DNA of 40,770 nucleotides from Escherichia phage mellemsur, in sequence record MN850570.1; one strand, written 5' to 3'. A program made the translations under genes and the position numbers. The notes under the pieces were generated by a model, which was given only the letters and a program-made list of their open reading frames with translations, had not been told where the DNA came from and did no database searches. The number at the start of each line of letters is the position of its first letter. The stretch's first letter is position 1. Of this stretch, positions 1 to 40,770 are shown one piece after another.

Positions 1-166
1 TGGATGTACCCGCCGTATGCTACCACGTAGTCGCCCAGCTTAAGCTCCTGCGTTTTCTTCTCGACGTATTGAAACGGCGAGTCGTCATGCACAGGTGCTG
101 GCGGTGCGCCAAAGGCATCCACCAACCAGCGCTGTAGCTTGGCTACGTTCTCACTCCACTTACTCA
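1..166 (-). CDS. hypothetical early protein, N-terminal fragment (gene continues beyond window start)
   Basis: ATG at 164-166 preceded by AGAGAGG Shine-Dalgarno; frame open to window edge (MSKWSENVAKLQRWLVDAFG...); E. coli-like codons. Confidence 0.4.
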
Positions 167-169
167 TAG

Positions 170-454
170 TCACACCTCTCTTTCTTCCAGCCATTGTTGC
201 GCGGCTGCATACGCATCTTCATAACTGATGAAGCCGTCGAACTCGTCGCCGTTCGGTGCGAGGAAGCACCAGTCGAGGTGTTTATGTGGGTTGCCCCGCG
301 AGAAGATTACGCAGGGGAATACGCCGCCGACCGAGTGCCCACGCAGGCCGCCGTTACCAGCACAGTGACCGAGCGTTGCGGCTACCCCACGCAGATGCTC
401 AGCCTCACGAATTGCGCCAGCTTGTTCGATAAGTGATTCAGATGCCAGTACCAT
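170..454 (-). CDS. hypothetical early protein
   Basis: 94-aa ORF; minus frame uses common codons (ctg, cgt, ggc, gaa) whereas overlapping plus-frame ORF 194..436 is rich in rare codons (ata, cga, cgg, ccc). Confidence 0.5.
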   Translation of the reverse strand: MVLASESLIEQAGAIREAEHLRGVAATLGHCAGNGGLRGHSVGGVFPCVIFSRGNPHKHLDWCFLAPNGDEFDGFISYEDAYAAAQQWLEEREV

Positions 455-456
455 AA

Positions 457-609
457 CTACCCCCGGATTAAATAATATTCATGGTGCATGTAGTGACCGC
501 CGAGGTATACCGCCCGGCTCATTAGGTTAGGGTTGCTCGCCCCGCCCAGCGCACAGTAACCAGCGTATGATATCTGGTTGGCGTGGGCATTGTATGTGCT
601 CCCACTCAT
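457..609 (-). CDS. hypothetical small protein (start moved to internal ATG, MSGSTYNAH...)
   Basis: GAGGT Shine-Dalgarno upstream of internal ATG; tightly packed between neighbours; some rare codons so uncertain. Confidence 0.3.
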   Translation of the reverse strand: MSGSTYNAHANQISYAGYCALGGASNPNLMSRAVYLGGHYMHHEYYLIRG

Positions 610-665
610 AGTGACCTCGCTCGTTTGATAATGACACAGCCCCCGCAAGCAGAGGCTGTAGCTTA

Positions 666-896
666 TCACTCGACCAGCTCGAAGCCATCGCCAAGCTGGG
701 TTACAACGGTGTCGCCTGCATCGTCATCTACCCACAGCTCGTTGGGCAGGCAGACTTCCAGACCATCCGGGTCAACCTCACCCAGCTCAGGAAGACGTGC
801 TGCATACAGCTCACCGATGGTGCAGTCACGAGCACAGAACTTGCTATGCACTGACTTATGCACGCCAGTGTAGCGAACGGTTACTTCTTTAGCCAT
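666..896 (-). CDS. small acidic early protein (paralog of 900..1145)
   Basis: 76 aa, strongly acidic; shares RD-x-TIG-x-xY-xA-xL-xE-xGE-x-x-PDG and C-terminal (L/I)VE with the adjacent gene. Confidence 0.55.
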   Translation of the reverse strand: MAKEVTVRYTGVHKSVHSKFCARDCTIGELYAARLPELGEVDPDGLEVCLPNELWVDDDAGDTVVTQLGDGFELVE

Positions 897-899
897 GAG

Positions 900-1145
900 T
901 TACTCCACGATTTCAATGGTGTGGCCAACGTGTGCGGCAGTGAATGCGAAGCACTCGTCACCCACATCGTCAACGAAGAAGATACCCTGTTCGTCAGTTG
1001 TGTAGCTGCCGTCAGGAAGTTCTTCACCATCCTCAACCAGCAGTGCGTCATACTCTTTGCCGATGGTGGTGTCACGTACTGCGCCAGAGAAATGCTCAGG
1101 CAGGGAAGTGTGACCGATGATGCGAATCAGAATTGAACGTGCCAT
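900..1145 (-). CDS. small acidic early protein (paralog of 666..896)
   Basis: Start moved to ATG (MARSIL...) with GAGGA Shine-Dalgarno; about 81 aa, strongly acidic; motif shared with neighbour. Confidence 0.55.
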   Translation of the reverse strand: MARSILIRIIGHTSLPEHFSGAVRDTTIGKEYDALLVEDGEELPDGSYTTDEQGIFFVDDVGDECFAFTAAHVGHTIEIVE

Positions 1146-1149
1146 ATAA

Positions 1150-1485
1150 TTAGTCCTCGTTGTCAATACCAAAGAGATACATCTGCCCTTCATAGATGGG
1201 AGTCAGTACCTTGAGCCACGTCTGGACAGCCAGCGGCGCGGCGCTATGATGTTGCTCGTTCAGCAGGTCAATGATGAATGGCCTGCGTCCGGCGTACGCT
1301 TTGAAGCGGTCGATGATTTGCTCGTCGGTCGCCTCGCTCGTCAGCATCTGCTGACCTAAGATTTCAATCTGGTCGATAACGACCAGCCCTTCCTGACCAT
1401 CGGGCAGGCGGTACAGCAGTACCGCCACGTCTTGCCCATCCGTAATGTCAGGCCCACGGAATACCTTGACCGGATGCAGCGCCAT
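1150..1485 (-). CDS. hypothetical early protein
   Basis: 111-aa ORF in co-directional early gene string. Confidence 0.5.
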   Translation of the reverse strand: MALHPVKVFRGPDITDGQDVAVLLYRLPDGQEGLVVIDQIEILGQQMLTSEATDEQIIDRFKAYAGRRPFIIDLLNEQHHSAAPLAVQTWLKVLTPIYEGQMYLFGIDNED

Positions 1486-1487
1486 GC

Positions 1488-1772
1488 TTAGACCTCGAAG
1501 CTACCAATCGCTTCGTAGCCCTTGGCAGGCATGTTCACAGCCGCGCCCTCATTCAAGGTGCCGCCGTTCAGCAGGAACGCCAGCTCACCCATGCGGCTGA
1601 TGTCAGATTCCAGCGACGGCAGCGCAGCCTTCGCATCTTCAACCGTGTTCAGTTCCGGTACGTCTTTGCAGCCGGAGATACACAGCGCCATGTTGCCTTC
1701 TTCGAAGCCATCGCCCACGATTGCAACGATATCTTTTTCAGAAGCGGAGTAGTAAGCAGTTACTTTAGCCAT
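1488..1772 (-). CDS. hypothetical early protein (start at MAKVTAYY)
   Basis: Internal ATG with GAGGG Shine-Dalgarno; track N-terminal extension uses rare codons (agg, ata, cta). Confidence 0.5.
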   Translation of the reverse strand: MAKVTAYYSASEKDIVAIVGDGFEEGNMALCISGCKDVPELNTVEDAKAALPSLESDISRMGELAFLLNGGTLNEGAAVNMPAKGYEAIGSFEV

Positions 1773-1840
1773 GATAAAACCCTCAGTTAGTTGTGGCATG
1801 ATTGCCCTACAGCCCACCGCTATGAATGGCCTGTCAGTAA

Positions 1841-2371
1841 TCACGCAGCTTGTTTAGCCTTGCGCAGCAGGTCGAGCACGTTCTGAGGCACTACGACCTT
1901 GTTCGCGTCTTCGTCCTTGCCTTCGTGACGCAGCTCATTGGCCTTGTTCAGCGCCTTCTCAGCTTTGGCAATCAGCTTTTCGAGCGCATCTTGCAGGTCG
2001 AAGCCTTCGAACGCCTGCTCAGGCTTCATGCTCCACCACATAGTGGCTTTGGCCGTGTCAATGTTCGCCTTGATATACTCAGCGCCTTGCCAGCCGATGA
2101 AGCCCTGTTTACCGCCGTTCTCACCGATAACCAGACCGCCGAACTTGACGAACCAGTCTACCAGCGCCTTGCCACGAACGCCCTGACCGAGCTGATTCAC
2201 GAAGGATTCAGCGCGAGTGTAGTCGCCGTGATGATAAGCGTGCAGGATGATGCCGACCGCAACGTTCTGAATCTCGTTACGGAGTGAGTGCGCCTTCTTG
2301 ACGGTAGACTCAATAGCCTTGTCCAGAGCGGCAGCGTCTTTGAAGCTGGTGTATTTGATTGCAGTAGTCAT
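1841..2371 (-). CDS. hypothetical early protein (start at MTTAIKY)
   Basis: AAGGGG Shine-Dalgarno about 7 nt upstream of internal ATG; about 176 aa. Confidence 0.5.
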   Translation of the reverse strand: MTTAIKYTSFKDAAALDKAIESTVKKAHSLRNEIQNVAVGIILHAYHHGDYTRAESFVNQLGQGVRGKALVDWFVKFGGLVIGENGGKQGFIGWQGAEYIKANIDTAKATMWWSMKPEQAFEGFDLQDALEKLIAKAEKALNKANELRHEGKDEDANKVVVPQNVLDLLRKAKQAA

Positions 2372-2519
2372 GATGTTACCCCTTGTCAGGTTGGTTGATT
2401 TCACATAGCGCCTCGCAAGACGCTATAGGCTATCAGCCACGGCGACGGCTCAGTCGCTGGTCAATGACCCAGCAGGCCGCCGCTATAACACACAGTGCAG
2501 TGAACATAGTCATGCCCCC

Positions 2520-2909
2520 TTACTCCACTACCCAAAACAGTTCACCGTCATAAGTCCAAGCGGTATGCTGCCCGGCTTCCATCTGCTCGCCTGTTTTGCT
2601 GACCAGCTTGCCAGCAGGCTTGCCCGGATACGGTGAATCCATGAAGATTGCATCATCATCTTTGGTCACTACCATGATGCAGTCCTGTTCAAGAGCTTTA
2701 CAGAACAGCTTAACAGCCTGCCTGATTTCGTAGATTCCATCGACAGGAAATACCATGCTCAACTCATACTGATTGTCGAACTTGCCTGTCAGCGTGACCG
2801 GAATCACTCCGAACATATCCTGCACCGTTCGCAGTGCCTTGCAATGAAGCGCCAGATTAACACATTCAGCGTTATTCGGACGATATGCGCTTGCATAGAT
2901 ACGGTACAT
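2520..2909 (-). CDS. hypothetical protein, first gene downstream of early promoter cluster
   Basis: 129-aa ORF with GGAG Shine-Dalgarno; preceded by about 400-nt leader. Confidence 0.5.
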   Translation of the reverse strand: MYRIYASAYRPNNAECVNLALHCKALRTVQDMFGVIPVTLTGKFDNQYELSMVFPVDGIYEIRQAVKLFCKALEQDCIMVVTKDDDAIFMDSPYPGKPAGKLVSKTGEQMEAGQHTAWTYDGELFWVVE

Positions 2910-3341
2910 AGTTATTTCTCCAGTTGTTGGCTATTTTCAGGTGGATAGTGAACCCATTGTGACGCGCCGTACAGTCTGCACTCGTTGGCATTGATTGGCT
3001 TGTCGGATTCACTACCCTGAAAAATCGCCCCGCCCATTTCGCGCCGTGGATATTGTCTGCATCCACTCTCAGGAGTCCTCCAGCAGTCCGGCTCACCGTT
3101 TCCAGCTTGCCTACCTACCCGCTTCACTCCGCGCCTTATAAGACGTTCGGGATTGTGCTGATACTGCGCTGCGTCTATCGCGCTTCTCCGTTCCCATCGC
3201 ACCGGGCGCTACCCCTATTGCCTTTCGGCGGTGCCCTCACCAGTTCCTAGCTGCGCCGGATACCCATGAGGCCGAGACACTACGTGGCCTGTTTACGTTC
3301 ACTCAGAGCAGGTTGTTTTGCAACCTTTCAACTCGGTGCTG

Positions 3342-3370
3342 ATTACATCACATCGTATTCAGCGTGTCAA
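3342..3370 (-). promoter_or_regulatory. sigma70-like early promoter (TTGACA-N17-TGTAAT on minus strand)
   Basis: plus-strand attaca at 3342-3347 and tgtcaa at 3365-3370 with 17-nt spacer. Confidence 0.45.
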
Positions 3371-3421
3371 CTACTTTTTACTTCTGACTGACTGGCTTGC
3401 TGCCCTGTCAATCTGGAGCGT

Positions 3422-3450
3422 ATTACAGCATACTCGTTTCATCCTGTCAA
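3422..3450 (-). promoter_or_regulatory. sigma70-like early promoter (TTGACA-N17-TGTAAT on minus strand)
   Basis: plus-strand attaca 3422-3427 and tgtcaa 3445-3450, 17-nt spacer. Confidence 0.45.
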
Positions 3451-3558
3451 CCGTTTTATTCAGCGCCCGTTCTGAGATGAATAATCCGTACCAGTTTGCC
3501 TGCGTGTGTTTTAACGTCTTTATCAATGACTGTTTGGCTTGCTGGCTGACGTGGAAGC

Positions 3559-3587
3559 ATTACAGCATAGTGAGCTTGCCTTGTCAA
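3559..3587 (-). promoter_or_regulatory. sigma70-like early promoter (TTGACA-N17-TGTAAT on minus strand)
   Basis: plus-strand attaca 3559-3564 and tgtcaa 3582-3587, 17-nt spacer. Confidence 0.45.
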
Positions 3588-3661
3588 TACACTCCAGATT
3601 GTTAAAGAGCAGTGCTACCGTTCAATCTTGTCTACTGGGCTAGTGCCTTTCGACGTGATGA

Positions 3662-3691
3662 ATTACAGCACATAACCAAAACAGTTTGCAA
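3662..3691 (-). promoter_or_regulatory. sigma70-like early promoter (TTGCAA-N18-TGTAAT on minus strand)
   Basis: plus-strand attaca 3662-3667 and ttgcaa 3686-3691, 18-nt spacer. Confidence 0.4.
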
Positions 3692-3712
3692 GTATTATTT
3701 TCAAGAAAAGTG

Positions 3713-3731
3713 ATAAGTTACTGTAATCATT
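3713..3731. repeat. direct repeat copy 1 (ataagttactgtaatcatt) in AT-rich spacer
   Basis: 19/19 identity with 3792-3810; flanks also similar (gagatta / agataatta). Confidence 0.6.
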
Positions 3732-3791
3732 GAGATTAAAGTTTGATTGGATAATCACAACACTGGATAGAATACCGTTATCAGATAGGTC

Positions 3792-3810
3792 ATAAGTTAC
3801 TGTAATCATT
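3792..3810. repeat. direct repeat copy 2 (ataagttactgtaatcatt)
   Basis: identical to 3713-3731, about 79 bp apart. Confidence 0.6.
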
Positions 3811-3818
3811 AGATAATT

Positions 3819-3850
3819 ATGAAAGTGTCTATAGTGATATAGTATCGCTA
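3819..3850 (-). promoter_or_regulatory. conserved element copy B (minus strand reads tagcgatactatatcactatagacactttcat)
   Basis: 21-nt core tatcactatagacactttcat identical to 25712-25732 (there on plus strand); contains CACTATAGA, the core shared with T7/SP6-type promoters. Confidence 0.4.
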
Positions 3851-4320
3851 GATACGCAGAGCGAGCGCGGCGCAGCCGAAACAAGCGAGCGCCGAACGGA
3901 TGACGGATGGCAGACCGTAGGACTGACAGACGGCAGACAGTGAAGGCAGTAGGACAGTAACAGCAGGTAGCAGAGCATGACGCGCAGAGCTGGCAGGCGC
4001 AGACAGTAGACCGGCACACCACACAGCAGGACGGCAGCACCACGCCGCACACCGCTACACACCAGCACCACACAGCACCACGAAAAGAGACAGATACCCG
4101 CACGACCGAGCGCAGCACGCAGCACCGCACAGCCAGCGCAGAGCGTCCCCATAGGACAGCACCGCACAGCACAGCCAGCAGGACAGCGCACAGCACGTCA
4201 CACGGCAGACGATGAAACGCGACACGCACGAGCTATACCGCACGCAGGCAATCCTCTTGACGCGCCGCGCAGCGCACGCGAGCAAATATCGCGCACGTCG
4301 CGAGGCTAATCCGCGCACAC
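3851..4320. repeat. T-depleted (plus strand) degenerate short-repeat tract, presumed genome terminus / terminal-repeat region
   Basis: Manual count roughly 29 T in about 470 nt; recurring CAGCAC/CACAGCA/GACAGC units; lies between last late gene and early promoters. Confidence 0.65.
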
Positions 4321-4384
4321 GTCATGGGGGTACGCGCGGTCATTTGGGTCGAGGGAGGGCCAAGCATAAACGTGCAATTTTCAA

Positions 4385-4406
4385 GCCGGGGTATTGCACC
4401 CACGGC
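4385..4406 (-). terminator. possible hairpin downstream of endolysin gene
   Basis: imperfect GC stem gccgggg...ccacggc; A/U-rich but not U-run tail; weak. Confidence 0.2.
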
Positions 4407-4435
4407 CTGTTCATTGCCTCAGCTTTTGGATACCC

Positions 4436-4972
4436 CTACAGCGTCGCACAGTAAGCGCTACAGCGTTTTGCACGAGCAACCAAGGCATCCCTATAGCGAA
4501 CCACTGTCGGGGCTGTAGAAGCCTTTAGGAACGCAATACGAAGGTCACAGATGGCTGCTGCTGCGGAGTGAGGTTCCAGACGTTTGGCTGCTGCCACGGT
4601 AGCAGGGCCAATAACCCCGTCTTGTGCAACGCCGCATACCCGCTGTAGAGCTTTCGCCGCACGGGAGACACCGGAGTTGACACCGTAGTCAAACACGGCA
4701 CATGCAATCGCAGGGTGAAGCTCGTCACCTCGGATGGGGGCGTAGTAATCCCGTCGATAGATTGCTTCGGCTTGTGCTTTGGTGAGGTCTTTGATAGGCA
4801 CGCAAATAGTACCGCCAAGCCCAGTAGGGACACCACAAGCTCGGCCATCCAGTTTGCCATCACGAGCGTCGCTAATTCCATGATTCGTTTCCCCTCCGGT
4901 ATCGCCGGGCAGCTTGGTGTAACCACCTTCTGCCAGCCCGGTGAACCGCATACAGATTTCAAAGTTAGTCAT
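4436..4972 (-). CDS. endolysin, GH108-type N-acetylmuramidase with C-terminal peptidoglycan-binding-like domain
   Basis: N-terminal EGGY...D-x-GG-x-T-x-x-GI motif typical of GH108; no signal/SAR sequence; ATGA overlap with upstream gene. Confidence 0.75.
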   Translation of the reverse strand: MTNFEICMRFTGLAEGGYTKLPGDTGGETNHGISDARDGKLDGRACGVPTGLGGTICVPIKDLTKAQAEAIYRRDYYAPIRGDELHPAIACAVFDYGVNSGVSRAAKALQRVCGVAQDGVIGPATVAAAKRLEPHSAAAAICDLRIAFLKASTAPTVVRYRDALVARAKRCSAYCATL

Positions 4973-5355
4973 TACATCCCCAGTAGTGTAGTGATGAAGG
5001 CTTGCAGTGAGCTTAAGTCACCAGCCTTGATTGCTAAGTAGATACCGCTACACAGGGATGCAGTTAAGAGACACCATTTGACAGCGTGAGCCGCCGCCGT
5101 AAACAACTTACCGATATGGCTCATAGTCTTTTGAATGTCCTGAATTTGCTCAACCACAAGGAGCTGCTGTTGAACCGTCTGCCAGCGGAGGTCGTTCTCA
5201 GCCAGCTTGGAAATCATTGCAGCATCGCCCTTTTCAAGAGTGGCGATTTGTACCTCGTGCTTGTCAAGTCGAAGTTCTACGGTCTGCATACGAGCCTCCA
5301 CTGCACCCATACGCGAGTGGATGTTAGGAGATGGCTCCTTCTTTGCTTCCGTCAT
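4972..5355 (-). CDS. lysis-associated membrane protein, putative holin (alternative start at 5289)
   Basis: Coiled-coil-like N-terminus plus single C-terminal TMD (AVKWCLLTASLCSGIYLAI); immediately upstream of endolysin; GGAGG Shine-Dalgarno before internal ATG at 5289. Confidence 0.35.
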   Translation of the reverse strand: MTEAKKEPSPNIHSRMGAVEARMQTVELRLDKHEVQIATLEKGDAAMISKLAENDLRWQTVQQQLLVVEQIQDIQKTMSHIGKLFTAAAHAVKWCLLTASLCSGIYLAIKAGDLSSLQAFITTLLGM

Positions 5356-5812
5356 CTTTCACTTTCCTTTTCCACGGAGATGGTACAAACCACATGACTA
5401 AACCAAGGATACACGTAAGGCCCATGCCGAAAGCCCATAGGAGGCTGCGTGGGTCGCTCTGAGAGACGATAACTGTGCGAGCCTGTACGTTTCCTTGGGT
5501 CATTTGCGACCCCTGCTTAGAAGCGTTTACAGAGCCTCCTGAGACGTCCTTGATGGATGTGCCATTCGAACCCTGCTTAGCGGTATCCACTTTCGCGTTG
5601 CCAGATACGTCACCGACTTCGGTTTCATCGGACTGTTTCGCAGTCACACCGATACCTTGCTTCGTATTTTCTGCACCTACCTGAGCCGTCAGTTCCGGCT
5701 TGTTGGGAGATACAGCCGAAGTTACAGCAGACAGTGCGCTAGTTGCGGAGCAGCCCGTCAGAGTCAGCGACGCTGATAGGACTGCCCCGGCCATTAGCCG
5801 AGACAGTTTCAT
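5324..5812 (-). CDS. outer-membrane lipoprotein with C-terminal transmembrane anchor, candidate unimolecular spanin
   Basis: Signal peptide with lipobox LTGC; Ser/Thr/Lys-rich region with KQG repeats; C-terminal TMD LLWAFGMGLTCILGLVMWFV and basic tail; adjacent to holin-like gene and endolysin. Confidence 0.5.
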   Translation of the reverse strand: MKLSRLMAGAVLSASLTLTGCSATSALSAVTSAVSPNKPELTAQVGAENTKQGIGVTAKQSDETEVGDVSGNAKVDTAKQGSNGTSIKDVSGGSVNASKQGSQMTQGNVQARTVIVSQSDPRSLLWAFGMGLTCILGLVMWFVPSPWKRKVKDDGSKEGAIS

Positions 5813-5822
5813 GAGATACCCC

Positions 5823-6017
5823 TTACGCTGCGGCGTTCGTCAGGTTAGTGAGCGCCGTTTGAACACGGGTCACGAACTCTTGGTAATACGCCACCAGCTC
5901 AGTGTTGGTGGTATCGAAGAAGTAGTCTTCCGTCCAAACGTTCAGATACTTGGCCGCCATATTACAGGCTGCCACGAACTCCGCACGTTCAGCAGCGGTA
6001 GAGTCAACAAGTGCCAT
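5823..6017 (-). CDS. hypothetical protein
   Basis: 64-aa ORF between post-terminase gene and lysis cassette. Confidence 0.45.
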   Translation of the reverse strand: MALVDSTAAERAEFVAACNMAAKYLNVWTEDYFFDTTNTELVAYYQEFVTRVQTALTNLTNAAA

Positions 6018-6028
6018 AAAGATTCTCC

Positions 6029-6709
6029 TTAAGAGAGTGCGATGCCAGTGATTACACCACTAGCGACAGTGAAGGTAACAGTATCCACGTAGGTGCCAGT
6101 TACCGGGATAGCCAGTGCATCACCGTTATCCACCATGGCCACAGTAGCGGCGAGGTTAAAGCCAGTGAGGGCACCGTTGCTTGCCACGAGAGCAGTGGCG
6201 TTATGAGCGTCAGCACCAGCAGAGTTACGGATGGAGTAAGTCGAACCGTTAAGCACTGCATCGGCGTTAGCTGGGAGCCGCACATTGCTCAGCAGGCCGT
6301 CAGCTACACGGGCGGTGGCAGTGGTGATGCCGAGGATAGAGCCGTCGAAGCGACGAATCTCAGTTGAGTCAGTGTGGTCTACCAGTGCTGCGGTAGACAG
6401 GACGAGCTGTACGTTATCCAGCGTGGTGCCAGTAACGTTGGCTGTGGCATTGTGCGCGTCGTTACCTGCGGAGTTGACCACAGATACAGTAGCGCCGTCA
6501 GCCAGCAGAGCGGAACCTTCCGGCGTACCAGCATAGCCAGCCGCCTCAAGTGCCGCCACCAGATTGGTGATAGCCGTTTCAATATCAGCAGCCTGAGCTG
6601 CCGTCACTGTACGGGTATCATTGATAAAGCGTTGAGTCACATTAGCTGCGATACCGCAGCGATAGCCAAGCTCATAACGCTGTGCATCAGTGATGGTGAT
6701 GATGGACAT
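6029..6709 (-). CDS. hypothetical protein with internal tandem duplication (possible virion-associated)
   Basis: 226 aa, Ala/Thr/Gly/Asn/Val-rich; NSAGNDAHNATANVTG and NSAGADAHNATALVAS repeat units; start overlaps terminase stop. Confidence 0.55.
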   Translation of the reverse strand: MSIITITDAQRYELGYRCGIAANVTQRFINDTRTVTAAQAADIETAITNLVAALEAAGYAGTPEGSALLADGATVSVVNSAGNDAHNATANVTGTTLDNVQLVLSTAALVDHTDSTEIRRFDGSILGITTATARVADGLLSNVRLPANADAVLNGSTYSIRNSAGADAHNATALVASNGALTGFNLAATVAMVDNGDALAIPVTGTYVDTVTFTVASGVITGIALS

Positions 6710-8469
6710 TATTTGATTCTCCGTCGCGTGCCGCGCACAGGTTTATGGCTACGCCACTTCGAGTCATCGTAACCCATTGGGTTGGCAAGGAACTCGCGTG
6801 CGGCAGCCGTCTCGCGCTTGGCAGCTTCTTCATGTTCGTCCTGCTGTAGCACCTCAGCGTGCAGGTACACGGCAGCAGATAGGGTTTCGATACGGTCATC
6901 GTGTGGGATGGATTGACGGTCTTGTGTCAGGTTCTGGAGCTGCCAGAACAGGCTGAACTCTCGACCACCGTTGTTCATCCCGCGACACAGCCGCAGGTCT
7001 TCTTCAACAACGCACCAGTGTACGACGACACGGTGACGCTGCATGATTGGGCCAAGGCGGTTGATGATACGCACCTCTTTCTGGCCGGACGAGTACACGC
7101 CTTCACAGCCAATGGCCAAGCTCTGGCGCTTAATCTCACCTCGGTACATGTTGGTCACGGTGCCGTGGCCCATGTTATCCTCAATGACCAGCCGTTTAAC
7201 CCCGGTTTCAGCGAGCCACTCTACCGCCGCCTTGATGTTTTCCTCCGTCTGGCCGCCGTGGTAGACGTGCATACCGATGACGTGGATAAACGGGCCGACA
7301 GAAGCGGTGGCAATGATAACTGATTCGTCCGACCCACCACCAGCAGGGTCAAGAAACGCCGAGGTATTTTCGAATGGTACATAAGTGTCCGAGAAATCAG
7401 CAGCCAAGAATAGCTGAGCACGAGCCAGTGGGAAATCCAGTGGCAGCTCGGCGGCATGGCGCGGGTGGTTCGACCAATGCAGAACCTCCGGCGCGGACTG
7501 CGTTGAGCCGTGGAAGAAGATTAAGTCTTTGAGATGTAACGTTTGTTTGAGCGCATCCGACAGCGACGTGTCCAGCATGAACTGCAACTGGAAGCCTGCC
7601 TGCTGGTAGTCTCGTTCGTTCTGCAACTGCTTTTCTTCGGAGTAGCGTTGCGGGTCAGTCTGTGCGCCACGGTTCCCAAGGATACCGTGTCCGGTACGCA
7701 GCTCAGGGTGGCCTTCCATCTTCTGCTTAATCCACGGGGCCAGACAGCCGCCGTAGCGTTCTTCTTCCTCAACCGTTGGGAAACGACCGGGCCAGATGCG
7801 AACGTCGAAGCCACGCTGTGGGAGCGTGTTGTAGATGGAGTCTTGAGTCTGTGGCGTGCCGAGGTACAGAATCTCTGCACCATCGTTGGCGATAGCCGCG
7901 AACTCTTTGGTCAGGGTGTTGATACGGGCGCGGTTGGCAGGAGAGCTACCGTTACTGGTAGTCTCCACGTCATCGGCAATCAACAGCGATACGTGGTTCC
8001 CCTGTAGCTGGCCGAAGATACCGACCGCTTTTACAGAGGGCTGTTTGTCAGGGATACGGAACGCGTGATGCACGTCGAAGCCGTCAGTAAATGACGTACG
8101 TGCGCCAGCGCGAGTCTCAGGCTTGAGCCATTCCAGACGTTCCCACTGCATGATAGCCGACACGATAGCGTGCGACAGCGTACCAGCATAGTCGTCGGAA
8201 CCGGACACAAGCAGGACAGTGGCGTTCGGCATCTGCACAAATTCGTACAGAGCGCGAGCAATACCGATGGTGGACTTTGCCTCACCACGCTGCGCCATGA
8301 CGCACTTGTTCTTGAGCGTCCTGTCGGCCATGTAGCGGCCAATGTCGAGCTGCATTTCAGTGAGGTCAAAGCCCAGCCATGCGAAGTAGTCATGCAGGAA
8401 CAGCGGGAAGTTGTTCTCGTAGTGGGCGCGAACGATTCCTGCCATCACCATGCGGCGTTGTAAATCCAT
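6709..8469 (-). CDS. terminase large subunit
   Basis: 586 aa (same length class as T7 gp19); position after tailspike and small ORF as in T7-like late operon. Confidence 0.75.
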   Translation of the reverse strand: MDLQRRMVMAGIVRAHYENNFPLFLHDYFAWLGFDLTEMQLDIGRYMADRTLKNKCVMAQRGEAKSTIGIARALYEFVQMPNATVLLVSGSDDYAGTLSHAIVSAIMQWERLEWLKPETRAGARTSFTDGFDVHHAFRIPDKQPSVKAVGIFGQLQGNHVSLLIADDVETTSNGSSPANRARINTLTKEFAAIANDGAEILYLGTPQTQDSIYNTLPQRGFDVRIWPGRFPTVEEEERYGGCLAPWIKQKMEGHPELRTGHGILGNRGAQTDPQRYSEEKQLQNERDYQQAGFQLQFMLDTSLSDALKQTLHLKDLIFFHGSTQSAPEVLHWSNHPRHAAELPLDFPLARAQLFLAADFSDTYVPFENTSAFLDPAGGGSDESVIIATASVGPFIHVIGMHVYHGGQTEENIKAAVEWLAETGVKRLVIEDNMGHGTVTNMYRGEIKRQSLAIGCEGVYSSGQKEVRIINRLGPIMQRHRVVVHWCVVEEDLRLCRGMNNGGREFSLFWQLQNLTQDRQSIPHDDRIETLSAAVYLHAEVLQQDEHEEAAKRETAAAREFLANPMGYDDSKWRSHKPVRGTRRRIK

Positions 8470-8774
8470 TAGTGCATCATCCCGCTATCTTCTGCGATTG
8501 AGTTGATGGCAGCAGACATGATATCTTTACGACCTGCTTCCGTTTTCTCGTTATTGAGCTGCTCTTGCAGCGCGAGTAAATCGTCGGCGTGGTCTTTATC
8601 AGCCTGAATACCGTTATCTTTCAGGAACTGGCGAAGTACGGACAGCTCAGCCGCCGCCATAGGTTCGATGATATTGCCGTGTTCATCTTTCCTACGAGCG
8701 TCGGCCAAGCGGTCGGACAGATACTCCACCAGCATCCGGTGCAGCCCGTCGAGCTGCTTATTCACGGATGCCAT
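8469..8774 (-). CDS. putative terminase small subunit
   Basis: 101-aa helical/acidic protein immediately upstream of large terminase with TAATG overlap; assignment by synteny only. Confidence 0.45.
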   Translation of the reverse strand: MASVNKQLDGLHRMLVEYLSDRLADARRKDEHGNIIEPMAAAELSVLRQFLKDNGIQADKDHADDLLALQEQLNNEKTEAGRKDIMSAAINSIAEDSGMMH

Positions 8775-8785
8775 GTGGTTTCTCC

Positions 8786-11158
8786 TTAGATGTAAGCCAC
8801 CGGGTAGGTAGCGGCGAGCTGCGTTCCCGCAGGGATTGCCGTCACAAGGGGCGGTGTAATGTCGATGCGCACCGGGTTTCCGATGTTGTTGTCCACCTGA
8901 TATGGAGCACGCACCACCGTTACAGTGAGCGTACCGCCGCTCGGCCCGGCACCCGGAATGTTGAGCCGAGTACCAGCAGAGATTGGCTTATGGTAAAGCC
9001 ACGAGGTGGATGCCTGAGTACCAGCCGGAGTCAGGTTCTGCTCCAGATACGTCTGGCCAGCGGCAGCAGCACGTACCTTGAAGTTGTTGCCATCATCCGG
9101 GATATACGCACCGAACCGGGTCACGATGAAATTGCCACCTGAGCCATCGGTCTTGAACAGCACAGTACCTTCGCAGAACTCTTTCCCGGTAGGGAACTCA
9201 TTACCGTCAAGGGTAGCGAGGTCGTTCGGCAGCGTGTACATGCGGTTGACCGGGGACAGGATGACACCCACGTTACCTTGGATGTTGGTGTACGGGATAG
9301 CACGCACGTTGGAGTTCAGCGTACTGATATCCGAGTAGCGAGCCTTACTGTACAGCGCACCCTCGGTCATGCCCGGCCCGTAGAAGTTCACGTTCACCAT
9401 GTTGAGAACAGTCTTCTTACGCGGGTACAGACCGTTGGATGACGTACCGCCGCTGGAGTCGTCGCCCACAGCGTCGAACTCCACACCAGTAACGTTGGTC
9501 ATATTCAACAGAGTTGCCACACCGAACAGCGTCATCTTGTAGCAGTGGATATTTTCAAGGTGGTACGTGTTGGTGTTGTCATCGTCGGAGCCGACACCAG
9601 CGTAGAAGCGCCCGGTGCGGGTCTGTACGTTACGCACAGTCATGTCAAACGATGGGCAAGCTACACCCGGCGTACCGCCAGCACCTGCTTGGTTCGCACC
9701 CCACTCCAGCATCACGACACGAATGTCGCCCGGCGCGGTAGACCCGGTGTTCAGAGGCTCACCGACTACACCGTCAATGGTCATGCGTTTGCAGCCGTAC
9801 GTGATTACGCCAGCGGCGCTCAGGCCAGTACCGATAGACACGGATAGGTCAGGGTTGGCCACTACGTTCTCGCAGGTGCTGTCACGCGTAACCTCGAAGT
9901 GGACGACCTGACGCACGCCACGCGGAGCATGGACGTTACGGACAGTGACGTTCTTCGCATACTGCGTCTCAGCAGCATCCCAACCAAACGGGCCTTGACC
10001 AGCGATACCGATACCGATACCCCAGTTGGACAGGGGGATTGGCGCATTGGTGCCGTCGATGTTCTCAAGGAAGATGTTCTCAATCAGCAGGCCACCATCA
10101 TAGTGCTTGTTGATTACGTTCATCTCGATACCGTCACCCTGCATATCCATCATGGTAATGCCACGGATAACGCCGTTGGTGATAGCCTCACCAGTACCCT
10201 GCTGGAGAATACCGAACTTGCCATTGCGGTGGATACCGTTCTCAATGACGTAACTGCCCCCGGCGATGTTGCCTTGGAACAGGATAGACGTAACCTTGGA
10301 GTTACTCGGCGCACTGGTGAACTCATAGTCAGCGATGCGTACCTCACCACCCCAGTAAGCTACACGGACAGTGGAGGCCACGAAGTTACGGAAGGTGGAG
10401 TTCAGTAGGCGAATGTCAGCCTTGCCGTGCCACGTACCGCCTACGACCTCAATACCGTCCATCAGGACAGTGGAGTCCACCGTACCTTCCCAGCCACGAG
10501 CGTCAACGACCTTGCCGTTGGCTTTCGCATAGTCGAAGCAAGCCTGTACCGCAGCGGCGACAGAGGCGTACCCGGTGTTGTTGGTGAACTCGGACAGGCA
10601 GACGGTATCCTGACGGTCGAGGAACGTGCCCCCGCCGAGAGTACCAATCCACTTACCGCCGTCAGCCATTGCCAGAGCAATCGCCAGAGCGGAGTCCGGG
10701 ATATCAACCAGAGGAATCATGAACGGCTGGCCATTGCTGTCAAAGCCCAGTGCCTTGTTGCGGCGGCCAGCGACGTTCGGTAGTGCGTTGATAGAGACCT
10801 CGGAGTTCGGAACACGGACGGCGCGGTCAAGCGGCGCGAGCCATGCTTCCTGAGTTTCCTCAGCCTTGAACAGAATCTGCTCAAAGTTCTCGTCAAGGTT
10901 CTGCCCGGTGAAGGCAGCATCTTGGCCGAACTTGTTCAGCAGAACCTCAGTGGTGTAGCGTTGTAGTCTGACAATCACCCCGGCGAGCGGGGCGGTGTCG
11001 AAGATAATCTGTTTGGTCACAGAGTTATAGGTGTACCCTTCCGTTTGGAGTTCGGAGTTGAGGTACACCTGAATCTCAGTGAACACGCGCTGCTCAAACG
11101 TGACGAGGAATGCGGTCTGTGAACCGTTCGCCACGTAAGCATTGTAGCTGTTCGCCAT
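8786..11158 (-). CDS. tail fiber / tailspike with beta-helix (depolymerase-like) domain
   Basis: 790 aa; N-terminus resembles T7 gp17-type particle-attachment region; central region has repetitive G-x-x-NV / VxNV beta-helix-like pattern. Confidence 0.65.
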   Translation of the reverse strand: MANSYNAYVANGSQTAFLVTFEQRVFTEIQVYLNSELQTEGYTYNSVTKQIIFDTAPLAGVIVRLQRYTTEVLLNKFGQDAAFTGQNLDENFEQILFKAEETQEAWLAPLDRAVRVPNSEVSINALPNVAGRRNKALGFDSNGQPFMIPLVDIPDSALAIALAMADGGKWIGTLGGGTFLDRQDTVCLSEFTNNTGYASVAAAVQACFDYAKANGKVVDARGWEGTVDSTVLMDGIEVVGGTWHGKADIRLLNSTFRNFVASTVRVAYWGGEVRIADYEFTSAPSNSKVTSILFQGNIAGGSYVIENGIHRNGKFGILQQGTGEAITNGVIRGITMMDMQGDGIEMNVINKHYDGGLLIENIFLENIDGTNAPIPLSNWGIGIGIAGQGPFGWDAAETQYAKNVTVRNVHAPRGVRQVVHFEVTRDSTCENVVANPDLSVSIGTGLSAAGVITYGCKRMTIDGVVGEPLNTGSTAPGDIRVVMLEWGANQAGAGGTPGVACPSFDMTVRNVQTRTGRFYAGVGSDDDNTNTYHLENIHCYKMTLFGVATLLNMTNVTGVEFDAVGDDSSGGTSSNGLYPRKKTVLNMVNVNFYGPGMTEGALYSKARYSDISTLNSNVRAIPYTNIQGNVGVILSPVNRMYTLPNDLATLDGNEFPTGKEFCEGTVLFKTDGSGGNFIVTRFGAYIPDDGNNFKVRAAAAGQTYLEQNLTPAGTQASTSWLYHKPISAGTRLNIPGAGPSGGTLTVTVVRAPYQVDNNIGNPVRIDITPPLVTAIPAGTQLAATYPVAYI

Positions 11159-14100
11159 TATTCACCCTTAACTGCTTCGTTGAGTGCTCGGACACCCGGC
11201 ACAATGGAGATTAGTGGGAGAGCCTGAATGATGTTCCCGGCTGCCTTGCGAGCGTTATGCCCGGCTTGGTCGATATCGCCAGTGGCCAGACTACCTGCTG
11301 TAGCAGAGGTGGCACCAGCAACACCGTACAGACGGTCGAGGAACAACAGACCCGGCGCACCAAAGCTGCGCTGCTGCCCGGTCAGAACTCCAGTGAACTC
11401 AGAGGCAAAGCCGATAGCGCCGAGATAGTTCAGTGCCTGACCAGCCAGTTTGTTCGGAGCCATGGTATCCGGGTCAGAGAATGCCTTACCGGAAATCACG
11501 TTATTGGCAGCAGTGGCCATCATCGCCAGCGGATACTGGTACGCCATCAGCGTTGCCAGCCCACGGGCACCCTCACGATTCCAAGTACCAACCAGAGTCT
11601 TGTTGTGCGTTGCCGCGACGAATCGACGGAACGTAAACAGGAACTTACCCAGCGTACTGAACTCAGCAAATGCAGGCAGCTCACCTACGCGAGCGCGAAC
11701 AATAGCGTCATCCATGGCATTCATCATGACAATGCGAGAGCGATTGAACACCCCTTCATCCCAAGCATCAGGCTTGGTGCCATGAGTACCAACCTGCTTG
11801 CGAATGTCAGCCAGCAGCGCGTCATTGGCACCGTAGGTTTTCATGGCTGCAATAGCCTTGGCATCACCTTCGGCTGCCTTACGCAGCGTCTGCATCACGA
11901 GCGCAGCATTGGTTCGAGTCTGGTGGAAGTGGATGTATTTCTGCATGTTGATGAACATCGTGGCATCGCGCAGGTGTTCCATACGCATGACCCACGGAGA
12001 CTTATCCGCAGAGAACATGTCGTCATAGTGCTGCATGATTGGGCGCATACGAATATCACTCGCTACAGCCGCAGTCAGCGCTTCCTCGGCATCCAGAGCC
12101 AATTGACGACCTTCCTTAGTAGACACCCTCATTTGCTTAAATAGTGCGCGTGCTTCGGGAATTGTACGCATCATGGCGCGAAACGTATTGACTGCCCCGA
12201 AACGTTGCATCATCGTGCCGTATTCTACCAACTGCCACAGGCCAGATGCAGCCAGACCAGTCGCCTGAGTCAGTGCCGAAAGCTGGCGCATGAACTCCGG
12301 CATTTCCTCACCAACAGGAGCACCTTGGTAGTAAGCCATGATGTTGTCGTATTGGTCGAGAGCCTTACGGCGTGCCGTGCTATCCGGGATGGATTTGGCC
12401 AGAGCCTCGCGAGCGGCGGCGCGTTCAGCATCAGTACCCAGTCCAGCCTCATGCAGAGCCAGTCGCCCGGTAATGCGGCGGTTATAGCTGTCCATCATAC
12501 TGGTGATGCTGTCGTCGAACAGGTCACGCACCTGCAAGTTAGGGCCGAGCTGGTGCATCATGTCGATGTTGATACGGCTCTTGAGCATCGACGGTCGGCC
12601 AGCGTCCGAGCCAGACTCACGAAGGAGTGCGGAAGCACGGGCCTTGGCAGCCTCGTCGAGACCTTTCGCGTTCTCAATGATTTCGAGCAATTCATCGCGA
12701 CCTTCCTTGTTGATAATCATACCGGAGTTGTCGATACCGTAACCCTTACGACGAGCACGCTCAACCATGGCATGGGCAATGACGTTGGCAGTCGGACGGT
12801 CAGTACCGATACCGCGCTGCACAGCGGTCGTCATCTGCTTCATGAATGGCTTCTTGCCGAGCAACTGCTCAGCCTGCTCAATCTTGGTCACGTTCATCCG
12901 GCGCGGGTAGTAGTACGGGTTCTTGTCTACGAAGCCCGGTTCCACCATGCCCTTCGCTTCCAGCTCGCGGCCCACGGCGCGGGAGTATTCCCCCAGTCGG
13001 TCGGCGGCAGCGGCCACGTTAGCGTTGGCACCACGGAACTCTTTGTCAATCATGCGCTTGTCCAGCTCGAAACGGACAGCAGCTTCGAACTCCTGCTGCG
13101 CCCGGCGATAGCCCACTGGGTCACGGAAGCGACGGATGTTAGTCCAGCCGTCAGTGTTCAGTGCATTACGCAGGGTGTCCTCGTACTGGTTCAGCAGCAC
13201 GCCAAACCGAGCCTGAGTCTCACGCTGGATTGATGCAGCGGAAGTCATGTTCGGGTTCAGTGGGTCATCCAGCAGTCGTCCGGCGAGCGCACTGGCTTCA
13301 TCGGAGTGCTGACTGAATGACTTGAACAGAGACCATTCAAGGAACGGACGCTTAGGGTTGGTCTGCTCACCGCGACGAGCGAGGTCGAGACCGCGCTGCG
13401 CAGTGGCCCGGATGGATTCCGGCACCTCGTCAACCACAGTAGCGCCACGACCACCAAAGCCCAAGGACATGGCCATTGGCGACATAGCATTGTTCGGGTC
13501 GAACTGCGGTGGGTTGTTCGGGTCAATGCCATTACGACGCTGCATCTCTGCTGCAAATTCCTCTGGCGACAGGTCGGCCAGCGAGCGCTGTACCGGAGCC
13601 GGGCGATAGAAGGCAGTGGTGGCCGCCCCGTGCAGGGCAGCCGCAAAGATGATTTCGTTCTGAGACACTGGGCGTGCTTCGTTACCCACCGCTGTCATAG
13701 TGGCAGCAGTTGAAGCTGCACCGACAGCGGCGGTTCCGAGGCGACCTAATTTCAGGGCAGTGCCTGCTCCCATCGAGAGCAGGTCAGTGGCGAGGTACAG
13801 CGGGTCAGCGAATTGCAGAACCGCGTTCATCACCGGGGCAGTGTGAGCCAACTGGGTACGCTCGCGCATCTCTTGGAGCTGCTGCGTACGCCAGTTGAAC
13901 TCGTCCATGGATTTGGATTTAAACAGGAAGGTTCTGTCGTCTTCACCTACCGGGAACTGCACGTTCTGCAAAGCCTCGTTGGGCTTGAAGTCCGGGTCAG
14001 CCTGAAAGGTAGGCTTGTTGAAGGCGGCATCAAAGAGCTGAGTGGTATCCCAGTTCTTCACAGAAGCGCTCAACGCCGTGGCCATCGGAGTCGCTTCCAG

Positions 14101-14262
14101 TTCCTGCATCTTATCGAACTGCTCGACGGCACCCTGACGAGTGGCATCTTGCAGCGGAGTGCTGAGGTCAGCAGTCTTTACGGGAGCTGGAATCACCAGC
14201 GTAGGGGCATTGGCCCCCTGCTTGGGAGCCATGAACTTGTCGAGCGATTCTTGTGTAATCAT
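11158..14262 (-). CDS. internal virion protein (gp16-like, large)
   Basis: 1034 aa; position between tail tube genes and tail fiber as in T7-like phages. Confidence 0.6.
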   Translation of the reverse strand: MITQESLDKFMAPKQGANAPTLVIPAPVKTADLSTPLQDATRQGAVEQFDKMQELEATPMATALSASVKNWDTTQLFDAAFNKPTFQADPDFKPNEALQNVQFPVGEDDRTFLFKSKSMDEFNWRTQQLQEMRERTQLAHTAPVMNAVLQFADPLYLATDLLSMGAGTALKLGRLGTAAVGAASTAATMTAVGNEARPVSQNEIIFAAALHGAATTAFYRPAPVQRSLADLSPEEFAAEMQRRNGIDPNNPPQFDPNNAMSPMAMSLGFGGRGATVVDEVPESIRATAQRGLDLARRGEQTNPKRPFLEWSLFKSFSQHSDEASALAGRLLDDPLNPNMTSAASIQRETQARFGVLLNQYEDTLRNALNTDGWTNIRRFRDPVGYRRAQQEFEAAVRFELDKRMIDKEFRGANANVAAAADRLGEYSRAVGRELEAKGMVEPGFVDKNPYYYPRRMNVTKIEQAEQLLGKKPFMKQMTTAVQRGIGTDRPTANVIAHAMVERARRKGYGIDNSGMIINKEGRDELLEIIENAKGLDEAAKARASALLRESGSDAGRPSMLKSRINIDMMHQLGPNLQVRDLFDDSITSMMDSYNRRITGRLALHEAGLGTDAERAAAREALAKSIPDSTARRKALDQYDNIMAYYQGAPVGEEMPEFMRQLSALTQATGLAASGLWQLVEYGTMMQRFGAVNTFRAMMRTIPEARALFKQMRVSTKEGRQLALDAEEALTAAVASDIRMRPIMQHYDDMFSADKSPWVMRMEHLRDATMFINMQKYIHFHQTRTNAALVMQTLRKAAEGDAKAIAAMKTYGANDALLADIRKQVGTHGTKPDAWDEGVFNRSRIVMMNAMDDAIVRARVGELPAFAEFSTLGKFLFTFRRFVAATHNKTLVGTWNREGARGLATLMAYQYPLAMMATAANNVISGKAFSDPDTMAPNKLAGQALNYLGAIGFASEFTGVLTGQQRSFGAPGLLFLDRLYGVAGATSATAGSLATGDIDQAGHNARKAAGNIIQALPLISIVPGVRALNEAVKGE

Positions 14263-16955
14263 TCCTGCATACCTGCGAGTAGAGTTTGGACGTAATACTG
14301 CTTACGCTCGTCCTGCGACAGCTTGTAAGCCGGGGTCGCAGCCAGAGCCTGAACAGCTTTCTCTCGGTCTCCAACACGGATTGCATCAGCCAGTTTGCTG
14401 TACGCACCATCAGTACGATACCAGCTTGAACCTGCCTGATAACCCATCTGCATCATGAACTGGAACTGGGCATCGTTATCACGACTCCACCCCAGTGCAG
14501 CAGCAGTGCCGGGCATCTGCCGGGCTACCATGTTGGTGTGTGCCACGAACGTATCGTGGATAGTTCGCGGAGACCATTCAGTACCGCCTTTCATACCGGA
14601 AGCCTGACCCTCAGCAAAGTACGGGCTGCGGTCAGAGATACCGACCCCGTTCGTCTGCACGCCAGTGCTGTCACGGTAAGTGGTGCTGCGGATACCTTCG
14701 AAGTCAATCAGTTTGCCACGGGCAACAAGCATACGCTGCTCGTCTACCCCAGCAGTATTCACGCCGTTCACGCGGATACCCACGTTACTGGTCTTATCAA
14801 CAAAGAGTTTCCCGTCGCCATAGACTTCGTTATTGGCAGTGGCCGCTGCACGGTCGTCTTCACGGATGCGCTCTTGCACGACCTGCGGCAGAATGCGTAC
14901 CGAGTTCGGAGAAACGTCACCTTGCTTGTTGAAGAACTGAACGTTCAGGGAGCCATCTGGCATAAAGGAGTAGGACGACTCGAAGCCTTCTGGTGCCTTG
15001 GTCTGGTCAAGTGCGGCGATAGCGCGACCGATACGGTCGGGGGCTACGTCAGCAGGCAAGCCGAGCATAGACTGAACAGTTTGGCCTCTCGGTGCGATAA
15101 GCACAGAGCCGGGGCTGAATGTGGTTTCCCCGACGCGGAGGACACGGTTAGCCAGCTTCGCGGATGCGAGGGCTTCCATACCATCTTTGGTCACGTTCGG
15201 GTTCTTGAGGACGACAGCTTGCAGTTCCTCGCGGTACGCGGCAGACACCTCCGACATTTCCTGCGCGGCAGTAATGTCACCAGATGCGACGCGAGCTTGG
15301 AACAGGTTCTGCTGAGTGTCTGAGAACAGACCAGCCAGCCCCTGCCAAGTGCGGGAGAAGAAGCCTTGAGCCTCAAGGGAGTTCACCACATTGTTAACGT
15401 CAGATTGACGCTGCGTGAGAATTTGAGATTTCTGTGCCGGGGTTAAGCCAGCGTAGTCCTGCTGCTGCTTGATGTAACCCTGACCAGCTTGGTCGATGGT
15501 GCGCCCGGCCTTAATCTGCTCGCGCATGTACACCATCTTCTCTTGGTTTTCCTCGGACAGACCAGACAGTAGTTTAGTCCACGCGGTCTTGTCACCCTGA
15601 TTCTCGGCCACGGTTACGCGGTCAATCAGCCCGGTCACGGTAGCGGCTGCATCAGGGTTCATTTCATCCACGGTGCCGAAGTTCGACAGGGACGGTTCAA
15701 TCAGTTTCGCGGCAGACTTGTACGCGGAAGGGAAACCAGTCTGTGCGCCAACTTGCAGCAGGTCGAATGCCACGGAGCTTGCCGTCGCGCCCGGTTGCTT
15801 CATGCGAGCCTTGATGAATGCGTCAGCACCATCCTGCTCGCTCGCGCCCTGCTGGAGCATGTACGTCTGGTTCCCGGTAGCGTAAGCCTGACCGAGCTGG
15901 CTGGCCTTGGCTTGCTTGGCGTAGTCCTTGTAGAAGGACTCGATAGCCGAGCTGAAACCGCTGGCGCTAATCAGTTTGTTGTCCACCATCTGCTGGAGCG
16001 TCTGAGTGTACTGCTCCGGCGTAACGTCACCGAACACTGCTTGTCGTGCATCGAGCTGACCTTTCTGCGCCAGCAGACCCATGTTGTCCTGAACCTCAGT
16101 ACGAGATTTGGATTCACGAATCTGACCTTGCAGCTTGGCCAAGTCTTCCGCAGGCAGCTCGTTGAACAGCCCGGAGTTCACAGCAGTCTCGACCGGAGTA
16201 CGCAAATCCTGCTGGAGCATCAGCCCCATCATGGACGTTACCTGAGTCCGGCGAGTTTCCAGTGGCAGCTTGTCGTCTGCCAGAATGGACTTGGCCCATG
16301 CCATGGTCGCAGCCGTAGCGTTAGCATACGCGCCGCCGTCACCAGTTGCTTTGGCCTGAGCCGCCAGAGTAACGAGAGTGTTACCCTGCGAGTTGTACAT
16401 CGCCGCACGCTGCTCAACCAGATACTTACCATGCTGGGCAGCCTGCGTACGGATAAGGGTGTTGCTGAACGTGAGCTGGTTCTCCAGCAAAGCCTTACGG
16501 CCATTCAGCGTCATGCCATCGGTGTTCTCGAACAGGCCAGTGGTCTTCTCGTCCACCACCTTCAAGAACTCGTCAGGACTCATTTTCGCGTACTGCGGCA
16601 TGTTAGCCGAGATTTCAGAGGCGACGTTCGCCATCTGCATACGCTTGTACTGGTCGTTGTAACCAGCTTTCTGGAACTGGGCGGTGAGCCAGTTCGAGTC
16701 CAAGTCCTCAACAGCCTTACCGCTCGCGGCGGCGTTAGCACCCTTGAGGTATTCTTCCTCGTTCGCACGCTCAGTAACACGACCAGCCAACTGGCTGGCC
16801 ATGTTCAGTACGCGCTGAATGGACTCGGTAGGAAACGTGTCGATGCGAGTATCGCGGCCTGCGAGACTAAACGGAGTCTGCGCCTGCTGCACACTTGGTA
16901 ATCCCTGCTGCGCAGCATTAAGGTTAGCGCCACGCTGGTCACGCAAAGTAGCCAT
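14259..16955 (-). CDS. internal virion protein (gp15-like)
   Basis: 898 aa; synteny. Confidence 0.6.
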   Translation of the reverse strand: MATLRDQRGANLNAAQQGLPSVQQAQTPFSLAGRDTRIDTFPTESIQRVLNMASQLAGRVTERANEEEYLKGANAAASGKAVEDLDSNWLTAQFQKAGYNDQYKRMQMANVASEISANMPQYAKMSPDEFLKVVDEKTTGLFENTDGMTLNGRKALLENQLTFSNTLIRTQAAQHGKYLVEQRAAMYNSQGNTLVTLAAQAKATGDGGAYANATAATMAWAKSILADDKLPLETRRTQVTSMMGLMLQQDLRTPVETAVNSGLFNELPAEDLAKLQGQIRESKSRTEVQDNMGLLAQKGQLDARQAVFGDVTPEQYTQTLQQMVDNKLISASGFSSAIESFYKDYAKQAKASQLGQAYATGNQTYMLQQGASEQDGADAFIKARMKQPGATASSVAFDLLQVGAQTGFPSAYKSAAKLIEPSLSNFGTVDEMNPDAAATVTGLIDRVTVAENQGDKTAWTKLLSGLSEENQEKMVYMREQIKAGRTIDQAGQGYIKQQQDYAGLTPAQKSQILTQRQSDVNNVVNSLEAQGFFSRTWQGLAGLFSDTQQNLFQARVASGDITAAQEMSEVSAAYREELQAVVLKNPNVTKDGMEALASAKLANRVLRVGETTFSPGSVLIAPRGQTVQSMLGLPADVAPDRIGRAIAALDQTKAPEGFESSYSFMPDGSLNVQFFNKQGDVSPNSVRILPQVVQERIREDDRAAATANNEVYGDGKLFVDKTSNVGIRVNGVNTAGVDEQRMLVARGKLIDFEGIRSTTYRDSTGVQTNGVGISDRSPYFAEGQASGMKGGTEWSPRTIHDTFVAHTNMVARQMPGTAAALGWSRDNDAQFQFMMQMGYQAGSSWYRTDGAYSKLADAIRVGDREKAVQALAATPAYKLSQDERKQYYVQTLLAGMQE

Positions 16956-16957
16956 GA

Positions 16958-17698
16958 TTAGCCCCCAAAGATTGAACCTGAGCCGTAGCCCATGTAACGA
17001 TTTGAATCATATTGCGCCGGAACCGGGTTAAATTCCCCAGCCTTTTGCATCCAGTTAGTTGTTCCATAACTCGCTGTAGTAGAGCCGAGGTTACTGAACG
17101 TTGACGCTGTAGCGCCTGCACTGCCACTCTGCGTGCCAGTACCTTTCGCACCTTCGGTCGGCATGTAGTCGAAGCTGGTCTGCGCGAGGCTTGAAGCGAA
17201 CTGCATAGCGGATACGCCAATGGCGCGGCCCACAATCATGCTGTTGCTCGCTGGCTTCTGCGAATAACGCTGAGCTGCGACTGCTGTGTCGATGATATCG
17301 TTGATGCTGGTGTCGAGGTTCATCTCCTGAATCTGCTCGTTGAACCGGGTCTGCGCTTGGCTTTCCTGATTCTGACGGCTGATATCCGTGACCGCCTCGT
17401 CCACAGAGGCACCTTCAATCCCGGCAGCGGCGGCGTTGTTAATGCTCGCGCCGGATGCCCGGTTAGCTTCCTTGTTGATATTGTACAGGTCGGTGCCAGT
17501 CTGCTGCCGGAGCAGGCCACGCTGGAGATTCACGGTGTTGATGCGCTGGCCCATTGCCTGCCACGTTTGCTTGTTCAGGCGTTCGTTCTCTGCCTGCACA
17601 GCCTTCATCTGCGCACGTTCCGCTCGTCCTTGAGCGTAGGTGGTGATGAAGGAGTTCGTAGCGTCGGCACCAGCTTTAGCAAAAGCTGCCCAACCCAT
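16958..17698 (-). CDS. internal virion protein (gp14-like)
   Basis: 246 aa, Gln/Ala-rich; synteny. Confidence 0.5.
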   Translation of the reverse strand: MGWAAFAKAGADATNSFITTYAQGRAERAQMKAVQAENERLNKQTWQAMGQRINTVNLQRGLLRQQTGTDLYNINKEANRASGASINNAAAAGIEGASVDEAVTDISRQNQESQAQTRFNEQIQEMNLDTSINDIIDTAVAAQRYSQKPASNSMIVGRAIGVSAMQFASSLAQTSFDYMPTEGAKGTGTQSGSAGATASTFSNLGSTTASYGTTNWMQKAGEFNPVPAQYDSNRYMGYGSGSIFGG

Positions 17699-17699
17699 A

Positions 17700-20144
17700 T
17701 TAGATTCTCCGAACTTTGTTGTAGAACTTGATGTAGTAGCCCAGCCCCTGAATGTTCAGGTCGCCAGCCGTGGACGAGTCCACAACCATGCTGCTGGATT
17801 CCACCTCAAGACCCATGCGAACTTTCAAGTGCGCACGCTTAGCCAGCGTCGCTGACTCCAGACCTAATTCCTGACTGGTGTACCGGATAGGGCTGCTGAT
17901 AATGTTCAGTGCCGAGTACGCACCCCGGTCGCTCGCTGTGATGTTGAACAGGCTCGTGTACCGCAACGTGAAGTTGTAGTGCATGATGACCATCTTGTTC
18001 ACATCCATGTACGAGCCATCCTGATTGAACACTCGCGGTGGCGTAGGGCTGAACACTGCTTTGAATCGCAGGCCCACATACAGTGAGGTGCTGCCATACG
18101 ATGGCTGGAGATAGACACGGCGGTTCGTGGTGTCGATGGACTTGATACCCACCTCAGCCCCGATGTAGTTGCCGGACGGCACTACGTTCGTCATGAAATC
18201 CCAGTTGCCCTCAGTCTGGTAGCGGTACTGGATGATATCCCACAGCGCCTTCTGCTCGCCTGTCGCGGCGAACTGAATGTACGAGCTGTCCGTGGCCGGG
18301 TTCGTCACAGTCATCAACTGGGCGTAGTCAATGGCCGGGAGGAATCGCGCCGGGTCAGTCGGGTCAGAGGAGTCTCGCATGGACAGCGTGAGCAAGTTCA
18401 TGTGGCCCTGCTGCTCAACCAGCACAACCAGAACCTCACGTACGAACCACGCAGCCTGCACGGTGCCGTAGATTTCCCAGCGGTGCCACGAGGACAGAAC
18501 CTTCTCGTCACCAGACCAGAGGTACTCGTTCACGTACAGCGTGGACTTCTCAGTCGTCGAGCCAAACACGACGATGTTGTTCGTGGTGCTGGCAGAGATG
18601 TACGAGTTGGCCCCTTCCAGATAGGTCGGCAGGTGGTCGGTCACATCCTGACTCACGTACTGCAAATCCGTGTAGCCGGACGGCAGCATCTCCTTGATGG
18701 AGAACGAGCTGTTCGAGCGCGGGTACGCATAATACAGGCTGCGGCCAGAGGTGGTCGGCGCTACGCCAGTGTCCATCTGGTACGTCGAGGTCAACACAGC
18801 GGTGGCGTTGTTCGGCGTGAGGATTTGGTTACGTCCGGGGATAACGGCTTGGTGTTCTTCACTGGCCAGAATCAGGTCAGAGTTGAACGGGATGCCGTAC
18901 CGGAACGATGCCCCGGCGAAGCTGGACGCAGTGAACTCAATACGGTCGTCGTCCAGTACCTGCGTCACAGTCGTACGGAAGAAGTTGTTGCGGTCTTCCT
19001 TGTTGCTGGAACCCATGGTGATGTACGGCCCGGAGAACACAATCAGGCGACCTTGGAAGGAGGCCAGTCCAGTAATGCCCACGCCATCAGCATCAGTGAA
19101 TGCTGGGATGGAGTTGGTCTTATCATCACCAGCCAGTCGGCCCGGCCACGTACCCTGCGTAAAGGTGTGCTGGTTCGTGGTTGAGGTCGTGCTAAAAATC
19201 AGCGGCATGGTGCTGGGGTTAATCCCGGTCGGGGAGCCGTAGGCACCCTTCTCCACCCAGCGTGAGTTCGCGTAATCCCACTGGAAATACTGAGCGAAGC
19301 TGTCGTCGCCCACGGTCATGATGAAGCCACCAGCCTGAGTCGGCAGACGTGCCGGGAGCTTGGTGGTTAAATCGACGCGGTGCGTGTTTGAGGCAATCGC
19401 ATAGCTGGAACCAGTGTTGGTTGATACGTTCAGGTCAGTGTACGCGGCAGTGGTCTGGAGGTACATGTATGCACCGTCCACCTGCACGACCTCAAGCCCG
19501 GTCGCGCCGCCGATGGCAGCGTCGAGCTGGGACTTCAACTGGCCGATGATGTACTCAGGAGTTGCCTGCGCAGATGCACCGGGCGCGTCTGAGTTCGGAG
19601 TCGTGTACGATGCAGACACAGCACCACCGCTGGTCTCAATACGGACGGTGTACTGCTTGCCGTAGCCGCCAGCCAGCACAAAGAAGTAACCCCGGCGACC
19701 CGGATTCATACGCGTCTCGTTCTCCAGAAGCACGGGCAGCTTGGAGCAGTTGGCAACATACATGGTGTTGCCCACGGTAGCGAATACAATGTCGTCGGGG
19801 TTGTTCGTGACGAGATAGCTGGACTGGCCCATGAACTGGACAGTCTCAGTCTCGACGATGGATGTGACGTAACCAGTCTTCGTGTTGACGATGAACGTGG
19901 TGATGCCCCATCCGAGGTTAGTGGTATAGAAGCGTAAGTGGCCGAAGTTACCAAGGCTCCAGACGTTCGCATTAGTGGAGTCCACAGTGCGGTGCAGTCG
20001 GGTGCCGGGGCGTTTACGCAGGCCACGAACAGTATCAGAGGTCATGTTGACCTGTTCCTCAACCTGCGATAGCTGTCGGTCGGTATAGACCTGCTGGCTC
20101 ACGCCGCCGAGGATGGATTTATAAGCGCCTTGGTATACTGGCAT
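17700..20144 (-). CDS. tail tubular protein B
   Basis: 814 aa (T7 gp12 size class); follows tail tubular A. Confidence 0.75.
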   Translation of the reverse strand: MPVYQGAYKSILGGVSQQVYTDRQLSQVEEQVNMTSDTVRGLRKRPGTRLHRTVDSTNANVWSLGNFGHLRFYTTNLGWGITTFIVNTKTGYVTSIVETETVQFMGQSSYLVTNNPDDIVFATVGNTMYVANCSKLPVLLENETRMNPGRRGYFFVLAGGYGKQYTVRIETSGGAVSASYTTPNSDAPGASAQATPEYIIGQLKSQLDAAIGGATGLEVVQVDGAYMYLQTTAAYTDLNVSTNTGSSYAIASNTHRVDLTTKLPARLPTQAGGFIMTVGDDSFAQYFQWDYANSRWVEKGAYGSPTGINPSTMPLIFSTTSTTNQHTFTQGTWPGRLAGDDKTNSIPAFTDADGVGITGLASFQGRLIVFSGPYITMGSSNKEDRNNFFRTTVTQVLDDDRIEFTASSFAGASFRYGIPFNSDLILASEEHQAVIPGRNQILTPNNATAVLTSTYQMDTGVAPTTSGRSLYYAYPRSNSSFSIKEMLPSGYTDLQYVSQDVTDHLPTYLEGANSYISASTTNNIVVFGSTTEKSTLYVNEYLWSGDEKVLSSWHRWEIYGTVQAAWFVREVLVVLVEQQGHMNLLTLSMRDSSDPTDPARFLPAIDYAQLMTVTNPATDSSYIQFAATGEQKALWDIIQYRYQTEGNWDFMTNVVPSGNYIGAEVGIKSIDTTNRRVYLQPSYGSTSLYVGLRFKAVFSPTPPRVFNQDGSYMDVNKMVIMHYNFTLRYTSLFNITASDRGAYSALNIISSPIRYTSQELGLESATLAKRAHLKVRMGLEVESSSMVVDSSTAGDLNIQGLGYYIKFYNKVRRI

Positions 20145-20692
20145 TATCCTCTCCGAGCACTCTCATAGCGCCACCAGCTTTTACGCTGGCGAGCATTGAA
20201 TCGACGCTGACGGGTATGAATGGTCTGGCACTGCTGGAGCGCCATGGCGTAGCCGCCCGTCACGCTGGCAGGTGGGTTGTCTCCCATGTCGTCCGCGTAC
20301 GCCGAGATAGCTGCTTGATAAGCAACGAGTCTTTGTACCGGACTTGGCAGGTCATCCCAACCCAAGTCATAAGTCACCAATCCCGGAACATCTTCTGTAA
20401 AAACAAAGGTTTGGGATTGCGCGTTGTAAAGATACCCGCCACGCACGATGCACTCAAACCCATCAGGGATGAAGCTCAGAGCGTCGGCGGGGTATTTTAC
20501 GCGACCGTCAGTTTCTCGCGGGATGGTGATTCGGATGTTGTTGAACCACCAACCGTCAGTGAGAACTTCCTCCTGAGCAATACCAATCTTGTCCAGCGCG
20601 AGCGTGACTGACGGGTTTCGAATCTCAGTGGAAGATACAGTGTGCTCAGACAATGCCCGAAGTACGATGTTTACAGCTTCGAGTAGAGTCAT
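20144..20692 (-). CDS. tail tubular protein A
   Basis: 182 aa (T7 gp11 size class); ATGA overlap with downstream gene. Confidence 0.7.
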   Translation of the reverse strand: MTLLEAVNIVLRALSEHTVSSTEIRNPSVTLALDKIGIAQEEVLTDGWWFNNIRITIPRETDGRVKYPADALSFIPDGFECIVRGGYLYNAQSQTFVFTEDVPGLVTYDLGWDDLPSPVQRLVAYQAAISAYADDMGDNPPASVTGGYAMALQQCQTIHTRQRRFNARQRKSWWRYESARRG

Positions 20693-20704
20693 TGCATTTC
20701 TCCA

Positions 20705-20893
20705 TTAACTGGTGAGGATGGCAGTCAGGTCGTCAGGAGTACCATCAAAGGTGCTCGTGTAAATCTGCGTGCCGTTAGCTGCGTGCTTAACGGTGGTCTT
20801 CGTTGGGTCTGTCGCATCTGCGAAGTAAGCGAAGATTTGTTCAGCCGGGAAGTAGATTGGCTTGCCATCATACACAGCAGTAATAACTTTCAT
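20705..20893 (-). CDS. hypothetical small protein downstream of capsid gene
   Basis: 62 aa; strong AAGGAGGG Shine-Dalgarno. Confidence 0.5.
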   Translation of the reverse strand: MKVITAVYDGKPIYFPAEQIFAYFADATDPTKTTVKHAANGTQIYTSTFDGTPDDLTAILTS

Positions 20894-20926
20894 GCACCCT
20901 CCTTTGGGTGAATAACGATAATCATA

Positions 20927-20949
20927 GAAGCCCCTCAGAGAAGGGCTTC
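20927..20949 (-). terminator. stem-loop / probable attenuating terminator after major capsid gene
   Basis: minus strand gaagccc-ttctctgag-gggcttc (7-bp stem) followed by U-rich uaugauuaucguuauu; analogous position to T7 T-phi after gene 10. Confidence 0.45.
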
Positions 20950-20959
20950 GAGTTTACCA

Positions 20960-21952
20960 TTAGGTCCCGGTAGTGACGACTGCCACCACGTCTGGACGAC
21001 GCTGACCCACAGTGTACATGTGGAAGCTATCCAGAACGTTGGTCAGTTCACGTTCGTCATCCCATACGCGGTTGAACAGCGGCTGGGCTTCGACAGTGAC
21101 CAGAGCCAGAGACGGGTCGAAGATAATCATCTTGCGCTGAATCTCGTCGGCGGTGACGTTGAAGTCAGGGCCGAGGATGTGGTCAGTGATTGCCGCCTGC
21201 GGGAACGCGTTGCTCTCGATGATACGGATACCGTTCACGTAAGCCACACGGCGCATTGCGAAGTCGTTGACACCACGGCCACCAGTGAACTCAACGTTCA
21301 TCAGTTTCTTGTGCTCCAGCAGAATGCTGAACCACGCCGGGTCAATCAGCGTAACCAGACGGCCAAGGTCAGCGTCGCGGCGAATGAACGCCTCGATAGC
21401 TTTCTTGTGGCCATGCACCAGCGCAGACGCGTTATCTTCCTCAGATGCCACGGTGTTAGTCAGAGTGACCTGCTCCTTGATACCTGCGTTGAACGCGCCA
21501 GCCAGAGAAGCCGGAGGCACGAAGTCAGCAGACTTCTGGAGCTGGATGACGTGCGCTTGGTCGAACGCCTTAGCCTGAGCAGTACCCATGTTACGGGTCA
21601 GCTCGGCACGGAAGTCCGGCGCAGTCCAGTCGTCCTGATAGTCAATCGGGATACGGATGTAAGACACGGTATCCACAGTGACAATCAGTTTCTCAGAGCG
21701 AACAGGCTGGTTGTCCAGCGCCTCGCCAGAGCGACGACCTTTAACGGTCACAGAGCCGAGACGGTCGCCACGCCAAGTGTTGGACTGGTTAGCCACAGAC
21801 TTGAAGTTGGTCAGACCGGAACGGAAGATGGAGTTGTAAATGAACTGGGTCTGCACGTCACGGTCATACACCTCAAGGTGAATGTCGTTGTCAGAGTTCG
21901 CGCCACCCCAGTGTGGACGGAACTGGTTCGGGGTATAAGCGTTATCAGCCAT
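20960..21952 (-). CDS. major capsid protein
   Basis: 330 aa; position after scaffold, before tail tube genes; followed by terminator. Confidence 0.8.
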   Translation of the reverse strand: MADNAYTPNQFRPHWGGANSDNDIHLEVYDRDVQTQFIYNSIFRSGLTNFKSVANQSNTWRGDRLGSVTVKGRRSGEALDNQPVRSEKLIVTVDTVSYIRIPIDYQDDWTAPDFRAELTRNMGTAQAKAFDQAHVIQLQKSADFVPPASLAGAFNAGIKEQVTLTNTVASEEDNASALVHGHKKAIEAFIRRDADLGRLVTLIDPAWFSILLEHKKLMNVEFTGGRGVNDFAMRRVAYVNGIRIIESNAFPQAAITDHILGPDFNVTADEIQRKMIIFDPSLALVTVEAQPLFNRVWDDERELTNVLDSFHMYTVGQRRPDVVAVVTTGT

Positions 21953-21972
21953 GAGAAATCCTTACGAAGAAA

Positions 21973-23205
21973 TTAGTAACCTTGAGCTTTAGCCTGACGG
22001 CGCTGCTCTACCAGTACGGCGTAATGCTTGTTGTATTCCGGGGAACCAACAGGATGCGCCTGCTCAAGCCAGCCAAGATGCTGACGGAATGCCTCGTTGG
22101 TCATAATCTCACGAGGTGCTTGACCGCCACCATTAGGCGTCAAAGTTTGTCCAGAGCGCTGAATCAAGTTCCCTGCGGAACCAGCGAACTGGAGAATGGT
22201 GTTCACTGCCAGACGTACCTGATTAGGGTCGCCGGAGTTAACAGCCGCGACAACAGCATCAATAGTGCCCTTGTCAGCAGCAGTATTGAATGCCTGTACA
22301 GCCAGACCCCATCGTTCCTCGCCGCCAGCCATCTGGTAAACCTGCTGCTCGATTGCAGCGTCGCGCTGCTGACCAGCCGCAACCAGTGCGCCGAATTGAC
22401 CTTTGAGGATTGATACAGTCTGTGGGTCGAACTGAGCCAGATAGCGGTCGTTCACCAGAGACGGGTCACGACGCTCGTAAGCAGAACCGAACGCTGCAAG
22501 CAGGTCGATGTTCTGGCCACGGGCAATGGTGTCCATGCCTTGGAATACGGCGCGACTGGTATCGTCCGGGAAAATCTGAGCAACCTGCTCTGCTGTCAGG
22601 CCACCTTCCTGAGTCGCCAGTTTCTCAGCCGTGAGGTTGGGATTCTGGAACTGCTGCGGCGGTTGACCCGGCTGCTGCGGCTGCAACTGCTGGAAAGGTT
22701 GCGGCTGCTGCTGCTGAGGCTGCGGTGCCTGCGGCTGGCCCGGCTGACGACCGTACGGGTCGAAAGCATAAGGCTGCGGAGCTACAGGGTTCTGGAACTG
22801 CTGTGCCGGAGCCGCTTGGCCCGGAGGCGTTGCGCCCGGATTCTGATACCCATTAACCGGAATTGGTGGTGCCGCAAACGGAGAGGTCTGCTGCGGAGCA
22901 CCATACGGGTTCTGCTGAGGTACGGGTGCGTAAGGACTTGGGTTTCCCTGTTGGGGCTGTGCATACGGGTTGTGCTCCTGTGCAGGAATCAGGCCCGGCT
23001 GCTGTCCGAACGGCTGCGCTGGCTGCGGGGTAGCGCCACCACGAGGTAACTCGATAGGCGTACCCAGTCGGCCTAGCGCTGGGTTCTGTACCACCTGTGG
23101 GCTTCCACCATAATCATTACCGCCGTGACCAGAGGGAGTATAGGTCGGGCCAGCGGGTACGTTTTGGGGAGCGGGTGCGGCAGTAGGTTGGGATTCACCA
23201 AACAT
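21973..23205 (-). CDS. scaffolding protein with N-terminal Pro/Gln-rich low-complexity region
   Basis: 410 aa between portal and capsid; first about 190 aa dominated by P/Q/G/A (QPQ, PQQ runs). Confidence 0.6.
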   Translation of the reverse strand: MFGESQPTAAPAPQNVPAGPTYTPSGHGGNDYGGSPQVVQNPALGRLGTPIELPRGGATPQPAQPFGQQPGLIPAQEHNPYAQPQQGNPSPYAPVPQQNPYGAPQQTSPFAAPPIPVNGYQNPGATPPGQAAPAQQFQNPVAPQPYAFDPYGRQPGQPQAPQPQQQQPQPFQQLQPQQPGQPPQQFQNPNLTAEKLATQEGGLTAEQVAQIFPDDTSRAVFQGMDTIARGQNIDLLAAFGSAYERRDPSLVNDRYLAQFDPQTVSILKGQFGALVAAGQQRDAAIEQQVYQMAGGEERWGLAVQAFNTAADKGTIDAVVAAVNSGDPNQVRLAVNTILQFAGSAGNLIQRSGQTLTPNGGGQAPREIMTNEAFRQHLGWLEQAHPVGSPEYNKHYAVLVEQRRQAKAQGY

Positions 23206-23215
23206 GTATTCTCCA

Positions 23216-24781
23216 TTAAATCTGTGCGATGTTAGGCGCTACATCAACTGCGCCCGGCTGTACGCCAGCGGCGGCAGCGGCTGCATTGTCGATGGCCTGA
23301 CCTTCTTGGGCCAAGTCTTGTGGCGACTTACGATAGTCGTCCAGCGCAACACCATTGGAGGCAAAGATAACCTCAAGGACTTTCTGAGGGTCGATGGTGT
23401 TAGCAACGCCATTAATATTCTGGACAGCAACCATTGCTGCCTGCGAGTCGGAGAGCGCTCTGATAAGCGTCTCAGCTTCAATGCTTCGACCGAGGGCATC
23501 CAAGCCAGCTTCGACTTGAAGCGACAGGATGTTGCCGACGATATCTGGTACGGTGGACTCGTCAATCTCCGCGAGCAGGACATACGCCAGAGGAATCTGG
23601 AGGGTCTTAGCCTGCATTGAGTACGGCCCACCCAGCCCACGCTCGGCGCTGGTTGCTACCTGCTGCACTTCGGTGGCGGTGGTACGTTCGGAGTCACGGA
23701 ACTCACCAGTGTACATGAAGGCTTGCGCCAGTCGCTGCACAATCTGGTTGATTTCGTCACGGGCCTGTTGAACTTTCTGGTAGTCCCCGACCTCCAGCCC
23801 CGACAACGTGGTGCCGTTCTGGAGTGGAATGACCTGCCCAGTCTCTGCGCTCTCAATGTCATCGACGTTGCCGCCAGAGCCAGTGAGCATCCACAGCACG
23901 CGTAGCGCTTCCTGCATGTACAGAGCAGAATGCTCAGACAGGAGCGACAGACGTGCGAAATCCCCAGCGTGGTCTTCGACAATCCCGCGACCGTAATGCT
24001 CGCCAGACTTCAAAGACCACACTGGGAATAACCATGGGCAGACTTTTTCAGGGTAGTAATCTTTACCGGGGGTATAGACGCAGCCTTGGTAGTTGCCAAT
24101 CTGCTGCGTTACTTCGTAGCCGTAATTGCCACTGTCCTTCTGAACGCGAAGGACGCGGGTATACAGCCACACGCGTTTGTTCCCACCACAGCGGAAGCCT
24201 TTGGAGTTCAGCTCATTCTGAAAGTCCTTCGGCAGAGAATCCCACTGGATGCGCTCCTTGACAATAGCATCCACCACAACGCCACGACCGTCGCGCTGCA
24301 CCACGAAGGATTCCAATCCGTACACTCGGTACGAACCAGTTTCCATATCGCGGTACAGCGCGGCGTTTCCGGTCACAGCTTGTTGGGCAATGCACTGGAG
24401 CAGGTCAGCGTAGCCGCCATTCTCTTTGGCTTTGTCTACGATGGCCTTCTCAATAGTGATAAGCGCCTGATTCACTTGCGACATAGACTGCCGCTGTTGG
24501 TCAGACACCTTGTTTAATTTCAGCTTCACGAATCGTGCGGAAGCCGGGAACAGGAACTCACCCAACCGAGCGGTCAGGTTGTTGACGAGCAGAGCGCCGA
24601 CAGACTGGTAATCACGAGTAATCTGCTGGCGGTTCATGTCGTCCACGTCACTGCGGTCGTACTCGCTCACCAGCTTAGCCAGTGTGTAGCGGCTGTACTC
24701 CCGCGCTTTCGTGACAACGTTGCTATCCCGGTACTTCTGCCACAGAGACTCATAGCTGACGTTCTGCGCGTCTTGAGTCAT
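23216..24781 (-). CDS. portal (head-tail connector) protein
   Basis: 521 aa (T7 gp8 size class); position upstream of scaffold/capsid. Confidence 0.75.
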   Translation of the reverse strand: MTQDAQNVSYESLWQKYRDSNVVTKAREYSRYTLAKLVSEYDRSDVDDMNRQQITRDYQSVGALLVNNLTARLGEFLFPASARFVKLKLNKVSDQQRQSMSQVNQALITIEKAIVDKAKENGGYADLLQCIAQQAVTGNAALYRDMETGSYRVYGLESFVVQRDGRGVVVDAIVKERIQWDSLPKDFQNELNSKGFRCGGNKRVWLYTRVLRVQKDSGNYGYEVTQQIGNYQGCVYTPGKDYYPEKVCPWLFPVWSLKSGEHYGRGIVEDHAGDFARLSLLSEHSALYMQEALRVLWMLTGSGGNVDDIESAETGQVIPLQNGTTLSGLEVGDYQKVQQARDEINQIVQRLAQAFMYTGEFRDSERTTATEVQQVATSAERGLGGPYSMQAKTLQIPLAYVLLAEIDESTVPDIVGNILSLQVEAGLDALGRSIEAETLIRALSDSQAAMVAVQNINGVANTIDPQKVLEVIFASNGVALDDYRKSPQDLAQEGQAIDNAAAAAAGVQPGAVDVAPNIAQI

Positions 24782-24783
24782 GC

Positions 24784-25044
24784 TTAGCTCCCAATGCCGA
24801 GGTTACTTGCCACACCAGTTCCGGTGCGACGGCGGCGACCACCCAGCGTATCAGAGGCCGAGCTTACTTGGCCACCTGCCTGAATGGTTGGGGTGTTCTC
24901 ACCAGCGAGGTCGGCTGCAAGGTTAGCCTGCATGGTTTCTGCCTTTACCTGCGCCGGGTCAGTCTTGATAGTGTACTGCGGCTTTTGGCTACCCAGTCCG
25001 AAGACGGAGCCAATGCCCTTGAATACTTTGCCTACGCTACCCAT
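24784..25044 (-). CDS. hypothetical protein (possible small virion protein)
   Basis: 86 aa Gly/Ser-rich with Arg cluster; directly upstream of portal. Confidence 0.4.
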   Translation of the reverse strand: MGSVGKVFKGIGSVFGLGSQKPQYTIKTDPAQVKAETMQANLAADLAGENTPTIQAGGQVSSASDTLGGRRRRTGTGVASNLGIGS

Positions 25045-25463
25045 TACGGTTTCTCCAAATCAATGAAGCGGTACTCCTGAACGTAAGGCCGCACCATATG
25101 GGAGTAACCGCACCAACGCACACCCGCTGAACGGGCCACGTCTTTGAGTACACGGAGGATGGCACGCATCACTCCACGGTTTCTGTACTGGGGCCAGACG
25201 TATGAGGCCATAACGACCACCATCTCGCCCACATGAATATCGAATAATCTGCCGATGTGAGCGACAGCCATGAGGCTGCCGTCATCGTCAGTGATGTAAA
25301 CGTCAACGCAACCGGAGGCGGTGGCCTCATACATGCTGTCAACAATCACATCGGGAGATAGGTCTGACCATGGCCGCTCAGCTTGAATACCTTCGGCCAC
25401 AGCACGGCGAATGTCGAGTGGCATCGTCGTGTGTGATGTATTTCCCATAGTAGACACTTTCAT
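25044..25463 (-). CDS. hypothetical protein, possible GNAT-like acetyltransferase
   Basis: 139 aa; segment WPQYRNRGVMRAIL resembles GNAT motif A; weak. Confidence 0.35.
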   Translation of the reverse strand: MKVSTMGNTSHTTMPLDIRRAVAEGIQAERPWSDLSPDVIVDSMYEATASGCVDVYITDDDGSLMAVAHIGRLFDIHVGEMVVVMASYVWPQYRNRGVMRAILRVLKDVARSAGVRWCGYSHMVRPYVQEYRFIDLEKP

Positions 25464-25464
25464 T

Positions 25465-25650
25465 TCAAATCACTCTTTCTCTGATGAAATCCAGAACGTC
25501 TTGCTTACCAGCCTCTCTGTTAATCAGAGGTAGGTTAGTGTCGGGAGTGACTGTCTTACCTACCTGAGACCATGTACCGAAGTGCTTCTCCAGTAGAGCT
25601 AACTGTGCTTTAGTGAACTGAACTCTTTCAAGTGGAGATTCTTTACCCAT
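25465..25650 (-). CDS. hypothetical small protein (start at MGKESPLERV)
   Basis: AAGAGAGGA Shine-Dalgarno before internal ATG; first gene after RNAP. Confidence 0.45.
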   Translation of the reverse strand: MGKESPLERVQFTKAQLALLEKHFGTWSQVGKTVTPDTNLPLINREAGKQDVLDFIRERVI

Positions 25651-25699
25651 ACAATCCTCTCTTAGTGGCAGCAACCCCCGCCACTGACGGGGCTACCGG

Positions 25700-25732
25700 T
25701 AGCGTGATATCTATCACTATAGACACTTTCAT
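25700..25732 (+). promoter_or_regulatory. conserved element copy A (plus strand tagcgtgatatctatcactatagacactttcat)
   Basis: Near-identical to reverse complement of 3819-3850; core CACTATAGA as in T7/SP6 promoters; flanked by 12-bp palindrome gctaccggtagc (25692-25703) and GC hairpin (25676-25692). Confidence 0.4.
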
Positions 25733-25760
25733 TTAAGTCAATGATACATATCACTATTTA

Positions 25761-28193
25761 TCAGCAGAAAAACTTGCTTGATTGTTTCACAAGCTGGATA
25801 TCCAGATTGCCCCGTTCGGGTGCAACAGCATTGTATCGTACAGCAAGTTGTTGAATTGGGTCATGTTGCTCATACATCTGTACGAACTTTTCACGAATGA
25901 CCTTGTGGAGTAACCCGGCATGTGCAGCCGCCACCCCGAACGAATCGTGGATGGACACCATGTACACCCCGTTATTCCACATCTCCCACAACACCTTCAT
26001 CATGTGGCTAGCATCCATGGCGTGTACGAAATTCGGAGCAATCGCAGCGGCACACTTCCTGCCGTCCGGCTTGTCCAGATACTCGCGCAGCTTAATGCTG
26101 TGGATACCCATGAGGTTGATGTTGTTGAGCATCGTCTCCTTGCTGGCTTGATACAGGTTAACCACCCGCAACCCCGATGGTGCAATGATTTCCACGTACT
26201 CGCCGTTGGCTGCCGCCTCAACAGCGATAGCCTGCAACCATGCCATCAGCTCTGCCGCCTTCGGCACAACGCGAGGGATTGCATTCCACATAAACTCTGC
26301 GATGAACTGCGCACACTCCAGCAGGCTCTTGCCGTCCGGCAGCTTGACCCGGTTCTCTCGCAGGTACAGGCAGTAGTAGTCCACCATGCCGTGCCGGGTT
26401 GCCCCGTACACGTAGGTCATCACTGGCTTCTTAGCCATCGCCCGGACAATACCGATTGAAACAAGCCACGTACCCATCTGCGTCGGTGACTGCGCCTCAC
26501 TATCTTCAAGAGCCTGCATCGCCGCTGCTGCCGTCTTGAGATATATGTCTGCTTTTCTTCCCACGCTATTGATAAGATTGACAGCAGCACCGCCAACTTC
26601 ATCTCGTAGCATCGCACTGAGGTGCTGTAATCCTGAACAGGTAGCGTCCCATTGCGTAACCACTCGGCAGGGATAAGTCTCAGGACTTCCTGAGTCGATA
26701 GCGCGAATGAGTTCAACAGAGGCAGCCCACGCGCTGATAGGGCTATCGGCTTCTGACCAGAACGAATCAAATGCCTCTGGAAGACGGCACGCCTCACGTA
26801 GTCGGGGGAGTGTCTTGTCCGTCCACGCCGCCCGGTCGTCGAAGTCTGTTGCGTCGTAGCCGAAGCAATTCGCAACATGAACCTTGAGCCAGAACAGCCC
26901 CTCAGTTCCGAGAGCCACTGGTTCCGCAAGCTCAAGCAGCGCTCGCACTGCGTCGATAGACTGAGGGTTAAGGGTCGAAGAATAATAAATTCGGCCCCGC
27001 GTATCGGCGTAAGTCGGGAGATAAATCCTATCGTACTGTGCATACCTGTCTGCCTCTTTGACTGCACCATTCAACGCCAGCATCTGCGACGTGAACTTAC
27101 GCAACTCATTGTAATACAAGCGAGTCTTCACCTTGTACTCATGAGCTTCGGCACCCATCTGCTGCTGCATCTCTGGTGGGAACTTGCTGATGTACTGTGC
27201 AAAGCTCACACCAGCGGGGATGGTGAACGGAAGTGTAGGCTCACGGGGTGGCACAGGCAGCCCCATAACGCCTGTACGGTTCGTTCGCAGGAACTCCAGT
27301 ACCATTGGGTTAACTCGGTACGGAACGCTGCTGAGCATCATACACGGCTCTATAACGGGGGTCGGGTCAACGTTCAATGCACGATACCCTTTGTGGTTCA
27401 TGCGGCTCATGACCCGGTACATCGCCGCCTGCCCATCGGAATGCCACATACCGCTGCGACCGTTCGGGGCAATCTGCTTCGGTGGGATAATCAGCGGTGG
27501 GCAGCACATGCCATCAGCACGCGGCATGTCCAGCCAGTCGTTCATCGTAGCCAGCACATCTTCGTGCAGTGCGAAGTGTGCCGTACCGCGCTGGCGCTGG
27601 TTGCCGCCGGCGCGAATCGTGGACACCAGACCAGTTGGCTCGACGCACTTCATCATCAGCTTGCCAATGGTAATCAGCGCACGCTGCGGCAGCACATCAA
27701 TCTCTACCCCAACGTTCGCCGCCGACGCACGCGCTTTGTTGTAGACGTGGTTCGCTGACTTCGAGCGAGACTTCTTCACGTCCTGCTTAACGCGCTCCAT
27801 GTACGCCGCCTGCTGTGGCCCGGTCTGCTTCGCCCGGAGGTACACTACCTCAGCCATCAGTGCCTTGCCCATGCTCTTGAGCAGACTCAGTACCGCCTGC
27901 TCCGACGCAGCACCGGACACCGCCATGCTCAGTGCGAGAGAGGCACACGCTTTGGTGCCAATCTCACGCATGTACGTCCGGTACTGCGCACCATACCCAC
28001 GGGTCGTTTCGCTCAAGGTTTCTTGCATCGCAGCTTCGACCAGAGGATAAGCCTCAACCATCATACGCTGGAGCAACGGCACCGACCCGGCGCGGCCACT
28101 GGCCATCGCCTCTTTGATATTATCCAGCCAGCCCTCGCGGTGTCTGGCTCGCGCTTCTTCTTCAAGTCGAATCTGCTCTGCAAGTAAATCCAC
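25761..28193 (-). CDS. single-subunit DNA-dependent RNA polymerase (T7/phiKMV-type)
   Basis: 810 aa; DATCSGLQHLSAML (T7 RNAP motif A region) and SIHDSFG (motif C region). Confidence 0.9.
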   Translation of the reverse strand: MDLLAEQIRLEEEARARHREGWLDNIKEAMASGRAGSVPLLQRMMVEAYPLVEAAMQETLSETTRGYGAQYRTYMREIGTKACASLALSMAVSGAASEQAVLSLLKSMGKALMAEVVYLRAKQTGPQQAAYMERVKQDVKKSRSKSANHVYNKARASAANVGVEIDVLPQRALITIGKLMMKCVEPTGLVSTIRAGGNQRQRGTAHFALHEDVLATMNDWLDMPRADGMCCPPLIIPPKQIAPNGRSGMWHSDGQAAMYRVMSRMNHKGYRALNVDPTPVIEPCMMLSSVPYRVNPMVLEFLRTNRTGVMGLPVPPREPTLPFTIPAGVSFAQYISKFPPEMQQQMGAEAHEYKVKTRLYYNELRKFTSQMLALNGAVKEADRYAQYDRIYLPTYADTRGRIYYSSTLNPQSIDAVRALLELAEPVALGTEGLFWLKVHVANCFGYDATDFDDRAAWTDKTLPRLREACRLPEAFDSFWSEADSPISAWAASVELIRAIDSGSPETYPCRVVTQWDATCSGLQHLSAMLRDEVGGAAVNLINSVGRKADIYLKTAAAAMQALEDSEAQSPTQMGTWLVSIGIVRAMAKKPVMTYVYGATRHGMVDYYCLYLRENRVKLPDGKSLLECAQFIAEFMWNAIPRVVPKAAELMAWLQAIAVEAAANGEYVEIIAPSGLRVVNLYQASKETMLNNINLMGIHSIKLREYLDKPDGRKCAAAIAPNFVHAMDASHMMKVLWEMWNNGVYMVSIHDSFGVAAAHAGLLHKVIREKFVQMYEQHDPIQQLAVRYNAVAPERGNLDIQLVKQSSKFFC

Positions 28194-28195
28194 GA

Positions 28196-28510
28196 CTACT
28201 CCTTAACTTGTTTGCTCAGGTGCTCAATCAGCTTACCGTCTTCGGCGTACTGCTCAACGAGACCTACACCGTATGATGGCTTGCCCGGCTCGTCATATCC
28301 CGGCTGCGCTTGTTTGCGCTGGCCTAAGTCACTCAGTACAGAATGTTGCAGTGCCGGGTCATTCGTACCCGTACCGCCGCAGGCTTCGCAATCCATCAGG
28401 ACTACCTGCCCACCAATCAACATGCCACGGTAGGTGCCGCTACCCATGCAGGCACCACACACTTTATGGTCAACCACCGTGTCGTCAATGGCTCTTTGAT
28501 AACGACTCAT
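28196..28510 (-). CDS. small zinc-finger protein
   Basis: CGACMGSGTY...CEACGGTGT resembles DnaJ-type CxxCxGxG zinc-finger repeats; start moved to internal ATG. Confidence 0.45.
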   Translation of the reverse strand: MSRYQRAIDDTVVDHKVCGACMGSGTYRGMLIGGQVVLMDCEACGGTGTNDPALQHSVLSDLGQRKQAQPGYDEPGKPSYGVGLVEQYAEDGKLIEHLSKQVKE

Positions 28511-28518
28511 ACAATCTC

Positions 28519-28695
28519 CTACGCAAGACAGGCAAACAGAATAGCAGGGATGACAGCCAAGAATACCCACAGGATAAAGCCTGCTGCACCAGACCTGTCA
28601 ACGTGTGTCTTGTTGTACTGGTCGCACGCAGCCAGACAGACAACAGAGAACAGGGCAAACCATACCACAGCTACAATCCAAAGTAAAACACTCAT
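28519..28695 (-). CDS. small membrane protein
   Basis: about 58 aa with two hydrophobic helices; start moved to MSVLLWIV. Confidence 0.4.
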   Translation of the reverse strand: MSVLLWIVAVVWFALFSVVCLAACDQYNKTHVDRSGAAGFILWVFLAVIPAILFACLA

Positions 28696-29270
28696 TTGCG
28701 TTTCCTTAATTCGAGTTCCAGAATGAACAGCGCATTGCACGCAGCGTGCGCCAGATGGTGCAGGTTGGATTCGCTATCCAGTTCCTCACCCTTGCCCACC
28801 GCCGTCAGGTGCCGGAGCAGCGCTGACTTGTAGCGTTCCTCACCTTCCGGTACAGTCTGCCACGAGTGGGCTGCATACTTCTCAGCGCCGAAGGTGAGCA
28901 CGCTGGCTACAGCCTCCAGTGCATTCGGGCAGCCATCGAACAGCAGTGACATGCGGGGCTTGCCGCCGTCAAACTTCATGCCGCCCGGCCCAGCACTCTT
29001 GGCCACGGCCACCTCAACATCACTGGCCGGGTCGTACGGGTCAACCGGGATGAACGCAGTCTCGACTTCTTTCACCTCGAACGGCTCCAGTACCAGCGTG
29101 TGGGTCTTGCCATCCTTCACGCAGGTGTAGTAATCGCGGCTGTCATTCGGCACATCGTACGGTTCGTCGTACGTCAGGATGATACCTTGCTCAGCAATGT
29201 CGCTCAGCAGCGTGCCAGTACCCCAGTTGCGTGTCGGGTCTAAGATAAACTTCTGACCTTTCTTACCCAT
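28692..29270 (-). CDS. putative dATP/dGTP diphosphohydrolase-domain protein
   Basis: C-terminal half KFDGGKPR...VLTFGAEKY...W...LRHL...ELDSESNLHHLAHAACNALF matches my recollection of the dGTP diphosphohydrolase N-terminal domain family; GGAGG Shine-Dalgarno before MGKKGQ start. Confidence 0.45.
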   Translation of the reverse strand: MGKKGQKFILDPTRNWGTGTLLSDIAEQGIILTYDEPYDVPNDSRDYYTCVKDGKTHTLVLEPFEVKEVETAFIPVDPYDPASDVEVAVAKSAGPGGMKFDGGKPRMSLLFDGCPNALEAVASVLTFGAEKYAAHSWQTVPEGEERYKSALLRHLTAVGKGEELDSESNLHHLAHAACNALFILELELRKRK

Positions 29271-29790
29271 TCGCCTTACCTCCATCGACCTTAGAATCAG
29301 CGCCATCGTATTTAGCATTGGCATGAACATACTCATGATTGTCCTCGTACCGGGTCACTTCATAAACCGTGATGCCGAGGCCACGCATGAAGTCAACGAT
29401 GTGCGGCAGGTCGTCGAAAGCACACACGATGTTCTCAATGCCAATGTCCTCCAGCGCCGCCAGCTTCATCTCTGTGTCTTTACGGCAGTCGCCAATCTCT
29501 CTCATGATTAGTTTGTCGTAAACCACACCAGCTTCGTCGAGCCACTGCTCGGTTACTTCACGGGCCACGGCTCCGCGTCCGGTCAGGATGATAATGCGAT
29601 ACGTGAGGGCCAGAGCGTTCACAATATCAATCGTGTCCTGAAACGCAGGGTCGTCAGCGCCAGCCAAGTTGAACTCGGCCCACGCTTCATCAAGGTGCCG
29701 ACGCTCCGGTGGAGGCAGCAGGTGTAAACGCCAACGGCCATCGGCCAGCGTGCCGTCAAGGTCTACTACTACGGTGTCTTTCATGTGCAT
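29263..29790 (-). CDS. HAD-family polynucleotide 3'-phosphatase (T4 Pnk phosphatase-domain-like, no kinase domain)
   Basis: DLDGTLAD (HAD motif I), TGRG, GDCRKD, AFDD collinear with phosphatase domain of T4 polynucleotide kinase; no P-loop. Confidence 0.65.
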   Translation of the reverse strand: MHMKDTVVVDLDGTLADGRWRLHLLPPPERRHLDEAWAEFNLAGADDPAFQDTIDIVNALALTYRIIILTGRGAVAREVTEQWLDEAGVVYDKLIMREIGDCRKDTEMKLAALEDIGIENIVCAFDDLPHIVDFMRGLGITVYEVTRYEDNHEYVHANAKYDGADSKVDGGKANG

Positions 29791-29980
29791 CGTGTGCTTC
29801 CTCAAGAGCGAAAATAATATCTCGGACATATGCCCAAGGCAACCAGACTTCCTCACCGTCCTGCGAAATGCAGACGGTGCCATCCTTATACAGCTCGACC
29901 TGAGTGTTGGCCTCCCACTCAATGGAGAGGCCATCCTCTTTGAGCTGCACCACATCTTCTTGGTACAGTGTTCTCGTCAC
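29756..29980 (-). CDS. hypothetical small protein
   Basis: 74-aa ORF with GTG start overlapping stop of upstream gene; overlaps HAD start. Confidence 0.35.
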   Translation of the reverse strand: MTRTLYQEDVVQLKEDGLSIEWEANTQVELYKDGTVCISQDGEEVWLPWAYVRDIIFALEEAHDAHERHRSSRP

Positions 29981-31104
29981 TCCAACATCTCCGGGCTAAT
30001 GGTGAATCGTGCGACCTCACCGTACCGGGCATGATAAGTAATCACGCTCGCGCTGCGCTCACTCAGCCAGCCACCACGAGAAGCATAGGCATCCTTCGCC
30101 GCCAGCGTGCGGTGCTGCTCGACAATCATGACACCAGACTCTAGCACCTTCTTGTGATGCAGGTGGCCAACGTGTGCATACGCATGTTTGGTTCGGCCAT
30201 ACACTTCGCGGAACTTGGCGACCAGTACAGTCTCCAGTTGTTCTGCCTTACGCTTGTGACCATGGTGGAAGAACAGCGCCGTCTCGCCATGCTCGTAGCA
30301 GTAGTACGGGTCAGGGCTGCGGTCAACAGTGACACGCGGCTCGTCGGCGTACAGTACATGCAGCAGCTCACGCATCCAGATTGAGCTGGCCATGTCGTGG
30401 TTGCCCTCGGCACACACTACGTGAACCTGCGGGAACTTCTCCAGCAGCATACCAATGATGCGGCGCTGCGCCCTGATAGCCACACGTACCAGTTTCTGGA
30501 ATCGCGTGTCAGCATCAAGCACATGCCCACTCGATGGCGTTACTGCATCCAACCCATCCCAGTGCAGGAAGTCACCGAGCTGGCCGAAGATAGCAACCTG
30601 TGCTGGCGGCGCACTGGCAATCGCTGCCGAGAACCACTTGACCAGCAGGTCTTCCGCAATCTTCATATCCCAGTCGTCACCAGTTTCCTCTGCCCACGCC
30701 AGCATACCGAGGTGGTAGTCAGTCAGCACGAACAGGTTCAGCAGCTCAGCAGGTGCCGCGCCCCCGGCGTACGGTCGGGCAGCTTCCGGGGTGATGCTCT
30801 CGCTAATTGCATCGACAGCTTCTTGCAGCAGCGCCAGCTCCTGCTCGCGGTCGAGTGCCGTCTTCACCCACTGCATGACAACGTTGCCGTCCTTATCGTA
30901 CAGCGTGGACGTACCCTTCACCGCATACGGCTCCGGCACTTCCTTCGTCATGTCGTGCTCAGGACTCCAGCCGCTCTTGGCAAGCTGGCGCTTCCGGTAT
31001 CGAATGGCGCTCTCGGTCATGTCATGCTTCTCAGCAATGGCCTTGGTGCCAAGCCCTTCGGCAATGTCTTCTTTGAGTTGGTGATTAGTTAACTTGGTCA
31101 TCAT
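29977..31104 (-). CDS. calcineurin-like metallophosphoesterase with N-terminal HTH-like region
   Basis: Motifs TDYHLG, GDFLH, GNHD, HHGH, GHLHH (binuclear metallophosphoesterase signature); N-terminal about 50 aa helix-turn-helix-like. Confidence 0.7.
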   Translation of the reverse strand: MMTKLTNHQLKEDIAEGLGTKAIAEKHDMTESAIRYRKRQLAKSGWSPEHDMTKEVPEPYAVKGTSTLYDKDGNVVMQWVKTALDREQELALLQEAVDAISESITPEAARPYAGGAAPAELLNLFVLTDYHLGMLAWAEETGDDWDMKIAEDLLVKWFSAAIASAPPAQVAIFGQLGDFLHWDGLDAVTPSSGHVLDADTRFQKLVRVAIRAQRRIIGMLLEKFPQVHVVCAEGNHDMASSIWMRELLHVLYADEPRVTVDRSPDPYYCYEHGETALFFHHGHKRKAEQLETVLVAKFREVYGRTKHAYAHVGHLHHKKVLESGVMIVEQHRTLAAKDAYASRGGWLSERSASVITYHARYGEVARFTISPEMLE

Positions 31105-31493
31105 TTCCCCTTAGTGATTAAGGCTCGCGCTTTCGCGGCTGCTGCCTTCTTACGTCTCTCGGCTGTCGCCGCTTTCTTCTCTGCCTCGGTCTTGTGCGTT
31201 GGGTACATCAGACCAGTGTGTTGCTTACGTCGCCACTCGATGGCGCTGTCCAGCCAGTCATCAACTGTGCGCTGGCGCTTCGCTCGGTTGGCAGAGTTCT
31301 CTACCTTGCCGAGCTGAGCATTACACCAGCGGCAGATGACACCGCGAATCTCCCCACTCACATGGTCGTGGTCAACCACCATGAGCTTGAGGTCTACCAT
31401 CGGCTCGTTACAGAGTGGGCAAGGACAGCCCATCGCATTCTTCCGCATCTGCAACAAGGTCGCGCCAGTCACTTTCCGCATACCATTCCTCAT
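31101..31493 (-). CDS. endonuclease VII-family junction-resolving nuclease
   Basis: CPCPLC...DHDH...GEIRGVICRWCN pattern typical of T4 endo VII / HNH-like fold. Confidence 0.7.
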   Translation of the reverse strand: MRNGMRKVTGATLLQMRKNAMGCPCPLCNEPMVDLKLMVVDHDHVSGEIRGVICRWCNAQLGKVENSANRAKRQRTVDDWLDSAIEWRRKQHTGLMYPTHKTEAEKKAATAERRKKAAAAKARALITKGK

Positions 31494-32382
31494 TCAATTT
31501 CTTATGCAGCCAGACACGCAGCTCCTTGCTCAAGGTCAGCGTATTGAGGTGGGCTGCGAATGAGTAGGTCGGCGTGCGGTACAGCCACAACGCCACTGCT
31601 TCTGGCCATGGGTTCTGGTCGCGCACCATGTACTCACGGAGCACGAACTCAGCCACAGCCGACTCGTCATCAGTCTCCTGATAATCGACCAGCATATCGT
31701 AAGCTGTCTGCTTACCAATCTTCTTGACACCAGCGATGTTGTCGGCGCTGTCGCCCATCAACATCTGCGCCCAAAAGAAGATAGGCCCATGACCAATCAG
31801 CGACTTGTCACTCTTGGTCTCGTGCCACCACAGACGGCCAACACCTTTGCACGGCTCCAGTACCTTGTTGTCGTACGGGTCGAGGAACCTGCCCGGCCAG
31901 CAGCGCAGGTCTTTATCCGCGCTGTAGATTACTGCATCGTTAATGCCAATCGTCCACGCGTCCATGATTAAGGTGTCGTCAGCCTCGAACTCAAAGTTCA
32001 GGTGAACGTACCAGTCCTCACCATCAGGAACGTTGAACATGTTCCGGCCAATTGCTTTACGCAACGGCTCAACCAGACCGGGCTTGCGGTCTTTGTCTCG
32101 GTTGCCTTGGTACAGCTTGGCCCCACGCAGCTTGTACCGTCCAGCTTTCGTACACTCCGCAGCGGTCAACTCGATACGAACTGACTGAGCATTGGCGAGG
32201 AACTTGGCAGTCAGTACCCCGGAACAGAATCGTGTCTTCGCCGTCTCGATGTTCTTCGTGGTTGCTGCCGCGACGTAGACTGTCGAGTCAGCATCACACA
32301 GCAGAATACGACCAGACACGTAACCATCAAACTGGTCATCAAGTTCCTCGGCATTGTGAAGCAAGCGTTTCAATCTGCTCAT
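31408..32382 (-). CDS. 5'-3' exonuclease (FEN-like)
   Basis: LLCDADS, EADD, GDSADNIAGV motifs of 5'-nuclease family. Confidence 0.8.
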   Translation of the reverse strand: MSRLKRLLHNAEELDDQFDGYVSGRILLCDADSTVYVAAATTKNIETAKTRFCSGVLTAKFLANAQSVRIELTAAECTKAGRYKLRGAKLYQGNRDKDRKPGLVEPLRKAIGRNMFNVPDGEDWYVHLNFEFEADDTLIMDAWTIGINDAVIYSADKDLRCWPGRFLDPYDNKVLEPCKGVGRLWWHETKSDKSLIGHGPIFFWAQMLMGDSADNIAGVKKIGKQTAYDMLVDYQETDDESAVAEFVLREYMVRDQNPWPEAVALWLYRTPTYSFAAHLNTLTLSKELRVWLHKKLNEEWYAESDWRDLVADAEECDGLSLPTL

Positions 32383-32554
32383 TCACTCTCTCCATCAGCA
32401 TGTTCTCAATCATCTTCTTCAAAGTGAAGAACATGTCGTAGCTCATTTCAACTTTCTCGCTGCGGCTTTTGATTACCATGCACATGTCGCGAGGCTCGTC
32501 GTAAACGATAACCTCGCCCGGCTCTAACTCTCGCATGTATCCTCCACGGCACAT
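32339..32554 (-). CDS. hypothetical small protein
   Basis: 71-aa ORF overlapping exonuclease start. Confidence 0.4.
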   Translation of the reverse strand: MCRGGYMRELEPGEVIVYDEPRDMCMVIKSRSEKVEMSYDMFFTLKKMIENMLMERVNEQIETLASQCRGT

Positions 32555-32571
32555 CCCTGTGCCACTGTCAG

Positions 32572-33471
32572 TTACAGACTCGGCAGGCCGAAGTCAGCAT
32601 CGCCAGTCACGTCCGGCTCAGGCTTGGATGCTGCCGACTTGTCAGCCGCGCCAGCCGTTGCCAGCTCCTGCACTTCCTGCTTAACCTCAGCCACTTCCTC
32701 CGGCTGGCCCACGTCGCCCAGCTCAGGCAGCTCAGCGATTGCCGAGCCAGCACCAGCGCCGTTCAGCAGCAGGTCAAGCGGAGAGCCGGGGAACTCAGGA
32801 GATTCCAGCAGCTTGTCCTGAATCCAGTTCTTGGATTTGCCATCGTCGTTCTTGCCTTCGATGTACAGGGATTCCCAGTCCTCTTTGGTCGGACGGTTCC
32901 ACAGGAACAGCTTGAACAGCGTCTCGTCCTCAACCTCCGGCACCGGGTACGGCTGGTCAGTCACCGGGTCAACCGCGAGCATGATGTTCTCAAGGTCGAT
33001 GTTGGCGTACACCTTCTTGTTCTCACCCTCGCCCGATTCGTTGTGGATAATCGGAACAATGAAGGTGTGGTTCAGAAGCTGCGCGAAGTGCTTCGCAGTC
33101 TTGTCCGGGTTCATACGCTTGAACAGTTTGTAAGCGCCGGACTTGCTGTTCAGGTCTTTCTTCACAGCGATGAACTGCGTGCGCACCTTGCCCGGCACCA
33201 TCTTACCATTGACAACTTCATGGTAAGTCTCGCCGTTCTTGGCCTTGCCCCACAGTGCGAACTGGAGGAAGAACTTATTGACAGGCGGTTTGTCCGGTGC
33301 CTGCTTGGTCACGCTCGGCCCCACTTCAATGTAGCCAACCAGTCGCGCCAGTGCCTTACCTTCCGGCAGCAGCTTACCACCACCGGACGTGGCTTCGTTA
33401 AAGTCAAGTTCTTCCTCGTCAACATACTGTTCGACGATGGAGTTCATGCGGTTCAATACAGATGCGGTCAT
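32572..33471 (-). CDS. hypothetical protein with acidic C-terminal tail (possible DNA-replication accessory / ssDNA-binding)
   Basis: 299 aa immediately downstream of DNA polymerase; acidic C-terminus ending ...DADFGLPSL; function speculative. Confidence 0.45.
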   Translation of the reverse strand: MTASVLNRMNSIVEQYVDEEELDFNEATSGGGKLLPEGKALARLVGYIEVGPSVTKQAPDKPPVNKFFLQFALWGKAKNGETYHEVVNGKMVPGKVRTQFIAVKKDLNSKSGAYKLFKRMNPDKTAKHFAQLLNHTFIVPIIHNESGEGENKKVYANIDLENIMLAVDPVTDQPYPVPEVEDETLFKLFLWNRPTKEDWESLYIEGKNDDGKSKNWIQDKLLESPEFPGSPLDLLLNGAGAGSAIAELPELGDVGQPEEVAEVKQEVQELATAGAADKSAASKPEPDVTGDADFGLPSL

Positions 33472-35933
33472 AATGCGATACCCTTACTCGTCAGGAATTG
33501 TCTCTTAAACTCCAGCACTTCATCGGCTGTCGTCTCTACGTGGTGCTTCTCGTACATGCTTGGCCCTGCTTCCACCTCTGCCGGGAACGGCACTGTCAGG
33601 TTATACTCTGGCCATACGTGGTTATAGTATTCCGGGATGCTCTCCATGATTGCCTTGAGTCCAACGAAGAACTCGTGAGGGCAGTCAGGTGCAATGTCGA
33701 AATAGAATGCGTCATGCACTTGGTTGATGGGAACCACACGCCCACCAAAGAAGTCGTTCGATAGCAGCCAGCGGAACAGCAGGCCACCGATTCCCTGTAC
33801 CCAAAATGCGGTCTCACCCTGAATCGGGTAGTTACGCATCTGAGTTGGTTTGTATTCCATCAGGTGAGCACGCGCCGCCTTGTTCCATTTCTCGTACTGA
33901 CGGAATGAATAACAAGTTCCACCCGGCGACCGGAAGTGACCACGGCGATACACCTGCCATCTTCCGTTCTCGTCCTGCTCCTTGAACACATTGCTCTGTC
34001 CACTTTTCTCCACGGCTGGGAAGATAACCGAGTCGAACCATTCTTCAACTTCCGGGAACAGACCCTTCTCGTTGTCGATGAACGCTTGAGCTTCTTCCTC
34101 AGAGCAACCAGTCGAGTACGCAATGCCTCGCGCTGTTGCACCATACTGATATGAGAACGCCTTCGGCTTAATGTCAGTACGCATCTGACTATATCGTGCA
34201 TGGTCAGGATGGGATTCATCCTTGCACTTCTTAAGCACGTCCTCGTATGGCTCGTTGAGCTGAGCTGACAGACGCATACAGTGCATGTCGATACCGTCGA
34301 GCAATGCACGAATCAGGTTCTTATCCTTGCTGAACCCGGCCAGCCCCACCACTTCCAGTGCCGAGTAGTCAGCCTCAACGATGCGGCCACCTTCACCAAA
34401 GCGGGAGGTGAACATCTGCTTAACTTTACTCGTGCCTTTACGTGGCAAGTTCTGACTGTTAGGTCGCGCCGATGATAGGCGCGTCGTCTCCGTCGCGGTC
34501 ATGTTGATGGTGTGGTGTACGATACTGTCCGGCTGGATGAACTGCATCATCCCCGACTGGCCAGTCACGTTCCCTTCTTCATCGAACGTCTCGCTCAGGT
34601 AGTAAGTGCCGAGGTCTTTCTGTGCCTTGGCTCGGTCGGCAATCTCCACCACGCCGGGAATCTTACGCGCTGCCAGAATGTCCAGCACCTCACCCGCCGT
34701 ACTGAATACCGGACTGCCATCGGCAAGCCTGCGCTTACCAACCCAGTCACCCGTGCGCCGCAGGTATTCGCCCGGTCGCTTCGGGTCTTCCCATTCGAGG
34801 TTGTCTGCAATCTCCTTCGCTCGTTTATCCTGCACACGCAGGAGGCCCGGCATTCGGAACAGCACCTCACCCCACTTGGTATCCACTTCATCCGTTGCCA
34901 GCTTCTCAAACTTGGGCGCACCCTTGTTCTTCCCGCTGGTGTAGATGGTCTGGTGTACCTTCTCAACCGGGTCATACCATAGCCCGGTCTCGGCATCCCA
35001 CTCGCACTCGTTGGTATGCTTGACCCACTTGTCCTTGCCACGCTTGAACAGTGGTGCATCCACCTTGACGTAAATGAGATTGCCATCCCCATCCCGGCGC
35101 TCGACTCGCGCCTTGTACTTCATCACGCCGCCGAACACGAACGCACTCATGTGGTAAGCTGACGTGAACTTGAACTGGTCACGCGCTTCCTGTGGCATGT
35201 CGGCTGGCAGGTAACTCAGCAGCGTATCAGTCAGCCCACTGATTGCATCTTGCAACTCACGGCGGTTGCGCTCGGCAACCTCGCGGTCAACGTGCAGACC
35301 AGCGTGCATCATGTACGCCCACATGAGCATACCTTCGAACCGGGTCAGTGCCATTGGCAACATGCCCTGCTTCGTCAGCTCAGCCCACTGACCAACGAAC
35401 AGCTTGGTCGTGTTCTCGATATCGCCGGACGGCCCGGACAGATATTCGCTCAGCAGCTCAGGGTCAATCTGGCTGGTCAGGTATCCCGACTCCCACATTG
35501 CCTTGACTGCATCCACCTTGTGAGTACCACCATACTTCGGTGCTGTCTCGTTCAAGGATGGGTACTGGGATTGCTGATGCGTCAGCAGGTACTCAGCATA
35601 CGCGGTACAGAATACACGGCCACCTCGTTTGAGGAAGGCAATGAACTCGTCACCGTAATGCTCGAACCACCAGCTCAATTCATACGGCGCGTTGTGAGCT
35701 ACCAGAATGTTCGTGTCAGGATGCAGGTGCAGACTCTTGTTCTGCAACCAGTCCTCACGAGAACTGTACCGATACTCCTCGCGCTCGTAGAATACCCAGC
35801 CATCCTTGGTCAGCACACAGTCACGCTGGCCCTGCATAACCACATAGTTATCCGGGCAGCGCGGCGATGCCAGCTCCCCATACCACTCATGGTTCTCAGT
35901 CTCAACGTCGATTACCTGTGCTCTTATTGCCAT
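33468..35933 (-). CDS. DNA polymerase, family A
   Basis: 821 aa; DYSALEV (motif A), K-x-x-F-x-YQYG (motif B), QVHDA (motif C). Confidence 0.9.
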   Translation of the reverse strand: MAIRAQVIDVETENHEWYGELASPRCPDNYVVMQGQRDCVLTKDGWVFYEREEYRYSSREDWLQNKSLHLHPDTNILVAHNAPYELSWWFEHYGDEFIAFLKRGGRVFCTAYAEYLLTHQQSQYPSLNETAPKYGGTHKVDAVKAMWESGYLTSQIDPELLSEYLSGPSGDIENTTKLFVGQWAELTKQGMLPMALTRFEGMLMWAYMMHAGLHVDREVAERNRRELQDAISGLTDTLLSYLPADMPQEARDQFKFTSAYHMSAFVFGGVMKYKARVERRDGDGNLIYVKVDAPLFKRGKDKWVKHTNECEWDAETGLWYDPVEKVHQTIYTSGKNKGAPKFEKLATDEVDTKWGEVLFRMPGLLRVQDKRAKEIADNLEWEDPKRPGEYLRRTGDWVGKRRLADGSPVFSTAGEVLDILAARKIPGVVEIADRAKAQKDLGTYYLSETFDEEGNVTGQSGMMQFIQPDSIVHHTINMTATETTRLSSARPNSQNLPRKGTSKVKQMFTSRFGEGGRIVEADYSALEVVGLAGFSKDKNLIRALLDGIDMHCMRLSAQLNEPYEDVLKKCKDESHPDHARYSQMRTDIKPKAFSYQYGATARGIAYSTGCSEEEAQAFIDNEKGLFPEVEEWFDSVIFPAVEKSGQSNVFKEQDENGRWQVYRRGHFRSPGGTCYSFRQYEKWNKAARAHLMEYKPTQMRNYPIQGETAFWVQGIGGLLFRWLLSNDFFGGRVVPINQVHDAFYFDIAPDCPHEFFVGLKAIMESIPEYYNHVWPEYNLTVPFPAEVEAGPSMYEKHHVETTADEVLEFKRQFLTSKGIAL

Positions 35934-35943
35934 TCATCCCCCG

Positions 35944-36627
35944 CTATGCTGTGCCACCCAAATGGTCTGGCATACGATTGACGTATGCTTCGATGCGCTC
36001 GCGGTGTGTCTCGTGCTTCTCCAGCATGTAGGCCACACGACTCAGGCTGGCATCCGGTCGGCAGACACGGAGAGTCAGCAGGTCGTCGTAGCTTTCAACC
36101 AGACTGGCCAGCGCCGGATACCACTGCACGTCCTCGGCTGTTAGCTTCGGCTCGTACGGGTACGCCATGAACTCACCGGGGTCACGGCTGTACTGCCCGG
36201 AGTATCGCGGGATACTGGACGGGAAGTAGAACTGGTTCAGGTTGAAGTCGAACTCGCTCAGCACCTGTGACCAGCAGCCACATTTACTAATGATGATGTC
36301 AACCGGGCCGAGCTTGAACACACCGTACAGACGGGAACCGAAGTCGCCGCCCTCGGCTGCGTCGTGGTAGCTTGGCATGTACTCATACGGCAGGTTGTGC
36401 TGCTTGGCGTACGCTTCGAGGTTGGTGTCCAACCATTCGAGTCTGCCGACCACACGGCTTACATCCCCACCCCAACCAAAGACCACGATGTCATAGTCCT
36501 TCGGCTCAACACCCAGCGCTGTATCCCTTGCCCCTCCCCCGGCAACCACAAAGTTCAGCTCATGTGATTGCAGCAGACGGCAGATGTCCTCTGCCCATAC
36601 GCGCTTGACTTCTGCATTACTTATCAT
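35944..36627 (-). CDS. Pol-beta-superfamily nucleotidyltransferase, CCA-adding-enzyme/poly(A)-polymerase head-domain-like
   Basis: FVVAGGGARDTALGVEPKDYDIVV matches GG-x-x-RD-x-x-LG...KD-x-D-x-VV signature of class II tRNA nucleotidyltransferases; only 227 aa. Confidence 0.6.
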   Translation of the reverse strand: MISNAEVKRVWAEDICRLLQSHELNFVVAGGGARDTALGVEPKDYDIVVFGWGGDVSRVVGRLEWLDTNLEAYAKQHNLPYEYMPSYHDAAEGGDFGSRLYGVFKLGPVDIIISKCGCWSQVLSEFDFNLNQFYFPSSIPRYSGQYSRDPGEFMAYPYEPKLTAEDVQWYPALASLVESYDDLLTLRVCRPDASLSRVAYMLEKHETHRERIEAYVNRMPDHLGGTA

Positions 36628-36808
36628 GCTTCTGTTTCCCCTTGCGATAAGTGAAGTTCACCACTGCCACCACATCAGCAGGCGGCACATTGAAACGTTC
36701 GGCCAGCGCCTCGGCACCACGGAACGCATCACCCTTCCGGTACTGCGCCCGGATGGTTGCTTGCTCACGTTGGTTTAAGGGTGCCGCTCGATACGTGCGT
36801 TCTTCCAT
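36617..36808 (-). CDS. hypothetical small basic protein
   Basis: 63-aa ORF; overlaps NTase start. Confidence 0.4.
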   Translation of the reverse strand: MEERTYRAAPLNQREQATIRAQYRKGDAFRGAEALAERFNVPPADVVAVVNFTYRKGKQKHDK

Positions 36809-36928
36809 ACTGCTTTACTCCACACTTTTCACATTCGTAAATCACCAGCGTCTTGCCAGTGGCCTTGCCCTTGGTCTGCTCAGCCAGCAGACTGCCGCCG
36901 CAAGAGCAACGGCGATAGCTGCGGCCCC

Positions 36929-37291
36929 TCACCACTTACTCGGCACGCTGCCGGGCAGGTAGCTGGTCGTCGGCTTACGCTCAACGTACTGGTTGTACAC
37001 TGACATGGCATCACACGCTGCTTGGTACAGACGCTCAGCCTCAGCGTAGCTCCAGTCCTCGGCAGTCGCCTCCGGTTCAGGCGTGGCTGCTACATGCGGT
37101 GCGTCACCAATCAGCGCCCACGACGCATGGCGTGCAGTCCACGAGCCACTGATACCAGAACCACGCGCACCATCGTCGCGGTCAATGCTCACGTACTTGT
37201 CGTTGATGTCAACCACAGTACCCTTCGCACCGTAATGCACACTGCGTGCATCAATGTTTACTACTCGGTCGCCTACCTTCAAATGGCTCAT
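36929..37291 (-). CDS. hypothetical protein with KOW/SH3-like N-terminal motif
   Basis: 120 aa; KVGDRVVNIDARSVHYGAKGTVV resembles KOW motif; overlaps helicase stop. Confidence 0.45.
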   Translation of the reverse strand: MSHLKVGDRVVNIDARSVHYGAKGTVVDINDKYVSIDRDDGARGSGISGSWTARHASWALIGDAPHVAATPEPEATAEDWSYAEAERLYQAACDAMSVYNQYVERKPTTSYLPGSVPSKW

Positions 37292-38556
37292 TACATGTCC
37301 TCGTATTGGCAGCGGTCAGCAAAGAAGTGTACCTGCGACCGCACGTTGCTTGGACGCCCAGCAATCTGGCGTTTGTTCTTCGGCGTACTGACACCGCGCC
37401 GCGCCGCCAGTGATGGGTCATCCACACTGCCGAGCATCACGATAACATCAGTCGCCCCTTGGATACCAGTCTTGGAATCCTTGAGCGCATCCAGTGCCGG
37501 GAACATATCATCGGCACCATCAGCAGATACCTGAACCGTAGCCAGTGACACGAAGTTGTGTCGCACTGCCAGCTCACGTACCTCCTGCCATAGCTGCTCA
37601 ACCTGACTCGCCTTGTTGCTCGACGGGTCAGACACAGACAGCTTGAAGTTGGCAAGCATATCCCACACCACGATGCACGGGTTCATCGCTTCGATAACCT
37701 GCTCAGCTTTTGCCAGCGTCGCGCCGTGCATATCCTTCACACGAATCACATTGGCTGGCGCACCCAGTGCCTTGGCGTACGCAGCGTGCAGCTTGCTCCT
37801 GTCCTCACCCAGCTCTTTCAGTTCCGGGAGCGTACAGTTGAGCGCCGCCTGATAGATGCGCGGGATGATGTTGATGCCCTGCCCTTCGTTGTTGAACCAC
37901 AGGATTGGTCTGCCCGGATACAGCTTCGCCGCTGTCGCCGCCATTCGCGTAAGGTTAAACGCGATGAAGCTGGTCTTCCCACTGTCAGGTCGGGCAGCGA
38001 TTGCAACGGAGTCGCCGGGAAGCAGTACGCGTACGCTATCTTGCAGACACATGAGACCGAACTTAAAACCTTGGTCATCATCAGTGCGATTAATAATGTC
38101 AACCACATCGTCATCGACGTAATCGGTAACTGATGATTGGCCCCGACTGCGGCGTGCGCCCTCAGCCAGACGGCCAAGCTCATAGATAATATCCAGTTCT
38201 TCACCATTGTCGTACCTCTGCATCAGCAGGTTCGCACGGCCAGCGGTGTCCAACTCTACGAGCTGGTCAAGGATGCCTTCCTTCTGTTCCTTCGTGGGCT
38301 GATACTCTTTGAGCTGAGCACACAGGGAATCAAAGGCCGCCATCTGTTCAGGCGTGCTGCCTGTCTTTAAACGAACGTGCGTACCCAGTGTCTCAATGTC
38401 AATGAAGTCACTGTCCGGGAACGCGTCAAAGTATGAGCCGTAAGCACGCAGCATATAGCCCGTGGTCTGGCTCATGGTATCTTCCGGGATGGCGTGTCGC
38501 AGGGAGTTATACTTCCCGCGCTCGCGCATCACCGTTAACAACAGCTTGTCAAGCAC
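37291..38556 (-). CDS. replicative DNA helicase (DnaB/gp4-like)
   Basis: 421 aa; Walker A AIAARPDSGKTSF; adjacent to putative primase. Confidence 0.7.
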   Translation of the reverse strand: MLDKLLLTVMRERGKYNSLRHAIPEDTMSQTTGYMLRAYGSYFDAFPDSDFIDIETLGTHVRLKTGSTPEQMAAFDSLCAQLKEYQPTKEQKEGILDQLVELDTAGRANLLMQRYDNGEELDIIYELGRLAEGARRSRGQSSVTDYVDDDVVDIINRTDDDQGFKFGLMCLQDSVRVLLPGDSVAIAARPDSGKTSFIAFNLTRMAATAAKLYPGRPILWFNNEGQGINIIPRIYQAALNCTLPELKELGEDRSKLHAAYAKALGAPANVIRVKDMHGATLAKAEQVIEAMNPCIVVWDMLANFKLSVSDPSSNKASQVEQLWQEVRELAVRHNFVSLATVQVSADGADDMFPALDALKDSKTGIQGATDVIVMLGSVDDPSLAARRGVSTPKNKRQIAGRPSNVRSQVHFFADRCQYEDM

Positions 38557-38557
38557 A

Positions 38558-39268
38558 TCACTCTCCTACGATTTGCACACGCCCAACGACACGCAGCTCC
38601 CGGCGTATGCGCTGAGCACTTGGGTGGTGGCAGATAACCACGAGGTTGTATCCATACGCCAGCGTCACACTGACCAGCGCCTGCAACGTTGAGTCGTCCA
38701 CGTTGGGAACGAACGCGCAGTTGCCGCCGTCGCGTACCTGCTGGAGATACTCGTCCACCTCACCATAAATCCAGAGGCAGTTGGTCTCAGCATTACCACG
38801 AGGGCTGACCTTCATTGCCAAGCTGTGCTTGTGCGGCGAGCGCCACGGGATGAACTGCCTGCCCGTGTAGTCCAGACCACAGTAACTGCCCGTGTCGTCC
38901 GGCAGATACAGCCTGCCATACGTTGGGCTTGCAGTCAGGATAGACAGGTGCGGCATCAGGTTCTCCCGCTCCAGCACTGGCAGTAGCAAGCGCGGCTGCT
39001 TGGCAATCACCTCAGTGATAGGCACCACATCCGTTGGCACCTTCACTTGCACCTCCGCTGGCGGCACGTACACAGCATGGGTTAAGTCATGCTTGCGGCT
39101 ATACCCACAGCGGTGGCACTTGCACCAGATGTAATCCGGCGCACGACCGTACTCGAAGTTGGTCTTGTTGAATGACCGCGAGCAACTGTGAAACGTCCTT
39201 CGCTTTTGTCCTACTGGCAGACGCTTCGCCAGCTCCGGCCACTCGTCGTTGCTCACTGATTTCATCAT
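38558..39268 (-). CDS. putative DNA primase (zinc-ribbon)
   Basis: 236 aa; Cys4 pattern HSCSRSF...CKCHRCGY near N-terminus; position directly upstream of helicase. Confidence 0.45.
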   Translation of the reverse strand: MMKSVSNDEWPELAKRLPVGQKRRTFHSCSRSFNKTNFEYGRAPDYIWCKCHRCGYSRKHDLTHAVYVPPAEVQVKVPTDVVPITEVIAKQPRLLLPVLERENLMPHLSILTASPTYGRLYLPDDTGSYCGLDYTGRQFIPWRSPHKHSLAMKVSPRGNAETNCLWIYGEVDEYLQQVRDGGNCAFVPNVDDSTLQALVSVTLAYGYNLVVICHHPSAQRIRRELRVVGRVQIVGE

Positions 39269-39705
39269 TCGTTATCCCAGTCCGGTATGTACTGAATCTT
39301 CTTCTTCATCTTCACGCTGGCTACAACTTGCAGCACACGGACAGTACCTCCGTTCCGCTCTGCCAAACGTTCAGCTTCGTCACGCGCCTCGCGCTCAGTG
39401 ATGTGCTCAACCTTCGGCGGCGCATTACTGCCTTCGACCAAGCACATGAACCGACCACGCTTCTCTGCTGGCGTGCTGACCAGACTGGTGTTGTCCTCCA
39501 GCCAATCAGATTTGTAGTGGCTGATATCCGGCTGCGCATTGAGGCGCTCACCAATCCAGCTCACGATGTAACGAGTCTCCCCGCTACGTTCCCACGCTCG
39601 GCGGTCAGGGTTAACCCACGCGATGATACCCAGCTTACCTGACCGGGTGCCAGTGCCATCGTCGCCTACGATTTCATCCCCGACTTTATACTTTGGCTTC
39701 ACCAT
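39265..39705 (-). CDS. hypothetical protein
   Basis: 146-aa ORF; N-terminal KVGDEIV segment. Confidence 0.45.
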   Translation of the reverse strand: MVKPKYKVGDEIVGDDGTGTRSGKLGIIAWVNPDRRAWERSGETRYIVSWIGERLNAQPDISHYKSDWLEDNTSLVSTPAEKRGRFMCLVEGSNAPPKVEHITEREARDEAERLAERNGGTVRVLQVVASVKMKKKIQYIPDWDNE

Positions 39706-39902
39706 TTAATCCACCTCCGGCTCTGGCCTACACTCAGGCTCAACTGCATCAGACCCCAGCCCACCAGCATACCGAGCAGCGTGCCCAGTGTTGAAGTGGC
39801 TGACTCACCGACAGCAGGGATAAGCACCAGTGATGCAAGACCTACCCACAATGCTCCCCAAATAATAACCAGAAGTAGGAACAACAATATTACTTTGAAC
39901 AT
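39699..39902 (-). CDS. small membrane protein
   Basis: 67 aa, two hydrophobic helices; GAGGTG Shine-Dalgarno. Confidence 0.5.
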   Translation of the reverse strand: MFKVILLFLLLVIIWGALWVGLASLVLIPAVGESATSTLGTLLGMLVGWGLMQLSLSVGQSRRWIKW

Positions 39903-39923
39903 AGTTCACCTCACGTTGGCCAA

Positions 39924-39938
39924 TATAGACACCTTCAT
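39924..39938 (+). promoter_or_regulatory. partial third copy of conserved element (plus tatagacaccttcat), preceded by hairpin 39940-39964
   Basis: 14/15 match to core of elements A/B; located about 21 nt upstream (gene direction) of ATG at 39902; 7-bp stem atgcctg/caggcat. Confidence 0.3.
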
Positions 39939-39974
39939 AATGCCTGCTAAATAATAACAGGCATGAGTAGATGA

Positions 39975-40166
39975 CTACGCCGGAATAACATTACGCACTA
40001 TACGTTGCAGGTCTTCGAGTTTACTCTCGGCCTCCCACTTTGTATCACGTACAGCCAAAGGTTTATTCGGCTGGAGTTTATTAACAACCCACCAGAATAA
40101 TCCGGTGGGTGATTTGATTACGGCCAGCTTAGTGTCGCGTTGCATTCTTCGACTCCAGCATTGCAC
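39975..40166 (-). CDS. hypothetical small protein
   Basis: 63-aa ORF overlapping 3' end of upstream gene; uncertain. Confidence 0.3.
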   Translation of the reverse strand: MQCWSRRMQRDTKLAVIKSPTGLFWWVVNKLQPNKPLAVRDTKWEAESKLEDLQRIVRNVIPA

Positions 40167-40641
40167 GAATCATTTCTTCAACGTTACCCTTGAGGGTACG
40201 AATCGTTGCGTCAATGAACTCACCCACGAACAGCAGACCCAGCGCAGTCTCGCTGATATCCTTCGGCACGTTGGCGCACGCCATGTACCAGTCGTGATAC
40301 TGCTCAGCAATATCCTTGCTCGACATGGCCTGCGCCGCCAGCTTGCCAGCCAGACGCAGCTCGACCTGTGCTTCTTCGTCGCCAGCAGCCTGCGCCACTC
40401 GCATGTTCATGCCGATGATGACGCTGACATTGCGAGCCAGCAGCGCACCGGTACGAGTGGCCGGAATAATATCCAGCGCCGCCTCTTTACCAGCACGCAC
40501 CGCGCCGATGTAGCTTTGCTTCGGCATGTACCCGCCTTTGTACTCAATGATTTCACTGAGCATCGGCTCGCTGTCGATGTGGTCGGCCAGCATTTTAATC
40601 ACGGCCAACTGCTGAGGGTTAAATGTTTTGAAGTCAATCAT
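40129..40641 (-). CDS. hypothetical protein
   Basis: 170-aa ORF; start overlaps stop of upstream partial gene (ATGA). Confidence 0.5.
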   Translation of the reverse strand: MIDFKTFNPQQLAVIKMLADHIDSEPMLSEIIEYKGGYMPKQSYIGAVRAGKEAALDIIPATRTGALLARNVSVIIGMNMRVAQAAGDEEAQVELRLAGKLAAQAMSSKDIAEQYHDWYMACANVPKDISETALGLLFVGEFIDATIRTLKGNVEEMIRAMLESKNATRH

Positions 40642-40770
40642 TTGTTATCACCTTTTAAAATGCGCACGGTGAACTCGTCGTCCTCGTACGCCTGCCACTC
40701 ACGTTCAGGGCCATGCCCCAGTTTGGTAACAACCAGTCGGCTGCCGTCATATTCCTCGGCACCGATGCGC
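40638..40770 (-). CDS. hypothetical protein, C-terminal fragment (gene starts beyond window end)
   Basis: minus frame open from window edge (...RIGAEEYDGSRLVVTKLGHGPEREWQAYEDDEFTVRILKGDNK) to TGA overlapping next ATG. Confidence 0.4.
   Translation of the reverse strand, partial: RIGAEEYDGSRLVVTKLGHGPEREWQAYEDDEFTVRILKGDNK

What the first reader, a model, noticed from the sequence alone, without database searches (positions are those of the whole stretch)
36765..36935. Possible unannotated small zinc-ribbon ORF overlapping a predicted gene
In the gap between the 120-aa and 63-aa genes, a minus-strand frame with GTG start encodes about 56 aa with C-x-C...C-x2-C (..RRCSCGG...ECEKCG..) and common codons. 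It overlaps the 5' end of the 63-aa ORF in another frame, so one of the two predictions may be wrong.
Basis: seen in the sequence. Interest (0 to 1): 0.25.

Follow-up and report, generated by a model that had tools for sequence, protein, structure and literature searches.

The report
Real small zinc-ribbon phage gene
The "gap" between two small genes of this T7-like (Bonnellvirus) coliphage holds a real, conserved, usually unannotated gene for a 56-residue basic zinc-ribbon protein, and the 63-residue gene it overlaps by 44 bases is also real; this is an ordinary annotation gap.

Summary
The window is a Bonnellvirus (Autographiviridae), 98% identical to phages aldrigsur and altidsur. The ORF is intact, with the same length and no indels, in all 16 relatives examined. 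Variable sites fall mainly on its third codon positions (20 of 33, p=0.001). pN/pS is 0.21 in this frame against at least 1.07 in the other two frames. Codon usage fits the phage. Lidtsur has ATG at the start position. The outgroup LIMEzero keeps a 57-aa homolog with the same start/stop overlaps. The 63-aa gene is equally conserved (pN/pS 0.18), and it survives in LF82-23, where the zinc-ribbon gene is cleanly absent. So both genes are real and neither prediction is wrong. Three GenBank records already annotate the ORF as a hypothetical protein. It belongs to no Pfam, PHROG or NCBIfam family and has no relatives outside these phages. Its function is unknown. My best inference is a dispensable, basic (pI 9.8) nucleic-acid- or polymerase-binding accessory protein, translated by coupling to the upstream gene.

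The parts
36765..36935 (-). Zinc-ribbon gene: 56 codons plus a TGA stop
   Evidence: The ORF is listed. It is intact in 16 Bonnellvirus sequences, 14 of them distinct at the DNA level. pN/pS is 0.21 in this frame only. Codon usage fits the phage.
36929..36935 (-). Start/stop junction GTGGTGA. The GTG start at 36935..36933 (alternative GTG at 36932..36930) overlaps the TGA stop of the 120-aa gene. This is the inferred site of termination-reinitiation coupling.
   Evidence: Read from the sequence. Lidtsur has ATGGTAA at the same place, so the first position is the start there. LIMEzero has a GTGA overlap. The only Shine-Dalgarno-like element upstream is a weak GAG.
36822..36908 (-). Putative zinc-binding core, C10-x-C12 ... 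C35-x2-C38. The Cys codons are at 36908-06, 36902-00, 36833-31 and 36824-22.
   Evidence: All four Cys residues, and G13 and G39, are invariant in the Bonnellvirus sequences. The AF2 model shows four beta strands. The best small-protein structural analogues are TFIIS, Elf1 and Rpb9 zinc ribbons, at weak scores.
36765..36808 (-). 44-nt out-of-frame overlap. It encodes the unconserved C-terminal tail of the zinc-ribbon protein (residues 43-56) and the conserved N-terminus of the 63-aa protein.
   Evidence: The tail differs completely between the window and LIMEzero (THVSSGTLKPT against RKAVPHLTSAS), while the N-terminus of the 63-aa protein keeps Y..PL...EQ.
36818..36821 (-). GGAG Shine-Dalgarno sequence of the 63-aa gene, 9 nt before its ATG. 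It lies inside the zinc-ribbon codons (Gly39 GGA plus the following G).
   Evidence: Read from the sequence. It is conserved in most relatives and in LIMEzero; Lidtsur reads GGGG here.
36617..36808 (-). 63-aa gene. It is real and of unknown function.
   Evidence: pN/pS is 0.18, and 33 of 56 variable sites are at the third codon position. It matches phrog_31596 at E 1e-37. It is retained in LF82-23.
36929..37291 (-). Upstream 120-aa gene. Termination of its translation is inferred to feed initiation of the zinc-ribbon gene.
   Evidence: Its C-terminal half matches phrog_19629. Its N-terminus gives weak SH3-like and ProQ-C-like matches, both below the curated cut-offs.

Best explanation
The segment 36935..36765 (minus strand) is a real protein-coding gene of the phage's DNA-metabolism block (primase, helicase, 120-aa, this gene, 63-aa, nucleotidyltransferase, DNA polymerase). 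It encodes a 6.1-kDa, strongly basic protein (pI 9.8, net charge about +7.5). Its four invariant cysteines (C-x-C-x22-C-x2-C) most likely hold one zinc ion in a zinc-ribbon fold. That the frame is coding is shown by comparative data. The following points are inferred. (1) Translation starts at the GTG that overlaps the stop of the 120-aa gene and depends on termination-reinitiation coupling, because the upstream Shine-Dalgarno sequence is weak. (2) The last 14 residues are an unconstrained tail, dictated by the overlapping N-terminal codons and ribosome-binding site of the 63-aa gene. (3) The protein is a dispensable accessory factor that binds nucleic acid or a polymerase; I put that function at about 0.35, and it is not demonstrated. 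Most gene callers miss the gene because it is short, starts with GTG, has a weak ribosome-binding site and overlaps the next gene by 44 nt. The confidence value given here refers to the gene being real and translated, not to the proposed function.
For: The ORF and motif are present. The frame is intact, with the same length and no indels or stops, in 16 Bonnellvirus sequences, 14 of them distinct. In the 127 nt not shared with the 63-aa gene, 20 of 33 variable columns are at its third codon positions (binomial p=0.0012). There pN/pS is 0.21, against 1.37 and 1.07 in the other frames. J8-65 is 76.6% identical in DNA over the 1.1-kb neighbourhood but 90% identical in this protein. Codon usage fits only this frame. 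Lidtsur has ATG at the start position. LIMEzero (genus Waewaevirus) keeps an unannotated 57-aa homolog with 21 of 41 core residues identical, a GTGA start/stop overlap and the same 44-nt downstream overlap. This segment is among the least variable in the neighbourhood (nucleotide diversity 0.09). Every other junction in the block is an overlap or a 10-nt gap, so a 120-nt non-coding gap would be the odd one out. There is no promoter, terminator, Rfam family or unusual RNA fold. The antisense ORF is broken by stops in 6 relatives. Three independent records annotate the ORF: ROV85 gp43, Lidtsur HOV34_gp24 and Kc261 QQM15412.1. The AF2 model is four-stranded, and its closest small analogues are the zinc ribbons of TFIIS, Elf1, Rpb9 and A12.2.
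Confidence: 0.85

Rival explanations
1. The 120-nt segment is a non-coding spacer or a regulatory DNA/RNA element (promoter, terminator, structured RNA, replication signal). The open frame would then be a by-product of nucleotide-level conservation.
For: The segment has the lowest nucleotide diversity nearby, and its synonymous divergence is about half that of the 63-aa gene. A local hairpin covers the CxC codons. The LIMEzero comparison shows no third-position relaxation. Chance ORFs of this length are common in this G+C-rich window.
Against: Variation falls on the third positions of one frame only (p=0.0012). pN/pS is 0.21 in that frame and above 1 in the others. Codon usage fits that frame. 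There is no sigma-70-like promoter, terminator or Rfam match, and the fold z-score is -0.8. The ORF boundaries, the start/stop overlaps and the Cys residues are retained in LIMEzero, where blastn finds no similarity over this segment.
Confidence: 0.07
2. Only one of the two overlapping ORFs is a gene. The 63-aa call would be wrong, as the RefSeq Lidtsur and Kc261 annotations imply, and the zinc-ribbon ORF would be the true gene.
For: NC_048177 (Lidtsur) and MW250275 (Kc261) annotate the zinc-ribbon ORF and omit the 63-aa ORF.
Against: The 63-aa frame is intact in all relatives. Its pN/pS is 0.18, and 33 of 56 variable sites are at the third position (p=8e-5). It has a GGAG Shine-Dalgarno sequence 9 nt before a conserved ATG. 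It is conserved in LIMEzero at 63% amino-acid identity with clear third-position relaxation. It is retained with a stronger ribosome-binding site in LF82-23. It matches phrog_31596.
Confidence: 0.03
3. The zinc-ribbon frame is not translated on its own. It would be translated only as a fusion, by programmed frameshifting from the 120-aa gene (-1 frame) or into the 63-aa gene (+1 frame).
For: The three ORFs overlap in different frames. The sequence GAGTAAGTGG at the junction is shared with LIMEzero.
Against: In the window a TAA stop lies immediately before the GTG in the zinc-ribbon frame, so no upstream fusion is possible. There is no slippery heptamer at either overlap, and the overlap sequences are not conserved between Bonnellvirus and LIMEzero. 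Lidtsur has an ATG start of its own.
Confidence: 0.03
4. The plus-strand 103-aa ORF (36651..36962), antisense to the segment, is the real gene.
For: It is the longest ORF across the segment in the window.
Against: It is interrupted by stops in J8-65, smaasur, Lidtsur, usur, forsur and glasur. The variable sites fall on its first codon positions. All credible genes in this part of the window are on the minus strand.
Confidence: 0.01

Closest known systems
Annotated hypothetical proteins of related phages: Lidtsur HOV34_gp24 (YP_009821622.1, UniProt A0A4D6DZ23), Kosakonia virus Kc261 QQM15412.1 and Pantoea phage ROV85 gp43 (WXX18593.1)
   Same: They are orthologues. They are 80-87% identical over 55-56 aa, sit in the same position between the 120-aa-type gene and the 63-aa-type gene, and have the same Cys pattern.
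   Different: There is no substantive difference. None has a known function. Kc261 is annotated from the second GTG. The Lidtsur and Kc261 records lack the 63-aa gene.
Zinc ribbons of the transcription machinery (TFIIS C-terminal domain 1tfi, Elf1 6ir9_M, Rpb9 1qyp, A12.2 4c2m_I)
   Different: There is no sequence relationship, and the scores are below significance. The first knuckle here is C-x-C, not C-x2-C. The TFIIS acidic hairpin motif is absent. This is a resemblance of fold only, and it does not establish membership.
Small accessory genes between the primase/helicase and DNA polymerase genes of T7 (genes 4.1-4.7; comparison from general knowledge of the T7 map, not tested here)
   Same: They occupy the same kind of genomic niche: short, tightly packed and often overlapping ORFs of the middle (DNA-metabolism) class. 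They are non-essential and vary between relatives.
   Different: No homology was detected. I know of no zinc-ribbon motif in the T7 genes.
Pfam RNHCP domain (PF12647)
   Same: This is the best Pfam match: residues 8-47 against profile positions 42-81 of 90. It covers both Cys knuckles.
   Different: The score is 18.6 bits against a cut-off of 24, with E=0.0019. Only the ribbon part of the profile is matched. The RNHCP domain itself has no known function.

Membership tests
Bona fide protein-coding gene | The reading frame is kept open, without indels, in diverged relatives. | tested here: met
   16 Bonnellvirus sequences (14 distinct) all have 56 codons. LIMEzero has 57 codons.
Bona fide protein-coding gene | Purifying selection is specific to that frame. 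| tested here: met
   pN/pS is 0.21 against 1.37 and 1.07 in the other frames. 20 of 33 variable sites are at the third position, p=0.0012. The distant LIMEzero comparison gives no third-position signal.
Bona fide protein-coding gene | There is a start codon with a ribosome-binding signal. | tested here: inconclusive
   The start is GTG (ATG in Lidtsur) and overlaps the upstream stop. Only a weak GAG lies upstream. Coupling is plausible but untested.
Bona fide protein-coding gene | There is direct evidence of translation. | not testable with these tools
   No ribosome profiling or proteomics data are available, and no paper on it was found.
Cys4 zinc ribbon | There are two Cys pairs (knuckles) about 15-25 residues apart, invariant among orthologues. 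| tested here: met
   C10-x-C12-x22-C35-x2-C38 is invariant in all Bonnellvirus sequences. The first knuckle is an atypical C-x-C. Four relatives (Lidtsur, usur, forsur, glasur) and the metagenome locus L020 add C15.
Cys4 zinc ribbon | All four ligands are kept in the most distant homolog. | tested here: not met
   LIMEzero has C-P-T-C ... C-T-E-D. The fourth Cys is replaced by Asp.
Cys4 zinc ribbon | The fold consists of beta-hairpin knuckles plus a three-stranded sheet. | tested here: inconclusive
Cys4 zinc ribbon | The protein binds zinc in stoichiometric amount. | not testable with these tools
   This needs purified protein and metal analysis.
Pfam RNHCP (PF12647) | The score reaches the curated gathering threshold. 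| tested here: not met
   18.6 bits against a cut-off of 24.
WRKY-GCM1 zinc finger | There is a significant match to the WRKY domain, including the C-x4-5-C-x22-23-H-x-H ligands and the WRKYGQK strand. | tested here: not met
   There is only an RSYRRC/RSYYRC resemblance, with E 0.48 against PDB sequences. Pfam WRKY gives no hit at E<=10. There is no WRKYGQK strand and no His pair.
Stand-alone primase zinc-binding domain (T7 gp4 ZBD supplied in trans) | The phage primase lacks its own zinc-binding domain. | tested here: not met
   The 236-aa primase (38558..39268) has its own H-x-C ... C-x-C-x2-C motif near the N-terminus.
P2 Ogr/Delta zinc-finger late activators (lead from memory: C-x2-C-x22-C-x4-C) | There is a match to the Pfam Ogr_Delta profile. 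| tested here: not met
   This family does not appear among the Pfam matches at E<=10. Only the 22-residue spacer is similar.

The most novel reading that the evidence does not exclude
The protein could be an orphan phage effector that uses a TFIIS/Rpb9-like zinc ribbon to dock on the host RNA polymerase, the phage RNA polymerase or another nucleic-acid enzyme. It might shut off host transcription or counter a defence system. It would be needed only in some hosts, which would explain its clean loss in LF82-23. The unusually low synonymous divergence would then reflect a second function overlaid on the RNA.
Probability: 0.1. Interest if true: 0.5.

Novelty: new member of a known kind. Interest (0 to 1): 0.2.

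Why it matters
The main value is for annotation. Most Bonnellvirus records and the LIMEzero reference genome lack this gene. Two records, one of them RefSeq, have it but lack the equally real 63-aa gene. Only ROV85 has both. The locus is a clean, small example of a conserved 44-nt two-frame overlap with apparent translational coupling. It shows how gene callers drop one partner of an overlapping pair. The protein is an orphan: it has no family and no relatives outside two phage genera. It is dispensable in at least one natural isolate. It is a reasonable candidate for small-protein functional screens, but nothing here points to a new mechanism.

Tried and rejected
- Family searches (Pfam, PHROGs, NCBIfam) found nothing for the 56-aa protein. 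The matches to RNHCP, Ribosomal_L44 and DUF1922 are all below threshold.
- The word-indexed search of 5.8 billion proteins returned only the Lidtsur and Kc261 orthologues.
- The full HMMER profile search of 1.84 billion representatives returned only the family itself plus two spurious repeat proteins, P0003 and P0004.
- IMG/VR gave 4 loci (at least three are phages already in hand), the metagenome scan added 2 more Bonnellvirus-type loci, and 185,579 prokaryotic genomes gave none.
- The PDB sequence search gave only an insignificant WRKY resemblance.
- A synteny search anchored on the nucleotidyltransferase reached ECBP5 and Vibrio phage JSF38. I looked for divergent Cys4 ORFs upstream of that gene and found none.
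- Promoter/terminator scanning, Rfam and RNA folding found nothing.
- The idea of a primase zinc-binding domain supplied in trans is rejected, because the primase has its own motif.
- Frameshift fusion is rejected, because a TAA lies immediately upstream in frame and there are no slippery sites.
- The antisense ORF is rejected.
- The pN/pS value I computed for the 120-aa gene is invalid, because that gene has indels among the relatives. I do not use it.

Full report
**Observation.**
The minus strand of the window carries a tightly packed gene block:
- primase, 236 aa, 39268..38558
- DnaB-like helicase, 421 aa, 38556..37291
- a 120-aa gene, 37291..36929
- a 63-aa gene, 36808..36617
- a nucleotidyltransferase, 227 aa, 36627..35944
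- DNA polymerase, 821 aa, 35933..33468

Its GTG overlaps the TGA stop of the 120-aa gene (GTGGTGA). Its last 44 nt overlap the start of the 63-aa gene, whose frame is +1 relative to it. Every other junction in the block is an overlap or a 10-nt gap. Without this ORF, the 120-nt space would be the only sizeable gap.

**Identity of the window.**
The region is 98% identical to Escherichia phages aldrigsur and altidsur. It is 75-86% identical to 17 other records of the genus Bonnellvirus (Autographiviridae), which infect Escherichia, Enterobacter, Cronobacter, Kosakonia and Pantoea. Pantoea phage LIMEzero (genus Waewaevirus) is the only more distant phage with recognisable homologs of the small genes.

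**Is the frame coding?**
I extracted the segment from 12 annotated relatives, one IMG/VR contig and two metagenome contigs.
- All of them have a 56-codon ORF with no indel and no stop. 14 of the 16 DNA sequences are distinct.
- In the 127 nt that the ORF does not share with the 63-aa gene, 33 columns vary. They fall 6, 7 and 20 on codon positions 1, 2 and 3 of the zinc-ribbon frame (binomial p=0.0012).
- By the Nei-Gojobori method, pN/pS is 0.21 in this frame, and 1.37 and 1.07 in the two alternative frames. The private part of the 63-aa gene gives 0.18.
- J8-65 is 76.6% identical in DNA over the neighbourhood, yet 90% identical in this protein.
- Codon usage scores +0.23 per codon in this frame and -0.66 and -0.51 in the others. 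In-frame windows of the phage's long genes give +0.41 +/- 0.16, and off-frame windows give -0.67 +/- 0.27.
- In Lidtsur the first GTG is an ATG (ATGGTAA), which fixes the start there.
- LIMEzero has an unannotated 57-codon ORF in the same gap (L004 750..923). Its GTG overlaps the upstream TGA, 21 of 41 core residues are identical, and it has the same 44-nt overlap with the downstream gene.
- The segment is among the least variable in the neighbourhood (nucleotide diversity 0.09, against 0.15-0.26 in the 120-aa gene).
- Three GenBank records already annotate the ORF as a hypothetical protein: ROV85 gp43, RefSeq Lidtsur HOV34_gp24 and Kc261 QQM15412.1.

**Alternatives for the segment.**
- There is no sigma-70-like promoter, intrinsic terminator or Rfam family, and the RNA folds no better than shuffled sequence (z = -0.8).
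- The 103-aa antisense ORF is broken by stops in six relatives.
- A frameshift fusion with the 120-aa gene is excluded in the window by a TAA directly before the GTG. No slippery site is present at either overlap.

**Is the 63-aa gene wrong?**
No.
- It is intact everywhere. 33 of its 56 variable sites are at third codon positions (p=8e-5).
- It matches phrog_31596.
- It has a GGAG 9 nt before a conserved ATG, and no other in-frame start codon before codon 41.
- It is 63% identical to LIMEzero ORF20, with clear third-position relaxation.
- Phage LF82-23 gives a natural test. There, the stop of the 120-aa gene is followed by 11 nt that carry a canonical AAGGAG, and then by the ATG of the 63-aa gene. 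The zinc-ribbon gene is absent as a unit.

This shows two things. The 63-aa gene stands on its own, and the zinc-ribbon gene is dispensable. Because the outgroup LIMEzero has the zinc-ribbon gene, loss in LF82-23 is the simplest reading. Inside the overlap, the N-terminus of the 63-aa protein is conserved out to LIMEzero, but the zinc-ribbon tail is not (THVSSGTLKPT against RKAVPHLTSAS). The tail therefore looks like a passenger of the overlap.

**What the protein is.**
- C10, C12, C35 and C38, and the knuckle glycines G13 and G39, are invariant in Bonnellvirus.
- The spacing is C-x-C-x22-C-x2-C. Five sequences (Lidtsur, usur, forsur, glasur and metagenome locus L020) add C15.
- LIMEzero has C-x2-C and then C-x2-D, so the fourth ligand is not universal.
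- The protein is 6.1 kDa, with pI 9.8 and net charge about +7.5.
- AlphaFold2, run on a three-sequence alignment, gives a moderate model (pLDDT 67) with four strands.

The zinc-ribbon fold is therefore likely from the motif and compatible with the model, but it is not proven.

**Relatives and function.**
- No Pfam, PHROG or NCBIfam family is reached. The best match is RNHCP, at 18.6 bits against a cut-off of 24.
- Two very large protein searches return only the Lidtsur and Kc261 orthologues, plus two spurious repeat proteins.
- Scans of IMG/VR, metagenomes and 185,579 prokaryotic genomes add only more Bonnellvirus-type copies.
- The equivalent regions of ECBP5 and Vibrio phage JSF38, reached through the nucleotidyltransferase, contain no Cys4 ORF.
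- The primase has its own zinc motif, so this protein is not a detached primase zinc-binding domain.
- The papers found on these phages say nothing about this gene.

My committed reading is this. The gene is a dispensable accessory gene of the middle (DNA-metabolism) class. It is translated by coupling to the 120-aa gene. Its basic zinc-ribbon product binds nucleic acid or a polymerase. I put the existence of the gene at about 0.85-0.9 and the stated function at about 0.35.

**Unexplained.**
Synonymous divergence in the zinc-ribbon-only segment is half that of the 63-aa gene (pS 0.22 against 0.43). The LIMEzero comparison shows no third-position relaxation. Some nucleotide-level constraint may overlie the coding constraint. 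Candidates are the embedded ribosome-binding site of the 63-aa gene, a coupling signal, or a small hairpin over the CxC codons. With invariant arms, covariation cannot be tested.

**Verdict.**
This is an ordinary annotation gap in a small phage group, and orthologues are already deposited as hypothetical proteins. Interest is low.

Noticed in passing
L009 (NC_048177 Lidtsur) 883..1074 and L010 (MW250275 Kc261) 883..1074: These two records, one of them RefSeq, annotate the zinc-ribbon ORF but omit the intact, conserved 63-aa gene. Most other annotated records do the reverse. Only ROV85 annotates both.
   Followed up: yes
L004 (NC_015585 LIMEzero) 750..923: An unannotated 57-aa homolog of the zinc-ribbon gene lies between ORF19 and ORF20. 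The fourth Cys is replaced by Asp, and the first knuckle is C-x2-C.
   Followed up: yes
L005 / L021 (PV660458 LF82-23); window 36809..36928 and 38556..38558: LF82-23 lacks the zinc-ribbon gene entirely: an 11-nt spacer with AAGGAG takes its place. It also carries an extra 'endonuclease' gene between primase and helicase, which abut directly in the window.
   Followed up: partly
window 36812..36931: This segment has among the lowest nucleotide diversity in the stretch from the helicase 3' end to the nucleotidyltransferase (0.09). Its synonymous divergence is half that of the 63-aa gene. A 7-bp hairpin, CCGUUGC-UCUU-GCGGCGG, covers the CxC codons, but the overall fold z-score is only -0.8.
   Followed up: partly
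window 36932..36941; L004 about 752..761: The 10-mer GAGTAAGTGG at the junction of the 120-aa gene and the zinc-ribbon gene is shared with LIMEzero but is read in different frames. S-K-W is the C-terminus of the upstream protein in Bonnellvirus and the N-terminus of the zinc-ribbon protein in LIMEzero. This may be a conserved reinitiation signal or a past shift of the gene boundary.
   Followed up: no
window 35944..36627 (-): The 227-aa 'nucleotidyltransferase' has no Pfam hit. It gives a weak match to the head of PcnB and CCA-adding enzymes (E 0.001). Homologs occur in 264 Autographiviridae records, next to the DNA polymerase or primase/helicase gene in the six loci I inspected.
   Followed up: partly
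window 36929..37291 (-): The N-terminus of the 120-aa protein gives matches below threshold to the Xrn1 SH3-like domain (E 6e-5) and to the Phage_ProQ_C_like domain (E 0.049). This hints at a small RNA- or nucleic-acid-binding domain. Its length varies among relatives (113-120 aa).
   Followed up: no
window 38558..39268 (-): The primase has no Pfam match but carries an N-terminal H-x-C ... C-x-C-x2-C zinc motif (FHSCSRSF...CKCHRCG). The 146-aa ORF upstream of it (39265..39705) has no family.
   Followed up: no
window 36152..36271: A second pocket of very low nucleotide diversity (0.05-0.085) lies inside the nucleotidyltransferase gene, flanked by much more variable stretches.
   Followed up: no
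P0003 (representative protein library): This is a 257-aa 'protein' made of seven LQWGRTHLSAET repeats, probably a translated repeat array. It matched the zinc-ribbon tail QYGRTHVSS spuriously.
   Followed up: no
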